Of a DNA stretch of 22,185 nucleotides, positions 1-22,185 are shown one piece after another. Numbering within the stretch: the first letter of the stretch is position 1; the number at the start of each line of letters is the position of its first letter. Source of the stretch: a virus (lineage: Duplodnaviria > Heunggongvirae > Uroviricota > Caudoviricetes); the IMG/VR virus record IMGVR_UViG_2606217102_000016; one strand, 5' to 3'. A model generated the notes under the pieces. The model was not told the origin of the DNA. It did no database searches and saw only the letters and a list, made by a program, of their open reading frames with translations. The translations under genes and the position numbers were made by a program.

Positions 1-1640
1 GTTCCGAAAGTTAAATAAGCATCTCCTAAAAATGTATAAACCGACCCATCGTATTTTTCAAAACGCAAACGACAACGAAGACCATCAGGAGCTTTAACCC
101 TGCATGAAACAGTGCAATACTTATTATCGCCACTAACATCAATCCCCCGGGATGCACTGCATGTATGCAGACTAAGTGCAGATGATTGTCCTGTCATATT
201 ATCTTTTGTTCGCATTTTGGCATATGAAAAACCAAATTCATCAACACCATTATTAGTTTTATCGATATTGCTGGTACTCGTCCATTCAGCGGGAGTATTG
301 GATTTAACAAAATAGTTAGTGCGCTGTCCTTCAATCAATAAACCTTCTTTTTCAAATCGTGGCTCATCAATTTTAGCAACACTAAATACGCCTGATTTAT
401 TGATATATGTGGCAGTTGATGCGCGTTTAAACTTAACAACCTTGTCGCCAGGCATCGTTATTTCATCATCACCAATAACAATTTTTTTATATGACGGCGA
501 AAAGCCCGTAATCATATCCAGTGAATCGTTAAACGGTATCCACACATCAGGCAGTGGCTGTAAGACATATTTATACGGTTCTGCTGCCTGGCTTGCATAC
601 TCTCTGGCTGCGTCTTCACTTGCTTTTGCAGCCATCTGGCTTGCAGCGGATGCTTTCGCCGAGTTAGTCGCCGCAGTCTCGCTCGCCTTTGCGTTGGTTT
701 CACTGGTTTTTGCTGCTTTTTGACTGTTAGCTGATGCAGTGGCAGAAGCAGCCGCCGCGCTTGCAGAACCAGCTGCGGCACTCTCGCTTTCAGCTGCTGC
801 ATCCTGACTGCTTTTCGCCGCAGTTTCGCTGGCTTTGGCATTCGTTTCGCTGGTCTTCGCTGCCGTCTGGCTGGACTTTGCGTTAGTTTCACTCGTCTTC
901 GCAGCTTTCTGGCTGTTAGCCGCAGCAGTTGCTGATCCAGCTGCTGAAGTCGCAGAACCGGCTGCCGCGCTCTCGCTTTGGGCTGCTGCAACCTGGCTGT
1001 TTTTTGCCGCAGTTTCACTGGCTTTGGCATTCGTTTCGCTGGTTTTCGCTGCCGTCTGGCTGGACTTTGCGTTGGTTTCGCTCGTCTTTGCGGCTGTCTC
1101 GCTATTTTTCGCGTTGGTTTCTGATTTTTTGGCTGCTGTCGCGGAGTTTGCCGATGCAGTCTGCGAGGTCGCTGCCGCCTGTGCACTATTAGCTGCATTC
1201 GTTTCTGAGGTTTTCGCCGCGTTCTTTGATGATGCCGCTGCAGTTTCGGATTTCTTTGCCGCCGCTGCGCTCTGAGAGGCGGCTTCGGCGTTGCGTGCCA
1301 CTTCTTCCACCATTGCCTCAAAACGACGCAATGCCTCCGGCATGACATCATCTTCCGTCATGGCACCGAGAAAATCATTCAGCGTACCTGGTCTGGAGCC
1401 TTCATAGACGGTAATGGTCCCGGCATGTGAAGGCGGAAAACCTTCAACCAGCAGGGTGACGCTGTACTGGCCATACTCAACATCCATGCTGTAACGTCCG
1501 GCTTCATCCGGATTTTCAGAAGCCACCGTGTTCACCAGTACCGTGGTGCTGTTACGCTTTGCCTTCAGTTGAATAGTGCAGTTCTGTATTGGTTTTCCCG
1601 CACCATCTTTCAGCACACCTGAGATTTTTACTGCTGCCAT
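1..1640 (-). CDS. stf: Side tail fibre protein (lambda Stf-like), N-terminal part; C-terminus lies beyond the left window edge
   Basis: Minus-strand translation from the ATG at 1640 (SD GGAG 6 nt upstream) gives MAAVKISGVLKDGAGKPIQNCTIQLKAKRNSTTVLVNTVASENPDEAGRYSMDVEYGQYSVTLLVEGFPPSHAGTITVYE..., matching the remembered lambda Stf N-terminus. It is followed by Ala/Ser/Thr-rich AAKTSETNAK repeats and then a globular region. The frame stays open to position 1. This ORF is absent from the supplied track because it has no stop in the window; the track ORFs 512..1351(-), 835..1275(+) and 929..1192(+) are other frames of the same repeat DNA. Confidence 0.85.
   Translation of the reverse strand, partial: MAAVKISGVLKDGAGKPIQNCTIQLKAKRNSTTVLVNTVASENPDEAGRYSMDVEYGQYSVTLLVEGFPPSHAGTITVYEGSRPGTLNDFLGAMTEDDVMPEALRRFEAMVEEVARNAEAASQSAAAAKKSETAAASSKNAAKTSETNAANSAQAAATSQTASANSATAAKKSETNAKNSETAAKTSETNAKSSQTAAKTSETNAKASETAAKNSQVAAAQSESAAAGSATSAAGSATAAANSQKAAKTSETNAKSSQTAAKTSETNAKASETAAKSSQDAAAESESAAAGSASAAAASATASANSQKAAKTSETNAKASETAATNSAKASAASQMAAKASEDAAREYASQAAEPYKYVLQPLPDVWIPFNDSLDMITGFSPSYKKIVIGDDEITMPGDKVVKFKRASTATYINKSGVFSVAKIDEPRFEKEGLLIEGQRTNYFVKSNTPAEWTSTSNIDKTNNGVDEFGFSYAKMRTKDNMTGQSSALSLHTCSASRGIDVSGDNKYCTVSCRVKAPDGLRCRLRFEKYDGSVYTFLGDAYLTFG
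640..1210 (-). repeat. Intragenic tandem repeats in stf (189-bp / 63-codon unit, plus shorter degenerate sub-repeats)
   Basis: The string ggctttggcattcgtttcgctgg...ctggctggactttgcgtt recurs at 831 and 1020, an offset of 189 bp, in frame. The encoded protein repeats AAKTSETNAKSSQTAAKTSETNAKASETAAK. Boundaries are approximate. Confidence 0.7.
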
Positions 1641-1651
1641 ATCCACTCCAC

Positions 1652-1678
1652 AAAAAAGCCCGCCTGAACCGGCGGGCT
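1652..1678 (-). terminator. Candidate rho-independent terminator between the lom-like remnant and stf
   Basis: On the minus strand the stem AGCCCGCC / GGCGGGCT (8 bp, loop GGTTCA) is followed by TTTTTTGTGG. It lies 27 nt downstream of the stop of the 1705..2601 ORF and just upstream of the stf SD and ATG. Confidence 0.5.
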
Positions 1679-1704
1679 GTCATAACACTGTGTTACCTGG
1701 CTAA

Positions 1705-2601
1705 TCAGAATTTATAACCGACACCAACGATGAAACCGTCAGTGCGCCAGTCGCCACTGCCGGAACCTTCATAAGCAATATCAATGGCCACGGATTCGGT
1801 CGGGTTAAACTGCACGCCAGCCCCCCATGCCAGAGACGTGTCGCTGTGGCGACCGTCATCACATCCGGTCAGCACATCGTGCGTTTTCCCCTTGTTGTCA
1901 GTTACGCGGATATAATCTCCGGAGAAAGTCGAAACACGGCTGTAAGCCATAACCGCCCTGAGTGTTTCTTCGCTTCCTGTCGCTTCATACTCCTGTTCTG
2001 CAGTCAGTAATTTGTAAACCAGTTGCGCCCAGGTCTGATACGCAGCAGCTGGCCCTTCCATCCAGAAACTGGCGATACGGGAGCGGCGCGGTTCACCGGA
2101 AACGTTGCCGTTACGATCAATGACCTGACCTTCACGCAACCAGACTCCTGCACTATTGAGCTCACGCTTTTTCTCCGCAGTGATAATGCCGCTGCAGTGC
2201 GGGCAAAGTAGATACGCCGCCTCACTGGCTTTAAAGGGATCCGGTTCATTACGGTAGCCGGTCATGGCATCCATAGCTGGCTGAAAATATTCACCGCAGT
2301 GCGGACATGGCCAGTACCAGCGGCGGCGGTCACCACGATTGTAAAGGGAAAGAATACCAGTCGTCGGTGGCGCTTCATGAGGCGACTTACGTCGCCATTT
2401 GCTGTCGCAGATGTCACGTCCCGGCGAGCTCTCCACCAGAGTCATCCCGGCGGACATAAATGTGGTGGTACGTTTTGAGGCCAGGGAGAAACCATCACCC
2501 TCGCTGTCGATATTCTCCGGAAAACGGTCGTAATCGGTTAAGGCGACAAACCGGTAATAAGCATCACCGATCCCGCTCACATTTGACATAAGCAACTCCA
2601 T
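1705..2601 (-). pseudogene. Chimeric remnant ORF: internal fragment of a terminase large subunit (lambda gpA family) fused in frame to the C-terminal part of a Lom/OmpX-family outer-membrane protein
   Basis: The 298-aa translation has an N-terminal two-thirds with ...DYDRFPENIDSEGDGFSLASKR...WYWPCPHCGEYF...YLLCPHCSG...VWLREGQVIDRNG...FWMEGPAAAYQTWAQLV, which parallels my memory of lambda gpA (GYDELAAFDDDIEQEGSPTFLGDKR...ACPHCGE...). The last ~80 aa, ...AVMAYSRVSTFSGDYIRVTDNKGKTHD...TSLAWGAGVQFNPTESVAIDIAYEGSGSGDWRTDGFIVGVGYKF, match the lambda Lom C-terminus almost residue for residue. There is no signal peptide and no terminase N-terminal ATPase region. The junction is near ...GSEETL|RAVMAYS. 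Confidence 0.6.
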
Positions 2602-3151
2602 CTGGCAGGTGAAAATCAGGTTTATTTATATATTTCAATTAATTGCAAACTGGTCTAATGACAGGAAGAAAAAAATATTGTACAGGTGAAAAGGGAAATA
2701 ACTTTTAATTATCAATAAATTACCAAACATGCTGCCGCCGCCATGGAAATGCAAAAACTAGCCTTTTTCCGCGACGCTCCCGCCCCGTGGCAGGGCCCCC
2801 CACTGGGAGGACCCGACAGCCTGACAACCGTGACGAGCATCTGTAACAGAGCTTTACATAATGGCATGGGGATAATTCAGAAGGACATCACAGCATGCCC
2901 ACACAAATTAGTGTGAGTGTCCTGTTTCTTACTACGCGCAGGACTGACGAGCATGAGGGGAAAATACGAGAACCGAAATGCCTTATCTTCAGAAATGCAG
3001 CCGGCATCCGAACTGGACGATATTGTAAATTCACCTAAATACGAGGCATTGCTGTAGTTGAATTGCATTGCTGTATTAGCCTGACAGTGACAGAATACGA
3101 TATTGACTCTGTCACTTGTGAAATGGTCAGAATGGTTAGCAGTTATGGTGA

Positions 3152-3358
3152 TCAGTCAACCACCAGGGAATAATCCTTCGTATTCTTATCGTGCTTTACT
3201 AACGCGGCCTCAATTGCCCTGAATGCTTCCAGAGACACTTGATGTTCTATACATGCAATTACAACATCCGGGTAACTCATCGAAATGGTGCTATTAAGCA
3301 TAGTTTTTACACGAACCTGCTCCTGGGAGGGGGCATCAGTGTATTGATCTTTATGCAT
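3152..3358 (-). CDS. Hypothetical small protein (68 aa), weak call
   Basis: ATG at 3358 with GGAG 8 nt upstream. The translation [57 protein letters not shown]... has protein-like composition. It sits in an otherwise non-coding ~1 kb stretch; no family recognised. Confidence 0.25.
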
Positions 3359-3651
3359 TTTGTCGCTCCATGCGTTTGCTCTTCACTTACGGCTAAAAAT
3401 ATAACGTCAAATCACTCAGCATGAAAGAGTTAAAGATTCAGCGCGTTTCCCTTACATAATCTGTCGTTTGTATTCTCTTCAGGCATACCGGAAAGACTAG
3501 GTATTGTCACACAACCAATACCATCGACAATCGAGATTTATACCTATTCGGTAATGTTTAAATATAACAAAACCCCGTAAAAACGAGGTTTATGGGTAAT
3601 TTGTATTGTTGAATAGCATCTGATGAGAAATTGATGCTAATACTAAACAGA

Positions 3652-3825
3652 CTAGATTAAATCAATCTTGATATCATAGCTTTCAAGACCAGTCATTTTT
3701 TCCCGTGCAGTAAACTGGATACTGGTAACTTCTTTCCCGGTCTTTTTCTTAAGCTCAATGATTTTTTTTGTTATATATTCAGAAATATCTGCTTCTGTTT
3801 TTGTTTTTAACTCTTCAATGTTCAT
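3652..3825 (-). CDS. gnsB: GnsB-family small protein (57 aa)
   Basis: Translation MNIEELKTKTEADISEYITKKIIELKKKTGKEVTSIQFTAREKMTGLESYDIKIDLI matches the GnsA/GnsB family as I remember it. SD AGAGGA precedes a tandem ATG-ATG; the second ATG (3825) has the better spacing. The track ORF 3652..3918 is an upstream in-frame extension. Confidence 0.8.
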   Translation of the reverse strand: MNIEELKTKTEADISEYITKKIIELKKKTGKEVTSIQFTAREKMTGLESYDIKIDLI

Positions 3826-3997
3826 CATTTCCTCTTTTAGTCTGTTATGACTTTCCTGGTACACAGTAGTGTCAATTATATGGAGCAAACGTATAAAAGA
3901 TAAGATGAAACATCGCAATAATCAACATACGACGGTCTAAATTTCACACAAACAGATAAAGATGATTATCATTTATTATCAATGCATTAGAATCAAA

Positions 3998-4228
3998 TCA
4001 ATTCAAGAGTCTCATTGCTGCTTCCAGAATTTCTTCTGAAGTTACATGTCGATCCGCTGCTACATAAATGACTTTATGATCTCCGGTCAGAGATGGAAAC
4101 CCTGCAGCCATTACAGTGAGGTGTGTTGTTTCGCCATTTGGATATTCACGCATGATGGTGTTAACTCCGGTCATCACTGGCACTACCATTGCTGGTTCAG
4201 AGTTAAAAAAAACTATTATTTTTTTCAT
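3998..4228 (-). CDS. ynfN: YnfN-like small prophage protein (start uncertain)
   Basis: The C-terminal two-thirds, MREYPNGETTHLTVMAAGFPSLTGDHKVIYVAADRHVTSEEILEAAMRLLN, matches my memory of Qin YnfN and its position between gnsB and cspI. None of the in-frame ATGs (4228, 4189, 4174, 4153) has a convincing SD, so the true start may be internal. Confidence 0.6.
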   Translation of the reverse strand: MKKIIVFFNSEPAMVVPVMTGVNTIMREYPNGETTHLTVMAAGFPSLTGDHKVIYVAADRHVTSEEILEAAMRLLN

Positions 4229-4270
4229 AATGTTACCGTATTATGTGAGTATCCATCGACTAGACACTAA

Positions 4271-4293
4271 GCAAAAAAGCTCCCGAAGGAGCC
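4271..4293 (-). terminator. Candidate rho-independent terminator upstream of ynfN
   Basis: On the minus strand GGCTCC-TTCG-GGAGC (GNRA-like tetraloop) is followed by TTTTTTGCTT. It lies 8 nt downstream of the stop of the 4301..4516 small ORF and ~210 nt downstream of cspI. Confidence 0.5.
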
Positions 4294-4300
4294 TTCATTT

Positions 4301-4516
4301 TCACTTTCTTAAATCTAACGATAGACGGCTAACATTTAAGTATTGTGAAATATTATCAAATGTAATCATCATTGATTTACAAAAGATACATTTTGCCCCG
4401 AAAGGATTCCTGTCAGAAACATCAAAAGATGATGTTCTATACTGAGAACCATGGCAACACGGGCATCTAAAGTGAATATGGTTTGTAATATTTTCTACCT
4501 CAAAGTGCCACAACAT
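4301..4516 (-). CDS. Candidate small zinc-ribbon protein (71 aa)
   Basis: Translation [71 protein letters not shown] has two Cys pairs (CPCC...CIFC), a zinc-ribbon-like pattern. The ATG at 4516 overlaps the cspI 3' end by 17 nt in another frame, there is no strong SD, and a terminator follows immediately. I recall small zinc-binding proteins annotated in Qin but cannot confirm identity. Confidence 0.3.
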
Positions 4517-4712
4517 GAACAGCCGCGGGGCCTTTAGGTCCGTTCTCAATACCAAATTCGACTTCCTGATTCTCAGTTAACGTTTTGAAATCGTTGCTCT
4601 GAATAGCTGAGAAATGGACAAACACATCTTTGCTACCATCTTTCGGCGTGATGAAACCAAAACCTTTTTCAGGGTTAAACCATTTCACTAAACCAGTCAT
4701 TTTGTTAGACAT
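4500..4712 (-). CDS. cspI: Cold-shock protein, CspA family (70 aa)
   Basis: Translation [70 protein letters not shown] contains the RNP1/RNP2 cold-shock motifs (KGFGFI, VFVHF). A tandem ATG at 4715/4712 is preceded by an AAGG SD. A long AT-rich upstream region (4716..5075) is consistent with the long 5'UTR typical of csp genes. Confidence 0.9.
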
Positions 4713-5075
4713 CATTATTACCTTTTGAAGAAGTTAGCCCTTGGGCAGAATGGTCCGAAAAAAAATATCAGAGAGAAAAACCAACAAGGAAATCTCAAGA
4801 GGTACAAATAATAAAATTATAACAATGACTGCTTCAGATAATTTTGTAACAAACCAGAACACCATTAACGCATGATTAACCAACCATAGCAAGGATTACT
4901 TTTGTAAAGAAAAACACACGAATGAAACAATAGCTTTATTTATTAATAAAACGTGTCATTCTGTCTAATGATCTTTTATCTTACCCTTAAGATTTCAAGG
5001 ATTTTGACTCATGGAAGAGTCCTTTTTATTTAAATTTCACATTCAGCGCTAAAAATAATCCGATTTAATATTAAT

Positions 5076-6103
<1,028 letters not shown>

Positions 6104-6216
6104 GGATATTTATCAGGATTTATCGGCTTCAAATCCCCGGATATGTTAAATCTTACCTCACCAGTGATGGGCACTGGCGGGAGGAGGATGTCAATCTGAT
6201 AAACACAGAGGCGACT

Positions 6217-6477
6217 ATGGATTACACAAATCTACCTAAACAAACTTTTGCTGATTTAATCGCACTCAGGCAAGCAGTCGTAGCTCTAATCAACTTGTTG
6301 CCGGAGAAGGAAAAGGAATTAGTTAAAGCGCTTCTTAACAGAACTGCCGCCGATTTTTCATCATATCCACTGACAGATGACCTTGCGGACCTTCCTGAAT
6401 TAATTGCAGCGTCCGCCAATAAGCTTACTGAAGAGATTTACCCTCCTCAAAAATCTTCACAAAATTCCTGCGAGTAA
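6217..6477 (+). CDS. Hypothetical 86-aa ORF on the opposite strand inside the lysis cassette (weak call)
   Basis: ATG at 6217 with GAGG 6 nt upstream. Translation MDYTNLPKQTFADLIALRQAVVALINLLPEKEKELVKALLNRTAADFSSYPLTDDLADLPELIAASANKL... is helical and protein-like. It overlaps the 3' end of the minus-strand gene 6425..6976 by ~50 nt. Confidence 0.25.
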   Translation: MDYTNLPKQTFADLIALRQAVVALINLLPEKEKELVKALLNRTAADFSSYPLTDDLADLPELIAASANKLTEEIYPPQKSSQNSCE

Positions 6478-6976
6478 CTTCAATGCAATAATCGTAAAAC
6501 GCCGCAAACTGCTCATCGCGGCGTTTTTTTTCATCTTCAGAAGGAATCAGCACCGACAATTTTTTATTCAGATCAGCGACGCTGCCCTCCAGTTTTTCAA
6601 TGGGCGATTCAATATCATCTTTTTCTGACCGCAATGCCGTCGGTGGCGTCTTCAGAGAACCAGTAATTCTTCCCGGTAGCTTTCCTTTGTAGGTTATCCA
6701 CACATTCTGCGCCTCTAAAATTATGGGGCGCTTTTCCGGCGACTGCTCATCCCCTTCACATAACCCGGCAGCAACATCCAGGAAGACCTGTCTGATGCTC
6801 CTTCTGGCTGCTGCCTCATAAAACTCCAGCGCGGCACCTTCAACACGGTCCAGCGAGATGTCCAGGTCAAAAATTTCACCGTCAAAGTGTTTTTTGTCCC
6901 GTAAGGCTACAGTTACCGCCACTTTATTCTCAAAATTGCGAACTCCTTTCACAACCAGTTCATAGTCTTGAGTCAT
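6425..6976 (-). CDS. Hypothetical protein between holin and endolysin (183 aa)
   Basis: ATG at 6976 lies 5 nt after the holin stop, with a GAGAG SD. The position is that of ydfR in Qin, but this protein is longer than I remember YdfR to be. No motif recognised. Confidence 0.6.
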   Translation of the reverse strand: MTQDYELVVKGVRNFENKVAVTVALRDKKHFDGEIFDLDISLDRVEGAALEFYEAAARRSIRQVFLDVAAGLCEGDEQSPEKRPIILEAQNVWITYKGKLPGRITGSLKTPPTALRSEKDDIESPIEKLEGSVADLNKKLSVLIPSEDEKKRRDEQFAAFYDYCIEVTRRNFVKIFEEGKSLQ

Positions 6977-6980
6977 TGGA

Positions 6981-7196
6981 TTACTCTCTTCTCGCAACCT
7001 TACGCCTGTCTTCTTTAATCTTGAAATAAAGGTTTGTCAGATACGTCAGCATGCCAAATACCAGACTACCCAATACACCTATTGCCGCCCACTGTGAGGG
7101 CGTGACTTTATCGAGCAACTGTAAAAACCAGTAGCCAGCACTGCCTGCAGAGGTGCTGTAGGCGATGCCCGTTGTTAACTTATCCATGGATTTCAT
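6981..7196 (-). CDS. Class II holin / pinholin (phage 21 S-like), dual-start motif
   Basis: Translation [71 protein letters not shown] (71 aa) closely matches my memory of S21/EssQ. Two starts (M1 at 7196, M4 at 7187) give the antiholin/holin pair. A strong SD GGAGGTGAGG precedes it. The track ORF 6981..7280 is an in-frame upstream extension. Confidence 0.85.
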
Positions 7197-7286
7197 AGCC
7201 TCACCTCCGCAGATAACGGATGGTGTACACGGTTTGGTTCGAAGAAGGAAAGAAGTTACATTAGCGTAAGGCCCGAACATCTATTC

Positions 7287-7317
7287 AAAAAGAAAAACGC
7301 CAGCAATTATTCTGGCG
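7287..7317 (-). terminator. Candidate rho-independent terminator downstream of the AraC-family gene
   Basis: On the minus strand CGCCAG-AATAATTG-CTGGCG is followed by TTTTTCTTTTT. It lies 70 nt downstream of the AraC-family gene stop and ~90 nt upstream of the holin start. Confidence 0.5.
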
Positions 7318-7386
7318 TAGCTAAAAATATCGTATAATCTTACACTTCAAAAAATAACTTTATAAAATACCATCACATCATATCTT

Positions 7387-8100
7387 CTAAGAAAATCTTG
7401 ATAAATATTGGCGCGGAGGCACACCAAAATATCCTCTAAAAACACTTACAAAATATGATGCATTGTCATACCCGCATATTCCCGCCACCTTGCCGACAGT
7501 ATGGTTACTGTAGATCAATAATCTTTGCGCCATCATCATTCGTTCTTCAAGAATTAATTTACTAAACGATAATCCTTCGTCTTTTAATTTTCTTTTTAAC
7601 AAACTCTCGCTCATATATAATCTTGAAGATATATCACAAAGTCTCCATGACGCTGAGATATCCGAGTGAATAATAGCCTTAACTTTACAACCTAAGCTAT
7701 TAAGACTTCCGAACAAAAAACTTTGCACTATTTTCTCTGAAGATAAGACAGCAAGACATGCAAGTGATATTTGATTTCTAACTACATCCACGGTTTTGCT
7801 ATCACAATTCAAGCATGCAACCAAGTTCCTTAACAATGAAAAATCTTCACATTCTACTATCAAGTATGACGGATAAAACCTTCTTACAGAAAAAGGTGAG
7901 AGTGTGTAGTTTTTAAAGAAATCATTAACTGTTTTCTCCTCAACATCTACGATCATTAGATGATCTGTATTTGACGAAAAAAGATCTTTTAAATTGTATT
8001 CAATGAGGACAGCATTTCCTTTTTTAAACAAAATATCTTCTTTACCAATTCGGACACCAAACGAGTTCAACACCAAAATGATAGAACATATGTATGGCAT
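7387..8100 (-). CDS. AraC/XylS-family transcriptional regulator (cargo gene)
   Basis: The C-terminal ~100 aa carry the two AraC-type HTH units (...WRLCDISSRLYMSESLLKRKLKDEGLSFSKLILEERMMMAQRLLIYSNHTVGKVAGICGYDNASYFVSVFRGYFGVPPRQY). The gene is very AT-rich. ATG at 8100 with an AGGTGG SD; the track start at 8109 is GTG. Confidence 0.8.
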   Translation of the reverse strand: MPYICSIILVLNSFGVRIGKEDILFKKGNAVLIEYNLKDLFSSNTDHLMIVDVEEKTVNDFFKNYTLSPFSVRRFYPSYLIVECEDFSLLRNLVACLNCDSKTVDVVRNQISLACLAVLSSEKIVQSFLFGSLNSLGCKVKAIIHSDISASWRLCDISSRLYMSESLLKRKLKDEGLSFSKLILEERMMMAQRLLIYSNHTVGKVAGICGYDNASYFVSVFRGYFGVPPRQYLSRFS

Positions 8101-8506
8101 ATTATCCACCTGATATCATTGGGGTTACACCAGGTAAGTATAGGTGGAAAATCAATATTCGCCAGTTCAACAATAAGGAAAATCTCATTGCATCACAACT
8201 ATAAAACCATGTGTTTAACTCACAAAAAACAAATCATTAAACTAATCTGTTATATTATAATAGCTGCGTGCAATAATAATATTATATGCTCTTAATATTC
8301 ACTTGAAATATCTTCATATAAAAACAGATTGAATAAAATCTTTTGGGGCTGGTATGTTTACCAACATTAAATTGCATCTCAATGTTTTCTTTAGCGTGAA
8401 CAGGATTTTTATACAAACTGACACTATGGGCATCATAGCGTAGTTTTTACGATTGTAAATATCCTGCATACAGGAACTCATCACTTTCAGATGATATCGC
8501 ATACAG

Positions 8507-9466
8507 TTAATTCACCATCAGTCTTAGAGCCAGTTCTTCCGGATAGGGATCGAAGTAATTCTGTGTAAGCAAGTAATCATTAGGATACTCACCCAGATAA
8601 TGCTTCAGCAGAGTCAACGGCGCAAGAAGAGGCAATGTGCCAAAGCGATAGTTAAGTATAACCTCGCTCAACTCTTTACGCTGGCGTGTACTTAAGTAAT
8701 TACTAAAATACCCCTGTATATGCATCAGCACATTCGTGTGATTTTTACGTGATGCTGGTTTTCTGAGAATCGCCATCAGATTATCACGATACACCTCAAA
8801 GTATGATTCAAGGTCCGCCCACTCGTGTATTGCAGCCACAAATGGTCCCATATCTTTATAGCCTGCCTGGCTATGCGCCAACAACTGAAGCTTATAACGA
8901 CTATGAAAAGCTAATAACTCTCTTCTTGATAATTTCTCCTTGTAAAGATGATTGAGCTCATGCAAAGCAAAAACTCTTTCAATAAAATTCTCACGAAGCA
9001 CTGGATCATGTAATCGCCCATCCTCTTCAACCGGTAGCCAGGAAAACTTTTCCATCAAAGTGCTCGTAAATAGTCCCACTCCATCTTTACGACCTCGATT
9101 ACCATTTTCATCATAGACACGCACGCGCTCCATGCCACAGCTGGGAGATTTAGCACAAACCACAAACCCCGATACATCCTTTAATTTGTCCATATAAGAA
9201 CGACTAAACTCTGTCATTCTCTCTGTCACATCCTCATTCTGGTCGTGGCTGAAACACATCCGTATATTTCCTTGCTTCGAGCGCACAAGTCGTAGAGCAG
9301 GACGCGGAACTGGCAGCCCTATAGCCATTTCCGGACATACTGGTCTGAATGTTACCCATTCCACTAATTTGTCCATTAAAAAGTCATCTCTTTTGTGACC
9401 ACCATCAAAACGAACAGCAGAACCGCCCAAACAACCGCTGATCCCAATCACAGGTTTTTTTATCAT
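8507..9466 (-). CDS. DUF523 (TudS-like, putative 4Fe-4S) + DUF1722 (YbgA-like) two-domain protein (cargo gene)
   Basis: The N-terminus MIKKPVIGISGCLGGSAVRFDGGHKRDDF... has the DUF523 Cys-containing signature as I remember it from TudS/YbbK-like proteins. The C-terminal half is alpha-helical and of DUF1722 size. ATG at 9466 with a GGAGG SD. Confidence 0.7.
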   Translation of the reverse strand: MIKKPVIGISGCLGGSAVRFDGGHKRDDFLMDKLVEWVTFRPVCPEMAIGLPVPRPALRLVRSKQGNIRMCFSHDQNEDVTERMTEFSRSYMDKLKDVSGFVVCAKSPSCGMERVRVYDENGNRGRKDGVGLFTSTLMEKFSWLPVEEDGRLHDPVLRENFIERVFALHELNHLYKEKLSRRELLAFHSRYKLQLLAHSQAGYKDMGPFVAAIHEWADLESYFEVYRDNLMAILRKPASRKNHTNVLMHIQGYFSNYLSTRQRKELSEVILNYRFGTLPLLAPLTLLKHYLGEYPNDYLLTQNYFDPYPEELALRLMVN

Positions 9467-9658
9467 TTCCTCCCCCTTGACTAATTCATTAACACATAAA
9501 CTTTGTAGTGCACGGACTAAATTGCCTTTCTGGCTTCATCACTGACAATTTTTCTGTTATTGACTATTCCTAATATAGTAGGAAAGTTCTTTAAGTGATC
9601 GGTCGTACTCATCTATCTTTCATACTTACTCTCAACTATCAAAAGTACAGGATTTATT

Positions 9659-10183
9659 ATGAAGTTATGGCCTGTGTTGACTGGCATTGCACTCTCTTTC
9701 ACTCTTATAGCATGTAAGGCCCCGACACCACCTAAAGGTGTGCAGCCGATTACAAATTTTGACGCCAACCGCTACCTCGGAAAATGGTATGAAATAGCTC
9801 GCCTCGAGAACTGGTTCGAACGTGGTCTGGAACAGGTCAGCGCTACTTATGAAAAACGGAACGACGGAGGGATTCGCGTACTTAACCGTGGATACGATCC
9901 AACGAAAAACAAATGGAGCGAGAGCGAAGGTAAAGCATACTTTACTGGAGATACTAAAACTGCAGCGTTGAAAGTTTCGTTTTTTGGCCCCTTCTATGGT
10001 GGCTATAATGTAATCAAACTGGATGATGAGTATAAGTATGCTCTTGTCAGTGGTCCGAACAGAGAATACCTATGGATTCTGGCAAGGACCCAAACTATTC
10101 CAGATAATGTAAAAGCAGACTATGTGCGTACCGCTCAAAAGTTGGGATTCAATGTCAATGAACTATTATGGGTTAAACAATAA
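9659..10183 (+). CDS. Bacterial lipocalin, Blc-like outer-membrane lipoprotein (cargo gene)
   Basis: Translation has a lipoprotein signal with lipobox LIAC, then NFDANRYLGKWYEIARLENWFERGLEQVSATY...KAYFTGDTKTAALKVSFFGPFYGGYNVIKLDDEYKYALVSGPNREYLWILARTQ, which parallels E. coli Blc motif for motif but is clearly divergent (a paralogue, not the chromosomal blc). Confidence 0.85.
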   Translation: MKLWPVLTGIALSFTLIACKAPTPPKGVQPITNFDANRYLGKWYEIARLENWFERGLEQVSATYEKRNDGGIRVLNRGYDPTKNKWSESEGKAYFTGDTKTAALKVSFFGPFYGGYNVIKLDDEYKYALVSGPNREYLWILARTQTIPDNVKADYVRTAQKLGFNVNELLWVKQ

Positions 10184-10211
10184 AATCCCCACCCGAAATG
10201 ATACTTATTAG

Positions 10212-10238
10212 AAAAAAACCAGCCTTTGGGGAGGCTGG
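10212..10238 (-). terminator. Candidate tR'-like intrinsic terminator ~100 nt downstream of Q
   Basis: On the minus strand CCAGCCT-CCCCAA-AGGCTGG is followed by TTTTTTT. It lies between the Q stop (10339) and the convergent lipocalin gene. An A-run on the other side makes it potentially bidirectional. Confidence 0.5.
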
Positions 10239-10338
10239 CTAAATCAGGAAACAAGCTGTTATATGATAATAACTACGTTGCGATTCCAACATTTAAAATG
10301 TTAGACTAATGAAAATCAGACAGCAACTTTTCCTTTAA

Positions 10339-10716
10339 TTATTTCGAACAATCAGCATCCATCTCCAATCGGAGATCCAACACCATCAGCATGCCCTCCA
10401 CTACGCCCTCAGCTTTCTGGAGCATCCTGCCAACCCAACAATCAGATCGCCCATGCTTACGTGCAAGCGCCATAAAAGTCATGCCGCCGACATAATAGTC
10501 CACCAATAAATCATGTAAATCGCTGTTGTTTTTTTTCAGGCGAGCCATACATTCACAAATGATCATCGCGTCATCGTCACAGCATTGCGGACGAGATCTT
10601 ACTTTTGAAGGAATTAATCCCTTAAAACCGGCGGCAATGGACGACCAGGTCACATCTTCATGATTATTAGCCGCCCATGCCCCCCAACGCTCAAGAACCA
10701 TCTGAATATCACGCAT
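10339..10716 (-). CDS. Late-gene antiterminator Q (QuuD/QuuQ-like)
   Basis: Translation from the ATG at 10716, [88 protein letters not shown]..., matches the lambdoid Q family of E. coli cryptic prophages as I remember it. The track start at 10731 is TTG. Confidence 0.8.
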
Positions 10717-10733
10717 CAACTTACTCCACAAAA

Positions 10734-11783
10734 TTAGGCCAGCACACCAATTGCCAGCGCGCGATCGATAAATCGAAAAATCAGCTCCAGTTGGGAGCCA
10801 TACTTCTCTTCAAATGCCACGGTATCCGTATGCAACTCGTCGTGATGCTTTCTGCACAAAGGCAAAACAAAGAGATCATGTGCTTTGGTTCCCATTCCGC
10901 CTTGCCCGTGACCAATCAGATGATGCGGATCGTCGGCTGGCATACCGCAGCAAGCACACGGCTGTGTCTTAACCCAGCGTGTGTATTTCTCCTTAACCCA
11001 CCGGTGACGTTTAGGCAGCTTCATGAAAGATTCCGGAGACTCTGGATCAACGGTGATGCTTACCACCGTCTTTTCCTGTGATGGGTTTTGTTGGTGGTGG
11101 GCGTGAGGCAACGGTGCAAGATTTTTTGTGCGCTGTTTCAATATGCTGGTGGCGGTCTGCTCTCCCGGTACGATGTCGCTTTCGCGGTACACCGAGCAGA
11201 TTTTTTCCGCTGGTAATCCCAGCGAGCGACGTAATACCGCTTCCGGTAGCGCGTCCGCCAGCTGATTGCGGACCGCCCACCAGGATAATTCAGCCAGAGA
11301 TAATTCACGCTCCTGCGTACCGCTTATTGCGTGACCGATGACGTCAATCATCCATGCTGACAGGTTTTGATGAGCAAGTTGCTCGAGTGATTCGGATGTC
11401 TGGTCACGCAGCTGGTTGTCGCAGTGCCAGCACAACACCATTGCGCCGGTACCATATCGGTGAATAACGGTTTCGCTGTGATGATAATCGCCGTGTGGCC
11501 ACTGGCAGGATTTAATATGGCGCAACAGCCAGTCAGACAATGCACCAGCACCACCAGCAGCACGAATTACCCGTGCGTTACTGAAAAACGGCAGCAATGT
11601 TTTGTCTTCCACCAGCGGCTGGCGAACGGCAGGAACGACCCCGGACGGCAGATTACGCATGCTTTTCGGTTCCGGCTCCACCAGTACCCGGGTATTGTGG
11701 AATACCGGCATGGATTCACGGCCCGGCTTAACGACCACCAGCCCGAGTTCCGGTACCAGAACAGGTCGAAGTAATACCCGCAC
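10734..11783 (-). CDS. DUF968-family protein (YdfU/YbcN-like) with a C-terminal Cys/His cluster
   Basis: 349 aa. GTG start at 11783 with a strong SD GGAGGT; an alternative ATG lies at 11711. The C-terminus [18 protein letters not shown]...[10 protein letters not shown] looks like a zinc-binding or HNH-like motif. Size and position (between Q and hok) match Qin ydfU as I recall it. Confidence 0.7.
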
Positions 11784-11784
11784 G

Positions 11785-12063
11785 TTACCTCCAGATGCGT
11801 TGCTGGAATGTACGGGACGGACGCGGTGGGCGTTCGGAGTAAGGCAATCTGACTGAGATTATCCAGTGACGGTAGTCGAGACTAAGGGCTTTCTTAACCT
11901 CGTATCCGCGCCTGCGGTAACACTGAATTATCCATTCAGCCTGCTCTTCAGTGCATGGAGGGTGTTGGAACCATTCAGACTTGAATGCGTGAGAATACCG
12001 CTCGTGCGTGCAGACAAGAACGGGCGAATTATCAGAATTGTAATATTTTACGTTGCGTGCCAT
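11785..12063 (-). CDS. Hypothetical protein (92 aa), Cys/His-containing
   Basis: ATG at 12063 with a GGAG SD; the stop abuts the DUF968 start. Translation MARNVKYYNSDNSPVLVCTHERYSHAFKSEWFQHPPCTEEQAEWIIQCYRRRGYEVKK... No family recognised with confidence. Confidence 0.5.
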   Translation of the reverse strand: MARNVKYYNSDNSPVLVCTHERYSHAFKSEWFQHPPCTEEQAEWIIQCYRRRGYEVKKALSLDYRHWIISVRLPYSERPPRPSRTFQQRIWR

Positions 12064-12129
12064 CGGTTTTCTCCGGTGGCACGGTGTTACTCAGCGGGAG
12101 TTCAGCCCCGCGCAAGATTGTAGATGAGT

Positions 12130-12381
12130 TTATTCTTCTGCAAAAGCTGAAAAGCCTGCTTTTATTCCGATCTCTTTCAGTGCCTGTAATGAAGTGACAA
12201 ACTCACCTTCGCGCAAGATAAATCCGTCTGTCACTCGACCATCCACAAAATTAATTAACGCAGCCCCATTCTTTCGCAAACACATAATGCGGTAATGACT
12301 AACAAGATTTCCATTTTCAACGCACACAGCATAGAGGCCATCTTCACAAAAATTTTTACGCAGTTCTTCGATGTTCATCAT
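12130..12381 (-). CDS. Hypothetical protein (83 aa); possibly the Rem equivalent by size and synteny
   Basis: ATG at 12381 with a GGAAGGA SD. It is 83 aa and sits immediately upstream, in operon sense, of the hok locus, as rem does in Qin. The sequence itself is not recognised. Confidence 0.5.
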   Translation of the reverse strand: MMNIEELRKNFCEDGLYAVCVENGNLVSHYRIMCLRKNGAALINFVDGRVTDGFILREGEFVTSLQALKEIGIKAGFSAFAEE

Positions 12382-12500
12382 CAGAATCCTTCCGGATAAT
12401 TAGCTCTCCCCTTTAAGGGACCATCCCTCTTATCCCTGCGCGCTACTTAAGTATTTTTGATTCTATTCCGGCACCGTCCAGAACTTCAAACGCGTTGAAA

Positions 12501-12530
12501 ATAAAAACAAAAACCCGCCGAAGCGGGTTA
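12501..12530 (-). terminator. Rho-independent terminator at the 3' end of the hok transcript
   Basis: On the minus strand AACCCGC-TTCG-GCGGGTT is followed by TTTTGTTTTTATTTTC, about 70 nt downstream of the hok stop. Confidence 0.6.
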
Positions 12531-12597
12531 AGTGCGGGTGCGTTGAGGATGCCTGCCACATCAGAGGTGGCGAGGGATTTCTCCCCCGCCGGGTCTC

Positions 12598-12753
12598 TTA
12601 CTCCTCAGGTTCGTAAGCTGTGAAGACAGCGACCTCCGTCTGCCCGGTTCGGATTCGTACCTCGCAGAGGTCTTTCCTCGTTACCAGTGCCGTCACTATG
12701 ACGGTTAAACAGATGACGATCAGGGCGATTAACATCGCCTTTTGCTGCTTCAT
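12598..12753 (-). CDS. hokD: Hok-family type I toxin (51 aa membrane peptide)
   Basis: Translation MKQQKAMLIALIVICLTVIVTALVTRKDLCEVRIRTGQTEVAVFTAYEPEE is a textbook Hok/Gef peptide and near-identical to HokD/RelF as I remember it. SD AAGGAGAAG. The track ORF 12598..12810 is an in-frame 19-codon upstream extension. Confidence 0.85.
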   Translation of the reverse strand: MKQQKAMLIALIVICLTVIVTALVTRKDLCEVRIRTGQTEVAVFTAYEPEE

Positions 12754-12874
12754 AGCCTGCTTCTCCTTGCCTTTCGGCACGTAAGAGGCTAACCTACATA
12801 TGTCTAGCATGAAATTGGCCTCAGATTAATGTTAAGCGTCTTGCAGGACGCGTAATGTTAACTGGGGCTTTTCT

Positions 12875-12910
12875 CTATCTGCCGTTGGTGTTCATGCCCG
12901 AGGCAGATAG
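12875..12910. promoter_or_regulatory. Inverted repeat in the hok leader region (candidate mRNA 5' structural element or Sok target region)
   Basis: CTATCTGCC (12875..12883) pairs with GGCAGATAG (12902..12910) across an 18-nt loop, ~120 nt upstream of the hok ATG on the transcribed strand. hok mRNAs are known to carry extensive 5' secondary structure; the specific element is not assigned. Confidence 0.3.
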
Positions 12911-13427
12911 CCTCAAGCACCCGCAGCCATTCTACTTAACTACCGTTACCTCGCCAATGTGAAATCAGTCAGAAAGGCGATCCATAAGAACAATAGCAAG
13001 ACAATAAATCGCCATTACAGCCGTAATAGCCAGCGCACATTTGAGAACCAGCACCACAACCTCCTGTATTGGACGTAGACCAGTCCTGATGAATATGAGG
13101 CTGTCTCGTCAGTGATTCAATACAACTATTGGGTATAGTTTCTCTGATTTTTTCTGTGGAAATGGGGCACAACCACTAGTCACCACCAGCACTTCTTTTA
13201 ATACGCAAAGTCCGACACAAGCTAACCTTCTAGTCCGCTTTGAGCGAAAAACAGCCATAATTTAGTGCCACGTATATAATGATAGAGCTATTCAAGCTAG
13301 CAATTCACATGTAAAAATTCAGAGGGTAGAAGCACATAGTTATAAATGTTGGCTCCATCGACAAATTGCGGTCTCAAGTACATTTATTAATGTTGCCCCC
13401 GCATTAACAAATCATCAAGGTGACGAC

Positions 13428-15215
13428 ATGGACGATATTAATATCAGCCTCGACGAACTTAACACTATTGATTTATCCCCCTTAATCCAGAGTAAGCTGC
13501 CAGTTACCTGCTTTGATATCACAAAGTATCTTTCTAGCCTAGGTGATGGAAGAGCGGAGATAAGACTGCTAACCCATATTTGCGGTTTTCACTTTCGTCC
13601 CGAAAATCCACAGGTACCATTTGGTCCGTGCTTTCAAAGCAGCCAAGGTAGATCTGCAATTCCGGATGACATTAACGGGTTGTCGCTGGAGGTACTTTCT
13701 CAATTTTGCCCGACGATAGAGCTACCCGAACTTCAAGCTCGTATTGCTGATACACTTTGGGTTCGTAAAATTGGTGGAATCCGTTTTCCTTTGCTGGCAG
13801 TCCGTGCTTATTATGCGTCCAGTATAGCTATTATGACATCGCAAGGGACGTGGGTTAGTGCTTTAGAACGCCTAGAGCGTGCGCTTAGGCTGTGTTGTTT
13901 TTTTCGAAAGCATACTGATTTCAGGGATGAATTTGATCAGCTTTCGGCACATCTACTAGCAGAGTATGAACGTACCAGAGAACAAGGCGATTCACCTTAT
14001 CCGCTGCGACTCCTGCAACTCGATATCGACTGTAAAGTGAGTGAGCCATCTTTTATTGCCCAGGAACTCCTGTTTCTGACAAAAAACTATCTGGCTCAAA
14101 AATTATTTTCATTTGCCGTCGATGCCTGTAAAACCGCAATCCCGATTGCGAATAGGTGCTGTGACAGAGATACACAGTTTGAATTCTGGCGGCTTCTTGC
14201 CGATACACATCTGGAAGAGTCAAAATTCCAAGATGGCGGTATGATTTCGGCAGCCTGCATGCAGAATGCTATTGAAGCACTGGCTAATATTCCAGGAACC
14301 CGAATAGAACGTCTTGCGCTGTATGAAGAAATGCGTGATTACCAAATCGAATCCCGTCACCAGATGTCTATCCTTCAGTCTCCCCCTCAAGATATTAGTG
14401 AGATTGTCCATCAAGCCAAGAGTCGGGTAGTCGGAAGAGATTTGTTTGATATGGTTTTCAGACTTGCGATGCTGGTCTGTCGGCCAACCAGCATTGAGAG
14501 ACTTAAGGCTCAAGCAATAGAACAAAAGGCCAACAGCATAGCTTGGATGTTTGGATCAACACATATTGATCATGAGGGAATGACACTTGCTCGCATACCC
14601 GCAGGATTGGGGATTGATGATGCAAATGGGGCAGTTATTTGGCCCATAATGATGACGAGAATGCGTATCGACCATGAGTTGGCAGTAGCTGGGCAAATTA
14701 TTCCTGCTACAGATGAGATCACAATGAAATATCCAATCTCGGAGGCGTTTTTTCGCGATATGTTCATCAATCATCCCTTCATCCCGTTTGGGCATGAAGA
14801 GTTTTTCATCAAGGGTATGGTTTGCGGTTTCAATGGAGATTTTATGACGGCATGCCACGTGTTGATTCCCCAGCTCGAAAATAGTCTGAGATATGTGGCT
14901 AAAATTAAAGGTGAGGAACCATCGCAGCTTCACGGGGACGGTTCGCAAGAGCGAAATGGACTCAAGGGATTACTAGATAATCCACTGATTATTGAAGCTT
15001 TCGGCGTAGACATAATTGGCAATCTTCAGGCCTTACTGGTAGATAAAATCTATGGTGATTTACGAAATCAACTAGCTCACGGATATGTGCCTGCCGGTTA
15101 CTACAACCAACCTCCCTGCATTTTTGCATGGTGGCTTGTATTGCACATTCTAATGAACCCTACGGCGAGATACTGGCAAGCCACTTATGGCCAAGAGAGT
15201 GAGGCTCAGACTTAA
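13428..15215 (+). CDS. Large orphan protein (595 aa) with a C-terminal HEPN-like Rx4H motif; candidate defence or abortive-infection moron
   Basis: Long ORF with ATG at 13428 and SD AAGGTGA 7 nt upstream. It is on the opposite strand to every flanking prophage gene and is bounded by non-coding DNA on both sides. No P-loop is visible. Near the C-terminus, ...DKIYGDLRNQLAHGYVPAG... fits the HEPN R-x4-6-H consensus. No other domain recognised by eye. Confidence 0.8.
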   Translation: MDDINISLDELNTIDLSPLIQSKLPVTCFDITKYLSSLGDGRAEIRLLTHICGFHFRPENPQVPFGPCFQSSQGRSAIPDDINGLSLEVLSQFCPTIELPELQARIADTLWVRKIGGIRFPLLAVRAYYASSIAIMTSQGTWVSALERLERALRLCCFFRKHTDFRDEFDQLSAHLLAEYERTREQGDSPYPLRLLQLDIDCKVSEPSFIAQELLFLTKNYLAQKLFSFAVDACKTAIPIANRCCDRDTQFEFWRLLADTHLEESKFQDGGMISAACMQNAIEALANIPGTRIERLALYEEMRDYQIESRHQMSILQSPPQDISEIVHQAKSRVVGRDLFDMVFRLAMLVCRPTSIERLKAQAIEQKANSIAWMFGSTHIDHEGMTLARIPAGLGIDDANGAVIWPIMMTRMRIDHELAVAGQIIPATDEITMKYPISEAFFRDMFINHPFIPFGHEEFFIKGMVCGFNGDFMTACHVLIPQLENSLRYVAKIKGEEPSQLHGDGSQERNGLKGLLDNPLIIEAFGVDIIGNLQALLVDKIYGDLRNQLAHGYVPAGYYNQPPCIFAWWLVLHILMNPTARYWQATYGQESEAQT

Positions 15216-15312
15216 AGTGAATAAGTTTACGAAGTTGGCACTTCCGGATGCATGTCCATATGAGTTGAGGCGATTTGGTTAATAAGGTTGAGTGCTGCTG
15301 AAATTATTCGAT

Positions 15313-15336
15313 GTCCGCTTTTGGCACAAAGCGGAC
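15313..15336. terminator. Strong hairpin between convergent genes, no U-tract (possible bidirectional terminator or processing site)
   Basis: GTCCGCTTT-TGGCAC-AAAGCGGAC is a perfect 9-bp stem with a 6-nt loop. It lies ~100 nt after the 595-aa gene stop and ~100 nt after the convergent 15434..15835 gene stop. Confidence 0.35.
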
Positions 15337-15433
15337 AACCACGCCAGATCTACCCTGTGCCATGAAAAATGAGAATGTCAATTCACTCCTGAACTAATGC
15401 TTTTTAATCTAGTAACGTCTAAAATACCTAACA

Positions 15434-15835
15434 TTATCCCTGATAAAATGCCAGTATGCGCTGCATAACTTCACTCATCCGGCACTCGCGACAGATTATG
15501 TTTAGGCGACTGTCGTAGCGACGTATTTCTCCATCAGGTAACGACCAGATAACGTCCGGATCAACCACAGCTGTTTTCTTCACCTTTGCCCTCGAGAGTT
15601 TTTTGCGGGCGTTTTGCCAGTCCTTACGCGCCTGTTCAGACGGGAATAACCCGTAGCCGGAGTTGTATACATCGCCACTGGCTACCAGCTCTCTGGCAAG
15701 AACGCTCATCAGATATCTAGTCGCACCTGTTTTAGCTTCCAGTTGCCGTAACGTCTCACGACCGCTCTGGCGCACGAGTTCCACCACCTGCCCTTTAATT
15801 TTTTCCCGCTCTTCTTGTGTAAAAACTTTTGCCAC
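15434..15835 (-). CDS. Hypothetical protein (133 aa), last gene of the early-right block
   Basis: GTG start at 15835 with a strong SD AAGGGGGA 4 nt upstream. Translation VAKVFTQEEREKIKGQVVELVRQSGRETLRQLEAKTGATRYLMSVLARELVASGDVYNSG... No Walker motifs, so it is not a DnaC/P-type helicase loader. Confidence 0.6.
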   Translation of the reverse strand: MAKVFTQEEREKIKGQVVELVRQSGRETLRQLEAKTGATRYLMSVLARELVASGDVYNSGYGLFPSEQARKDWQNARKKLSRAKVKKTAVVDPDVIWSLPDGEIRRYDSRLNIICRECRMSEVMQRILAFYQG

Positions 15836-15875
15836 AAGTCCCCCTTAAAATTACCTCATGACCTGAAATCAAAAC

Positions 15876-16841
15876 TTATCCTCTGAAACCAGGCGGAATT
15901 TCTGTATCCGGTTCAGAAATATGATTAACACAACGCTGTACAGGTGAACGCCCCAGGCGGATGACCAGTTCGTCCCATTTTTCGCGGAGCTTTGACGGGC
16001 TCATGATGTTTTTTACCCAGAATGGATCCCGCTGTACCCGACCAAACATTTCACAAATTTGTCTGTGGCTTCTGCCATCCAGCATCCGCATTGTGCGCAC
16101 ATCATTGGCCCAGACAGTCCAGTTAGGCTCTTTTGGTCGCATGATCTCGCCATCATCACTGGCGGCCTGTTCGTAGAGACCCACGATCCGCCCCCATATC
16201 CACTGCGCACACGCCAGATCCTCCTGGCTACCCCACTGGCGTTTTTTCGCACTAAACACAACTGCGCCAGGGTGCCGGATTAAAAAATCCTGTTCAGCCG
16301 TCTGCGGGTCCGGTTGCGAAGCTTCCGGACGAAAAGTGTTTTTATTCTCTGTAGTAATCTCTGTTGTATTCTCTGTAGGATCATCGGGCCATTTTGACCC
16401 GATGACATTGGGTCGTTTTGAACCAATGGAGCGTTTCATTTTGACCTCTTCCATCGTGTCATTTTGACCTGATGGAGCGGCGCATTTTGAACCGATGGAT
16501 TCGCTCAATTTGCCATCATCTAAAAGCTCGCTCCCATAGTTGATCGTGTAGAAATTGGTCATATCGCGCTTTGATTTATTGAGCTTTTCACAACGCAAAA
16601 GCCCCAGCGTTTTCAGACTTGCAAACGCGCGCTTTAACGTTGACTCTGACCAGAATGGGAACTGTTCCAGCCATTGTTCCGTTGTGTTGTAAATCCAGCG
16701 AACACCATCACATTCCATGCCGGAATTGGTATCTCTCAACCAGTAATGCAACTGCTGCAACACAATGGCTTCATTTAAGCCAATCTTCATCGCAAGCTGT
16801 GTGTTTATAACCAGTGGGCGTTCAGCAAAAAGAAGGCTCAT
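15876..16841 (-). CDS. Phage replication-initiation protein (replisome-organiser type) with a DnaT-like C-terminal tail
   Basis: The N-terminal region (...LAMKIGLNEAIVLQQLHYWLRDTNSGMECDGVRWIYNTTEQWLEQFPFWSESTLKRAFASLKTLGLLRCEKL) resembles winged-helix phage replication-protein N-domains. The extreme C-terminus ...NHISEPDTEIPPGFRG parallels the E. coli DnaT C-terminus as I remember it (...SEPDSQIPPGFRG). The track start at 16895 is TTG; the first ATG is at 16841. Confidence 0.7.
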   Translation of the reverse strand: MSLLFAERPLVINTQLAMKIGLNEAIVLQQLHYWLRDTNSGMECDGVRWIYNTTEQWLEQFPFWSESTLKRAFASLKTLGLLRCEKLNKSKRDMTNFYTINYGSELLDDGKLSESIGSKCAAPSGQNDTMEEVKMKRSIGSKRPNVIGSKWPDDPTENTTEITTENKNTFRPEASQPDPQTAEQDFLIRHPGAVVFSAKKRQWGSQEDLACAQWIWGRIVGLYEQAASDDGEIMRPKEPNWTVWANDVRTMRMLDGRSHRQICEMFGRVQRDPFWVKNIMSPSKLREKWDELVIRLGRSPVQRCVNHISEPDTEIPPGFRG

Positions 16842-17343
16842 AATTCCATCCAGCTTTTTGTTGGTATTGCTGTCGATACGCAAGTTTGAAAGCAATTGCT
16901 TTTTCTATAAGTTCGTCAGTTTCACGATCCACTACGGCAGGATCAGCAAAAAGCAGTCCGGACTCCACCACATCGCCATATTCTTTGTTTAACCCGGCGA
17001 TCATGTACGTGATGCTTTTTCCGTCACTAATTTCACGATACAACCTGAAATCATTAATCCGGATAGCCTCCATAATTGCAGGCACTAGCGCCGTGAACTT
17101 TTCACGCTTATCCCTAGTGTCGATAGCCTTCCAGCGTTCGAATATCTTCACTCGATTAACGCCAAGCGCTCGCTGATCAACCGCGCCACCTTCATCTGTG
17201 ACACGCTGAACATCGATGTTCGGGCGCTCTTTCAAAGCCCAGAATGCTTCAGTGATTAATATCGTCGCCTGCTCCTGTGTCATTCCTGGTCGACATATCC
17301 AGGCATCCAGAGCCTCACGAGCCTGTTCAGGAGTGATTTTCAT
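16822..17343 (-). CDS. Hypothetical early protein (173 aa) in the cII/YdaT position
   Basis: ATG at 17343; the ORF overlaps the cro-like gene end by 17 nt. It is second in the rightward early operon after the Cro-like gene. Sequence not recognised. Confidence 0.55.
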   Translation of the reverse strand: MKITPEQAREALDAWICRPGMTQEQATILITEAFWALKERPNIDVQRVTDEGGAVDQRALGVNRVKIFERWKAIDTRDKREKFTALVPAIMEAIRINDFRLYREISDGKSITYMIAGLNKEYGDVVESGLLFADPAVVDRETDELIEKAIAFKLAYRQQYQQKAGWNYEPSFC

Positions 17344-17554
17344 TGTTCAACCGCCCCGCCCGCTTCGTCTTACGATATTCGTCATAAACCTTGGGATCAT
17401 ACAGAAGCTCGCCGCCAGATGCCTCCTGTAGACGCATCGCGCGACCTTCAGGAACCAGCTCTTGCCATTGAGAAACAGCAGATGGATCAACGCCAGCAGC
17501 TTTCGCTACTTTGGCTTTCGTACCGTAAAAATTAATTACGTCTGATTTAAACAT
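17327..17554 (-). CDS. Cro-like / YdaS-like HTH regulator (75 aa)
   Basis: ATG at 17554 with SD GGAGGTG. Translation MFKSDVINFYGTKAKVAKAAGVDPSAVSQWQELVPEGRAMRLQEASGGELLYDPKVY... has a Cro/YdaS-type HTH (KVAKAAGVDPSAVSQW). It is divergent from the repressor gene. The track start at 17581 is TTG. Confidence 0.7.
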   Translation of the reverse strand: MFKSDVINFYGTKAKVAKAAGVDPSAVSQWQELVPEGRAMRLQEASGGELLYDPKVYDEYRKTKRAGRLNNENHS

Positions 17555-17631
17555 CGCACCTCCAATATTGAGTTTTCTCAATGCTAATCACTCAAGGAAT
17601 CTCAAGTCAAGGGTTATTAAGATATCTAAAT
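17555..17631. promoter_or_regulatory. Immunity-region operator/promoter segment with repeated CTCAAG half-sites
   Basis: The 77-bp divergent intergenic region contains TTGAG-TTTT-CTCAA (17568..17581, a palindrome), then CTCAAGG (17591) and CTCAAGTCAAGG (17601), giving 4-5 copies of the same pentamer in ~45 bp. The layout resembles OR1-OR3. Confidence 0.45.
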
Positions 17632-18039
17632 ATGAACGAGAAAACTTTAGGTCAACGCATTAGAGAAAGACGTAAGCAGGTAGGCTTAAGTCAAAACGGT
17701 TTAAGCAAAGCTGCTGGCGTATCTGGCTCATCAATTTCATTATGGGAAAGTGACCATACAGCCCCGCGCGGGCAAAATTTGCATCGCCTTGCCGAGGTAT
17801 TGCAATGTTCACCAACCTGGATACTGTTTGGCGACGAGGACAAAACACCAGCTCCCCCTGTTTCACTCGATAGTGCCTTAGACTTATCGGAAGATGAGTT
17901 AGAGATGCTGCGTTTGTATCGCGCACTTCCTAAATCAGAGCAACAAGCACAACTCAGCGAACTCCGCGCCCGCGTTGAGAATTTTAATCGCCTGTTCACC
18001 GAGCTATTAGAGGCTCGCAAACGCAACAAGCATCAATAA
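17632..18039 (+). CDS. CI-like prophage repressor, XRE-family HTH (135 aa from ATG 17632; an alternative ATG at 17581 gives 152 aa)
   Basis: HTH segment LGQRIRERRKQVGLSQNGLSKAAGVSGSSISLWESDH. There is no SD before 17632, consistent with leaderless expression as for lambda cI from PRM, but this is inference. Starting at 17581 would leave only 26 bp to the cro-like ATG. Confidence 0.75.
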   Translation: MNEKTLGQRIRERRKQVGLSQNGLSKAAGVSGSSISLWESDHTAPRGQNLHRLAEVLQCSPTWILFGDEDKTPAPPVSLDSALDLSEDELEMLRLYRALPKSEQQAQLSELRARVENFNRLFTELLEARKRNKHQ

Positions 18040-18126
18040 TCATCCCTTCACAAAATTTTAAAGCCTTACATTTCAATGTATTGGCTTTATCTTGCGCCAA
18101 TACTTGAGTTTTCTCATCAAAAAACC

Positions 18127-18181
18127 TTGACGAAAAATAATGAGAAAACTAAATTACCTCCATCAAGACACCGCACGGTGT
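18127..18181 (+). promoter_or_regulatory. Candidate early-left promoter (TTGACG-N17-TAAATT) followed by a 14-bp perfect palindrome
   Basis: TTGACG at 18127..18132, a 17-nt spacer, TAAATT at 18150..18155. The palindrome ACACCG-CA-CGGTGT at 18168..18181 lies just downstream, upstream of the first early-left ORF. Confidence 0.35.
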
Positions 18182-18231
18182 TCTCAGCAAACAGTTCCGC
18201 TACCCCGGCGTTAAGGGGAAATGAGGTCAGC

Positions 18232-18387
18232 ATGGATACTATCGATCTTGGCAACAGCGAATCTCTGGTATGTGGCGTGTTCCCCAACCAGGACGGCACG
18301 TTCACCGCGATGACGTATACCAAAAGCAAAACGTTTAAAACCGAAAATGGTGCCCGTCGCTGGCTGGAAAGAAACTCAGGTGAGTGA
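18232..18387 (+). CDS. Small early-left protein (51 aa), YdaF-like by size and position
   Basis: ATG at 18232 with SD GAGGT. Translation MDTIDLGNSESLVCGVFPNQDGTFTAMTYTKSKTFKTENGARRWLERNSGE. The track ORF 18076..18387 is an upstream extension. Confidence 0.5.
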   Translation: MDTIDLGNSESLVCGVFPNQDGTFTAMTYTKSKTFKTENGARRWLERNSGE

Positions 18388-18388
18388 T

Positions 18389-18964
18389 ATGGATTTCGAC
18401 ACAATCATGGAAAAGGCTTACGAAGAATACTTCGAAGGCCTTGCCGAAGGCGAAGAAGCTCTCAGCTTCAGTGAGTTTAAACAGGCACTCAGAATAAGAA
18501 TGTGCTCTCACAATGACGCGGAGCACAAATATGAGAAGCAAAATCAGACCGCAGAAAATTTTGTTCTGGAACCCGGAGAAACGCTTTTCAAAATTCCCGT
18601 TACGTGCCCCATTTGCGGTTTTACATCAGAAGAACTTGACGACTCCTGTAACAATCAGGAAACAACCAAGTATGTCGAAGATGATACCGAGTGCGCACGA
18701 AGAACGATTATATCCACGAGTCCAAACTCCAGGACCAATAAATCTCACCTTGAGAGGGTGATTAATCCACTCCCCCAAACCAATAAAAAAGATGCCGGAG
18801 GACAAAAAACCCAATGGAACAACGGGATATCTGTCAAAAAAAGACGTTCCATTAAAGACAAACAACGCAGCGCCAACAACTGTAAGCGCTTTATACCAGT
18901 AATCAATTTTCATGTTCTTAAGCGGATTTATTGGTGGTTGCGACATTGCTTAATGAATCCTTAA
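18389..18964 (+). CDS. Early-left ORF of uncertain extent; the first ~105 codons look genuine, the remainder overlaps a convergent membrane-protein ORF
   Basis: ATG at 18389 with SD AGGTGAG, 1 nt after the preceding stop. The N-terminal part MDFDTIMEKAYEEYFEGLAEGEEALSFSEFKQALRIRMCSHNDAEHKYEKQNQTAENFVLEPGETLFKIPVTCPICGFTSEELDD is acidic and protein-like. The C-terminal ~85 aa are K/R/N/S-rich low-complexity, typical of antisense translation of a hydrophobic gene. Confidence 0.4.
   Translation: MDFDTIMEKAYEEYFEGLAEGEEALSFSEFKQALRIRMCSHNDAEHKYEKQNQTAENFVLEPGETLFKIPVTCPICGFTSEELDDSCNNQETTKYVEDDTECARRTIISTSPNSRTNKSHLERVINPLPQTNKKDAGGQKTQWNNGISVKKRRSIKDKQRSANNCKRFIPVINFHVLKRIYWWLRHCLMNP
18626..18946 (-). 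CDS. Small membrane protein (106 aa) on the opposite strand in the early-left region; possible superinfection-exclusion (SieB-like) function by position only
   Basis: Translation MSQPPINPLKNMKIDYWYKALTVVGAALFVFNGTSFFDRYPVVPLGFLSSGIFFIGLGEWINHPLKVRFIGPGVWTRGYNRSSCALGIIFDILGCFLIVTGVVKFF has 2-3 clear hydrophobic helices. Its orientation opposite to the early-left operon is as for sieB in Rac, but no sequence match was established. Confidence 0.45.
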   Translation of the reverse strand: MSQPPINPLKNMKIDYWYKALTVVGAALFVFNGTSFFDRYPVVPLGFLSSGIFFIGLGEWINHPLKVRFIGPGVWTRGYNRSSCALGIIFDILGCFLIVTGVVKFF

Positions 18965-19450
18965 AACTGTGGTGATTTTAAGGATACCACCTCGCCTGAC
19001 GTGGTTAAAAGCAGGCACACAACACGAAAGCGCACGGCGAAGTTCGTCTCACTGTACGGTGTCGTTAAATTTAATTCGACCGTGCGCTTCCGGTTGTGGC
19101 AGCCCGCAAAATGGCGCGGCGGTAAGTATGGCGGGGTTATTCCTTCCCCGTTGAGGACACCGAGTTGTCAGGTTGACCATACGCTTAAGTGACAACCCCG
19201 CTGCAACGCCCTCTGTTATCAATTTTCTGGTGGTGTTTGGCGGTATCAGTTTTACTCCGTGACTGCTCTGCCGCCGTTTTTAAAGTGAATTTTGTGATGC
19301 GGTGAATGCGGCTAAGCGCACGCGGAACAGTTAAAACCAAAAACAGTGTTATGGGTGGATTCTCTGTATCCGGCGTTAATTGTTAACTGGTTAACGTCAC
19401 CTGGAGGCACCAGGCACTGCATCACAAAATTCATTGTTGAGGACGCGATA

Positions 19451-19639
19451 ATGAAAACGTTATTACCAAACGTTAATACGTCTGAAGGTTGTTTTGAAAT
19501 TGGTGTCACTATCAGTAACCCTGTATTTACTGAAGATGCCATTAACAAGAGAAAACAAGAACGGGAGCTATTAAATAAAATATGCATTGTTTCAATGCTG
19601 GCTCGTTTACGTCTGATGCCAAAAGGATGTGCACAATGA
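19451..19639 (+). CDS. Small early-left protein (62 aa), Kil-like by position only
   Basis: ATG at 19451 with SD GAGGA 7 nt upstream. The stop overlaps the next start as ATGA. Confidence 0.5.
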   Translation: MKTLLPNVNTSEGCFEIGVTISNPVFTEDAINKRKQERELLNKICIVSMLARLRLMPKGCAQ

Positions 19640-19827
19640 ATTCAGCATTTGCGCTTGTTCTGACAGTTTTTCTTGTTTCCGGAGAGCCAGTTGATATTGC
19701 AGTCAGTGTTCACAGGACAATGCAGGAGTGTATGACAGCAGCAACCGAACAGAAAATTCCCGGTAACTGTTACCCGGTCGATAAAGTTATTCACCAGGAT
19801 AATATCGAAATCCCGGCAGGTCTTTAA
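19636..19827 (+). CDS. Small exported protein (63 aa) with signal-peptide-like N-terminus
   Basis: Translation MNSAFALVLTVFLVSGEPVDIAVSVHRTMQECMTAATEQKIPGNCYPVDKVIHQDNIEIPAGL. The start is translationally coupled to the previous ORF (ATGA). The track ORF 19582..19827 is an upstream extension. Confidence 0.5.
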   Translation: MNSAFALVLTVFLVSGEPVDIAVSVHRTMQECMTAATEQKIPGNCYPVDKVIHQDNIEIPAGL

Positions 19828-19920
19828 AACAGTTCCGTAATAAATATCCGGTTTCATTCTTATATGCCAGCAATGGCAGGGATTTGTTCATCCTTAAATC
19901 TGTCATGAGGTTAAAACAAA

Positions 19921-22185
19921 ATGAGTAAAGTCTTTATTTGCGCCGCTATTCCTGACGAACTGGCAACAAGGGAAGAAGGCGCTGTGGCTGTAGCCACAGC
20001 CATTGAAGCTGGCGACGAACGCCGTGCTCGAGCAAAATTTCACTGGCAGTTCCTGGAACATTATCCGGCTGCTCAGGACTCCGCTTATAAATTTATTGTC
20101 TGCGAGGATAAACCTGGCATACCCCGCCCTGCCCTCGATTCATGGGATGCTGAATATATGCAGGAAAACCGCTGGGATGAGGAGTCTGCTTCTTTTGTCC
20201 CGGTTGAGACTGAATCCGATCCGATGAACGTCACTTTTGACAAGCTGGCCCCTGAAGTACAGAACGCTGTCATGGTTAAGTTCGACACATGTGAAAACAT
20301 CACCGTTGATATGGTTATTAGCGCACAGGAATTGTTGCAGGAAGACATGGCAACATTCGACGGACATATCGTTGAAGCGTTGATGAAAATGCCAGAAGTT
20401 AACGCCATGTATCCGGAGCTTAAGTTGCACGCCATTGGGTGGGTTAAGCATAAATGTATTCCTGGTGCTAAATGGCCCGAAATTCAGGCAGAGATGCGCA
20501 TCTGGAAAAAACGTCGCGAAGGTGAACGCAAGGAAACCGGAAAATACACGTCTGTTGTTGATCTCGCCCGCGCCAGAGCCAATCAACAGTACACTGAAAA
20601 TTCAACAGGAAAAATCAGCCCGGTCATTGCTGCCATTCATCGCGAATACAAGCAGACATGGAAAACACTGGATGACGAACTGGCCTACGCTCTCTGGCCT
20701 GGTGATGTGGATGCCGGAAACATTGACGGCAGCATCCATCGCTGGGCAAAAAAAGAAGTTATCGACAACGACCGCGAAGACTGGAAGCGTATCTCGGCAT
20801 CAATGCGCAAACAGCCTGATGCCCTTCGCTACGACCGCCAAACTATTTTTGGCCTTGTCCGTGAGCGTCCGATCGACATTCACAAAGATCCCGTAGCACT
20901 GAACAAATATATCTGCGAATACCTGACGACAAAGGGCGTGTTTGAGAATGAAGAAACAGACCTGGGCACTGTTGATGTTCTCCAGTCATCAGAAACACAA
21001 ACTGATGCAGTGGAAACTGAGGTATCTGATATCCCAAAAAATGAAACCGCGCCGGAAGCTGAACCATCTGTAGAGCGTGAGGGGCCGTTTTATTTCCTCT
21101 TCGCAGATAAGGACGGAGAAAAATACGGTCGCGCAAACAAACTTTCTGGTCTGGATAAGGCACTGGCTGCTGGCGCCACTGAAATCACAAAAGAAGAATA
21201 TTTTGCCCGAAAAAATGGCACATACACGGGCTTACCGCAAAATGTAGATACCGCTGAAGATTCAGAACAACCAGAGCCGATAAAAGTTACCGCTGACGAA
21301 GTAAACAAAATTATGCAGGCAGCCAATATCAGCCAGCCTGACGCCGATAAGTTGCTTGCTGCATCACGTGGTGAATTTGTTGAAGGGATTAGTGACCCGA
21401 ATGATCCGAAATGGGTTAAGGGGATCCAGACCCGCGATTCTGTGAACCAGAACCAGCATGAATCGGAACGGAACTACCAAAAAGCGGAACAAAACAGCAC
21501 AAATGCGTTACAAAACGAGCCAGAAACGAAACAGCCTGAACCAGTGGCGCAACAGGAAGTGGAAAAAGTCTGCACCGCCTGCGGTCAGACCGGCGGCGGC
21601 AACTGCCCTGATTGTGGCGCGGTGATGGGCGACGCAACATACCAAGAAACATTCGATGAAGAGTATCAGGTTGAAGTTCAGGAAGATGATCCGGAGGAAA
21701 TGGAAGGCGCTGAACATCCACACAAGGAGAACACTGGCGGCAATCAGCATCACAATAGCGATAATGAAACTGGCGAGACGGCAGATCACTCAATTAAGGT
21801 GAACGGTCATCACGAAATCACATCCGCCAGTAGGACGTGTGACCATCTAATGATCGACCTTGAAACCATGGGAAAAAATCCTGATGCCCCGATTATCTCA
21901 ATAGGTGCAATATTTTTCGATCCGCAAACCGGAGATATGGGACCGGAATTTAGTAAGACTATCGATCTGGAAACTGCTGGCGGAGTCATTGATCGGGACA
22001 CCATTAAATGGTGGCTTAAGCAATCACGCGAAGCGCAATCTGCCATTATGACCGATGAAATCCCGTTAGATGATGCACTGTTACAATTGCGGGAATTTAT
22101 CGACGAAAACTCCGGTGAATTTTTTGTTCAGGTCTGGGGAAATGGAGCCAACTTCGACAACACGATTTTGCGCCGTTCATACGAA
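19921..22185 (+). CDS. Large RecE/exodeoxyribonuclease VIII-like early protein, partial (first ~755 aa; continues beyond the right window edge), with DnaQ-like DEDD exonuclease motifs near residues 640-755
   Basis: ATG at 19921 with SD GAGGT; the frame is open to the window end, which is why it is absent from the supplied track. The N-terminus MSKVFICAAIPDELATREEGAVAVATAIEAGDERRARAKFHWQF... and the linker ...DADKLLAASRGEFVEGISDPNDPKWVKGIQTRD... match my memory of enterobacterial prophage exonuclease VIII proteins (memory only). A CxxC...CxxC zinc ribbon (CTACGQTGGGNCPDCG) is followed by LMIDLETMG ... VQVWGNGANFDNTIL, resembling DEDD Exo I and Exo II motifs. Confidence 0.75.
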   Translation, partial: MSKVFICAAIPDELATREEGAVAVATAIEAGDERRARAKFHWQFLEHYPAAQDSAYKFIVCEDKPGIPRPALDSWDAEYMQENRWDEESASFVPVETESDPMNVTFDKLAPEVQNAVMVKFDTCENITVDMVISAQELLQEDMATFDGHIVEALMKMPEVNAMYPELKLHAIGWVKHKCIPGAKWPEIQAEMRIWKKRREGERKETGKYTSVVDLARARANQQYTENSTGKISPVIAAIHREYKQTWKTLDDELAYALWPGDVDAGNIDGSIHRWAKKEVIDNDREDWKRISASMRKQPDALRYDRQTIFGLVRERPIDIHKDPVALNKYICEYLTTKGVFENEETDLGTVDVLQSSETQTDAVETEVSDIPKNETAPEAEPSVEREGPFYFLFADKDGEKYGRANKLSGLDKALAAGATEITKEEYFARKNGTYTGLPQNVDTAEDSEQPEPIKVTADEVNKIMQAANISQPDADKLLAASRGEFVEGISDPNDPKWVKGIQTRDSVNQNQHESERNYQKAEQNSTNALQNEPETKQPEPVAQQEVEKVCTACGQTGGGNCPDCGAVMGDATYQETFDEEYQVEVQEDDPEEMEGAEHPHKENTGGNQHHNSDNETGETADHSIKVNGHHEITSASRTCDHLMIDLETMGKNPDAPIISIGAIFFDPQTGDMGPEFSKTIDLETAGGVIDRDTIKWWLKQSREAQSAIMTDEIPLDDALLQLREFIDENSGEFFVQVWGNGANFDNTILRRSYE

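Follow-up and report, generated by a model that had tools for sequence, protein, structure and literature searches.

Introduction

How does a single open reading frame come to hold part of a phage large terminase (TerL) and part of Lom, when the two genes lie 17 kb apart in an intact relative? The frame is on the minus strand of a 22,185-nucleotide stretch of viral DNA (IMG/VR record IMGVR_UViG_2606217102_000016), and "the window" below means the whole of that stretch. The frame is read here as an in-frame pseudogene of three parts, lodged in a cryptic lambdoid prophage of the Qin type in E. coli and made by two deletions during ordinary prophage decay (probability about 0.93). A second question is what placed the breakpoints. 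In other strains this locus has many different deletion alleles, a fact that the original prediction had missed.

Anatomy of the chimeric open reading frame

The ORF finder reports the frame at 1705..2601 on the minus strand, with 298 aa from an upstream ATG at 2601. Its translation is composed of three parts, namely codons 1-12 of a small-terminase (TerS, DUF1441) gene, TerL residues 166-366, and Lom residues 119-199. The features of this end of the window are:

1705..2589, minus strand: chimeric pseudogene ORF, 294 aa from the native TerS start codon
2559..2599, minus strand: start of the DUF1441 small-terminase gene, 11 codons, with ATG at 2587-2589 and Shine-Dalgarno GGAG at 2596-2599
2554..2558, minus strand: junction A, exact microhomology ATTAC, which is Tyr12 of TerS and Tyr165 of TerL
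1952..2553, minus strand: internal gpA-type TerL fragment, residues 166-366, with two CPHC motifs
1949..1957, minus strand: junction B, exact microhomology TAT at 1949-1951
1705..1948, minus strand: lom fragment, Lom residues 120-199 and the stop codon (Pfam Ail_Lom 117-199/199)
1657..1678, minus strand: intrinsic-terminator-like hairpin and T-run just 3' of the lom stop, kept
1..1640, minus strand: 5' part of stf, which starts at 1640, extends beyond the window, and normally follows lom

On the 298-aa frame, Pfam GpA_ATPase covers aa 10-154 (profile 123-247 of 247, E 1e-36), GpA_nuclease covers aa 176-218 (profile 1-41 of 294), and Ail_Lom covers aa 216-298 (profile 117-199 of 199, E 1.6e-41). 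The PHROGs calls, terminase large subunit and Lom, are concordant with Pfam. The frame also contains the CPHCGE motif. The original prediction had described a two-part chimera, with an internal portion of a lambda-gpA-type large terminase followed by about 80 residues of Lom C-terminus. Both of these parts are borne out, but the third, TerS part, which comes from a 995-bp deletion, was overlooked.

The opening 12 codons, MSNVSGIGDAYY, are those of the DUF1441 gene, and the DUF1441 protein of the intact sibling prophage L004, described below, matches phrog_141 'terminase small subunit' (E 8e-65). The TerL piece is identical to L004 5775-6384 over 610/610 nt and is 99.5-99.8% identical to phages cdtI, Tritos, and HannyBb. 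The lom piece matches lom of L004 at 251/253 nt and 79/80 aa. The Shine-Dalgarno that was expected upstream of the frame is present and is native to the small-terminase gene. No sigma-70-like promoter was found within 2 kb of the ORF.

Key elements of both parent families are gone. A gpA-type large terminase (PF05876 + PF20454) requires a Walker A motif, which is GPARTGKT at residue 72 of the intact TerL; the fragment in the chimera begins at 166, 94 residues later. The C-terminal endonuclease domain is represented by the first ~41 of 294 profile positions only. Members of the Ail/Lom beta-barrel family (PF06316) possess a signal peptide and a complete barrel of ~199 aa. The N-terminal MRKVCAAIFSAAICLAVSGAPAWA of intact Lom is absent from the chimera, and the barrel before Pfam profile position 117 is also gone. 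With Lom residues before 119 missing, the Lom part is signal-less, as anticipated. With Walker A, nearly all of the nuclease domain, and the signal peptide of Lom absent, the product is very probably non-functional, as judged from these missing motifs.

The intact sibling and the two deletions

By BLAST against 5,426 complete E. coli genomes, the window belongs to a prophage of the Qin type inserted at ydfJ. Strain AST19 has the identical allele, surrounded by ydfJ, pinQ, ydfK, cspI, rzpQ, ydfU, rem, and hokD. Marker genes, marker RNAs, and chromosomal site are all those of Qin. The RNAs found in the window with Rfam are:

4454-4870: cspA-type thermoregulator leader, upstream of cspI
12748-12922: sok (hokD locus)
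19225-19276: DicF

An intact prophage occupies the same ydfJ locus in strain CFSAN061763 and is called L004 here. Its late genes follow the order TerS-TerL-portal-capsid-tail genes-J-lom-stf. The DUF1441 gene is at 4749-5276, TerL at 5285-7384, J at 19703-23182, and lom at 23250-23849. Between TerL and J are the portal, protease-capsid, tail, and tape-measure genes, and stf comes after lom. Window positions 1949-22185 match CFSAN061763 at 100.0%. Around the chimera, the alignment falls into three segments:

Window 2551-4000: L004 3338-4787, 99.93% identity
Window 1949-2558: L004 5775-6384, 100% identity
Window 315-1957: L004 23597-25239, 95.7% overall, with the lom part at 251/253

The window is therefore collinear with the intact relative save for clean gaps, and the parent genes are separate there, as is expected of a deletion scar. 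Deletion A is 995 bp and in frame. It joins TerS ...GCT TAT TAC to TerL TAC CGG TTT..., that is, codon 12 of TerS to R166 of TerL. Deletion B is 17,221 bp, also in frame, and joins TerL ...GCG GTT AT(C) to lom (AT)G GCT TAC..., with endpoints at TerL codon 366/367 and lom codon 119. Its TAT microhomology sits in an 8/9 match of GGCGGTTAT in TerL with GGCGGGTAT in lom. Gone with it are the remainder of TerL, the genes for portal, capsid, tail, tape measure, and J, and the 5' portion of lom.

Most of what had been proposed for this scar holds. The loss of ~17 kb of morphogenesis genes is exactly 17,221 bp relative to L004. The proposed recombination scar in a cryptic prophage is located, by alignment to L004, within a 3-bp microhomology. 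The comparison with an intact relative that had been recommended returned short shared sequences at both joins, ATTAC at A and TAT at B. A TerL/Lom fusion point is real, but it had been placed at GSEETL/RAVMAYS and lies three residues further right, at ...EETLRAV/MAYSRV. In the protein, the join is composed of TerL V366, a hybrid Met codon, and Lom A120. Upstream, the terminase N-terminus is gone as described, but the small-terminase gene is not wholly lost, as its Shine-Dalgarno, ATG, and 12 codons stay.

The sequence of events would be as follows. A prophage resembling the intact CFSAN061763 one at ydfJ would be the ancestral state. Deletion A would fuse TerS codon 12 to TerL codon 166 at the shared ATTAC. 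Deletion B would fuse TerL codon 366/367 to lom codon 119, at the TAT that the two genes have in common within GGCGGnTAT. The result would be a 294-aa frame headed by the ribosome-binding site of TerS and running to the stop and terminator of lom. The chance that both joins fall in frame is about 1 in 9, and selection is not needed to explain the open frame.

The chimera is a precise marker. Its flank is 99.9-100% identical to the intact sibling, which makes the loss of the morphogenesis genes a recent one. By itself it carries little weight, being one more scar in a well-known cryptic prophage and already present in public databases.

The stf flank has a partly different history, as its 95.7% identity to the sibling implies. 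In window 315-1500, stf is ~95.7% identical to the intact sibling but 99.85% identical to AST19, which has both deletion junctions. The tail-fibre segment would therefore have been exchanged by recombination after the deletions. This gene also has internal repeats of ~250 bp (668-917 and 858-1106, 83% identical).

The region upstream of the chimera

The DNA upstream of the frame had been described as low-coding with a GC-rich island. The stretch is composed of what is probably the native cos region and of a conserved phage ORF:

2740..2830, minus strand: GC-rich island and probable cos region; window 2785 is where the cdtI record is linearised
3152..3358, minus strand: conserved 68-aa phage ORF, phrog_657, annotated in all relatives

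Window 2551-2785 corresponds to cdtI 1-235 at 97.4% identity. The minus strand around window 2774-2785 has the sequence ...CCACG/GGGCGGGAGCGTCGCGG, similar to the lambda left end, GGGCGGCGACCTCGCGG. The island is probably a cos region with a lambda-like cosN, and the cryptic prophage would then still hold its packaging site. Conservation of the 68-aa ORF marks the upstream stretch as native prophage DNA.

AST19 has an IS3 insertion at the position of window ~3568-3572, where the window has none. Copies of IS3 near cos are likewise found at this locus in E. coli B/AS19, PK8276, and EC931, a pattern suggesting that the cos-proximal stretch is prone to IS3 insertion. The Qin locus also occurs with two TerS/TerL modules, type a with a DUF1441 protein of 175 aa and type b with one of 164 aa (L137 = CFSAN018748, L133, L134, L145). 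The TerL genes of the two types are ~72-79% identical at the DNA level, yet the DNA on either side is otherwise near-identical. The pattern is one of module swapping where cos meets the terminase genes, near L004 ~4586.

Distribution of the allele

Instead of a scar, the frame might be a genuine two-domain gene under selection, or else an assembly artefact. The frame is open over both joins, and the exact 294-aa sequence is public as P0121 on 15 contigs, where it is named 'phage terminase large subunit family protein'. Against an artefact, the ORF region is 100% identical in the closed AST19 chromosome, which has the same junctions. Against a genuine gene, the intact sibling has the two parents as distinct genes with 17 kb between them, and the key motifs of both families are missing from the product. 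Junction A occurs in 1/5,426 complete genomes and junction B likewise in 1/5,426, the genome being AST19 in both cases. The AST19 allele is annotated as two PGAP pseudogenes, 'terminase gpA endonuclease subunit, missing C-terminus' and 'Ail/Lom, missing N-terminus'.

Homologues tell the same story. Full-length homologues with the same architecture in intact phages had been named as the finding that would overturn the scar. A search of 5.8 billion proteins returned 468 homologues, with coverage given for the best 120, and the highest query coverage among these listed matches is about 79%. In the phage collection searched, the TerL and lom parts match separate places and never both together, and no phage there has a homologue built in this way. 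Among the listed matches, functional phages thus lack a conserved full-length homologue. The only other TerL-Lom protein found, P0076, comes from another deletion allele of this degraded prophage. A selected gene or an artefact is very improbable on these grounds, and the frame is best read as a deletion scar.

Other deletion alleles at the locus

Many other strains have TerL fused to the tape measure, capsid, J, lom, stf, or tfa at the same place. Such fusions are routine at this locus. The alleles identified, in L004 coordinates, are:

GmM066: TerL 7282::lom 23559
H6: TerL 6672::J 22846
EC0026B: TerL 6259::J 23107
TB06052: TerL 6383::23859
ZY22049: TerL 6078::lom 23604
H2: TerS 4895::TerL 5776, plus ~6109::~20725
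HS: TerL 5662::J 20536
573: two junctions
IPCEC31 and E14: ~7574::lom
20AR0300, D2, and ZH177: second TerL type ('b'), with separate junctions

Protein chimeras with various partners (P0012, P0015, P0076, P0085, P0088, P0035, P0070) belong to the same series. Those deposited as in-frame chimeras are P0012 (TerL::tape measure), P0015 and P0085 (TerL::Tfa), P0076 (TerL::Lom), P0088 and P0070 (TerL::J), and P0113 (TerL::Stf).

The Logan contigs that encode P0012 (L010-L012) contain the TerL fragment L004 5765-6384, almost exactly that of the window, fused to the tape-measure gene. Their context differs, with bor upstream and sodC among the tail genes. Several Lom-family proteins of 259-299 aa (P0078, P0093, P0102) have internal tandem duplications, and one duplication boundary (…IAYE/AYSRV…) is within a few bases of the lom breakpoint of the window.

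Recurrent breakpoints and their sequence signature

The set of junctions analysed is made up of 26 IS-free deletion junctions, almost all at the Qin locus in other strains. IS3- and ISEc31-associated alleles (E. coli B/AS19, 300490, GF4, CFSAN018748, PCN061) were set aside. The same few sites are reused with different partners:

TerL 5776-5779: the window, H2, and L010
TerL 6382-6384: the window (lom), L010 (tape measure), and TB06052 (downstream of lom)
TerL 6671: H6, 573, P0076, and probably P0113
TerL 6256: EC0026B and P0015
L004 7573: IPCEC31 and E14
lom 23603: the window and ZY22049
One tfa site: P0015 and P0085

Further partners of the TerL 6384 and 5779 sites were sought in viral contigs and metagenomes with 'not-intact' IUPAC patterns, and none was found. 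With the plain pattern, the 120 viral contigs examined gave intact terminases and nothing else. Few truncated TerL records surfaced in a spread sample of BLAST matches.

The crossover falls in a TA dinucleotide at 18/26 junctions, and TA makes up 3.4% of the dinucleotides in the region. In nine junctions, TA is the sole homology. Of the 17 TA junctions for which both parents are known, 15 have in each parent, and on the same strand, a C at exactly -4 relative to the TA; with a null of 15% per pair this gives P ~5e-11, in a pair test that counts recurrent sites more than once. The first 14 junctions alone had 12/14 (P ~9e-9), a number that 0 of 200,000 simulations reached. C at -4 and G at -2 are the sole signals when offsets 1-8 and all four bases are compared. 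Counting unique sites, CNNNTA is present on at least one strand in 21/23, vs 48% of 647 background TA sites; with three further sites added by hand count, this becomes 24/26. Sites added after the idea had formed all fit, first eight and then the six parental sites of three further junctions. C at -3 (register CNNT/A) was also considered and is not enriched, at 15/23 vs 53% background.

Few positions would be eligible under such a rule. In the TerS-TerL-W segment, 24/96 TA sites are CNGNTA, including 4/5 of the recurrent sites of that segment, and ~24-40 of 2,845 positions are eligible. With so few eligible sites, recurrence of breakpoints is expected.

Both junctions of the window fit the motif, and all four of their parental sites carry C(-4). 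The parents of junction B are gggCgGt/TA (TerL) and ggCgGg/TA (lom), on the late-gene coding strand. Those of junction A are CCGG/TA (TerL) and CCAG/TA (TerS), on the strand opposite to it. Two TA junctions (HS and L010-right) do not fit the C(-4) rule. A further 8/26 junctions are not of the TA type, including all four found via TerL type-b protein chimeras. No description of the signature was found in the literature searched. It is a statistically strong but mechanistically unproven lead, drawn from aligned parental sequences.

Mechanism of the deletions

The deletions may be of the ordinary microhomology type, in which replication slippage or RecBCD-dependent alternative end joining acts at short direct repeats and no site-specific enzyme takes part. 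Both junctions of the window do lie in short repeats, ATTAC and a TAT within an 8/9 match, and several other junctions have microhomologies of 3-7 bp and follow no TA rule. By estimate, a comparison of a 2-kb with a 17-kb segment would yield about 3,600 chance matches of 8/9. Matches this common leave the reuse of the same nucleotides with three partners unexplained by microhomology alone. Annealing does not account for the nine junctions in which TA is the only homology, nor does it predict a pattern specific to base, offset, and strand, such as C(-4)/G(-2). Microhomology as the whole explanation is possible but doubtful. Chi sites as RecBCD stop points were also considered, and the prophage segment has none.

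The breaks could instead be the work of site-specific single-strand cleavage followed by mis-religation, most likely by topoisomerase I (TopA), a tentative reading held at less than even odds. TopA would cut 5'-C-N-N-N/T-A at two distant sites on one strand. The 3'-OH of one site would be sealed to the enzyme-linked 5' end of the other, and replication would fix the deletion. Cross-religation of two same-strand sites would explain both the strand concordance and the recurrence. This proposal concerns the mechanism of deletion and is compatible with the scar explanation.

Crossovers at topoisomerase I cleavage sites in non-homologous recombination have been described for eukaryotic and viral type IB enzymes. 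No paper that ties a bacterial type IA topoisomerase to prophage deletion junctions was found in the literature searched.

Several observations favour the TopA proposal: the excess of crossovers in TA, the same-strand C(-4) in both parents, the absence of other enriched bases besides G(-2), the fit of later-added sites and of both window junctions, and the reuse of sites with different partners, as expected from few eligible positions. Every in vitro cleavage site of wild-type E. coli TopoI has C at -4, and the selectivity of Topo III differs (PMC3467081). The C(-4) and crossover TA of the junction parents match the published selectivity (PMC3467081; PMC9352719), but C(-4) is counted here from the TA and in the TopoI rule from the scissile bond.

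Other observations weigh against it. The link to the enzyme is one of motif resemblance. The published in-vivo motif is AT-rich (TCNTTA/T), whereas the junction sites prefer G at -2, which is not part of the published E. coli TopoI motif. The 8/26 junctions without TA imply that at least one other mechanism operates, and HS and L010-right misfit despite having TA. Recurrent sites enter the pair test more than once, whereas the count of 21/23 against a 48% background is of unique sites. An alternative nicking enzyme of similar short specificity, e.g., a prophage HNH nuclease, may be responsible.

Other enzymes were compared with the junctions and set aside. Pseudo-sites of Pin/Gin-type invertases, the targets of IS5 (YTAR) and IS630 (CTAG), the preferences of RuvC and RusA, and the lambda Int core show no fit when their consensus sequences are compared by eye with the junction sequences. 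DNA gyrase, or any dyad-symmetric enzyme, is disfavoured, as the motif is mostly on one strand and partners agree in strand.

A broader claim would be that most deletions in this prophage family occur at few same-strand 5'-C-N-G-N/T-A sites that are a cleavage signature of E. coli TopoI and not random microhomology. On motif likeness this is a speculative generalisation, with the odds against it. If it were true, natural prophage decay would record topoisomerase-I-mediated illegitimate recombination in bacteria, with the chimera of the window as one product. The motif, if it reflects topoisomerase I, would offer a molecular mechanism for the whittling down of prophages and a tractable system for bacterial illegitimate recombination. 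The deletions at the Qin locus form a natural series, independent of one another and each with its parental sequence known.

Number of deletion steps

The 17.2-kb gap may have arisen in one step or in nested steps. In the nested case, TerL would first have been joined to the tape-measure gene, and GGCGGTTATGG at that junction would later have recombined with GGCGGGTATGG in lom. L010-L012 supply a model for the first step: their TerL fragment (L004 5765-6384) is almost exactly that of the window and passes into the tape-measure gene at the TAT used in the window. The tape-measure site GGTGGGTATGG matches the lom site GGCGGGTATGG at 10/11 positions, and the TerL::tape-measure junction matches the lom site equally well (10/11). 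Against nesting, L010-L012 are in a different prophage context (bor, sodC) with a different left end. No intermediate is found at the Qin locus of close relatives, and the closest relatives are intact or have unrelated junctions. Nested steps are improbable on this evidence. A single 17.2-kb step and nested steps cannot be told apart from the junction sequence, and we infer the order and number of steps, like the enzyme behind the breaks, from these comparisons.

Comparison with known systems

The prophage of the window shares its chromosomal site with the Qin cryptic prophage (RefSeq), along with DicF, hokD/sok, rem, ydfU, and cspI. Also shared are rzpQ/rrrQ, gnsB, ynfN, and pinQ/ydfK beyond stf. 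Compared with other Qin alleles, the present one keeps the cos region and the TerS start and has a TerS'-TerL'-'lom fusion; other strains have a full prophage or other deletions at Qin. Qin of K-12 carries the Nu1-type nohA instead.

The CFSAN061763 prophage and phages cdtI (NC_009514), Tritos, and HannyBb share with the window a TerL piece that is 99.5-100% identical and the order TerS-TerL-...-J-lom-stf. They differ in that they keep a 700-aa TerL, a 199-aa Lom, and all head and tail genes, whereas the window has lost 995 + 17,221 bp. TerL-fusion pseudogenes of other degraded lambdoid prophages are products of the same process and often have the same TerL breakpoints, but their partners and junctions differ. 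The combination of the TerS start, TerL 166-366, and Lom 119-199 is found only in this allele and in AST19.

Follow-up and report, generated by a model that had tools for sequence, protein, structure and literature searches.

A probable composite moron cluster of lipocalin, rudS and AraC-family regulator genes at the Q-S junction of a defective Qin-like prophage

The locus between Q and the holin gene

The window analysed here is a stretch of viral DNA of 22,185 nucleotides (IMG/VR record IMGVR_UViG_2606217102_000016). Between positions 7287 and 10338 it holds three intact genes, encoding a Blc-family lipoprotein on the plus strand and, on the minus strand, a DUF523+DUF1722 protein and an AT-rich AraC-family protein (Table 1). 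Pfam and NCBIfam matches thus bear out the initial annotation, which had described three non-lysis genes between Q and the holin gene. The island is bounded by Q with its terminator on one side and by a P21-type holin gene on the other. The GC content falls to 31-36% across 7200-8600, and araC itself has 33.8% GC compared to 46-47% in the neighbour genes. The prophage is defective, with a truncated terminase and an IS3 element. Its Q protein, labelled 'antiterminator Q family protein' in RefSeq, shares 96.7-98.4% identity with the counterparts in phages 1H12 and IdasGreatGrand.

Table 1. Genes and candidate transcription signals in and around the island (window coordinates).
Feature	Position	Strand	Size	Support
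essQ (RefSeq name), class II (P21 S-type) holin; left-hand anchor	6981..7196	-		PF04971 E 8.9e-34
Intrinsic terminator after araC	7287..7318	-		7-bp stem, 5 G-C pairs, T-run; -11.3 kcal/mol, z -2.9
AraC/XylS-family regulator gene, PatE/YdeO-like	7387-8100	-	237 aa	HTH_18 E 2e-16
Candidate araC promoter	8432..8459	-		TTTACA-16-TATGAT, 10/12 consensus match
rudS, predicted TudS(DUF523)+DUF1722 tRNA 4-thiouridine desulfidase	8507-9466	-	319 aa	both Pfam domains
Divergent blc/rudS intergenic region	9467..9658	.		conserved among phage alleles
blc, Blc-family outer-membrane lipocalin lipoprotein (localisation predicted)	9659-10183	+	174 aa	Pfam Lipocalin_2 E 7.5e-43
tR'-like intrinsic terminator, downstream of Q	10210..10240	-		9-bp stem, 5 G-C pairs, T7 run; -14.9 kcal/mol, z -3.6
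Candidate late promoter PR', weak, found by eye	10298..10326	-		TTGCTG-17-TAACAT; below scan threshold
Q antiterminator gene, QuuD-like; right-hand anchor	10339..10716	-	125 aa	PF06530 E 8e-51

The content of this junction is exchangeable. An OmpD/NmpC-type porin gene fills the slot in related phages (Q 85% identical; holin region 91% identical at the DNA level), among them phage 4A7, and is found at this junction in many other phages, while the K-12 Qin prophage has cspB/cspF there. Homology with 4A7 is sharply interrupted between 7216 and 10357, and homology with Qin breaks at 7225 and resumes on the holin side. The junction comparison that had been proposed for defining the insertion boundaries places the homology breaks at 7216-7225 and 10357. 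The location between Q/tR' and the holin gene, the conserved flanks and a content that differs among related phages characterize the island as a moron, and the earlier view that these are cargo rather than lysis or core genes holds, because related phages carry a porin or cspB/cspF instead. The slot is the one occupied by stxAB of Stx phages, the nmpC/ompD/lc porins and cspB/cspF of Qin. In Stx phages stx is sense to the late transcript; rudS and araC, which are co-oriented with Q and the holin gene between tR' and S, share this arrangement, whereas blc is antisense, like the porin morons in the same position. Compared to classical Q-S cargo the content is different, and the island is without a toxin or virulence factor.

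Both terminators that had been proposed were recovered on the minus strand as a hairpin with a T-run, at 10240-10217 and 7318-7297, with supporting folding energies. The tR'-like hairpin also gave the sole Rfam match, which is sub-threshold, and the araC terminator sits about 100 nt ahead of the holin start. PR', in contrast, which had likewise been assigned to the junction, could not be located with confidence: the promoter scan is overall at chance level (13 sites versus 11.8 expected), its own listing near Q (TGGAGA-18-AATAAT, 10367->10338) is a candidate only, and the candidate found by eye falls below the threshold. Upstream of araC, the block TTTACAATCGTAAAAACT.C.CTATGAT is kept in five alleles with only two spacer positions varying, and the remainder of the upstream spacer is divergent among the same alleles and contains indels. 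The blc/rudS spacer of the phage and the chromosomal one of Citrobacter cannot be aligned. In the phage spacer the scan accepts no promoter-like site and we find no convincing sigma-70 promoter, hence rudS may be silent in the lysogen. An IS3 insertion targets this spacer in strain PK5. Thus, araC has a convincing terminator and a conserved promoter-like element of its own, and blc and rudS are without an identified promoter.

The encoded proteins

The lipocalin covers positions 1-174 of the 176-position NCBIfam Blc subfamily model NF007786 and scores 312.6 bits against a cut-off of 267. Its PDB match is Blc (3mbt, E 8e-67; Blc chains at E 1e-65). The protein has a signal peptide, a lipobox L-I-A-C with Cys19 (within MKLWPVLTGIALSFTLIAC/KAP) and, as sorting residue at +2, a Lys and not an Asp, so that, after export and lipidation at Cys19, it is predicted to reach the outer membrane, where a Blc-like lipid-binding envelope role is most likely kept. 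The Lipocalin_2 fold, the lipobox and a Blc subfamily score above the cut-off are shared with E. coli Blc and the 'blc' moron, and the gene is the same as the blc moron of 1H12 and the Lambda_ev phages (96-97% identity to phage copies). Among 19 infant-gut lambda-like coliphages, more than 50% have already been listed as carrying a 'blc' moron (Mathieu et al. 2020, PMC6969025). Identity to K-12 Blc is 58.6%, compared to 75-80% for most rudS-linked lipocalins of Enterobacter/Citrobacter-type loci (68-70% in two outliers); the window lipocalin belongs to a second, rudS-linked lineage and is not a copy of the host blc.

In the DUF523+DUF1722 protein, PF04463 spans residues 7-149 (E 5.8e-40) and PF08349 residues 192-309 (E 9.4e-40). 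Alignment to TudS (6z92) reveals Cys12, Cys44, Cys110, Glu46, Arg55, Ser107 and Ser109, and the cysteine positions match those given for RudS_vir and RudS_ST. The catalytic residues of RudS_KT are E51, R60, S111 and S113 (PMC11417400). RudS_vir (H3V29_gp66, phage 1H12) and RudS_ST/ORF319 (STM1389, Salmonella SPI-2) are the same TudS+DUF1722 fusion of 319 aa, with the same Cys12/44/110 and catalytic Glu/Arg/Ser/Ser. The window protein and RudS_vir share 91.9% identity, and both genes lie between Q and holin next to the same neighbours. Expressed in E. coli, RudS_vir lowered tRNA s4U (Jamontas et al., NAR 2024, PMC11417400); of the tRNA desulfidases compared, it had the lowest activity even though it was well expressed (PMC11417400). 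What the initial annotation took for an unrecognised putative Fe-S enzyme is, judged by its relation to this tested ortholog and the full set of catalytic residues, RudS, a [4Fe-4S] tRNA s4U desulfidase; for the window allele, 8% diverged and residing in a cryptic prophage, activity is predicted. The cluster would be held by Cys12/Cys44/Cys110, and Glu46/Arg55/Ser107/Ser109 would catalyze the conversion of tRNA 4-thiouridine to uridine. Loss of s4U would remove the near-UV chromophore through which tRNA is cross-linked, growth is delayed and the stringent response sets in.

For the regulator, RefSeq places the start at the ATG at 8100, supported by the alignment with PatE, and a mechanical GTG start lies at 8109. 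HTH_18 covers residues 161-237, HTH_AraC matches with E 7e-11, and the C-terminal double helix-turn-helix is present; the closest PDB match of the DNA-binding domain is GadX. Full-length similarity connects the protein to the AraC/XylS-family members PatE (z0321, OI-8/CP-933H) and PsrA/PsrB of O157:H7 and YdeO, AppY, EnvY and GadX of K-12, none of which is its ortholog. With PatE-type regulators it shares the small size (about 240-250 aa), the AT-richness and the prophage location. Identity is 47% over the full length to Sakai ECs_0287, which we infer to be PatE from its location (Sp1 = OI-8, at thrW) and family, and about 30% (29-31%) to K-12 YdeO, AppY and EnvY. Assignment to a named equivalog was rejected for YdeO (the best NCBIfam match, 112.9 bits versus a cut-off of 348), for GadX (89.7 bits versus 500) and for AppY (equivalog cut-off not reached, identity in the 29-31% range). 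Orthology to PatE of O157 OI-8 was rejected as well, given the 47% identity and the position of ECs_0287 near the end of the Sp1 prophage, beside tail-fibre and invertase genes, whereas the window gene lies between Q and S. The gene is thus a paralogous relative only, and this level of identity does not guarantee shared DNA targets. PatE activates gadE and hdeAB (PMC10877973). Since the window protein is a full-length relative of the presumed PatE, the earlier idea that it cross-regulates host genes has a concrete precedent. Host promoters (acid-resistance-type regulons), reached in trans, are its most likely targets, and not the neighbouring genes.

Histories of the two modules

We favour the view, with a probability of roughly 0.65, that two independently acquired modules make up 7287-10338 and form a composite moron cluster between Q and S in a defective, Qin-like lambdoid prophage of E. 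coli. The initial annotation had treated the three genes as one unit. Synonymous divergence, an identity breakpoint and solitary araC relatives argue for two modules instead. Between the window and 1H12, synonymous divergence is 0.18 for blc, 0.29 for rudS and 0.26 for Q, but 0.58 for araC and 0.62 for the holin gene, and the breakpoint lies at 8195-8292. Thus, blc-rudS travels with Q and araC with the holin gene. Between other Q families and a holin gene, relatives of the AraC protein with 60% and 50% identity are found on their own, and the one at 50% (L077) shares the SD context and carries an equivalent terminator.

The origin of the first module is chromosomal. We recovered 64 rudS loci, 62 of them on enterobacterial chromosomes and two on E. 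coli prophage fragments. Among the chromosomal loci, a lipocalin gene lies upstream of rudS in 43, the layout blc-merR-ttr-rudS is seen in 36 and direct blc-rudS adjacency in two; 19 loci are without the lipocalin gene, and in 16 rudS is accompanied by none of the three neighbours. The Enterobacter cloacae-type locus, with blc, an MlrA-like merR gene, a transthyretin-like gene and rudS, has the same divergent arrangement of blc and rudS as the phage (lipocalin mostly 75-80%, RudS 66-76% identical), and Citrobacter sedlakii has a reduced blc-rudS form. In contrast to the Enterobacter-type locus, the phage copy is without the MerR-type regulator and the transthyretin-like gene, and it lies inside the phage late operon, followed by an unrelated AraC gene. 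The identity gap between 97% and 76% indicates that no close donor is among the sampled sequences. The four-gene chromosomal locus has been proposed to be light-inducible (Jamontas et al., PMC11417400). Module 1 would hence be a divergent blc and rudS pair captured from an enterobacterial chromosome, with loss of the MerR regulator, and module 2 an AT-rich araC moron of the PatE/YdeO/AppY type that brings its own promoter-like element and terminator. The combination of lipocalin and RudS, which the initial annotation did not recognise as a described unit, is not a new functional unit but an adjacency inherited from Enterobacter-/Citrobacter-type chromosomes, and already there it may be historical rather than functional.

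The dedicated regulator between blc and rudS in chromosomal loci is missing in the phage version, and one might think that AraC has replaced this MerR-type protein as a local regulator of blc-rudS, making the island a single regulatory unit. Such a unit predicts constant co-occurrence, and indeed the araC allele group adjoins rudS in all 12 phage records with rudS, the trio being found in these 12 records, and the full Q-to-S arrangement is preserved in about 91% of the copies in E. coli (954 versus 1047 genomes). However, the homologs with 50-60% identity occur between Q and holin without blc or rudS, araC shares the deeper divergence of the holin gene and not that of blc-rudS, PatE as the nearest presumed characterised relative acts on host genes, and an araC gene is found in none of the 62 chromosomal rudS loci. 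We therefore regard local regulation as quite improbable. The two-module cluster would be a clean example of moron assembly, in which a pair from a proposed UVA-responsive locus, stripped of its regulator, is stacked beside a separate regulator moron, inside a transcript that is needed for cell lysis. A close known counterpart exists for every component; the blc/rudS/araC cluster is a common and largely explainable phage moron and not a new system type.

Expression, physiology and spread

How the island is expressed, which targets AraC has and what physiological benefit follows is inferred. In the lysogen, the island genes would rely on their own signals. Upon induction, Q-modified RNA polymerase would cross the whole 3 kb to the holin gene, so that rudS and araC would be read as sense and blc as antisense RNA. 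By its orientation a coupling to late transcription is possible for rudS and araC only and not for blc, and coupling of expression to prophage state is plausible.

With such a transcript, RudS and possibly AraC could serve the lytic cycle of the phage and not the lysogen. The proteins would be made only after induction, often by UV, and with s4U erased, tRNA would stay chargeable and the stringent response would be blunted during virion production. The orientation of rudS and araC between tR' and S, the lack of a recognisable promoter upstream of rudS, the loss of the native MerR regulator on capture and the presence of the island in plaque-forming phages such as 1H12 and IdasGreatGrand are in line with this, and so is the diminished UVA growth delay seen on overexpression of P. 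putida RudS (PMC11417400). However, the island is intact and under purifying selection in cryptic, non-lytic prophages (the window; strain B27), late expression would follow the UV damage, and RudS acts on s4U before cross-linking, with no activity reported on cross-linked tRNA. A role in the lytic cycle thus seems doubtful. A broader scenario we likewise consider rather unlikely: a tRNA eraser in the Q-dependent late transcript might strip s4U after UV induction and keep translation running or escape tRNA-directed stress or defence, while the PatE-like regulator rewires host stress regulons. If this were true, tRNA s4U and UVA physiology would, as a side effect, set about one fifth of E. coli strains apart from K-12.

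In position and in antisense orientation, the lipocalin gene corresponds to the OmpD/NmpC-type porin genes of sister phages, and genes for membrane or membrane-binding proteins predominate among catalogued lambda morons (Mathieu et al., PMC6969025). This could suggest a module for superinfection exclusion or phage defence, in which the lipocalin masks or alters a phage receptor and RudS alters tRNA against incoming phages. PADLOC models, however, match none of the three proteins (E <= 0.1), and the identity of the lipocalin to ordinary chromosomal enterobacterial lipocalins (mostly 75-80%), together with its score above the Blc cut-off, suggests housekeeping-type biochemistry. We consider an exclusion function highly improbable.

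Moron cargo in two modules, as favoured here, is widespread. Both a report on RudS proteins (PMC11417400), which does not discuss phage context, neighbours or rudS in E. coli strains, and a 2026 review (PMC13602947) state that E. coli lacks RudS, whereas we find prophage-borne blc-rudS in 1151 of 5426 complete E. coli genomes (about 21%). Prophages may therefore determine how strains differ in tRNA 4-thiouridine, in the near-UV growth delay and in the stringent response. The araC gene is present in 973 of the same 5426 genomes (about 18%); this PatE-like regulator is unstudied, has several diverged alleles and, given its position, should be turned on by induction. Purifying selection acts on all three genes, with dN/dS values in informative pairs of 0.06-0.23 for blc, 0.11-0.22 for rudS and 0.13-0.26 for araC (0.06-0.26 overall). 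The island is found at several integration sites, one of them in a heavily decayed prophage.

Cargo at the junction between Q and holin

The annotated neighbours identify the prophage as one of the Qin-like lambdoid type: they are ydfK, pinQ, cspI, rzpQ, rrrQ, essQ, ydfU, rem, hokD, dicB and an integrase. It is defective, since a truncated terminase, a Lom fragment and an IS3 are present. Window positions 7000-10800 match the E. coli AST19 chromosome, and those of other strains, at 100% identity, and the late direction of the phage is the minus strand. Gene calls and hairpin folds bear out the three-gene island of the initial annotation, both terminators included. The sole Rfam match over the window, which is sub-threshold, lies on the tR' hairpin. 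No tRNA genes were found within the window, and promoter scan and sequence inspection gave no confident placement of the late promoter PR'.

Features of the Q-to-holin interval (window positions)
Feature	Position	Strand	Details
Q gene	10339-10716	-	PF06530
tR' terminator	10240-10217	-	strong hairpin + T7; -14.9 kcal/mol, z -3.6
Lipocalin gene (blc)	9659-10183	+ (opposite to late direction)	
DUF523+DUF1722 gene (rudS)	8507-9466	-	319 aa
Spacer between rudS and araC			400 bp, 31% GC
AraC-family gene	7387-8100	-	
Second terminator	7318-7297	-	-11.3 kcal/mol, z -2.9
P21-type holin	6981-7196	-	

Comparison with related prophages shows that the island is cargo and that the junction is a site where genes are swapped. 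Phages of the 4A7 type, a sister group with a Q gene 85% identical and a holin region 91% identical at the DNA level, carry a single antisense porin gene here, and K-12 Qin carries cspB/cspF. Nucleotide homology with 4A7 ends at 7216 and restarts at 10357, while that with K-12 Qin ends at 7225, and hence the exchangeable segment takes in the tR' region, with one edge immediately upstream of the holin SD and the other at the 3' end of Q. The junction comparison proposed in the initial annotation thus yields boundaries at 7216-7225 and 10357, with porin or cspB/cspF as alternative content. A core lysis function is ruled out, because none of the three genes occurs in sister phages whose Q and holin belong to the same families. 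A role of the island in superinfection exclusion or defence is very improbable, as none of the three proteins has a PADLOC match. SOS control was likewise rejected, since the intergenic regions hold no LexA-box-like site; the one such match in the island has one mismatch and falls inside the reading frame of rudS, and across the window as a whole such matches are just marginally more numerous than expected by chance.

Several neighbouring genes deserve mention. The endolysin RrrQ (5570-6103, minus strand) has a hydrophobic N-terminal start, consistent with the SAR-type endolysin that had been assumed to partner the P21-type (pin)holin. Downstream of the holin, a DUF1327 (YdfR-family) frame (6425-6997, minus strand) comprises 190 aa, compared with 103 aa in K-12 ydfR, and is labelled an incomplete pseudogene by RefSeq; its 3' end is overlapped by an 86-aa ORF (6217-6477, plus strand) annotated as hypothetical protein. 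Between hokD and the replication-region genes, a 595-aa DUF4209 protein (13428-15215, plus strand) occupies the place of relBE-ydfV-flxA in K-12 Qin and hits PDC-S39, a candidate defence family of PADLOC (E 3e-102).

The RudS and lipocalin proteins

On sequence evidence, the middle gene of the island encodes RudS. Enzymes in which TudS is fused to DUF1722 carry a [4Fe-4S] cluster and take the sulfur off 4-thiouridine (s4U) in tRNA (Jamontas et al., NAR 2024, PMC11417400). Overexpression of RudS in E. coli reduced tRNA s4U, and P. putida RudS shortened the UVA-induced growth delay; among the enzymes tested was RudS_vir, gp66 of Escherichia phage 1H12 (PMC11417400). With RudS_vir, the protein of the window shares 91.9% identity, an equal length and the cluster cysteines (Cys 12, 44, 110). 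Its catalytic residues Glu46, Arg55, Ser107 and Ser109 correspond to E51, R60, S111 and S113 of RudS_KT, mutation of which abolished activity or nearly so (PMC11417400). Hence, the Fe-S family assignment made for the DUF523 protein in the initial annotation holds, but the enzyme is not an unrecognised one. In one database protein from E. coli (P0029, 403 aa), a RudS of 98% identity shares a chain with a GGDEF domain (PF00990); this could be a genuine fusion or an artefact of assembly or annotation.

The lipocalin scores 312.6 bits against the cut-off of 267 of the NCBI Blc subfamily, carries the lipobox LIAC with Cys19 and a Lys at +2, and is matched by solved Blc structures at E 1e-65. However, it is just 58.6% identical to the chromosomal Blc of K-12. 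As a moron, blc has already been catalogued for over half of a set of 19 lambda-like phages from the infant gut (PMC6969025); the set includes 1H12, the source of the assayed RudS_vir.

Two modules with separate histories

Three agreeing lines of evidence indicate, at the sequence level, that the island consists of two modules of separate history. The first comes from chromosomal relatives. Scanning a single genome for each species gave 64 rudS loci, of which 62 are chromosomal (66-76% identity; Citrobacter, Enterobacter, Leclercia, Kluyvera, Klebsiella, Pectobacterium and others) and two belong to prophage fragments of E. coli. In 43 of the 62 chromosomal loci, rudS has a divergent lipocalin gene upstream, whose product is 75-80% identical to the phage lipocalin in most of them, with two outliers at 68-70%. 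The common layout (36 loci) is blc, a MerR (MlrA-like) gene, a transthyretin-like gene and rudS, the arrangement of the E. cloacae locus that was proposed to explain UVA-induced s4U loss (Jamontas et al., PMC11417400), whereas in Citrobacter sedlakii and Citrobacter sp. JGM124 blc and rudS are direct neighbours as in the phage. The blc/rudS spacers of phage copies and Citrobacter gave no meaningful alignment when shared regulatory DNA was sought. Among the best 120 RudS protein matches listed (at least 69% identity) there was no close donor of the pair, and a gap separates the E. coli prophage cluster (97-98%) from the others (at most 76%).

The second line is the araC gene, a relative of which was found in none of the 62 chromosomal rudS loci. 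In other lambdoid prophages, whose Q genes belong to different families (PF03589, PF06323), relatives with 60% and 50% identity occur by themselves between Q and the lysis genes. In the locus with the 50% relative (L077), the SD context (ATCAGGTGGAT) is the same as in the window and the lone araC has its own terminator ahead of the holin. Thirdly, synonymous divergence between the window and 1H12 is 0.18 for blc, 0.29 for rudS and 0.26 for Q, versus 0.58 for araC and 0.62 for the holin, with an identity breakpoint in the rudS-araC spacer (8195-8292); GC content is 43-44% in blc and rudS versus 33.8% in araC. Together, these lines argue that blc-rudS was captured as a pair without MerR and travels with Q, and that araC is a separate moron travelling with the holin. 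The cargo status of the three genes was therefore rightly recognised, but they do not form a single unit. A reading of the AraC protein as a local replacement for the lost MerR regulator is unlikely, relatives of the gene being found where blc-rudS is absent.

Every island component has a close known counterpart, and the island is a lambdoid Q-S moron cluster. In the searched literature we found no description of its two-module structure, of a chromosomal source for the blc-rudS pair, of araC standing alone at the Q-S junction or of the prevalence of the rudS island in E. coli.

Regulation, proposed function and distribution

The AraC-family protein has the double HTH of AraC. Its similarity to YdeO is full-length yet sub-threshold (113 bits; cut-off 348 bits), and identity to YdeO, AppY and EnvY is about 30%. 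The nearest relative with a link to the literature is Sakai ECs_0287 (47% identity over 237 residues), the sole AraC-type gene of prophage Sp1 (thrW). From location and family, via a review and the Sakai annotation, we infer that ECs_0287 is PatE (z0321, OI-8). PatE activates gadE and hdeAB, and AraC regulators of the PatE/Psr/AppY type are well documented from prophages (PMC10877973). Downstream of rudS, a promoter-like TTTACA-16-TATGAT (8459->8432, minus strand) is kept in five alleles with two variable spacer positions only, while the surrounding spacer is divergent and contains indels. The promoter scan gave 13 sites versus 11.8 expected and was used only for elements conserved across diverged alleles; if araC has an autonomous promoter, this element is the best candidate, and promoter scan and spacer comparison found none comparable for rudS or blc.

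We favour, with a probability of about 0.65, a composite moron acting in lysogenic conversion. As shown in orthologs, RudS would desulfurise tRNA s4U and thereby remove the near-UV cross-linking target, and s4U loss would leave no cause for growth delay and ppGpp burst. The lipocalin would be an outer-membrane lipoprotein, probably with the Blc-like lipid-binding role of its family. The AraC protein, like PatE, PsrB and AppY, probably controls host promoters in trans, as suggested by homology and by relatives occurring without blc-rudS. By the geometry of the junction, Q-modified polymerase bound for the holin would first pass blc in antisense orientation, then rudS and araC in sense orientation, and run through the terminator of araC, so that induction should raise RudS and AraC. 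An alternative in which RudS is an auxiliary function of the lytic cycle we consider rather improbable. Pairwise dN/dS is 0.06-0.26 in informative pairs for all three genes, indicating that they are maintained as functional; with genes intact in about 1000 genomes, a pseudogene or junk reading is ruled out.

Co-occurrence was estimated from three separate BLAST counts over 5426 complete E. coli genomes, in which the whole Q-to-holin arrangement (at least 80% query coverage) is present in 954, the araC part in 973 and the blc-rudS part in 1151. The last count contrasts with the RudS paper (PMC11417400) and a 2026 review (PMC13602947), in which E. coli is stated to lack RudS. Integration sites of the island include the Qin site and attB-lambda (ybhC), among others, and one copy lies in a prophage shrunk to a few genes. 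Twelve phage records carry rudS, and the identical twelve carry the araC allele group of the window. In E. coli PK5 the divergent blc/rudS spacer (window 9467-9658) is interrupted by an IS3-family element (L081, 2632-3845), and IS3 or IS1 lies within the island also in strains 97.3, D2, PCN061, I4 and others; such insertions could silence or activate blc or rudS. Two loci (L059, L064) on short contigs from the MAG JARKOR01 ('Candidatus Nanosynbacter sp.') encode Q, lipocalin, RudS, AraC and holin with 84-98% identity to E. coli prophage proteins, which almost certainly reflects mis-binning of prophage DNA from E. coli into a genome of Saccharibacteria.

Follow-up and report, generated by a model that had tools for sequence, protein, structure and literature searches.

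The feature under study lies in a 22,185-nucleotide stretch of DNA, referred to as the window, and consists of a small toxin gene, a longer frame that contains it, a predicted antisense RNA gene on the opposite strand and a series of regulatory elements in the toxin mRNA (Table 1). The toxin is a small membrane protein of the Hok/Gef type (about 50 aa), recognised by the Pfam HOK_GEF profile (PF01848) with an E-value of 1.2e-23 and 82.9 bits against a cutoff of 22; its score with the NCBIfam Hok subfamily model is below the cutoff (48.5 vs 73). The identical protein carries the RefSeq name HokD, and a single accession, WP_000813254.1, is common to E. coli K-12 and to a strain that is 99.9% identical to the window, with one synonymous difference between the hok DNA of the window and that of K-12. 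The gene is preceded by the Shine-Dalgarno (SD) sequence AAGGAG (12768..12763), in agreement with the 51-residue Hok gene with a strong SD that had been predicted by eye. Over-expression of the HokD coding sequence is known to be toxic (bioRxiv 10.1101/2025.08.07.668861). Codon 47 of hok (TAC followed by G; 12613..12615, minus strand) retains intact the UACG context of Tyr47, a motif for A-to-I editing by TadA. The K-12 hokD mRNA has been reported to be 6% edited, resulting in a Tyr to Cys change at a position that is Cys in HokA and HokB (PMC12214031).

Table 1. Features of the hok/mok/sok locus, with coordinates in the window
Feature	Coordinates	Strand	Basis or remark
Whole locus	about 12957..12498	minus	prophage of E. 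coli
hok mRNA promoter, TTGGCG-17 nt-TAGAAT	12929..12957	minus	consensus scan
Full-length hok(D) mRNA, about 418 nt, from the inferred +1 (12922) to the terminator T run	12505..12922	minus	Rfam and alignment
hok mRNA leader	12748..12922	minus	Rfam RF01794 'sok'
tac, 5' end, GGGUGCUUGAGG	12911..12922	minus	pairing with fbi in the MFE fold
Leader hairpin, 9-bp inverted repeat CTATCTGCC / GGCAGATAG	12875..12910	minus	fold, alignment
ucb, anti-SD box, AAAGCCCCAG	12862..12871	minus	named by analogy with R1 (PMC9841398)
mok frame, 70 aa, in frame with hok and containing it	12598..12810	minus	ORF list
hok toxin gene, 51 aa	12598..12753	minus	ORF list; Pfam PF01848
3' UTR hairpin right after the hok stop codon	12569..12593	minus	fold
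fbi, CCUCAACGCACCC, complementary to tac	12536..12548	minus	fold; just upstream of the terminator
Intrinsic terminator of hok mRNA	12498..12529	minus	stem 12529..12512 plus T run
Putative Sok promoter, TTGCCT-17 nt-TAACCT	12767..12795	plus	sequence position; R1-type counterpart
Putative Sok antisense RNA gene, 71 nt	12802..12872	plus	coordinates transferred from the 933W sokW misc_RNA

The in-frame ATG located 19 codons upstream of hok, which had been noted as a possible start for an extended form of 70 residues, is the start of mok itself. This frame overlaps hok and possesses its own SD (GAGG at about 12822..12819, 8 nt upstream of the ATG). Its product shows 91% identity to MokW of phage 933W and 46% identity to the 70-aa mok-frame product of an R1-type plasmid locus, and matches PHROG 251 'MokW-like host killing' with an E-value of 7.6e-33. 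With its SD, ATG and frame all intact, mok is complete at the level of sequence; whether a functional mok is present had been left undecided in the original prediction.

The -10 hexamer of the hok promoter ends 6 nt before the first position of the Rfam match described below, and an identical -10 is present in 933W hokW. The probable 5' end of the mRNA was placed using position 1 of the Rfam model together with the alignment to the R1-type hok mRNA start GGCGCUUGAGG. The 418-nt transcript thus delimited has a minimum free energy (MFE) of -171.2 kcal/mol, with a z-score of -6.55. Its leader displays the conserved structure of hok mRNA leaders, matching RF01794 with 112.7 bits (gathering score 59; E-value 2.8e-25) over model positions 1-157 of 157. 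Although named 'sok antitoxin', RF01794 models the hok-mRNA strand (the 5' leader including the Sok-complementary region) and not the Sok strand; its matches therefore fall on the toxin strand, and the true Sok gene lies opposite, inside the match. Downstream, the intrinsic terminator that had been predicted about 70 nt from the gene was found 68 nt past the hok stop codon, with the stem AACCCGC-TTCG-GCGGGTT comprising 7 bp, 5 of them G-C, and a 4-nt loop. The features originally placed in 12501..12910 are at, or a few bases from, their predicted positions, but the range leaves out the promoter and the initial 12 nt of the mRNA, whose 5' end is at about 12922. When 12380..13430 was scanned permissively with Rfam for other RNA families, the only match recovered was a sub-threshold one over the hok 3' UTR and terminator (12508..12589, minus strand; 25.1 bits vs 50) to IsrK, a Salmonella prophage sRNA; this candidate was rejected, as the match comprises two generic hairpins and is found identically in K-12. 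A promoter-like sequence, TTGAAG-18-TAGAAT (12460..12489, minus strand), is situated directly past the hok terminator and upstream of rem (12130..12381).

On the plus strand, the coordinates of a 71-nt Sok gene could be transferred from sokW of phage 933W. Its -35 hexamer lies opposite the hok SD, in the same place as that of the R1-type counterpart TTGCGC-17-TATCCT, and is kept as TTGCCT or TTGACC across loci. The predicted RNA begins with 15 single-stranded nt that cover the mok start codon, continues with a long hairpin opposite the mok SD and ends in a U tail; it folds at -28.7 kcal/mol (z-score -5.12) into the expected tail-plus-hairpin shape. Whether a Sok-like antisense RNA exists here, which could not be decided by eye, can thus be answered positively at the sequence level: a putative cis-encoded Sok gene with its own promoter spans the translation start of mok. 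By consensus neither the hok nor the Sok promoter is strong, and the Sok promoter falls under the threshold of the automated promoter scan, which called no plus-strand promoter.

To place these elements in a comparative framework, 61 related loci were gathered from Escherichia, Shigella, Kluyvera, Citrobacter, Photorhabdus, Pantoea and Erwinia. In most of those with a locatable tac motif, a complement to the 5' end occurs ~340-375 nt downstream and tracks the tac sequence, GGGU.. being accompanied by ..ACCC and GGGC.. by ..GCCC. In the MFE fold of the window mRNA, this long-range pairing joins the two ends, tac and fbi forming a 12-bp duplex interrupted by a single bulge (-21.1 kcal/mol). Of 2000 shuffled 3' UTRs, only 1 pairs equally well with tac, and within the 22-kb window the sole partner as good as fbi is tac's own complement. 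The UTR helices of the window's fold were tested on an alignment of 28 loci, in which 91.2% of the cells are paired, as against 39-46% when the partners are slid by 1-3 columns, a control that favours the tested structure because this structure was taken from one of the aligned sequences. Seventeen pairs change on both sides, and the observed value was reached by none of 500 shuffles on four of five measures and by 4 of 500 on the fifth.

Individual elements conform to this picture. The 9-bp inverted repeat that had been noticed in the leader (CTATCTGCC at 12910..12902, GGCAGATAG at 12883..12875) forms in the MFE fold and is a conserved hairpin of hok mRNA leaders, being paired in 96% of cells in the 28-locus alignment (helix 2), with 4 of its 9 pairs changed on both sides. 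The 3' UTR hairpin (helices 4 and 5) is 92-95% paired across the same loci, and 5 of its pairs show changes on both sides. The final stem-loop of the truncated R1 mRNA guards against 3' exonucleases (PMC9841398). At position 4 of the tac/fbi duplex, 18 loci have U-A, 6 have C-G and 3 have U-G. In the MFE fold, the mok SD region CUGAGGC is paired with the ucb segment AGCCCCAG, which is predicted to sequester the mok SD in the full-length mRNA; one pair of this interaction (alignment columns 78/120) is A-U in 19 loci and G-C in 8. Such compensatory changes in conserved regulatory elements across genera imply selection on a regulated system. The Rfam match, the z-score of the fold and the uniqueness of the 5'/3' complementarity in the window put the features of the locus well outside what chance would produce.

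All the sequence and structure elements of hok/mok/sok are therefore present and intact, and we conclude with high confidence that they make up a complete toxin–antitoxin cassette of type I, belonging to the hokD/hokW lineage and located in the early-right (nin-like) part of a lambdoid prophage that resembles Qin. The window is 99.9% identical to the chromosome of E. coli strain CFSAN061763, where the gene order is dicB–(DicF)–ydfA–dicA-like–dicC–replication genes–DUF977–DUF4209 protein–hokD–rem–ydfU–Q–lysis genes–cspI. The Qin-like backbone is confirmed by the Rfam matches of the DicF sRNA (19225..19276, plus strand; 72.2 bits) and of a cspA-type thermoregulator 5' UTR belonging to the cspI gene (4454..4870, minus strand; 109.8 bits).

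The cassette is an ordinary member of an already known system (hokW/mokW/sokW, hokD). It is 99.6% identical to phage mEp460 and 94% identical at the nucleotide level to the hokW/mokW/sokW loci of the Stx2 phages 933W and Sp5 (VT2-Sakai), with the latter similarity extending over the promoter -10, leader, mok, hok and the 3' UTR up to fbi. The loci also agree in the promoter, start site and hairpin of Sok, in its length of 71 nt and in their setting in a lambdoid phage. In contrast, there are 4 amino-acid differences at the C-terminus of Hok (TAYEPEE vs VDYESEK) and about 6 substitutions in the stretch from the mok SD to codon 3, which corresponds to the Sok 5' tail. Differences also affect the -35 region and the terminator, and the two copies occupy different places in the phage genome, that of 933W being near the right end beside L0136 and that of the window between the replication genes and rem-ydfU-Q. 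Since the GenBank record of 933W annotates mokW, hokW and the 71-nt sokW antisense RNA, and the Sp5 copy has been characterised experimentally, the discovery value of the present locus is small. In Sp5, toxicity, an antitoxin action of the 71-nt sokW and a dependence on RNase III and Hfq were demonstrated for hokW-sokW; Sok is gone after mitomycin C, and phage yield is halved in a hokW-sokW deletion mutant (PMC8621323). The more distant hok/sok (parB) of plasmid R1 corresponds element for element, including tac, the leader hairpin, ucb, the mok SD, an in-frame mok (18 or 19 codons plus hok), dcb, the Sok promoter opposite the hok SD, the 3' hairpin and fbi. It differs in showing only 46% protein identity and a shorter Sok hairpin, and in being plasmid-borne with proven post-segregational killing, unlike the prophage-borne window copy.

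By homology with R1 hok/sok (PMC9841398) and Sp5 hokW-sokW, a mechanism can be proposed as follows. The weak promoter would produce a stable mRNA of about 418 nt, locked in its full-length form by tac–fbi and ucb–mok SD pairing, so that it would be neither translated nor bound by Sok. Slow trimming from the 3' end would take off fbi and allow the leader to refold, exposing the mok SD and the Sok target hairpin. Abundant, unstable 71-nt Sok made from the opposite strand would then pair over the mok start region, and RNase III would cut the duplex. If Sok synthesis were to stop, whether because the element is lost, transcription is shut off or the prophage is induced, mok would be translated with hok coupled to it, and the 51-aa Hok membrane peptide would depolarise the cell and kill or lyse it. 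The refolding step is proposed from homology and manual base-pairing; the MFE fold of the 3'-truncated mRNA yields a local tac (5') hairpin and not the tac–ucb pairing expected of the active form.

The comparison with K-12, where hokD (relF) forms part of relBEF, bears on the most conspicuous element of the original prediction, namely a hok module without relBE. Searches of 12768..13427 with the RelB, RelE, YdfV and FlxA proteins of K-12 (tblastn, word size 2) gave a best E-value of 0.13, and window-wide tblastn with the same proteins no match better than 0.25 (RelB/RelE best 0.25-0.37, at sites elsewhere in the window). The absence of relBE upstream thus survives a sensitive search for remnants, which returned chance-level matches only, and the reading of the locus as hok without relBE is supported. 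The trait that marks K-12 relBEF, relB and relE immediately upstream of hokD and co-transcribed with it, is absent from the window, and so are ydfV and flxA, which together with relB-relE occupy that place in K-12. The two loci otherwise share the prophage backbone, with rem, a 92-aa ORF and ydfU downstream of hokD in the same order, and the identical Hok protein. On aligning the window to the K-12 relBE-hokD region, as had been suggested, nucleotide homology (blastn; 98.4% identity) begins only at 12767, 14 nt before the hok ATG, and runs through the 3' UTR, fbi and terminator into rem. At the breakpoint (12767/12768) the Sok -35 hexamer is disrupted, and K-12 is left with no hok promoter, tac or ucb, no SD or start codon for mok, and neither a Sok gene nor a promoter for it. 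The Rfam check that had likewise been suggested gives the full-length match in the window reported above and, in the K-12 region used as a negative control, no match to RF01794 even at E<=10.

The framing of the locus relative to K-12 has hence to be reversed. Because the leader that K-12 lacks has homologues in the hok loci of plasmids and of other genera, the window state is to be read as the complete one, and the K-12 relBE-hokD state as rearranged and truncated. The 207-nt leader (12754..12960) was detected in 4279 of 5426 complete E. coli genomes (at least 80% query coverage), with a median of 2 copies and up to 9, a count that takes in hokW-like paralogues of other prophages and plasmids. 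With the same coverage, a 201-nt probe across the K-12 relE–hokD junction was found in 1167 of the 5426, in a collection rich in laboratory K-12 derivatives. The complete form is thus the more widespread, and the apparent oddity of a missing relBE arises because K-12 was used as the reference. For hokD, K-12 misleads as a reference, since the form linked to relBE is rearranged and in the minority.

The opposite polarity, with the window state derived from an ancestor that carried relBE-hokD as in K-12 and later lost relBE by deletion, might be suggested by the rem, ydfU, dicA/C and dicF genes that flank the locus in both the window and K-12 Qin. We regard it as highly improbable, since a deletion could not regenerate the 155-nt leader that is absent from K-12 and homologous to the hok leaders of R1, Photorhabdus, Pantoea and Erwinia; the lack of any relB or relE remnant and the K-12 junction running through the Sok -35 hexamer also speak against it. 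It is equally hard to credit that the locus is an orphan toxin like K-12 hokD, in which a hok ORF is accompanied by a leftover leader with no functional Sok or mok. Such an impression could be gained from the failure of the automated scan to call a plus-strand promoter and from RefSeq, which annotates hokD alone at the locus. However, the full-length Rfam match has no parallel in K-12, the SD, ATG and frame of mok are intact, and the Sok promoter, start site and hairpin are nearly base-for-base those of the annotated and experimentally confirmed sokW (PMC8621323). A practical point concerns annotation: with genome annotation, RefSeq included, marking the hok CDS alone and the Rfam 'sok' match lying on the toxin strand, the antitoxin may be thought missing or be put on the wrong strand.

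A complete cassette could nevertheless be physiologically silent, that is, tightly off, with no killing on loss or response to shut-off, or with a subtle role, e.g. in lysis timing. This reading is more serious than either of the preceding ones, though we still think it the less probable outcome. Native chromosomal hokA, hokB and hokC failed to show post-segregational killing and rifampicin activation in earlier work (bioRxiv 10.1101/2025.08.07.668861), so that an intact sequence is no guarantee of killing, and it is by analogy that we infer the expression, RNA processing, toxicity in its own context and biological role of the window locus. The weak consensus promoters point in the same direction, and up to 9 related copies per genome argue against strong lethality of each. 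Against silence stand the conservation of all the regulatory elements, with compensatory changes across genera, and the activity of the 94%-identical hokW-sokW, whose deletion has a measurable cost in phage yield (PMC8621323). For the complete cassette in the window, the role is likely to be prophage stabilisation or an aid to lysis on induction, as reported for hokW-sokW.

Several further observations concern the neighbourhood of the cassette. The divergently oriented neighbour (13428..15215, plus strand) encodes a 595-aa DUF7380/DUF4209 protein that matches the PADLOC candidate defence system PDC-S39 with an E-value of 2.9e-102. Related prophages carry other cargo at this point between DUF977 and the hok element, namely an FRG protein, ParA with a hypothetical protein, DUF262 with TPR, an acetyltransferase or a methyltransferase; the slot has the look of a variable hotspot for cargo or defence genes, with hok/sok as its flank.

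A conserved element of 290 bp (13250..12960, minus strand) directly adjoins the hok promoter on its upstream side. Matches to it were found in 1654 of the 5426 complete E. coli genomes, those sampled being unannotated, and it is present in full, again unannotated, in the phages mEp460, Evi and Tritos. Phage HannyBb matches only the half of the element that carries an ORF, and two hypothetical CDS are annotated there on the opposite strand. This ORF (12965..13054, minus strand) has 29 codons and encodes the hydrophobic peptide MLVLKCALAITAVMAIYCLAIVLMDRLSD; AGGAGG lies 5 nt upstream, with a possible anti-SD, and a sequence in the element, TTGAAT-17-CATATT, resembles a promoter. All of 12 homologues keep the ORF open, and among them 12 synonymous and 10 non-synonymous distinct variants occur, against an expected synonymous fraction of 0.26 (p 0.004 if mutation is uniform, with a weaker signal under a bias towards transitions). 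RNAalifold detected no covariation on either strand of the element, because the sequences are too similar; its small ORFs had no match in Pfam or PHROGs, and a full-text literature search for the 29-codon peptide gave no match. The ORF may encode a small membrane protein or toxin. That the element might constitute a second, undescribed type I-like small membrane-toxin module, travelling with hok/sok in about 30% of E. coli genomes beside a variable defence-cargo slot, is a speculative notion that we consider rather unlikely.

Finally, five near-identical mok/hokD loci (91-97%) were recovered from records assigned to a Veillonella parvula MAG, Xanthomonas pisi, Acinetobacter idrijaensis, Candidatus Scatousia and a Haemophilus MAG, mostly on short contigs; these most likely represent E. 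coli contamination or mis-binning rather than a real host range.

Follow-up and report, generated by a model that had tools for sequence, protein, structure and literature searches.

Several single-gene systems have been described that resemble the locus studied here. The closest is PDC-S39, a single-gene 'phage defence candidate' that is classed as 'untested' and whose prediction came from its position inside BREX, DISARM or type I RM loci, or 'guilt by embedding' (Payne et al. 2024, bioRxiv 10.1101/2024.01.29.577857). The DUF4209 domain (Pfam PF13910, named 'EMARD_N' in the precomputed Pfam annotations, PF13910.12) has been assigned to the HEPN superfamily, within the C6orf70 family. HEPN domains of this type occur in fusion with TPR and in operons related to RM, the family was predicted to be catalytically active, and its eukaryotic members, which are membrane-anchored, ER-associated and conserved since LECA, have a predicted role in RNA processing (Anantharaman et al. 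2013, PMC3710099). In the gpA-gpQ anti-phage hotspot of P2, the site of old and tin, DUF4209 is system #13, the 13th most common, with 193 occurrences; a representative, the 'Putative HEPN' carried by pFR103, was cloned under its native promoter and tested against eight coliphages, and the authors list it with the additional systems that they tested and not with those that they validated (Rousset et al. 2022, PMC9122126). To this tested but not validated system we could trace the only experiment on a member of the family.

A better understood solo HEPN protein is HepS, from the Salmonella prophage Gifsy-1. HepS is not toxic in its resting state; a phage structural protein switches it on, and it then cuts tRNA anticodon loops and aborts infection. 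Its action is specific to siphophages and leaves co-resident prophages unharmed, and its homologues were defined as proteins of at most 250 aa with no other domains (Sargen et al. 2026, PMC13043305). Four further HEPN systems were validated in the DefensePredictor work; in the accessible part of that report, the list of newly implicated DUFs includes neither DUF4209 nor DUF7380, and some overlap is possible. Our literature searches found no experiment on the protein analysed here or its close relatives, no positive defence test of PDC-S39, and no mention of DUF7380, of WP_021514655, or of ERMARD together with HEPN.

Family membership and domain architecture

The window, that is, the whole stretch of DNA analysed in this work (22,185 nt), contains in a Qin-like E. 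coli prophage an ORF of 595 aa, which starts with ATG and occupies 13428..15215 of the plus strand. A preliminary description, made from the sequence, had presented it as a long, well-initiated orphan gene that could be assigned to no named family. The ORF is real, and RefSeq has an identical CDS labelled 'DUF4209 domain-containing protein'; the gene is, however, neither an orphan nor unnamed. A PADLOC check of the protein returned the PDC-S39 HMM (E 2.9e-102 and 2e-101), with residues 43-581 aligned to profile positions 54-602 of 615, and a family profile retrieves 8063 cluster representatives, 3212 of them at E <= 1e-30, from bacteria and an archaeal plasmid. As judged from these profile matches, the protein is a further member of a large, already catalogued candidate anti-phage family, and a full-length one, with the order DUF7380, TPR-like region and DUF4209/HEPN. 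Both Pfam domains were matched in 37 of the 37 aligned homologues (E <= 0.01), the system is a single gene as in PDC-S39, and nothing structural separates the protein from the family. The difference lies in the setting: PDC-S39 is defined by RM-type embedding, whereas the copy studied here sits in the cargo slot of a lambdoid prophage and not inside an RM system. No match was obtained in NCBIfam, and in PHROGs the protein matched only the 'unknown function' families 5183 and 31613.

The profile search against Pfam that the preliminary description had proposed placed both domains above their curated cutoffs. DUF7380 (PF24098, E 3.4e-34) covers residues 4-166 (13437..13925, plus strand), scoring 118.6 bits against a gathering cutoff of 27, and its near-invariant residues in the homologue alignment include R105, D108 and W111. 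The DUF4209 match (33.9 bits against a cutoff of 22.3) spans residues 484-573, within a predicted HEPN fold at residues 472-594 (14841..15209, plus strand). A TPR-like helical repeat region, at approximately residues 119-312 (13782..14363, plus strand), may be a sensor or regulatory module. The structure predictions, made on monomers, were confident (pLDDT 90.7 and 87.5). In fold searches, the middle region matched TPR proteins and the C-terminal model matched HEPN toxins, Csm6, AbiA, RnlA/LsoA and AbiV, with MtlR, sacsin, Roquin and Las1 also among the matches. A PDB sequence search gave nothing meaningful for the single protein and only weak TPR matches for the family profile, and nothing significant came out of a viral fold search in BFVD.

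The HEPN proposal of the preliminary description was built on the sequence GDLRNQLAHGY, which corresponds to residues 543-553, and on the absence of a P-loop from the 595-aa protein; both are as claimed. It had also warned that a single Rx4H match could arise by chance, and for the bare pattern the warning was justified, since Rx4-6H occurs four times in the protein against 2.9 occurrences expected, which is not above chance. The match gains meaning only from the invariance of R546 and H551 among the homologues: these two residues and G552 are kept in all 37 sequences, which share 23-97% identity. The predicted catalytic Rx4H motif, R546-N-Q-L-A-H551 (15063..15080, plus strand), aligns with LRHKLAHG of the P2-hotspot relative. 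Also conserved is the motif PQLENSLR (residues 481-488; 14868..14891, plus strand), located in a long helix of the HEPN domain, in which Q482, E484 and R488 are invariant and P481, N485 and S486 are kept in at least 90% of the sequences (n = 37). The features that characterize the HEPN superfamily, an all-helical fold with a four-helix up-and-down bundle and a conserved Rx4-6H usually with a polar residue after the R, were found in the model and in the sequence (R546-N), respectively. The assignment of DUF4209 to this superfamily, the invariant R546 and H551 and the fold matches of the predicted structure all indicate that the C-terminus of the protein is a genuine HEPN nuclease-type domain, as far as sequence and model can tell.

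Among the named systems, the P2-hotspot protein (ORF612 of P2-EC46) is a member of the family along its whole length: hhalign gave an alignment of 585 columns (probability 100%, E 1e-52) that includes the R-x4-H motif. Full-length family members occur in that hotspot, and ORF612 itself matches PDC-S39 (E 8.5e-85 and 2e-67) and likewise stands as a lone gene in a hotspot for prophage cargo, although it shares only ~19-24% identity with our protein and comes from another phage family and another slot. With HepS the protein shares a solo HEPN organization without a partner, the Rx4-6H motif, and a place, behind the replication genes, in the accessory region of a lambdoid prophage. However, HepS-type proteins are smaller than 250 aa and carry their motif at R100-H105, while the protein studied here has 595 aa with DUF7380 and a TPR-like region ahead of its C-terminal HEPN; it falls outside the HepS family, and HepS is an analogue, not a homologue. 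What HepS does show is that the abortive logic of a solo HEPN is workable in a lambdoid prophage. The HEPN-MNT toxins (SO_3166, PDB 5yep; 7ae2; 8xdj) and the HEPN of Csm6 have 6-13% identity to the protein. Unlike them, our system has neither an adjacent MNT antitoxin nor a CARF domain, and control would have to be exerted in cis through the N-terminal two-thirds; a search for an MNT nucleotidyltransferase gene found none in the cassette described below, nor beside five distant homologues. The likeness to the C6orf70/ERMARD family comprises a DUF4209 above cutoff, the conserved Rx4H, and the TPR and RM-type neighbourhoods of the 2013 description. In contrast to the eukaryotic proteins, the bacterial one is soluble-looking and horizontally mobile, and has the extra N-terminal DUF7380. 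GAPS1, which was considered for the Vibrio homologues, is a PD-(D/E)xK protein and is unrelated.

The gene and its cargo cassette

As the preliminary description had noted, the gene is opposite in strand to all its flanking genes: hokD (12598-12753) on one side, and a DUF977 gene (15434-15835) and, farther out, the replication genes on the other, are all on the minus strand. The non-coding DNA in which it was said to be isolated proved in part functional, as the upstream gap holds the hok leader and the sok RNA (Rfam RF01794, 12748-12922, 112.7 bits). The Shine-Dalgarno sequence AAGGTGA is present as claimed (13417..13423, plus strand), 4 nt ahead of the ATG, and is kept in two other genomic contexts. 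Further upstream, a candidate -10 hexamer, TATAAT (13275..13280, plus strand), is retained in all three contexts of the cassette, and we infer from the sequence that it belongs to the gene's own promoter, which would have a weak -35. A consensus promoter/terminator scan called nothing upstream or downstream of the gene, the TATAAT being passed over because its -35 scores below 4 of 6. Attention had also been drawn to an inverted repeat, TTAATG-N9-CATTAA (13387-13407), but it did not hold up: its arms are only 6 bp, it is disrupted in both other copies of the cassette, and we have rejected it as a conserved or regulatory site. It is probably due to chance.

The 595-aa gene is a swappable cargo cassette of this Qin-like prophage. 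The cassette (13251..15310, plus strand; 2060 bp) replaces other cargo at the same site in related prophages. Homology to O111:H21 strain 15A stops at 13250 and restarts at 15311, and in 15A the place of the cassette is taken by HAD and NUDIX genes; in K-12 Qin, relBE is found upstream of hokD in place of the cassette region. The slot, which is bounded by hairpins, has at least eight further arrangements among prophage contigs, including a SIR2-Ham1-adenosine deaminase cluster. The stretch 13235-15336 recurs on a Klebsiella IncF plasmid with 96.5% identity, and 13241-15336 recurs on a further contig (L074) with 91.9%. The GC content of the cassette is not distinct from that of its flanks. Strain BLR(DE3), which was considered as a clean empty site, was rejected, as it has a deletion joining 13077 to 15539. 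Within the cassette, 177 nt precede the CDS and 95 nt follow it, which leaves no room for a partner gene, and no other ORF of at least 40 aa is present there outside the CDS. A moron, as reportedly defined by Juhala and colleagues in 2000, is a gene that brings its own promoter and terminator and has been inserted between two genes that are neighbours in related phages. For our gene, insertion and replacement at a fixed slot were observed, the conserved TATAAT lacks a full sigma-70 consensus, and the flanking hairpins lack T-runs and were not called as terminators; its preliminary description as single-gene cargo in a variable prophage slot is borne out by the other cargo found at the same site.

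How widespread is the gene? It is present in ~150 of 5426 complete E. coli genomes (2.7%), intact and unpartnered, whereas the hok/sok flank is present in 4367 of the 5426. This disparity, together with the copies of the cassette that lack hok on Klebsiella plasmids and in another prophage, leaves the suggested functional link to the adjacent hok toxin without support. A 97%-identical copy is carried by Klebsiella conjugative plasmids, and IS-disrupted copies exist, which fits a dispensable accessory gene. A homologue with 39% identity lies between Q and the holin gene of an Enterobacter prophage. The neighbourhoods examined, those of five distant homologues, had no conserved neighbour. Homologues adjoin CBASS genes and IS elements, a NERD-UvrD helicase gene, or a gene of the DUF4238 family, which has been validated against T7 (Rousset et al. 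2022, PMC9122126); elsewhere a homologue and a DNA methyltransferase gene overlap, and one homologue on an archaeal plasmid lies close to a restriction endonuclease gene.

Proposed function and alternative explanations

What could be the role of this protein in the prophage? The same slot also carries cargo that plainly does not look like defence (HAD, NUDIX, GNAT, LysR, NmrA-like and MFS genes), so location alone is weak evidence for a defence role. It is the match to PDC-S39 and the defence-type genomic contexts of the relatives that make defence a plausible role, at the level of a candidate, in agreement with the preliminary description. On balance we lean towards the protein being a single-chain, prophage-borne immune or abortive-infection candidate. 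We propose that DUF7380 and the TPR-like region would be the sensor or autoinhibitory part and the C-terminal HEPN (DUF4209) the effector. If it works like the characterised HEPN nucleases, the protein would dimerise, and the two R546-x4-H551 motifs would together make up a metal-independent RNase site that stays shut until some phage component is detected. The site would then cut RNA (tRNA, mRNA or rRNA), so that translation halts and the infection is aborted. The gene, a self-contained cassette with a promoter region of its own, is antisense to the prophage early operon, and expression in the lysogen is therefore expected.

Of the alternatives, the one that survives best, improbable as we consider it, is that the protein is a weapon against other mobile elements (competing temperate phages, satellites or plasmids) that panels of lytic phages would miss. 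Its carriage by lambdoid and P2-like prophages and by conjugative plasmids, the P2-hotspot relative that was not reported to protect against eight phages, and the siphophage specificity of HepS with its sparing of co-resident prophages are all consistent with such a role, although mechanistically this would be a sub-case of the abortive-infection explanation with another trigger. Still less probable is a lysogenic-conversion or housekeeping factor acting in RNA processing or regulation, comparable to Las1 or C6orf70/ERMARD, or a non-catalytic HEPN as in MtlR. The metabolic and regulatory cargo of the slot, the DUF4209 shared with a eukaryotic family predicted to act in RNA processing, and the presence of MtlR, sacsin, Roquin and Las1 among the fold matches would suit this view; but the R, the H and the polar residue after the R (R-N) are invariant, as in a catalytic signature, the C6orf70 family was itself predicted to be catalytically active (Anantharaman et al. 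2013, PMC3710099), and the patchy, horizontal distribution (2.7% of E. coli, plasmids, IS-flanked loci and phage hotspots) resembles that of a conflict gene. The least probable reading is a selfish stabilising toxin, in which an HEPN RNase, restrained in cis by the N-terminal part of the same chain or else by some unrecognised small RNA, would kill or arrest cells that lose or damage the element and would thereby favour upkeep of the prophage or plasmid, not defence against phages: HEPN-MNT toxins are the closest structural matches (7ae2, 5yep, 8xdj), the gene adjoins the hok/sok addiction module where K-12 Qin has relBE, it is also on conjugative IncF plasmids, and pFR103 has no reported defence phenotype, but the cassette lacks an antitoxin gene, the homologues have no neighbour in common, the ~150 complete genomes carry the gene intact and on its own, one long-lived protein alone cannot give post-segregational killing, and the embedding of homologues with RM, CBASS and DUF4238 genes points to immunity.

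If PDC-S39 proteins do defend, a very large family (the 3212 representatives at E <= 1e-30) would gain a function, another self-contained sensor-plus-HEPN immune protein would be added to those described, and a prokaryotic model would become available for the HEPN domain of human ERMARD (C6orf70). For such work the window offers a compact construct of ~2.1 kb with the native promoter region, and clear sites for point mutants at R546, H551 and E484.

Boundary hairpins of the cassette

Two 24-nt hairpins bound the cassette. The right one (15313..15336), GTCCGCTTT-TGGCAC-AAAGCGGAC, has a perfect 9-bp stem and a 6-nt loop, which confirms the downstream hairpin of the preliminary description; it is not followed by a T-run and was not called by the terminator scan. 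It lies at the edge of the slot and is common to prophages with other cargo, and is thus not private to the 595-aa gene. In the left hairpin (13233..13256), GTCCGCTTT-GAGCGA-AAAACAGCC, the 3' arm is decayed in the window; the same hairpin is perfect in O111:H21 15A and compensated (GGCCGC...GCGGCC) in the Klebsiella plasmid. With up to three mismatches allowed, GTCCGCTTT-N6-AAAGCGGAC has two matches in the window and none in 100 shuffles. In a genome-wide scan for the stem, most matches fell in unrelated Alphaproteobacteria, in some cases with several copies on one contig; the stem sequence alone is therefore not diagnostic, and no matching hairpins were found around the distant homologues.

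A broader proposal, which we put forward as speculative and rather unlikely to hold in full, is that PDC-S39 is a widespread one-protein sensor-effector RNase immune family, kin to the ERMARD/C6orf70 HEPN, which in E. coli lambdoid prophages would also ride a hairpin-delimited cassette site of a new kind, the paired 24-nt GTCCGCTTT-N6-AAAGCGGAC, exchanging whole cargo genes between prophages and conjugative plasmids. The hairpin-bounded slot is in any case a separate lead on the exchange of accessory genes between prophages and plasmids.

A HEPN protein of a catalogued candidate family

The gene at 13428-15215 (plus strand) is a real ORF for 595 aa, annotated identically in RefSeq, with the Shine-Dalgarno sequence reported in the preliminary description and an orientation opposite to that of its neighbours. 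It had been regarded as an orphan. Judged from its sequence, it is instead a new member of PDC-S39, a PADLOC family of single-gene phage defence candidates with DUF7380/DUF4209 architecture (Payne et al. 2024, bioRxiv 10.1101/2024.01.29.577857). The PADLOC search gave a full-length PDC-S39 match (E 3e-102), and Pfam recognised DUF7380 at residues 4-166 (E 3e-34) and DUF4209 at residues 484-573 (33.9 bits, cutoff 22.3). A word-indexed search retrieved 69 homologues from Enterobacteriaceae, Vibrio, Shewanella, Aeromonas, Pseudomonas and other genera, and the family profile had 8063 matches at E <= 1e-3 among 1.84 billion cluster representatives, 3212 of them at E <= 1e-30; the best 150 matches are 554-673 aa long, and nearly all of these cover almost the whole profile.

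A HEPN domain had been proposed from the peptide GDLRNQLAHGY, found here at residues 543-553, with the caution that a lone Rx4H could be a chance match. The caution was appropriate: the protein contains four Rx4-6H matches where 2.9 are expected by chance, so the motif by itself proves nothing. The proposal itself is borne out, since DUF4209 is a HEPN family and the motif is invariant. Seven residues, G384, Q482, E484, R488, R546, H551 and G552, are invariant across 37 aligned sequences (23-97% identity); with R546 and H551 among them, this is the one conserved Rx4H of the protein, and it is accompanied by a conserved PQxENSxR helix. DUF4209 has been placed in the HEPN superfamily as the C6orf70 family, which is fused to TPR repeats, occurs in RM-related operons and is predicted to be catalytically active (Anantharaman et al. 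2013, PMC3710099). As had been claimed, the protein lacks a P-loop.

Structure comparison gave scores of 8.7 with AF0298 (2hsb), 8.6, 8.5 and 8.0 with the HEPN-MNT toxins 7ae2, 5yep and 8xdj, 8.2 with Csm6 (6tug), 7.4 with AbiA (8oz7), 6.9 with the sacsin HEPN domain (3o10), 5.0-5.3 with RnlA and LsoA, and 4.9 with AbiV. The resulting domain order is DUF7380, TPR-like solenoid, helical linker with a small beta-hairpin, and HEPN, and we hold with high confidence that the protein has a HEPN fold with a catalytic-type site.

A hairpin-bounded cargo slot in the prophage

The window is a Qin-like lambdoid prophage of Escherichia coli whose insertion site adjoins rspAB/ynfA, and the annotation of strain CFSAN061763 covers an identical stretch. 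Its genes run, in order, from portal and terminase through the lysis genes to Q, ydfU, rem, hokD and the gene described here, followed by DUF977, a replication protein, YdaT, DicC/DicA, DicF, dicB and the integrase. Two Rfam matches are standard features of Qin-type prophages: the DicF small RNA at 19225-19276 (plus strand), and at 4454-4870 (minus strand) a cspA-type thermoregulator leader that precedes cspI, the cold-shock gene of the prophage.

Comparison with other genomes shows, at the sequence level, that the gene is cargo of a variable region. K-12 Qin, which has relB-relE, ydfV and flxA upstream of hokD, shares sequence with the window as far as 12767 and from 17064 onwards, and the prophage of O111:H21 strain 15A matches the window up to 13250 and again from 15311, with HAD and NUDIX hydrolase genes in between. 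The resulting cassette (13251-15310) holds only the gene in question, with 95 nt of downstream sequence and 177 nt upstream, in which the TATAAT at 13275-13280 is conserved. The upstream gap had been described as non-coding, which stands in part, because the hok leader and the sok RNA (12748-12922, minus strand; Rfam, 112.7 bits) lie inside it. A 6-bp inverted repeat at 13387-13407, previously pointed out, is broken in both other copies of the cassette and is probably a chance sequence.

The least expected result, missed on first reading, is that this slot between the replication module and hokD bears the same 24-nt hairpin at both edges, with the stem GTCCGCTTT/AAAGCGGAC. The right hairpin (15313-15336, loop TGGCAC) is the 9-bp hairpin already described; the left one (13233-13256, loop GAGCGA) is decayed in the window. 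The window has no further match, shuffled sequences gave none, and the stem is conserved in sequence beyond mere pairing. The pair recurs at 5460-5483 and 6926-6949 of contig L015, and at 6807-6830 and 8886-8909 of L016, the Klebsiella pneumoniae IncFIB/FII plasmid NZ_CP031801.1.

The same left/right pair encloses at least eight other arrangements in IMG/VR prophage contigs, making at least nine in all. Apart from copies of our gene interrupted by IS elements, the cargoes are HAD plus NUDIX; a cluster of SIR2, Ham1 and adenosine deaminase genes; a 310-aa protein with an RSKAVH motif at its end; GNAT, together with an XRE-type regulator in one arrangement and with LysR in another; an NmrA-like protein with an HxlR-like regulator; and an MFS transporter block. 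The three-gene SIR2 cluster, present with an HTH regulator in L030 (reverse strand 9550-13039), L073 and L083, encodes a ThsA-like SIR2_2 protein (PADLOC E 9e-32), a CARF_ADA-like adenosine deaminase (PADLOC E 1e-35) and a Ham1/ITPase-family protein, and looks like an uncharacterised nucleotide-targeting defence candidate. The 310-aa protein (L051, 4984-6211; L069, 3265-4492), of no known family and with no Pfam or PADLOC match, ends in LYDYRSKAVHGG, an R-x4-H-G motif resembling that of HEPN proteins, and may be a second, unrecognised HEPN cargo.

Copies of the cassette occur on Klebsiella IncFIB/FII conjugative plasmids (96.5% identity) and next to umuDC in a different prophage, L074 (92%); in both, the two hairpins are where homology to the window begins and ends. 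In L016 the copy (6807-8909) has a group II intron reverse transcriptase on one side and an IS110 transposase on the other, with umuDC and an anti-restriction gene nearby. A 97%-identical protein is encoded on at least 12 Klebsiella plasmids, which indicates recent transfer between prophage and plasmid.

The hairpins could be recombination sites, RNA ends or protein-binding palindromes; a terminator scan of the window did not call them, and they have no T-run. An identical 9-bp stem with variable 6-nt loops was found by contig scanning in many unrelated Alphaproteobacteria (L094, L113, L149 and others), with several copies on some contigs, such as those of a Pseudolabrys MAG and an unclassified Proteobacteria MAG. 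There it looks like a REP-like repeat, so the stem sequence by itself lacks specificity for the E. coli slot. In the available 1166 nt of prophage contig L046 (reverse strand, about 77-142) a right-type hairpin is followed about 18 nt on by a left-type one, the reverse of the order around cargo; this could be a tandem-cassette junction, or an empty or rearranged site.

Genomic contexts and a possible role in defence

Joint action with the adjacent hok had been suggested. About 148 of 5426 complete E. coli genomes carry the gene and 4367 have the hok/sok flank, which argues against functional coupling. In the window (12598-12922, minus strand) hokD has an intact hok-type leader with the sok antisense RNA; because homology to K-12 Qin ends just upstream, at 12767, the sequence there differs between the two prophages, and so, probably, does hokD control.

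A conflict or defence role is, on balance, favoured by genomic context in several independent places. Full-length family members, among them ORF612 of P2-EC46 and, in phage vB_EcoM-569R9, a protein of 643 aa, sit in the P2 hotspot where old and tin lie, between gpA and gpQ (hhalign probability 100%, E 1e-52; PDC-S39 in PADLOC, E 1e-67 to 1e-85), and 'DUF4209' is system #13 there, with 193 occurrences (Rousset et al. 2022, PMC9122126). In an Enterobacter kobei prophage, Q and the holin gene flank a 39%-identical homologue. Other homologues are flanked by IS elements and adjoin CBASS genes, directly precede a gene of the DUF4238 family, which is validated against T7 (Rousset et al. 2022), stand beside a 1677-aa NERD-UvrD protein, overlap a large DNA methyltransferase gene (Chlorohelix plasmid) or lie near a restriction endonuclease (haloarchaeal plasmid). 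PDC candidates were themselves defined through embedding in BREX, DISARM or type I RM loci (Payne et al. 2024). Against such a role, a P2-type member cloned as pFR103, 'Putative HEPN', is tabulated with the additional tested systems and not with those that were validated (Rousset et al. 2022), implying no reported protection against eight coliphages; our literature search on the family found no paper with a positive anti-phage test.

In V. cholerae (L003-L006, 10001-12440) a 45%-identical homologue and a 160-aa protein form a two-gene islet, inserted with a TauE-like gene on one side and carB on the other. The 160-aa protein belongs to no known family and has no PADLOC match, and its gene is absent from the E. 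coli cassette.

Proposed mechanism and expression

In the single protein that the cassette encodes, the N-terminal two-thirds are TPR-like and the C-terminal HEPN domain carries the invariant Rx4H. By analogy with Csm6, RnlA, HEPN-MNT toxins and HepS, we tentatively propose that the HEPN domains would dimerise to form an RNase site, which the N-terminal part would hold off until a phage product is sensed; RNA cleavage by the activated site would then abort infection. Such a specific sensor-effector mechanism, drawn from established HEPN biology, is possible but the less probable part of our reading. The antisense orientation and the gene's own putative promoter suggest expression in the lysogen, and we speculate that read-through from the induced early operon might damp the gene during the prophage's own lytic cycle.

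Two E. coli matches (H24 and H25) have an IS3-family insertion within the matched region and two partial CDS annotated. By ORF inspection, without a database match, L075 has an IS3-family element upstream of the gene, and in L058 a two-gene IS21-family-like insertion, also assigned by ORF inspection only, cuts the protein to 553 aa. IS elements in or beside the gene fit a dispensable or costly accessory gene.
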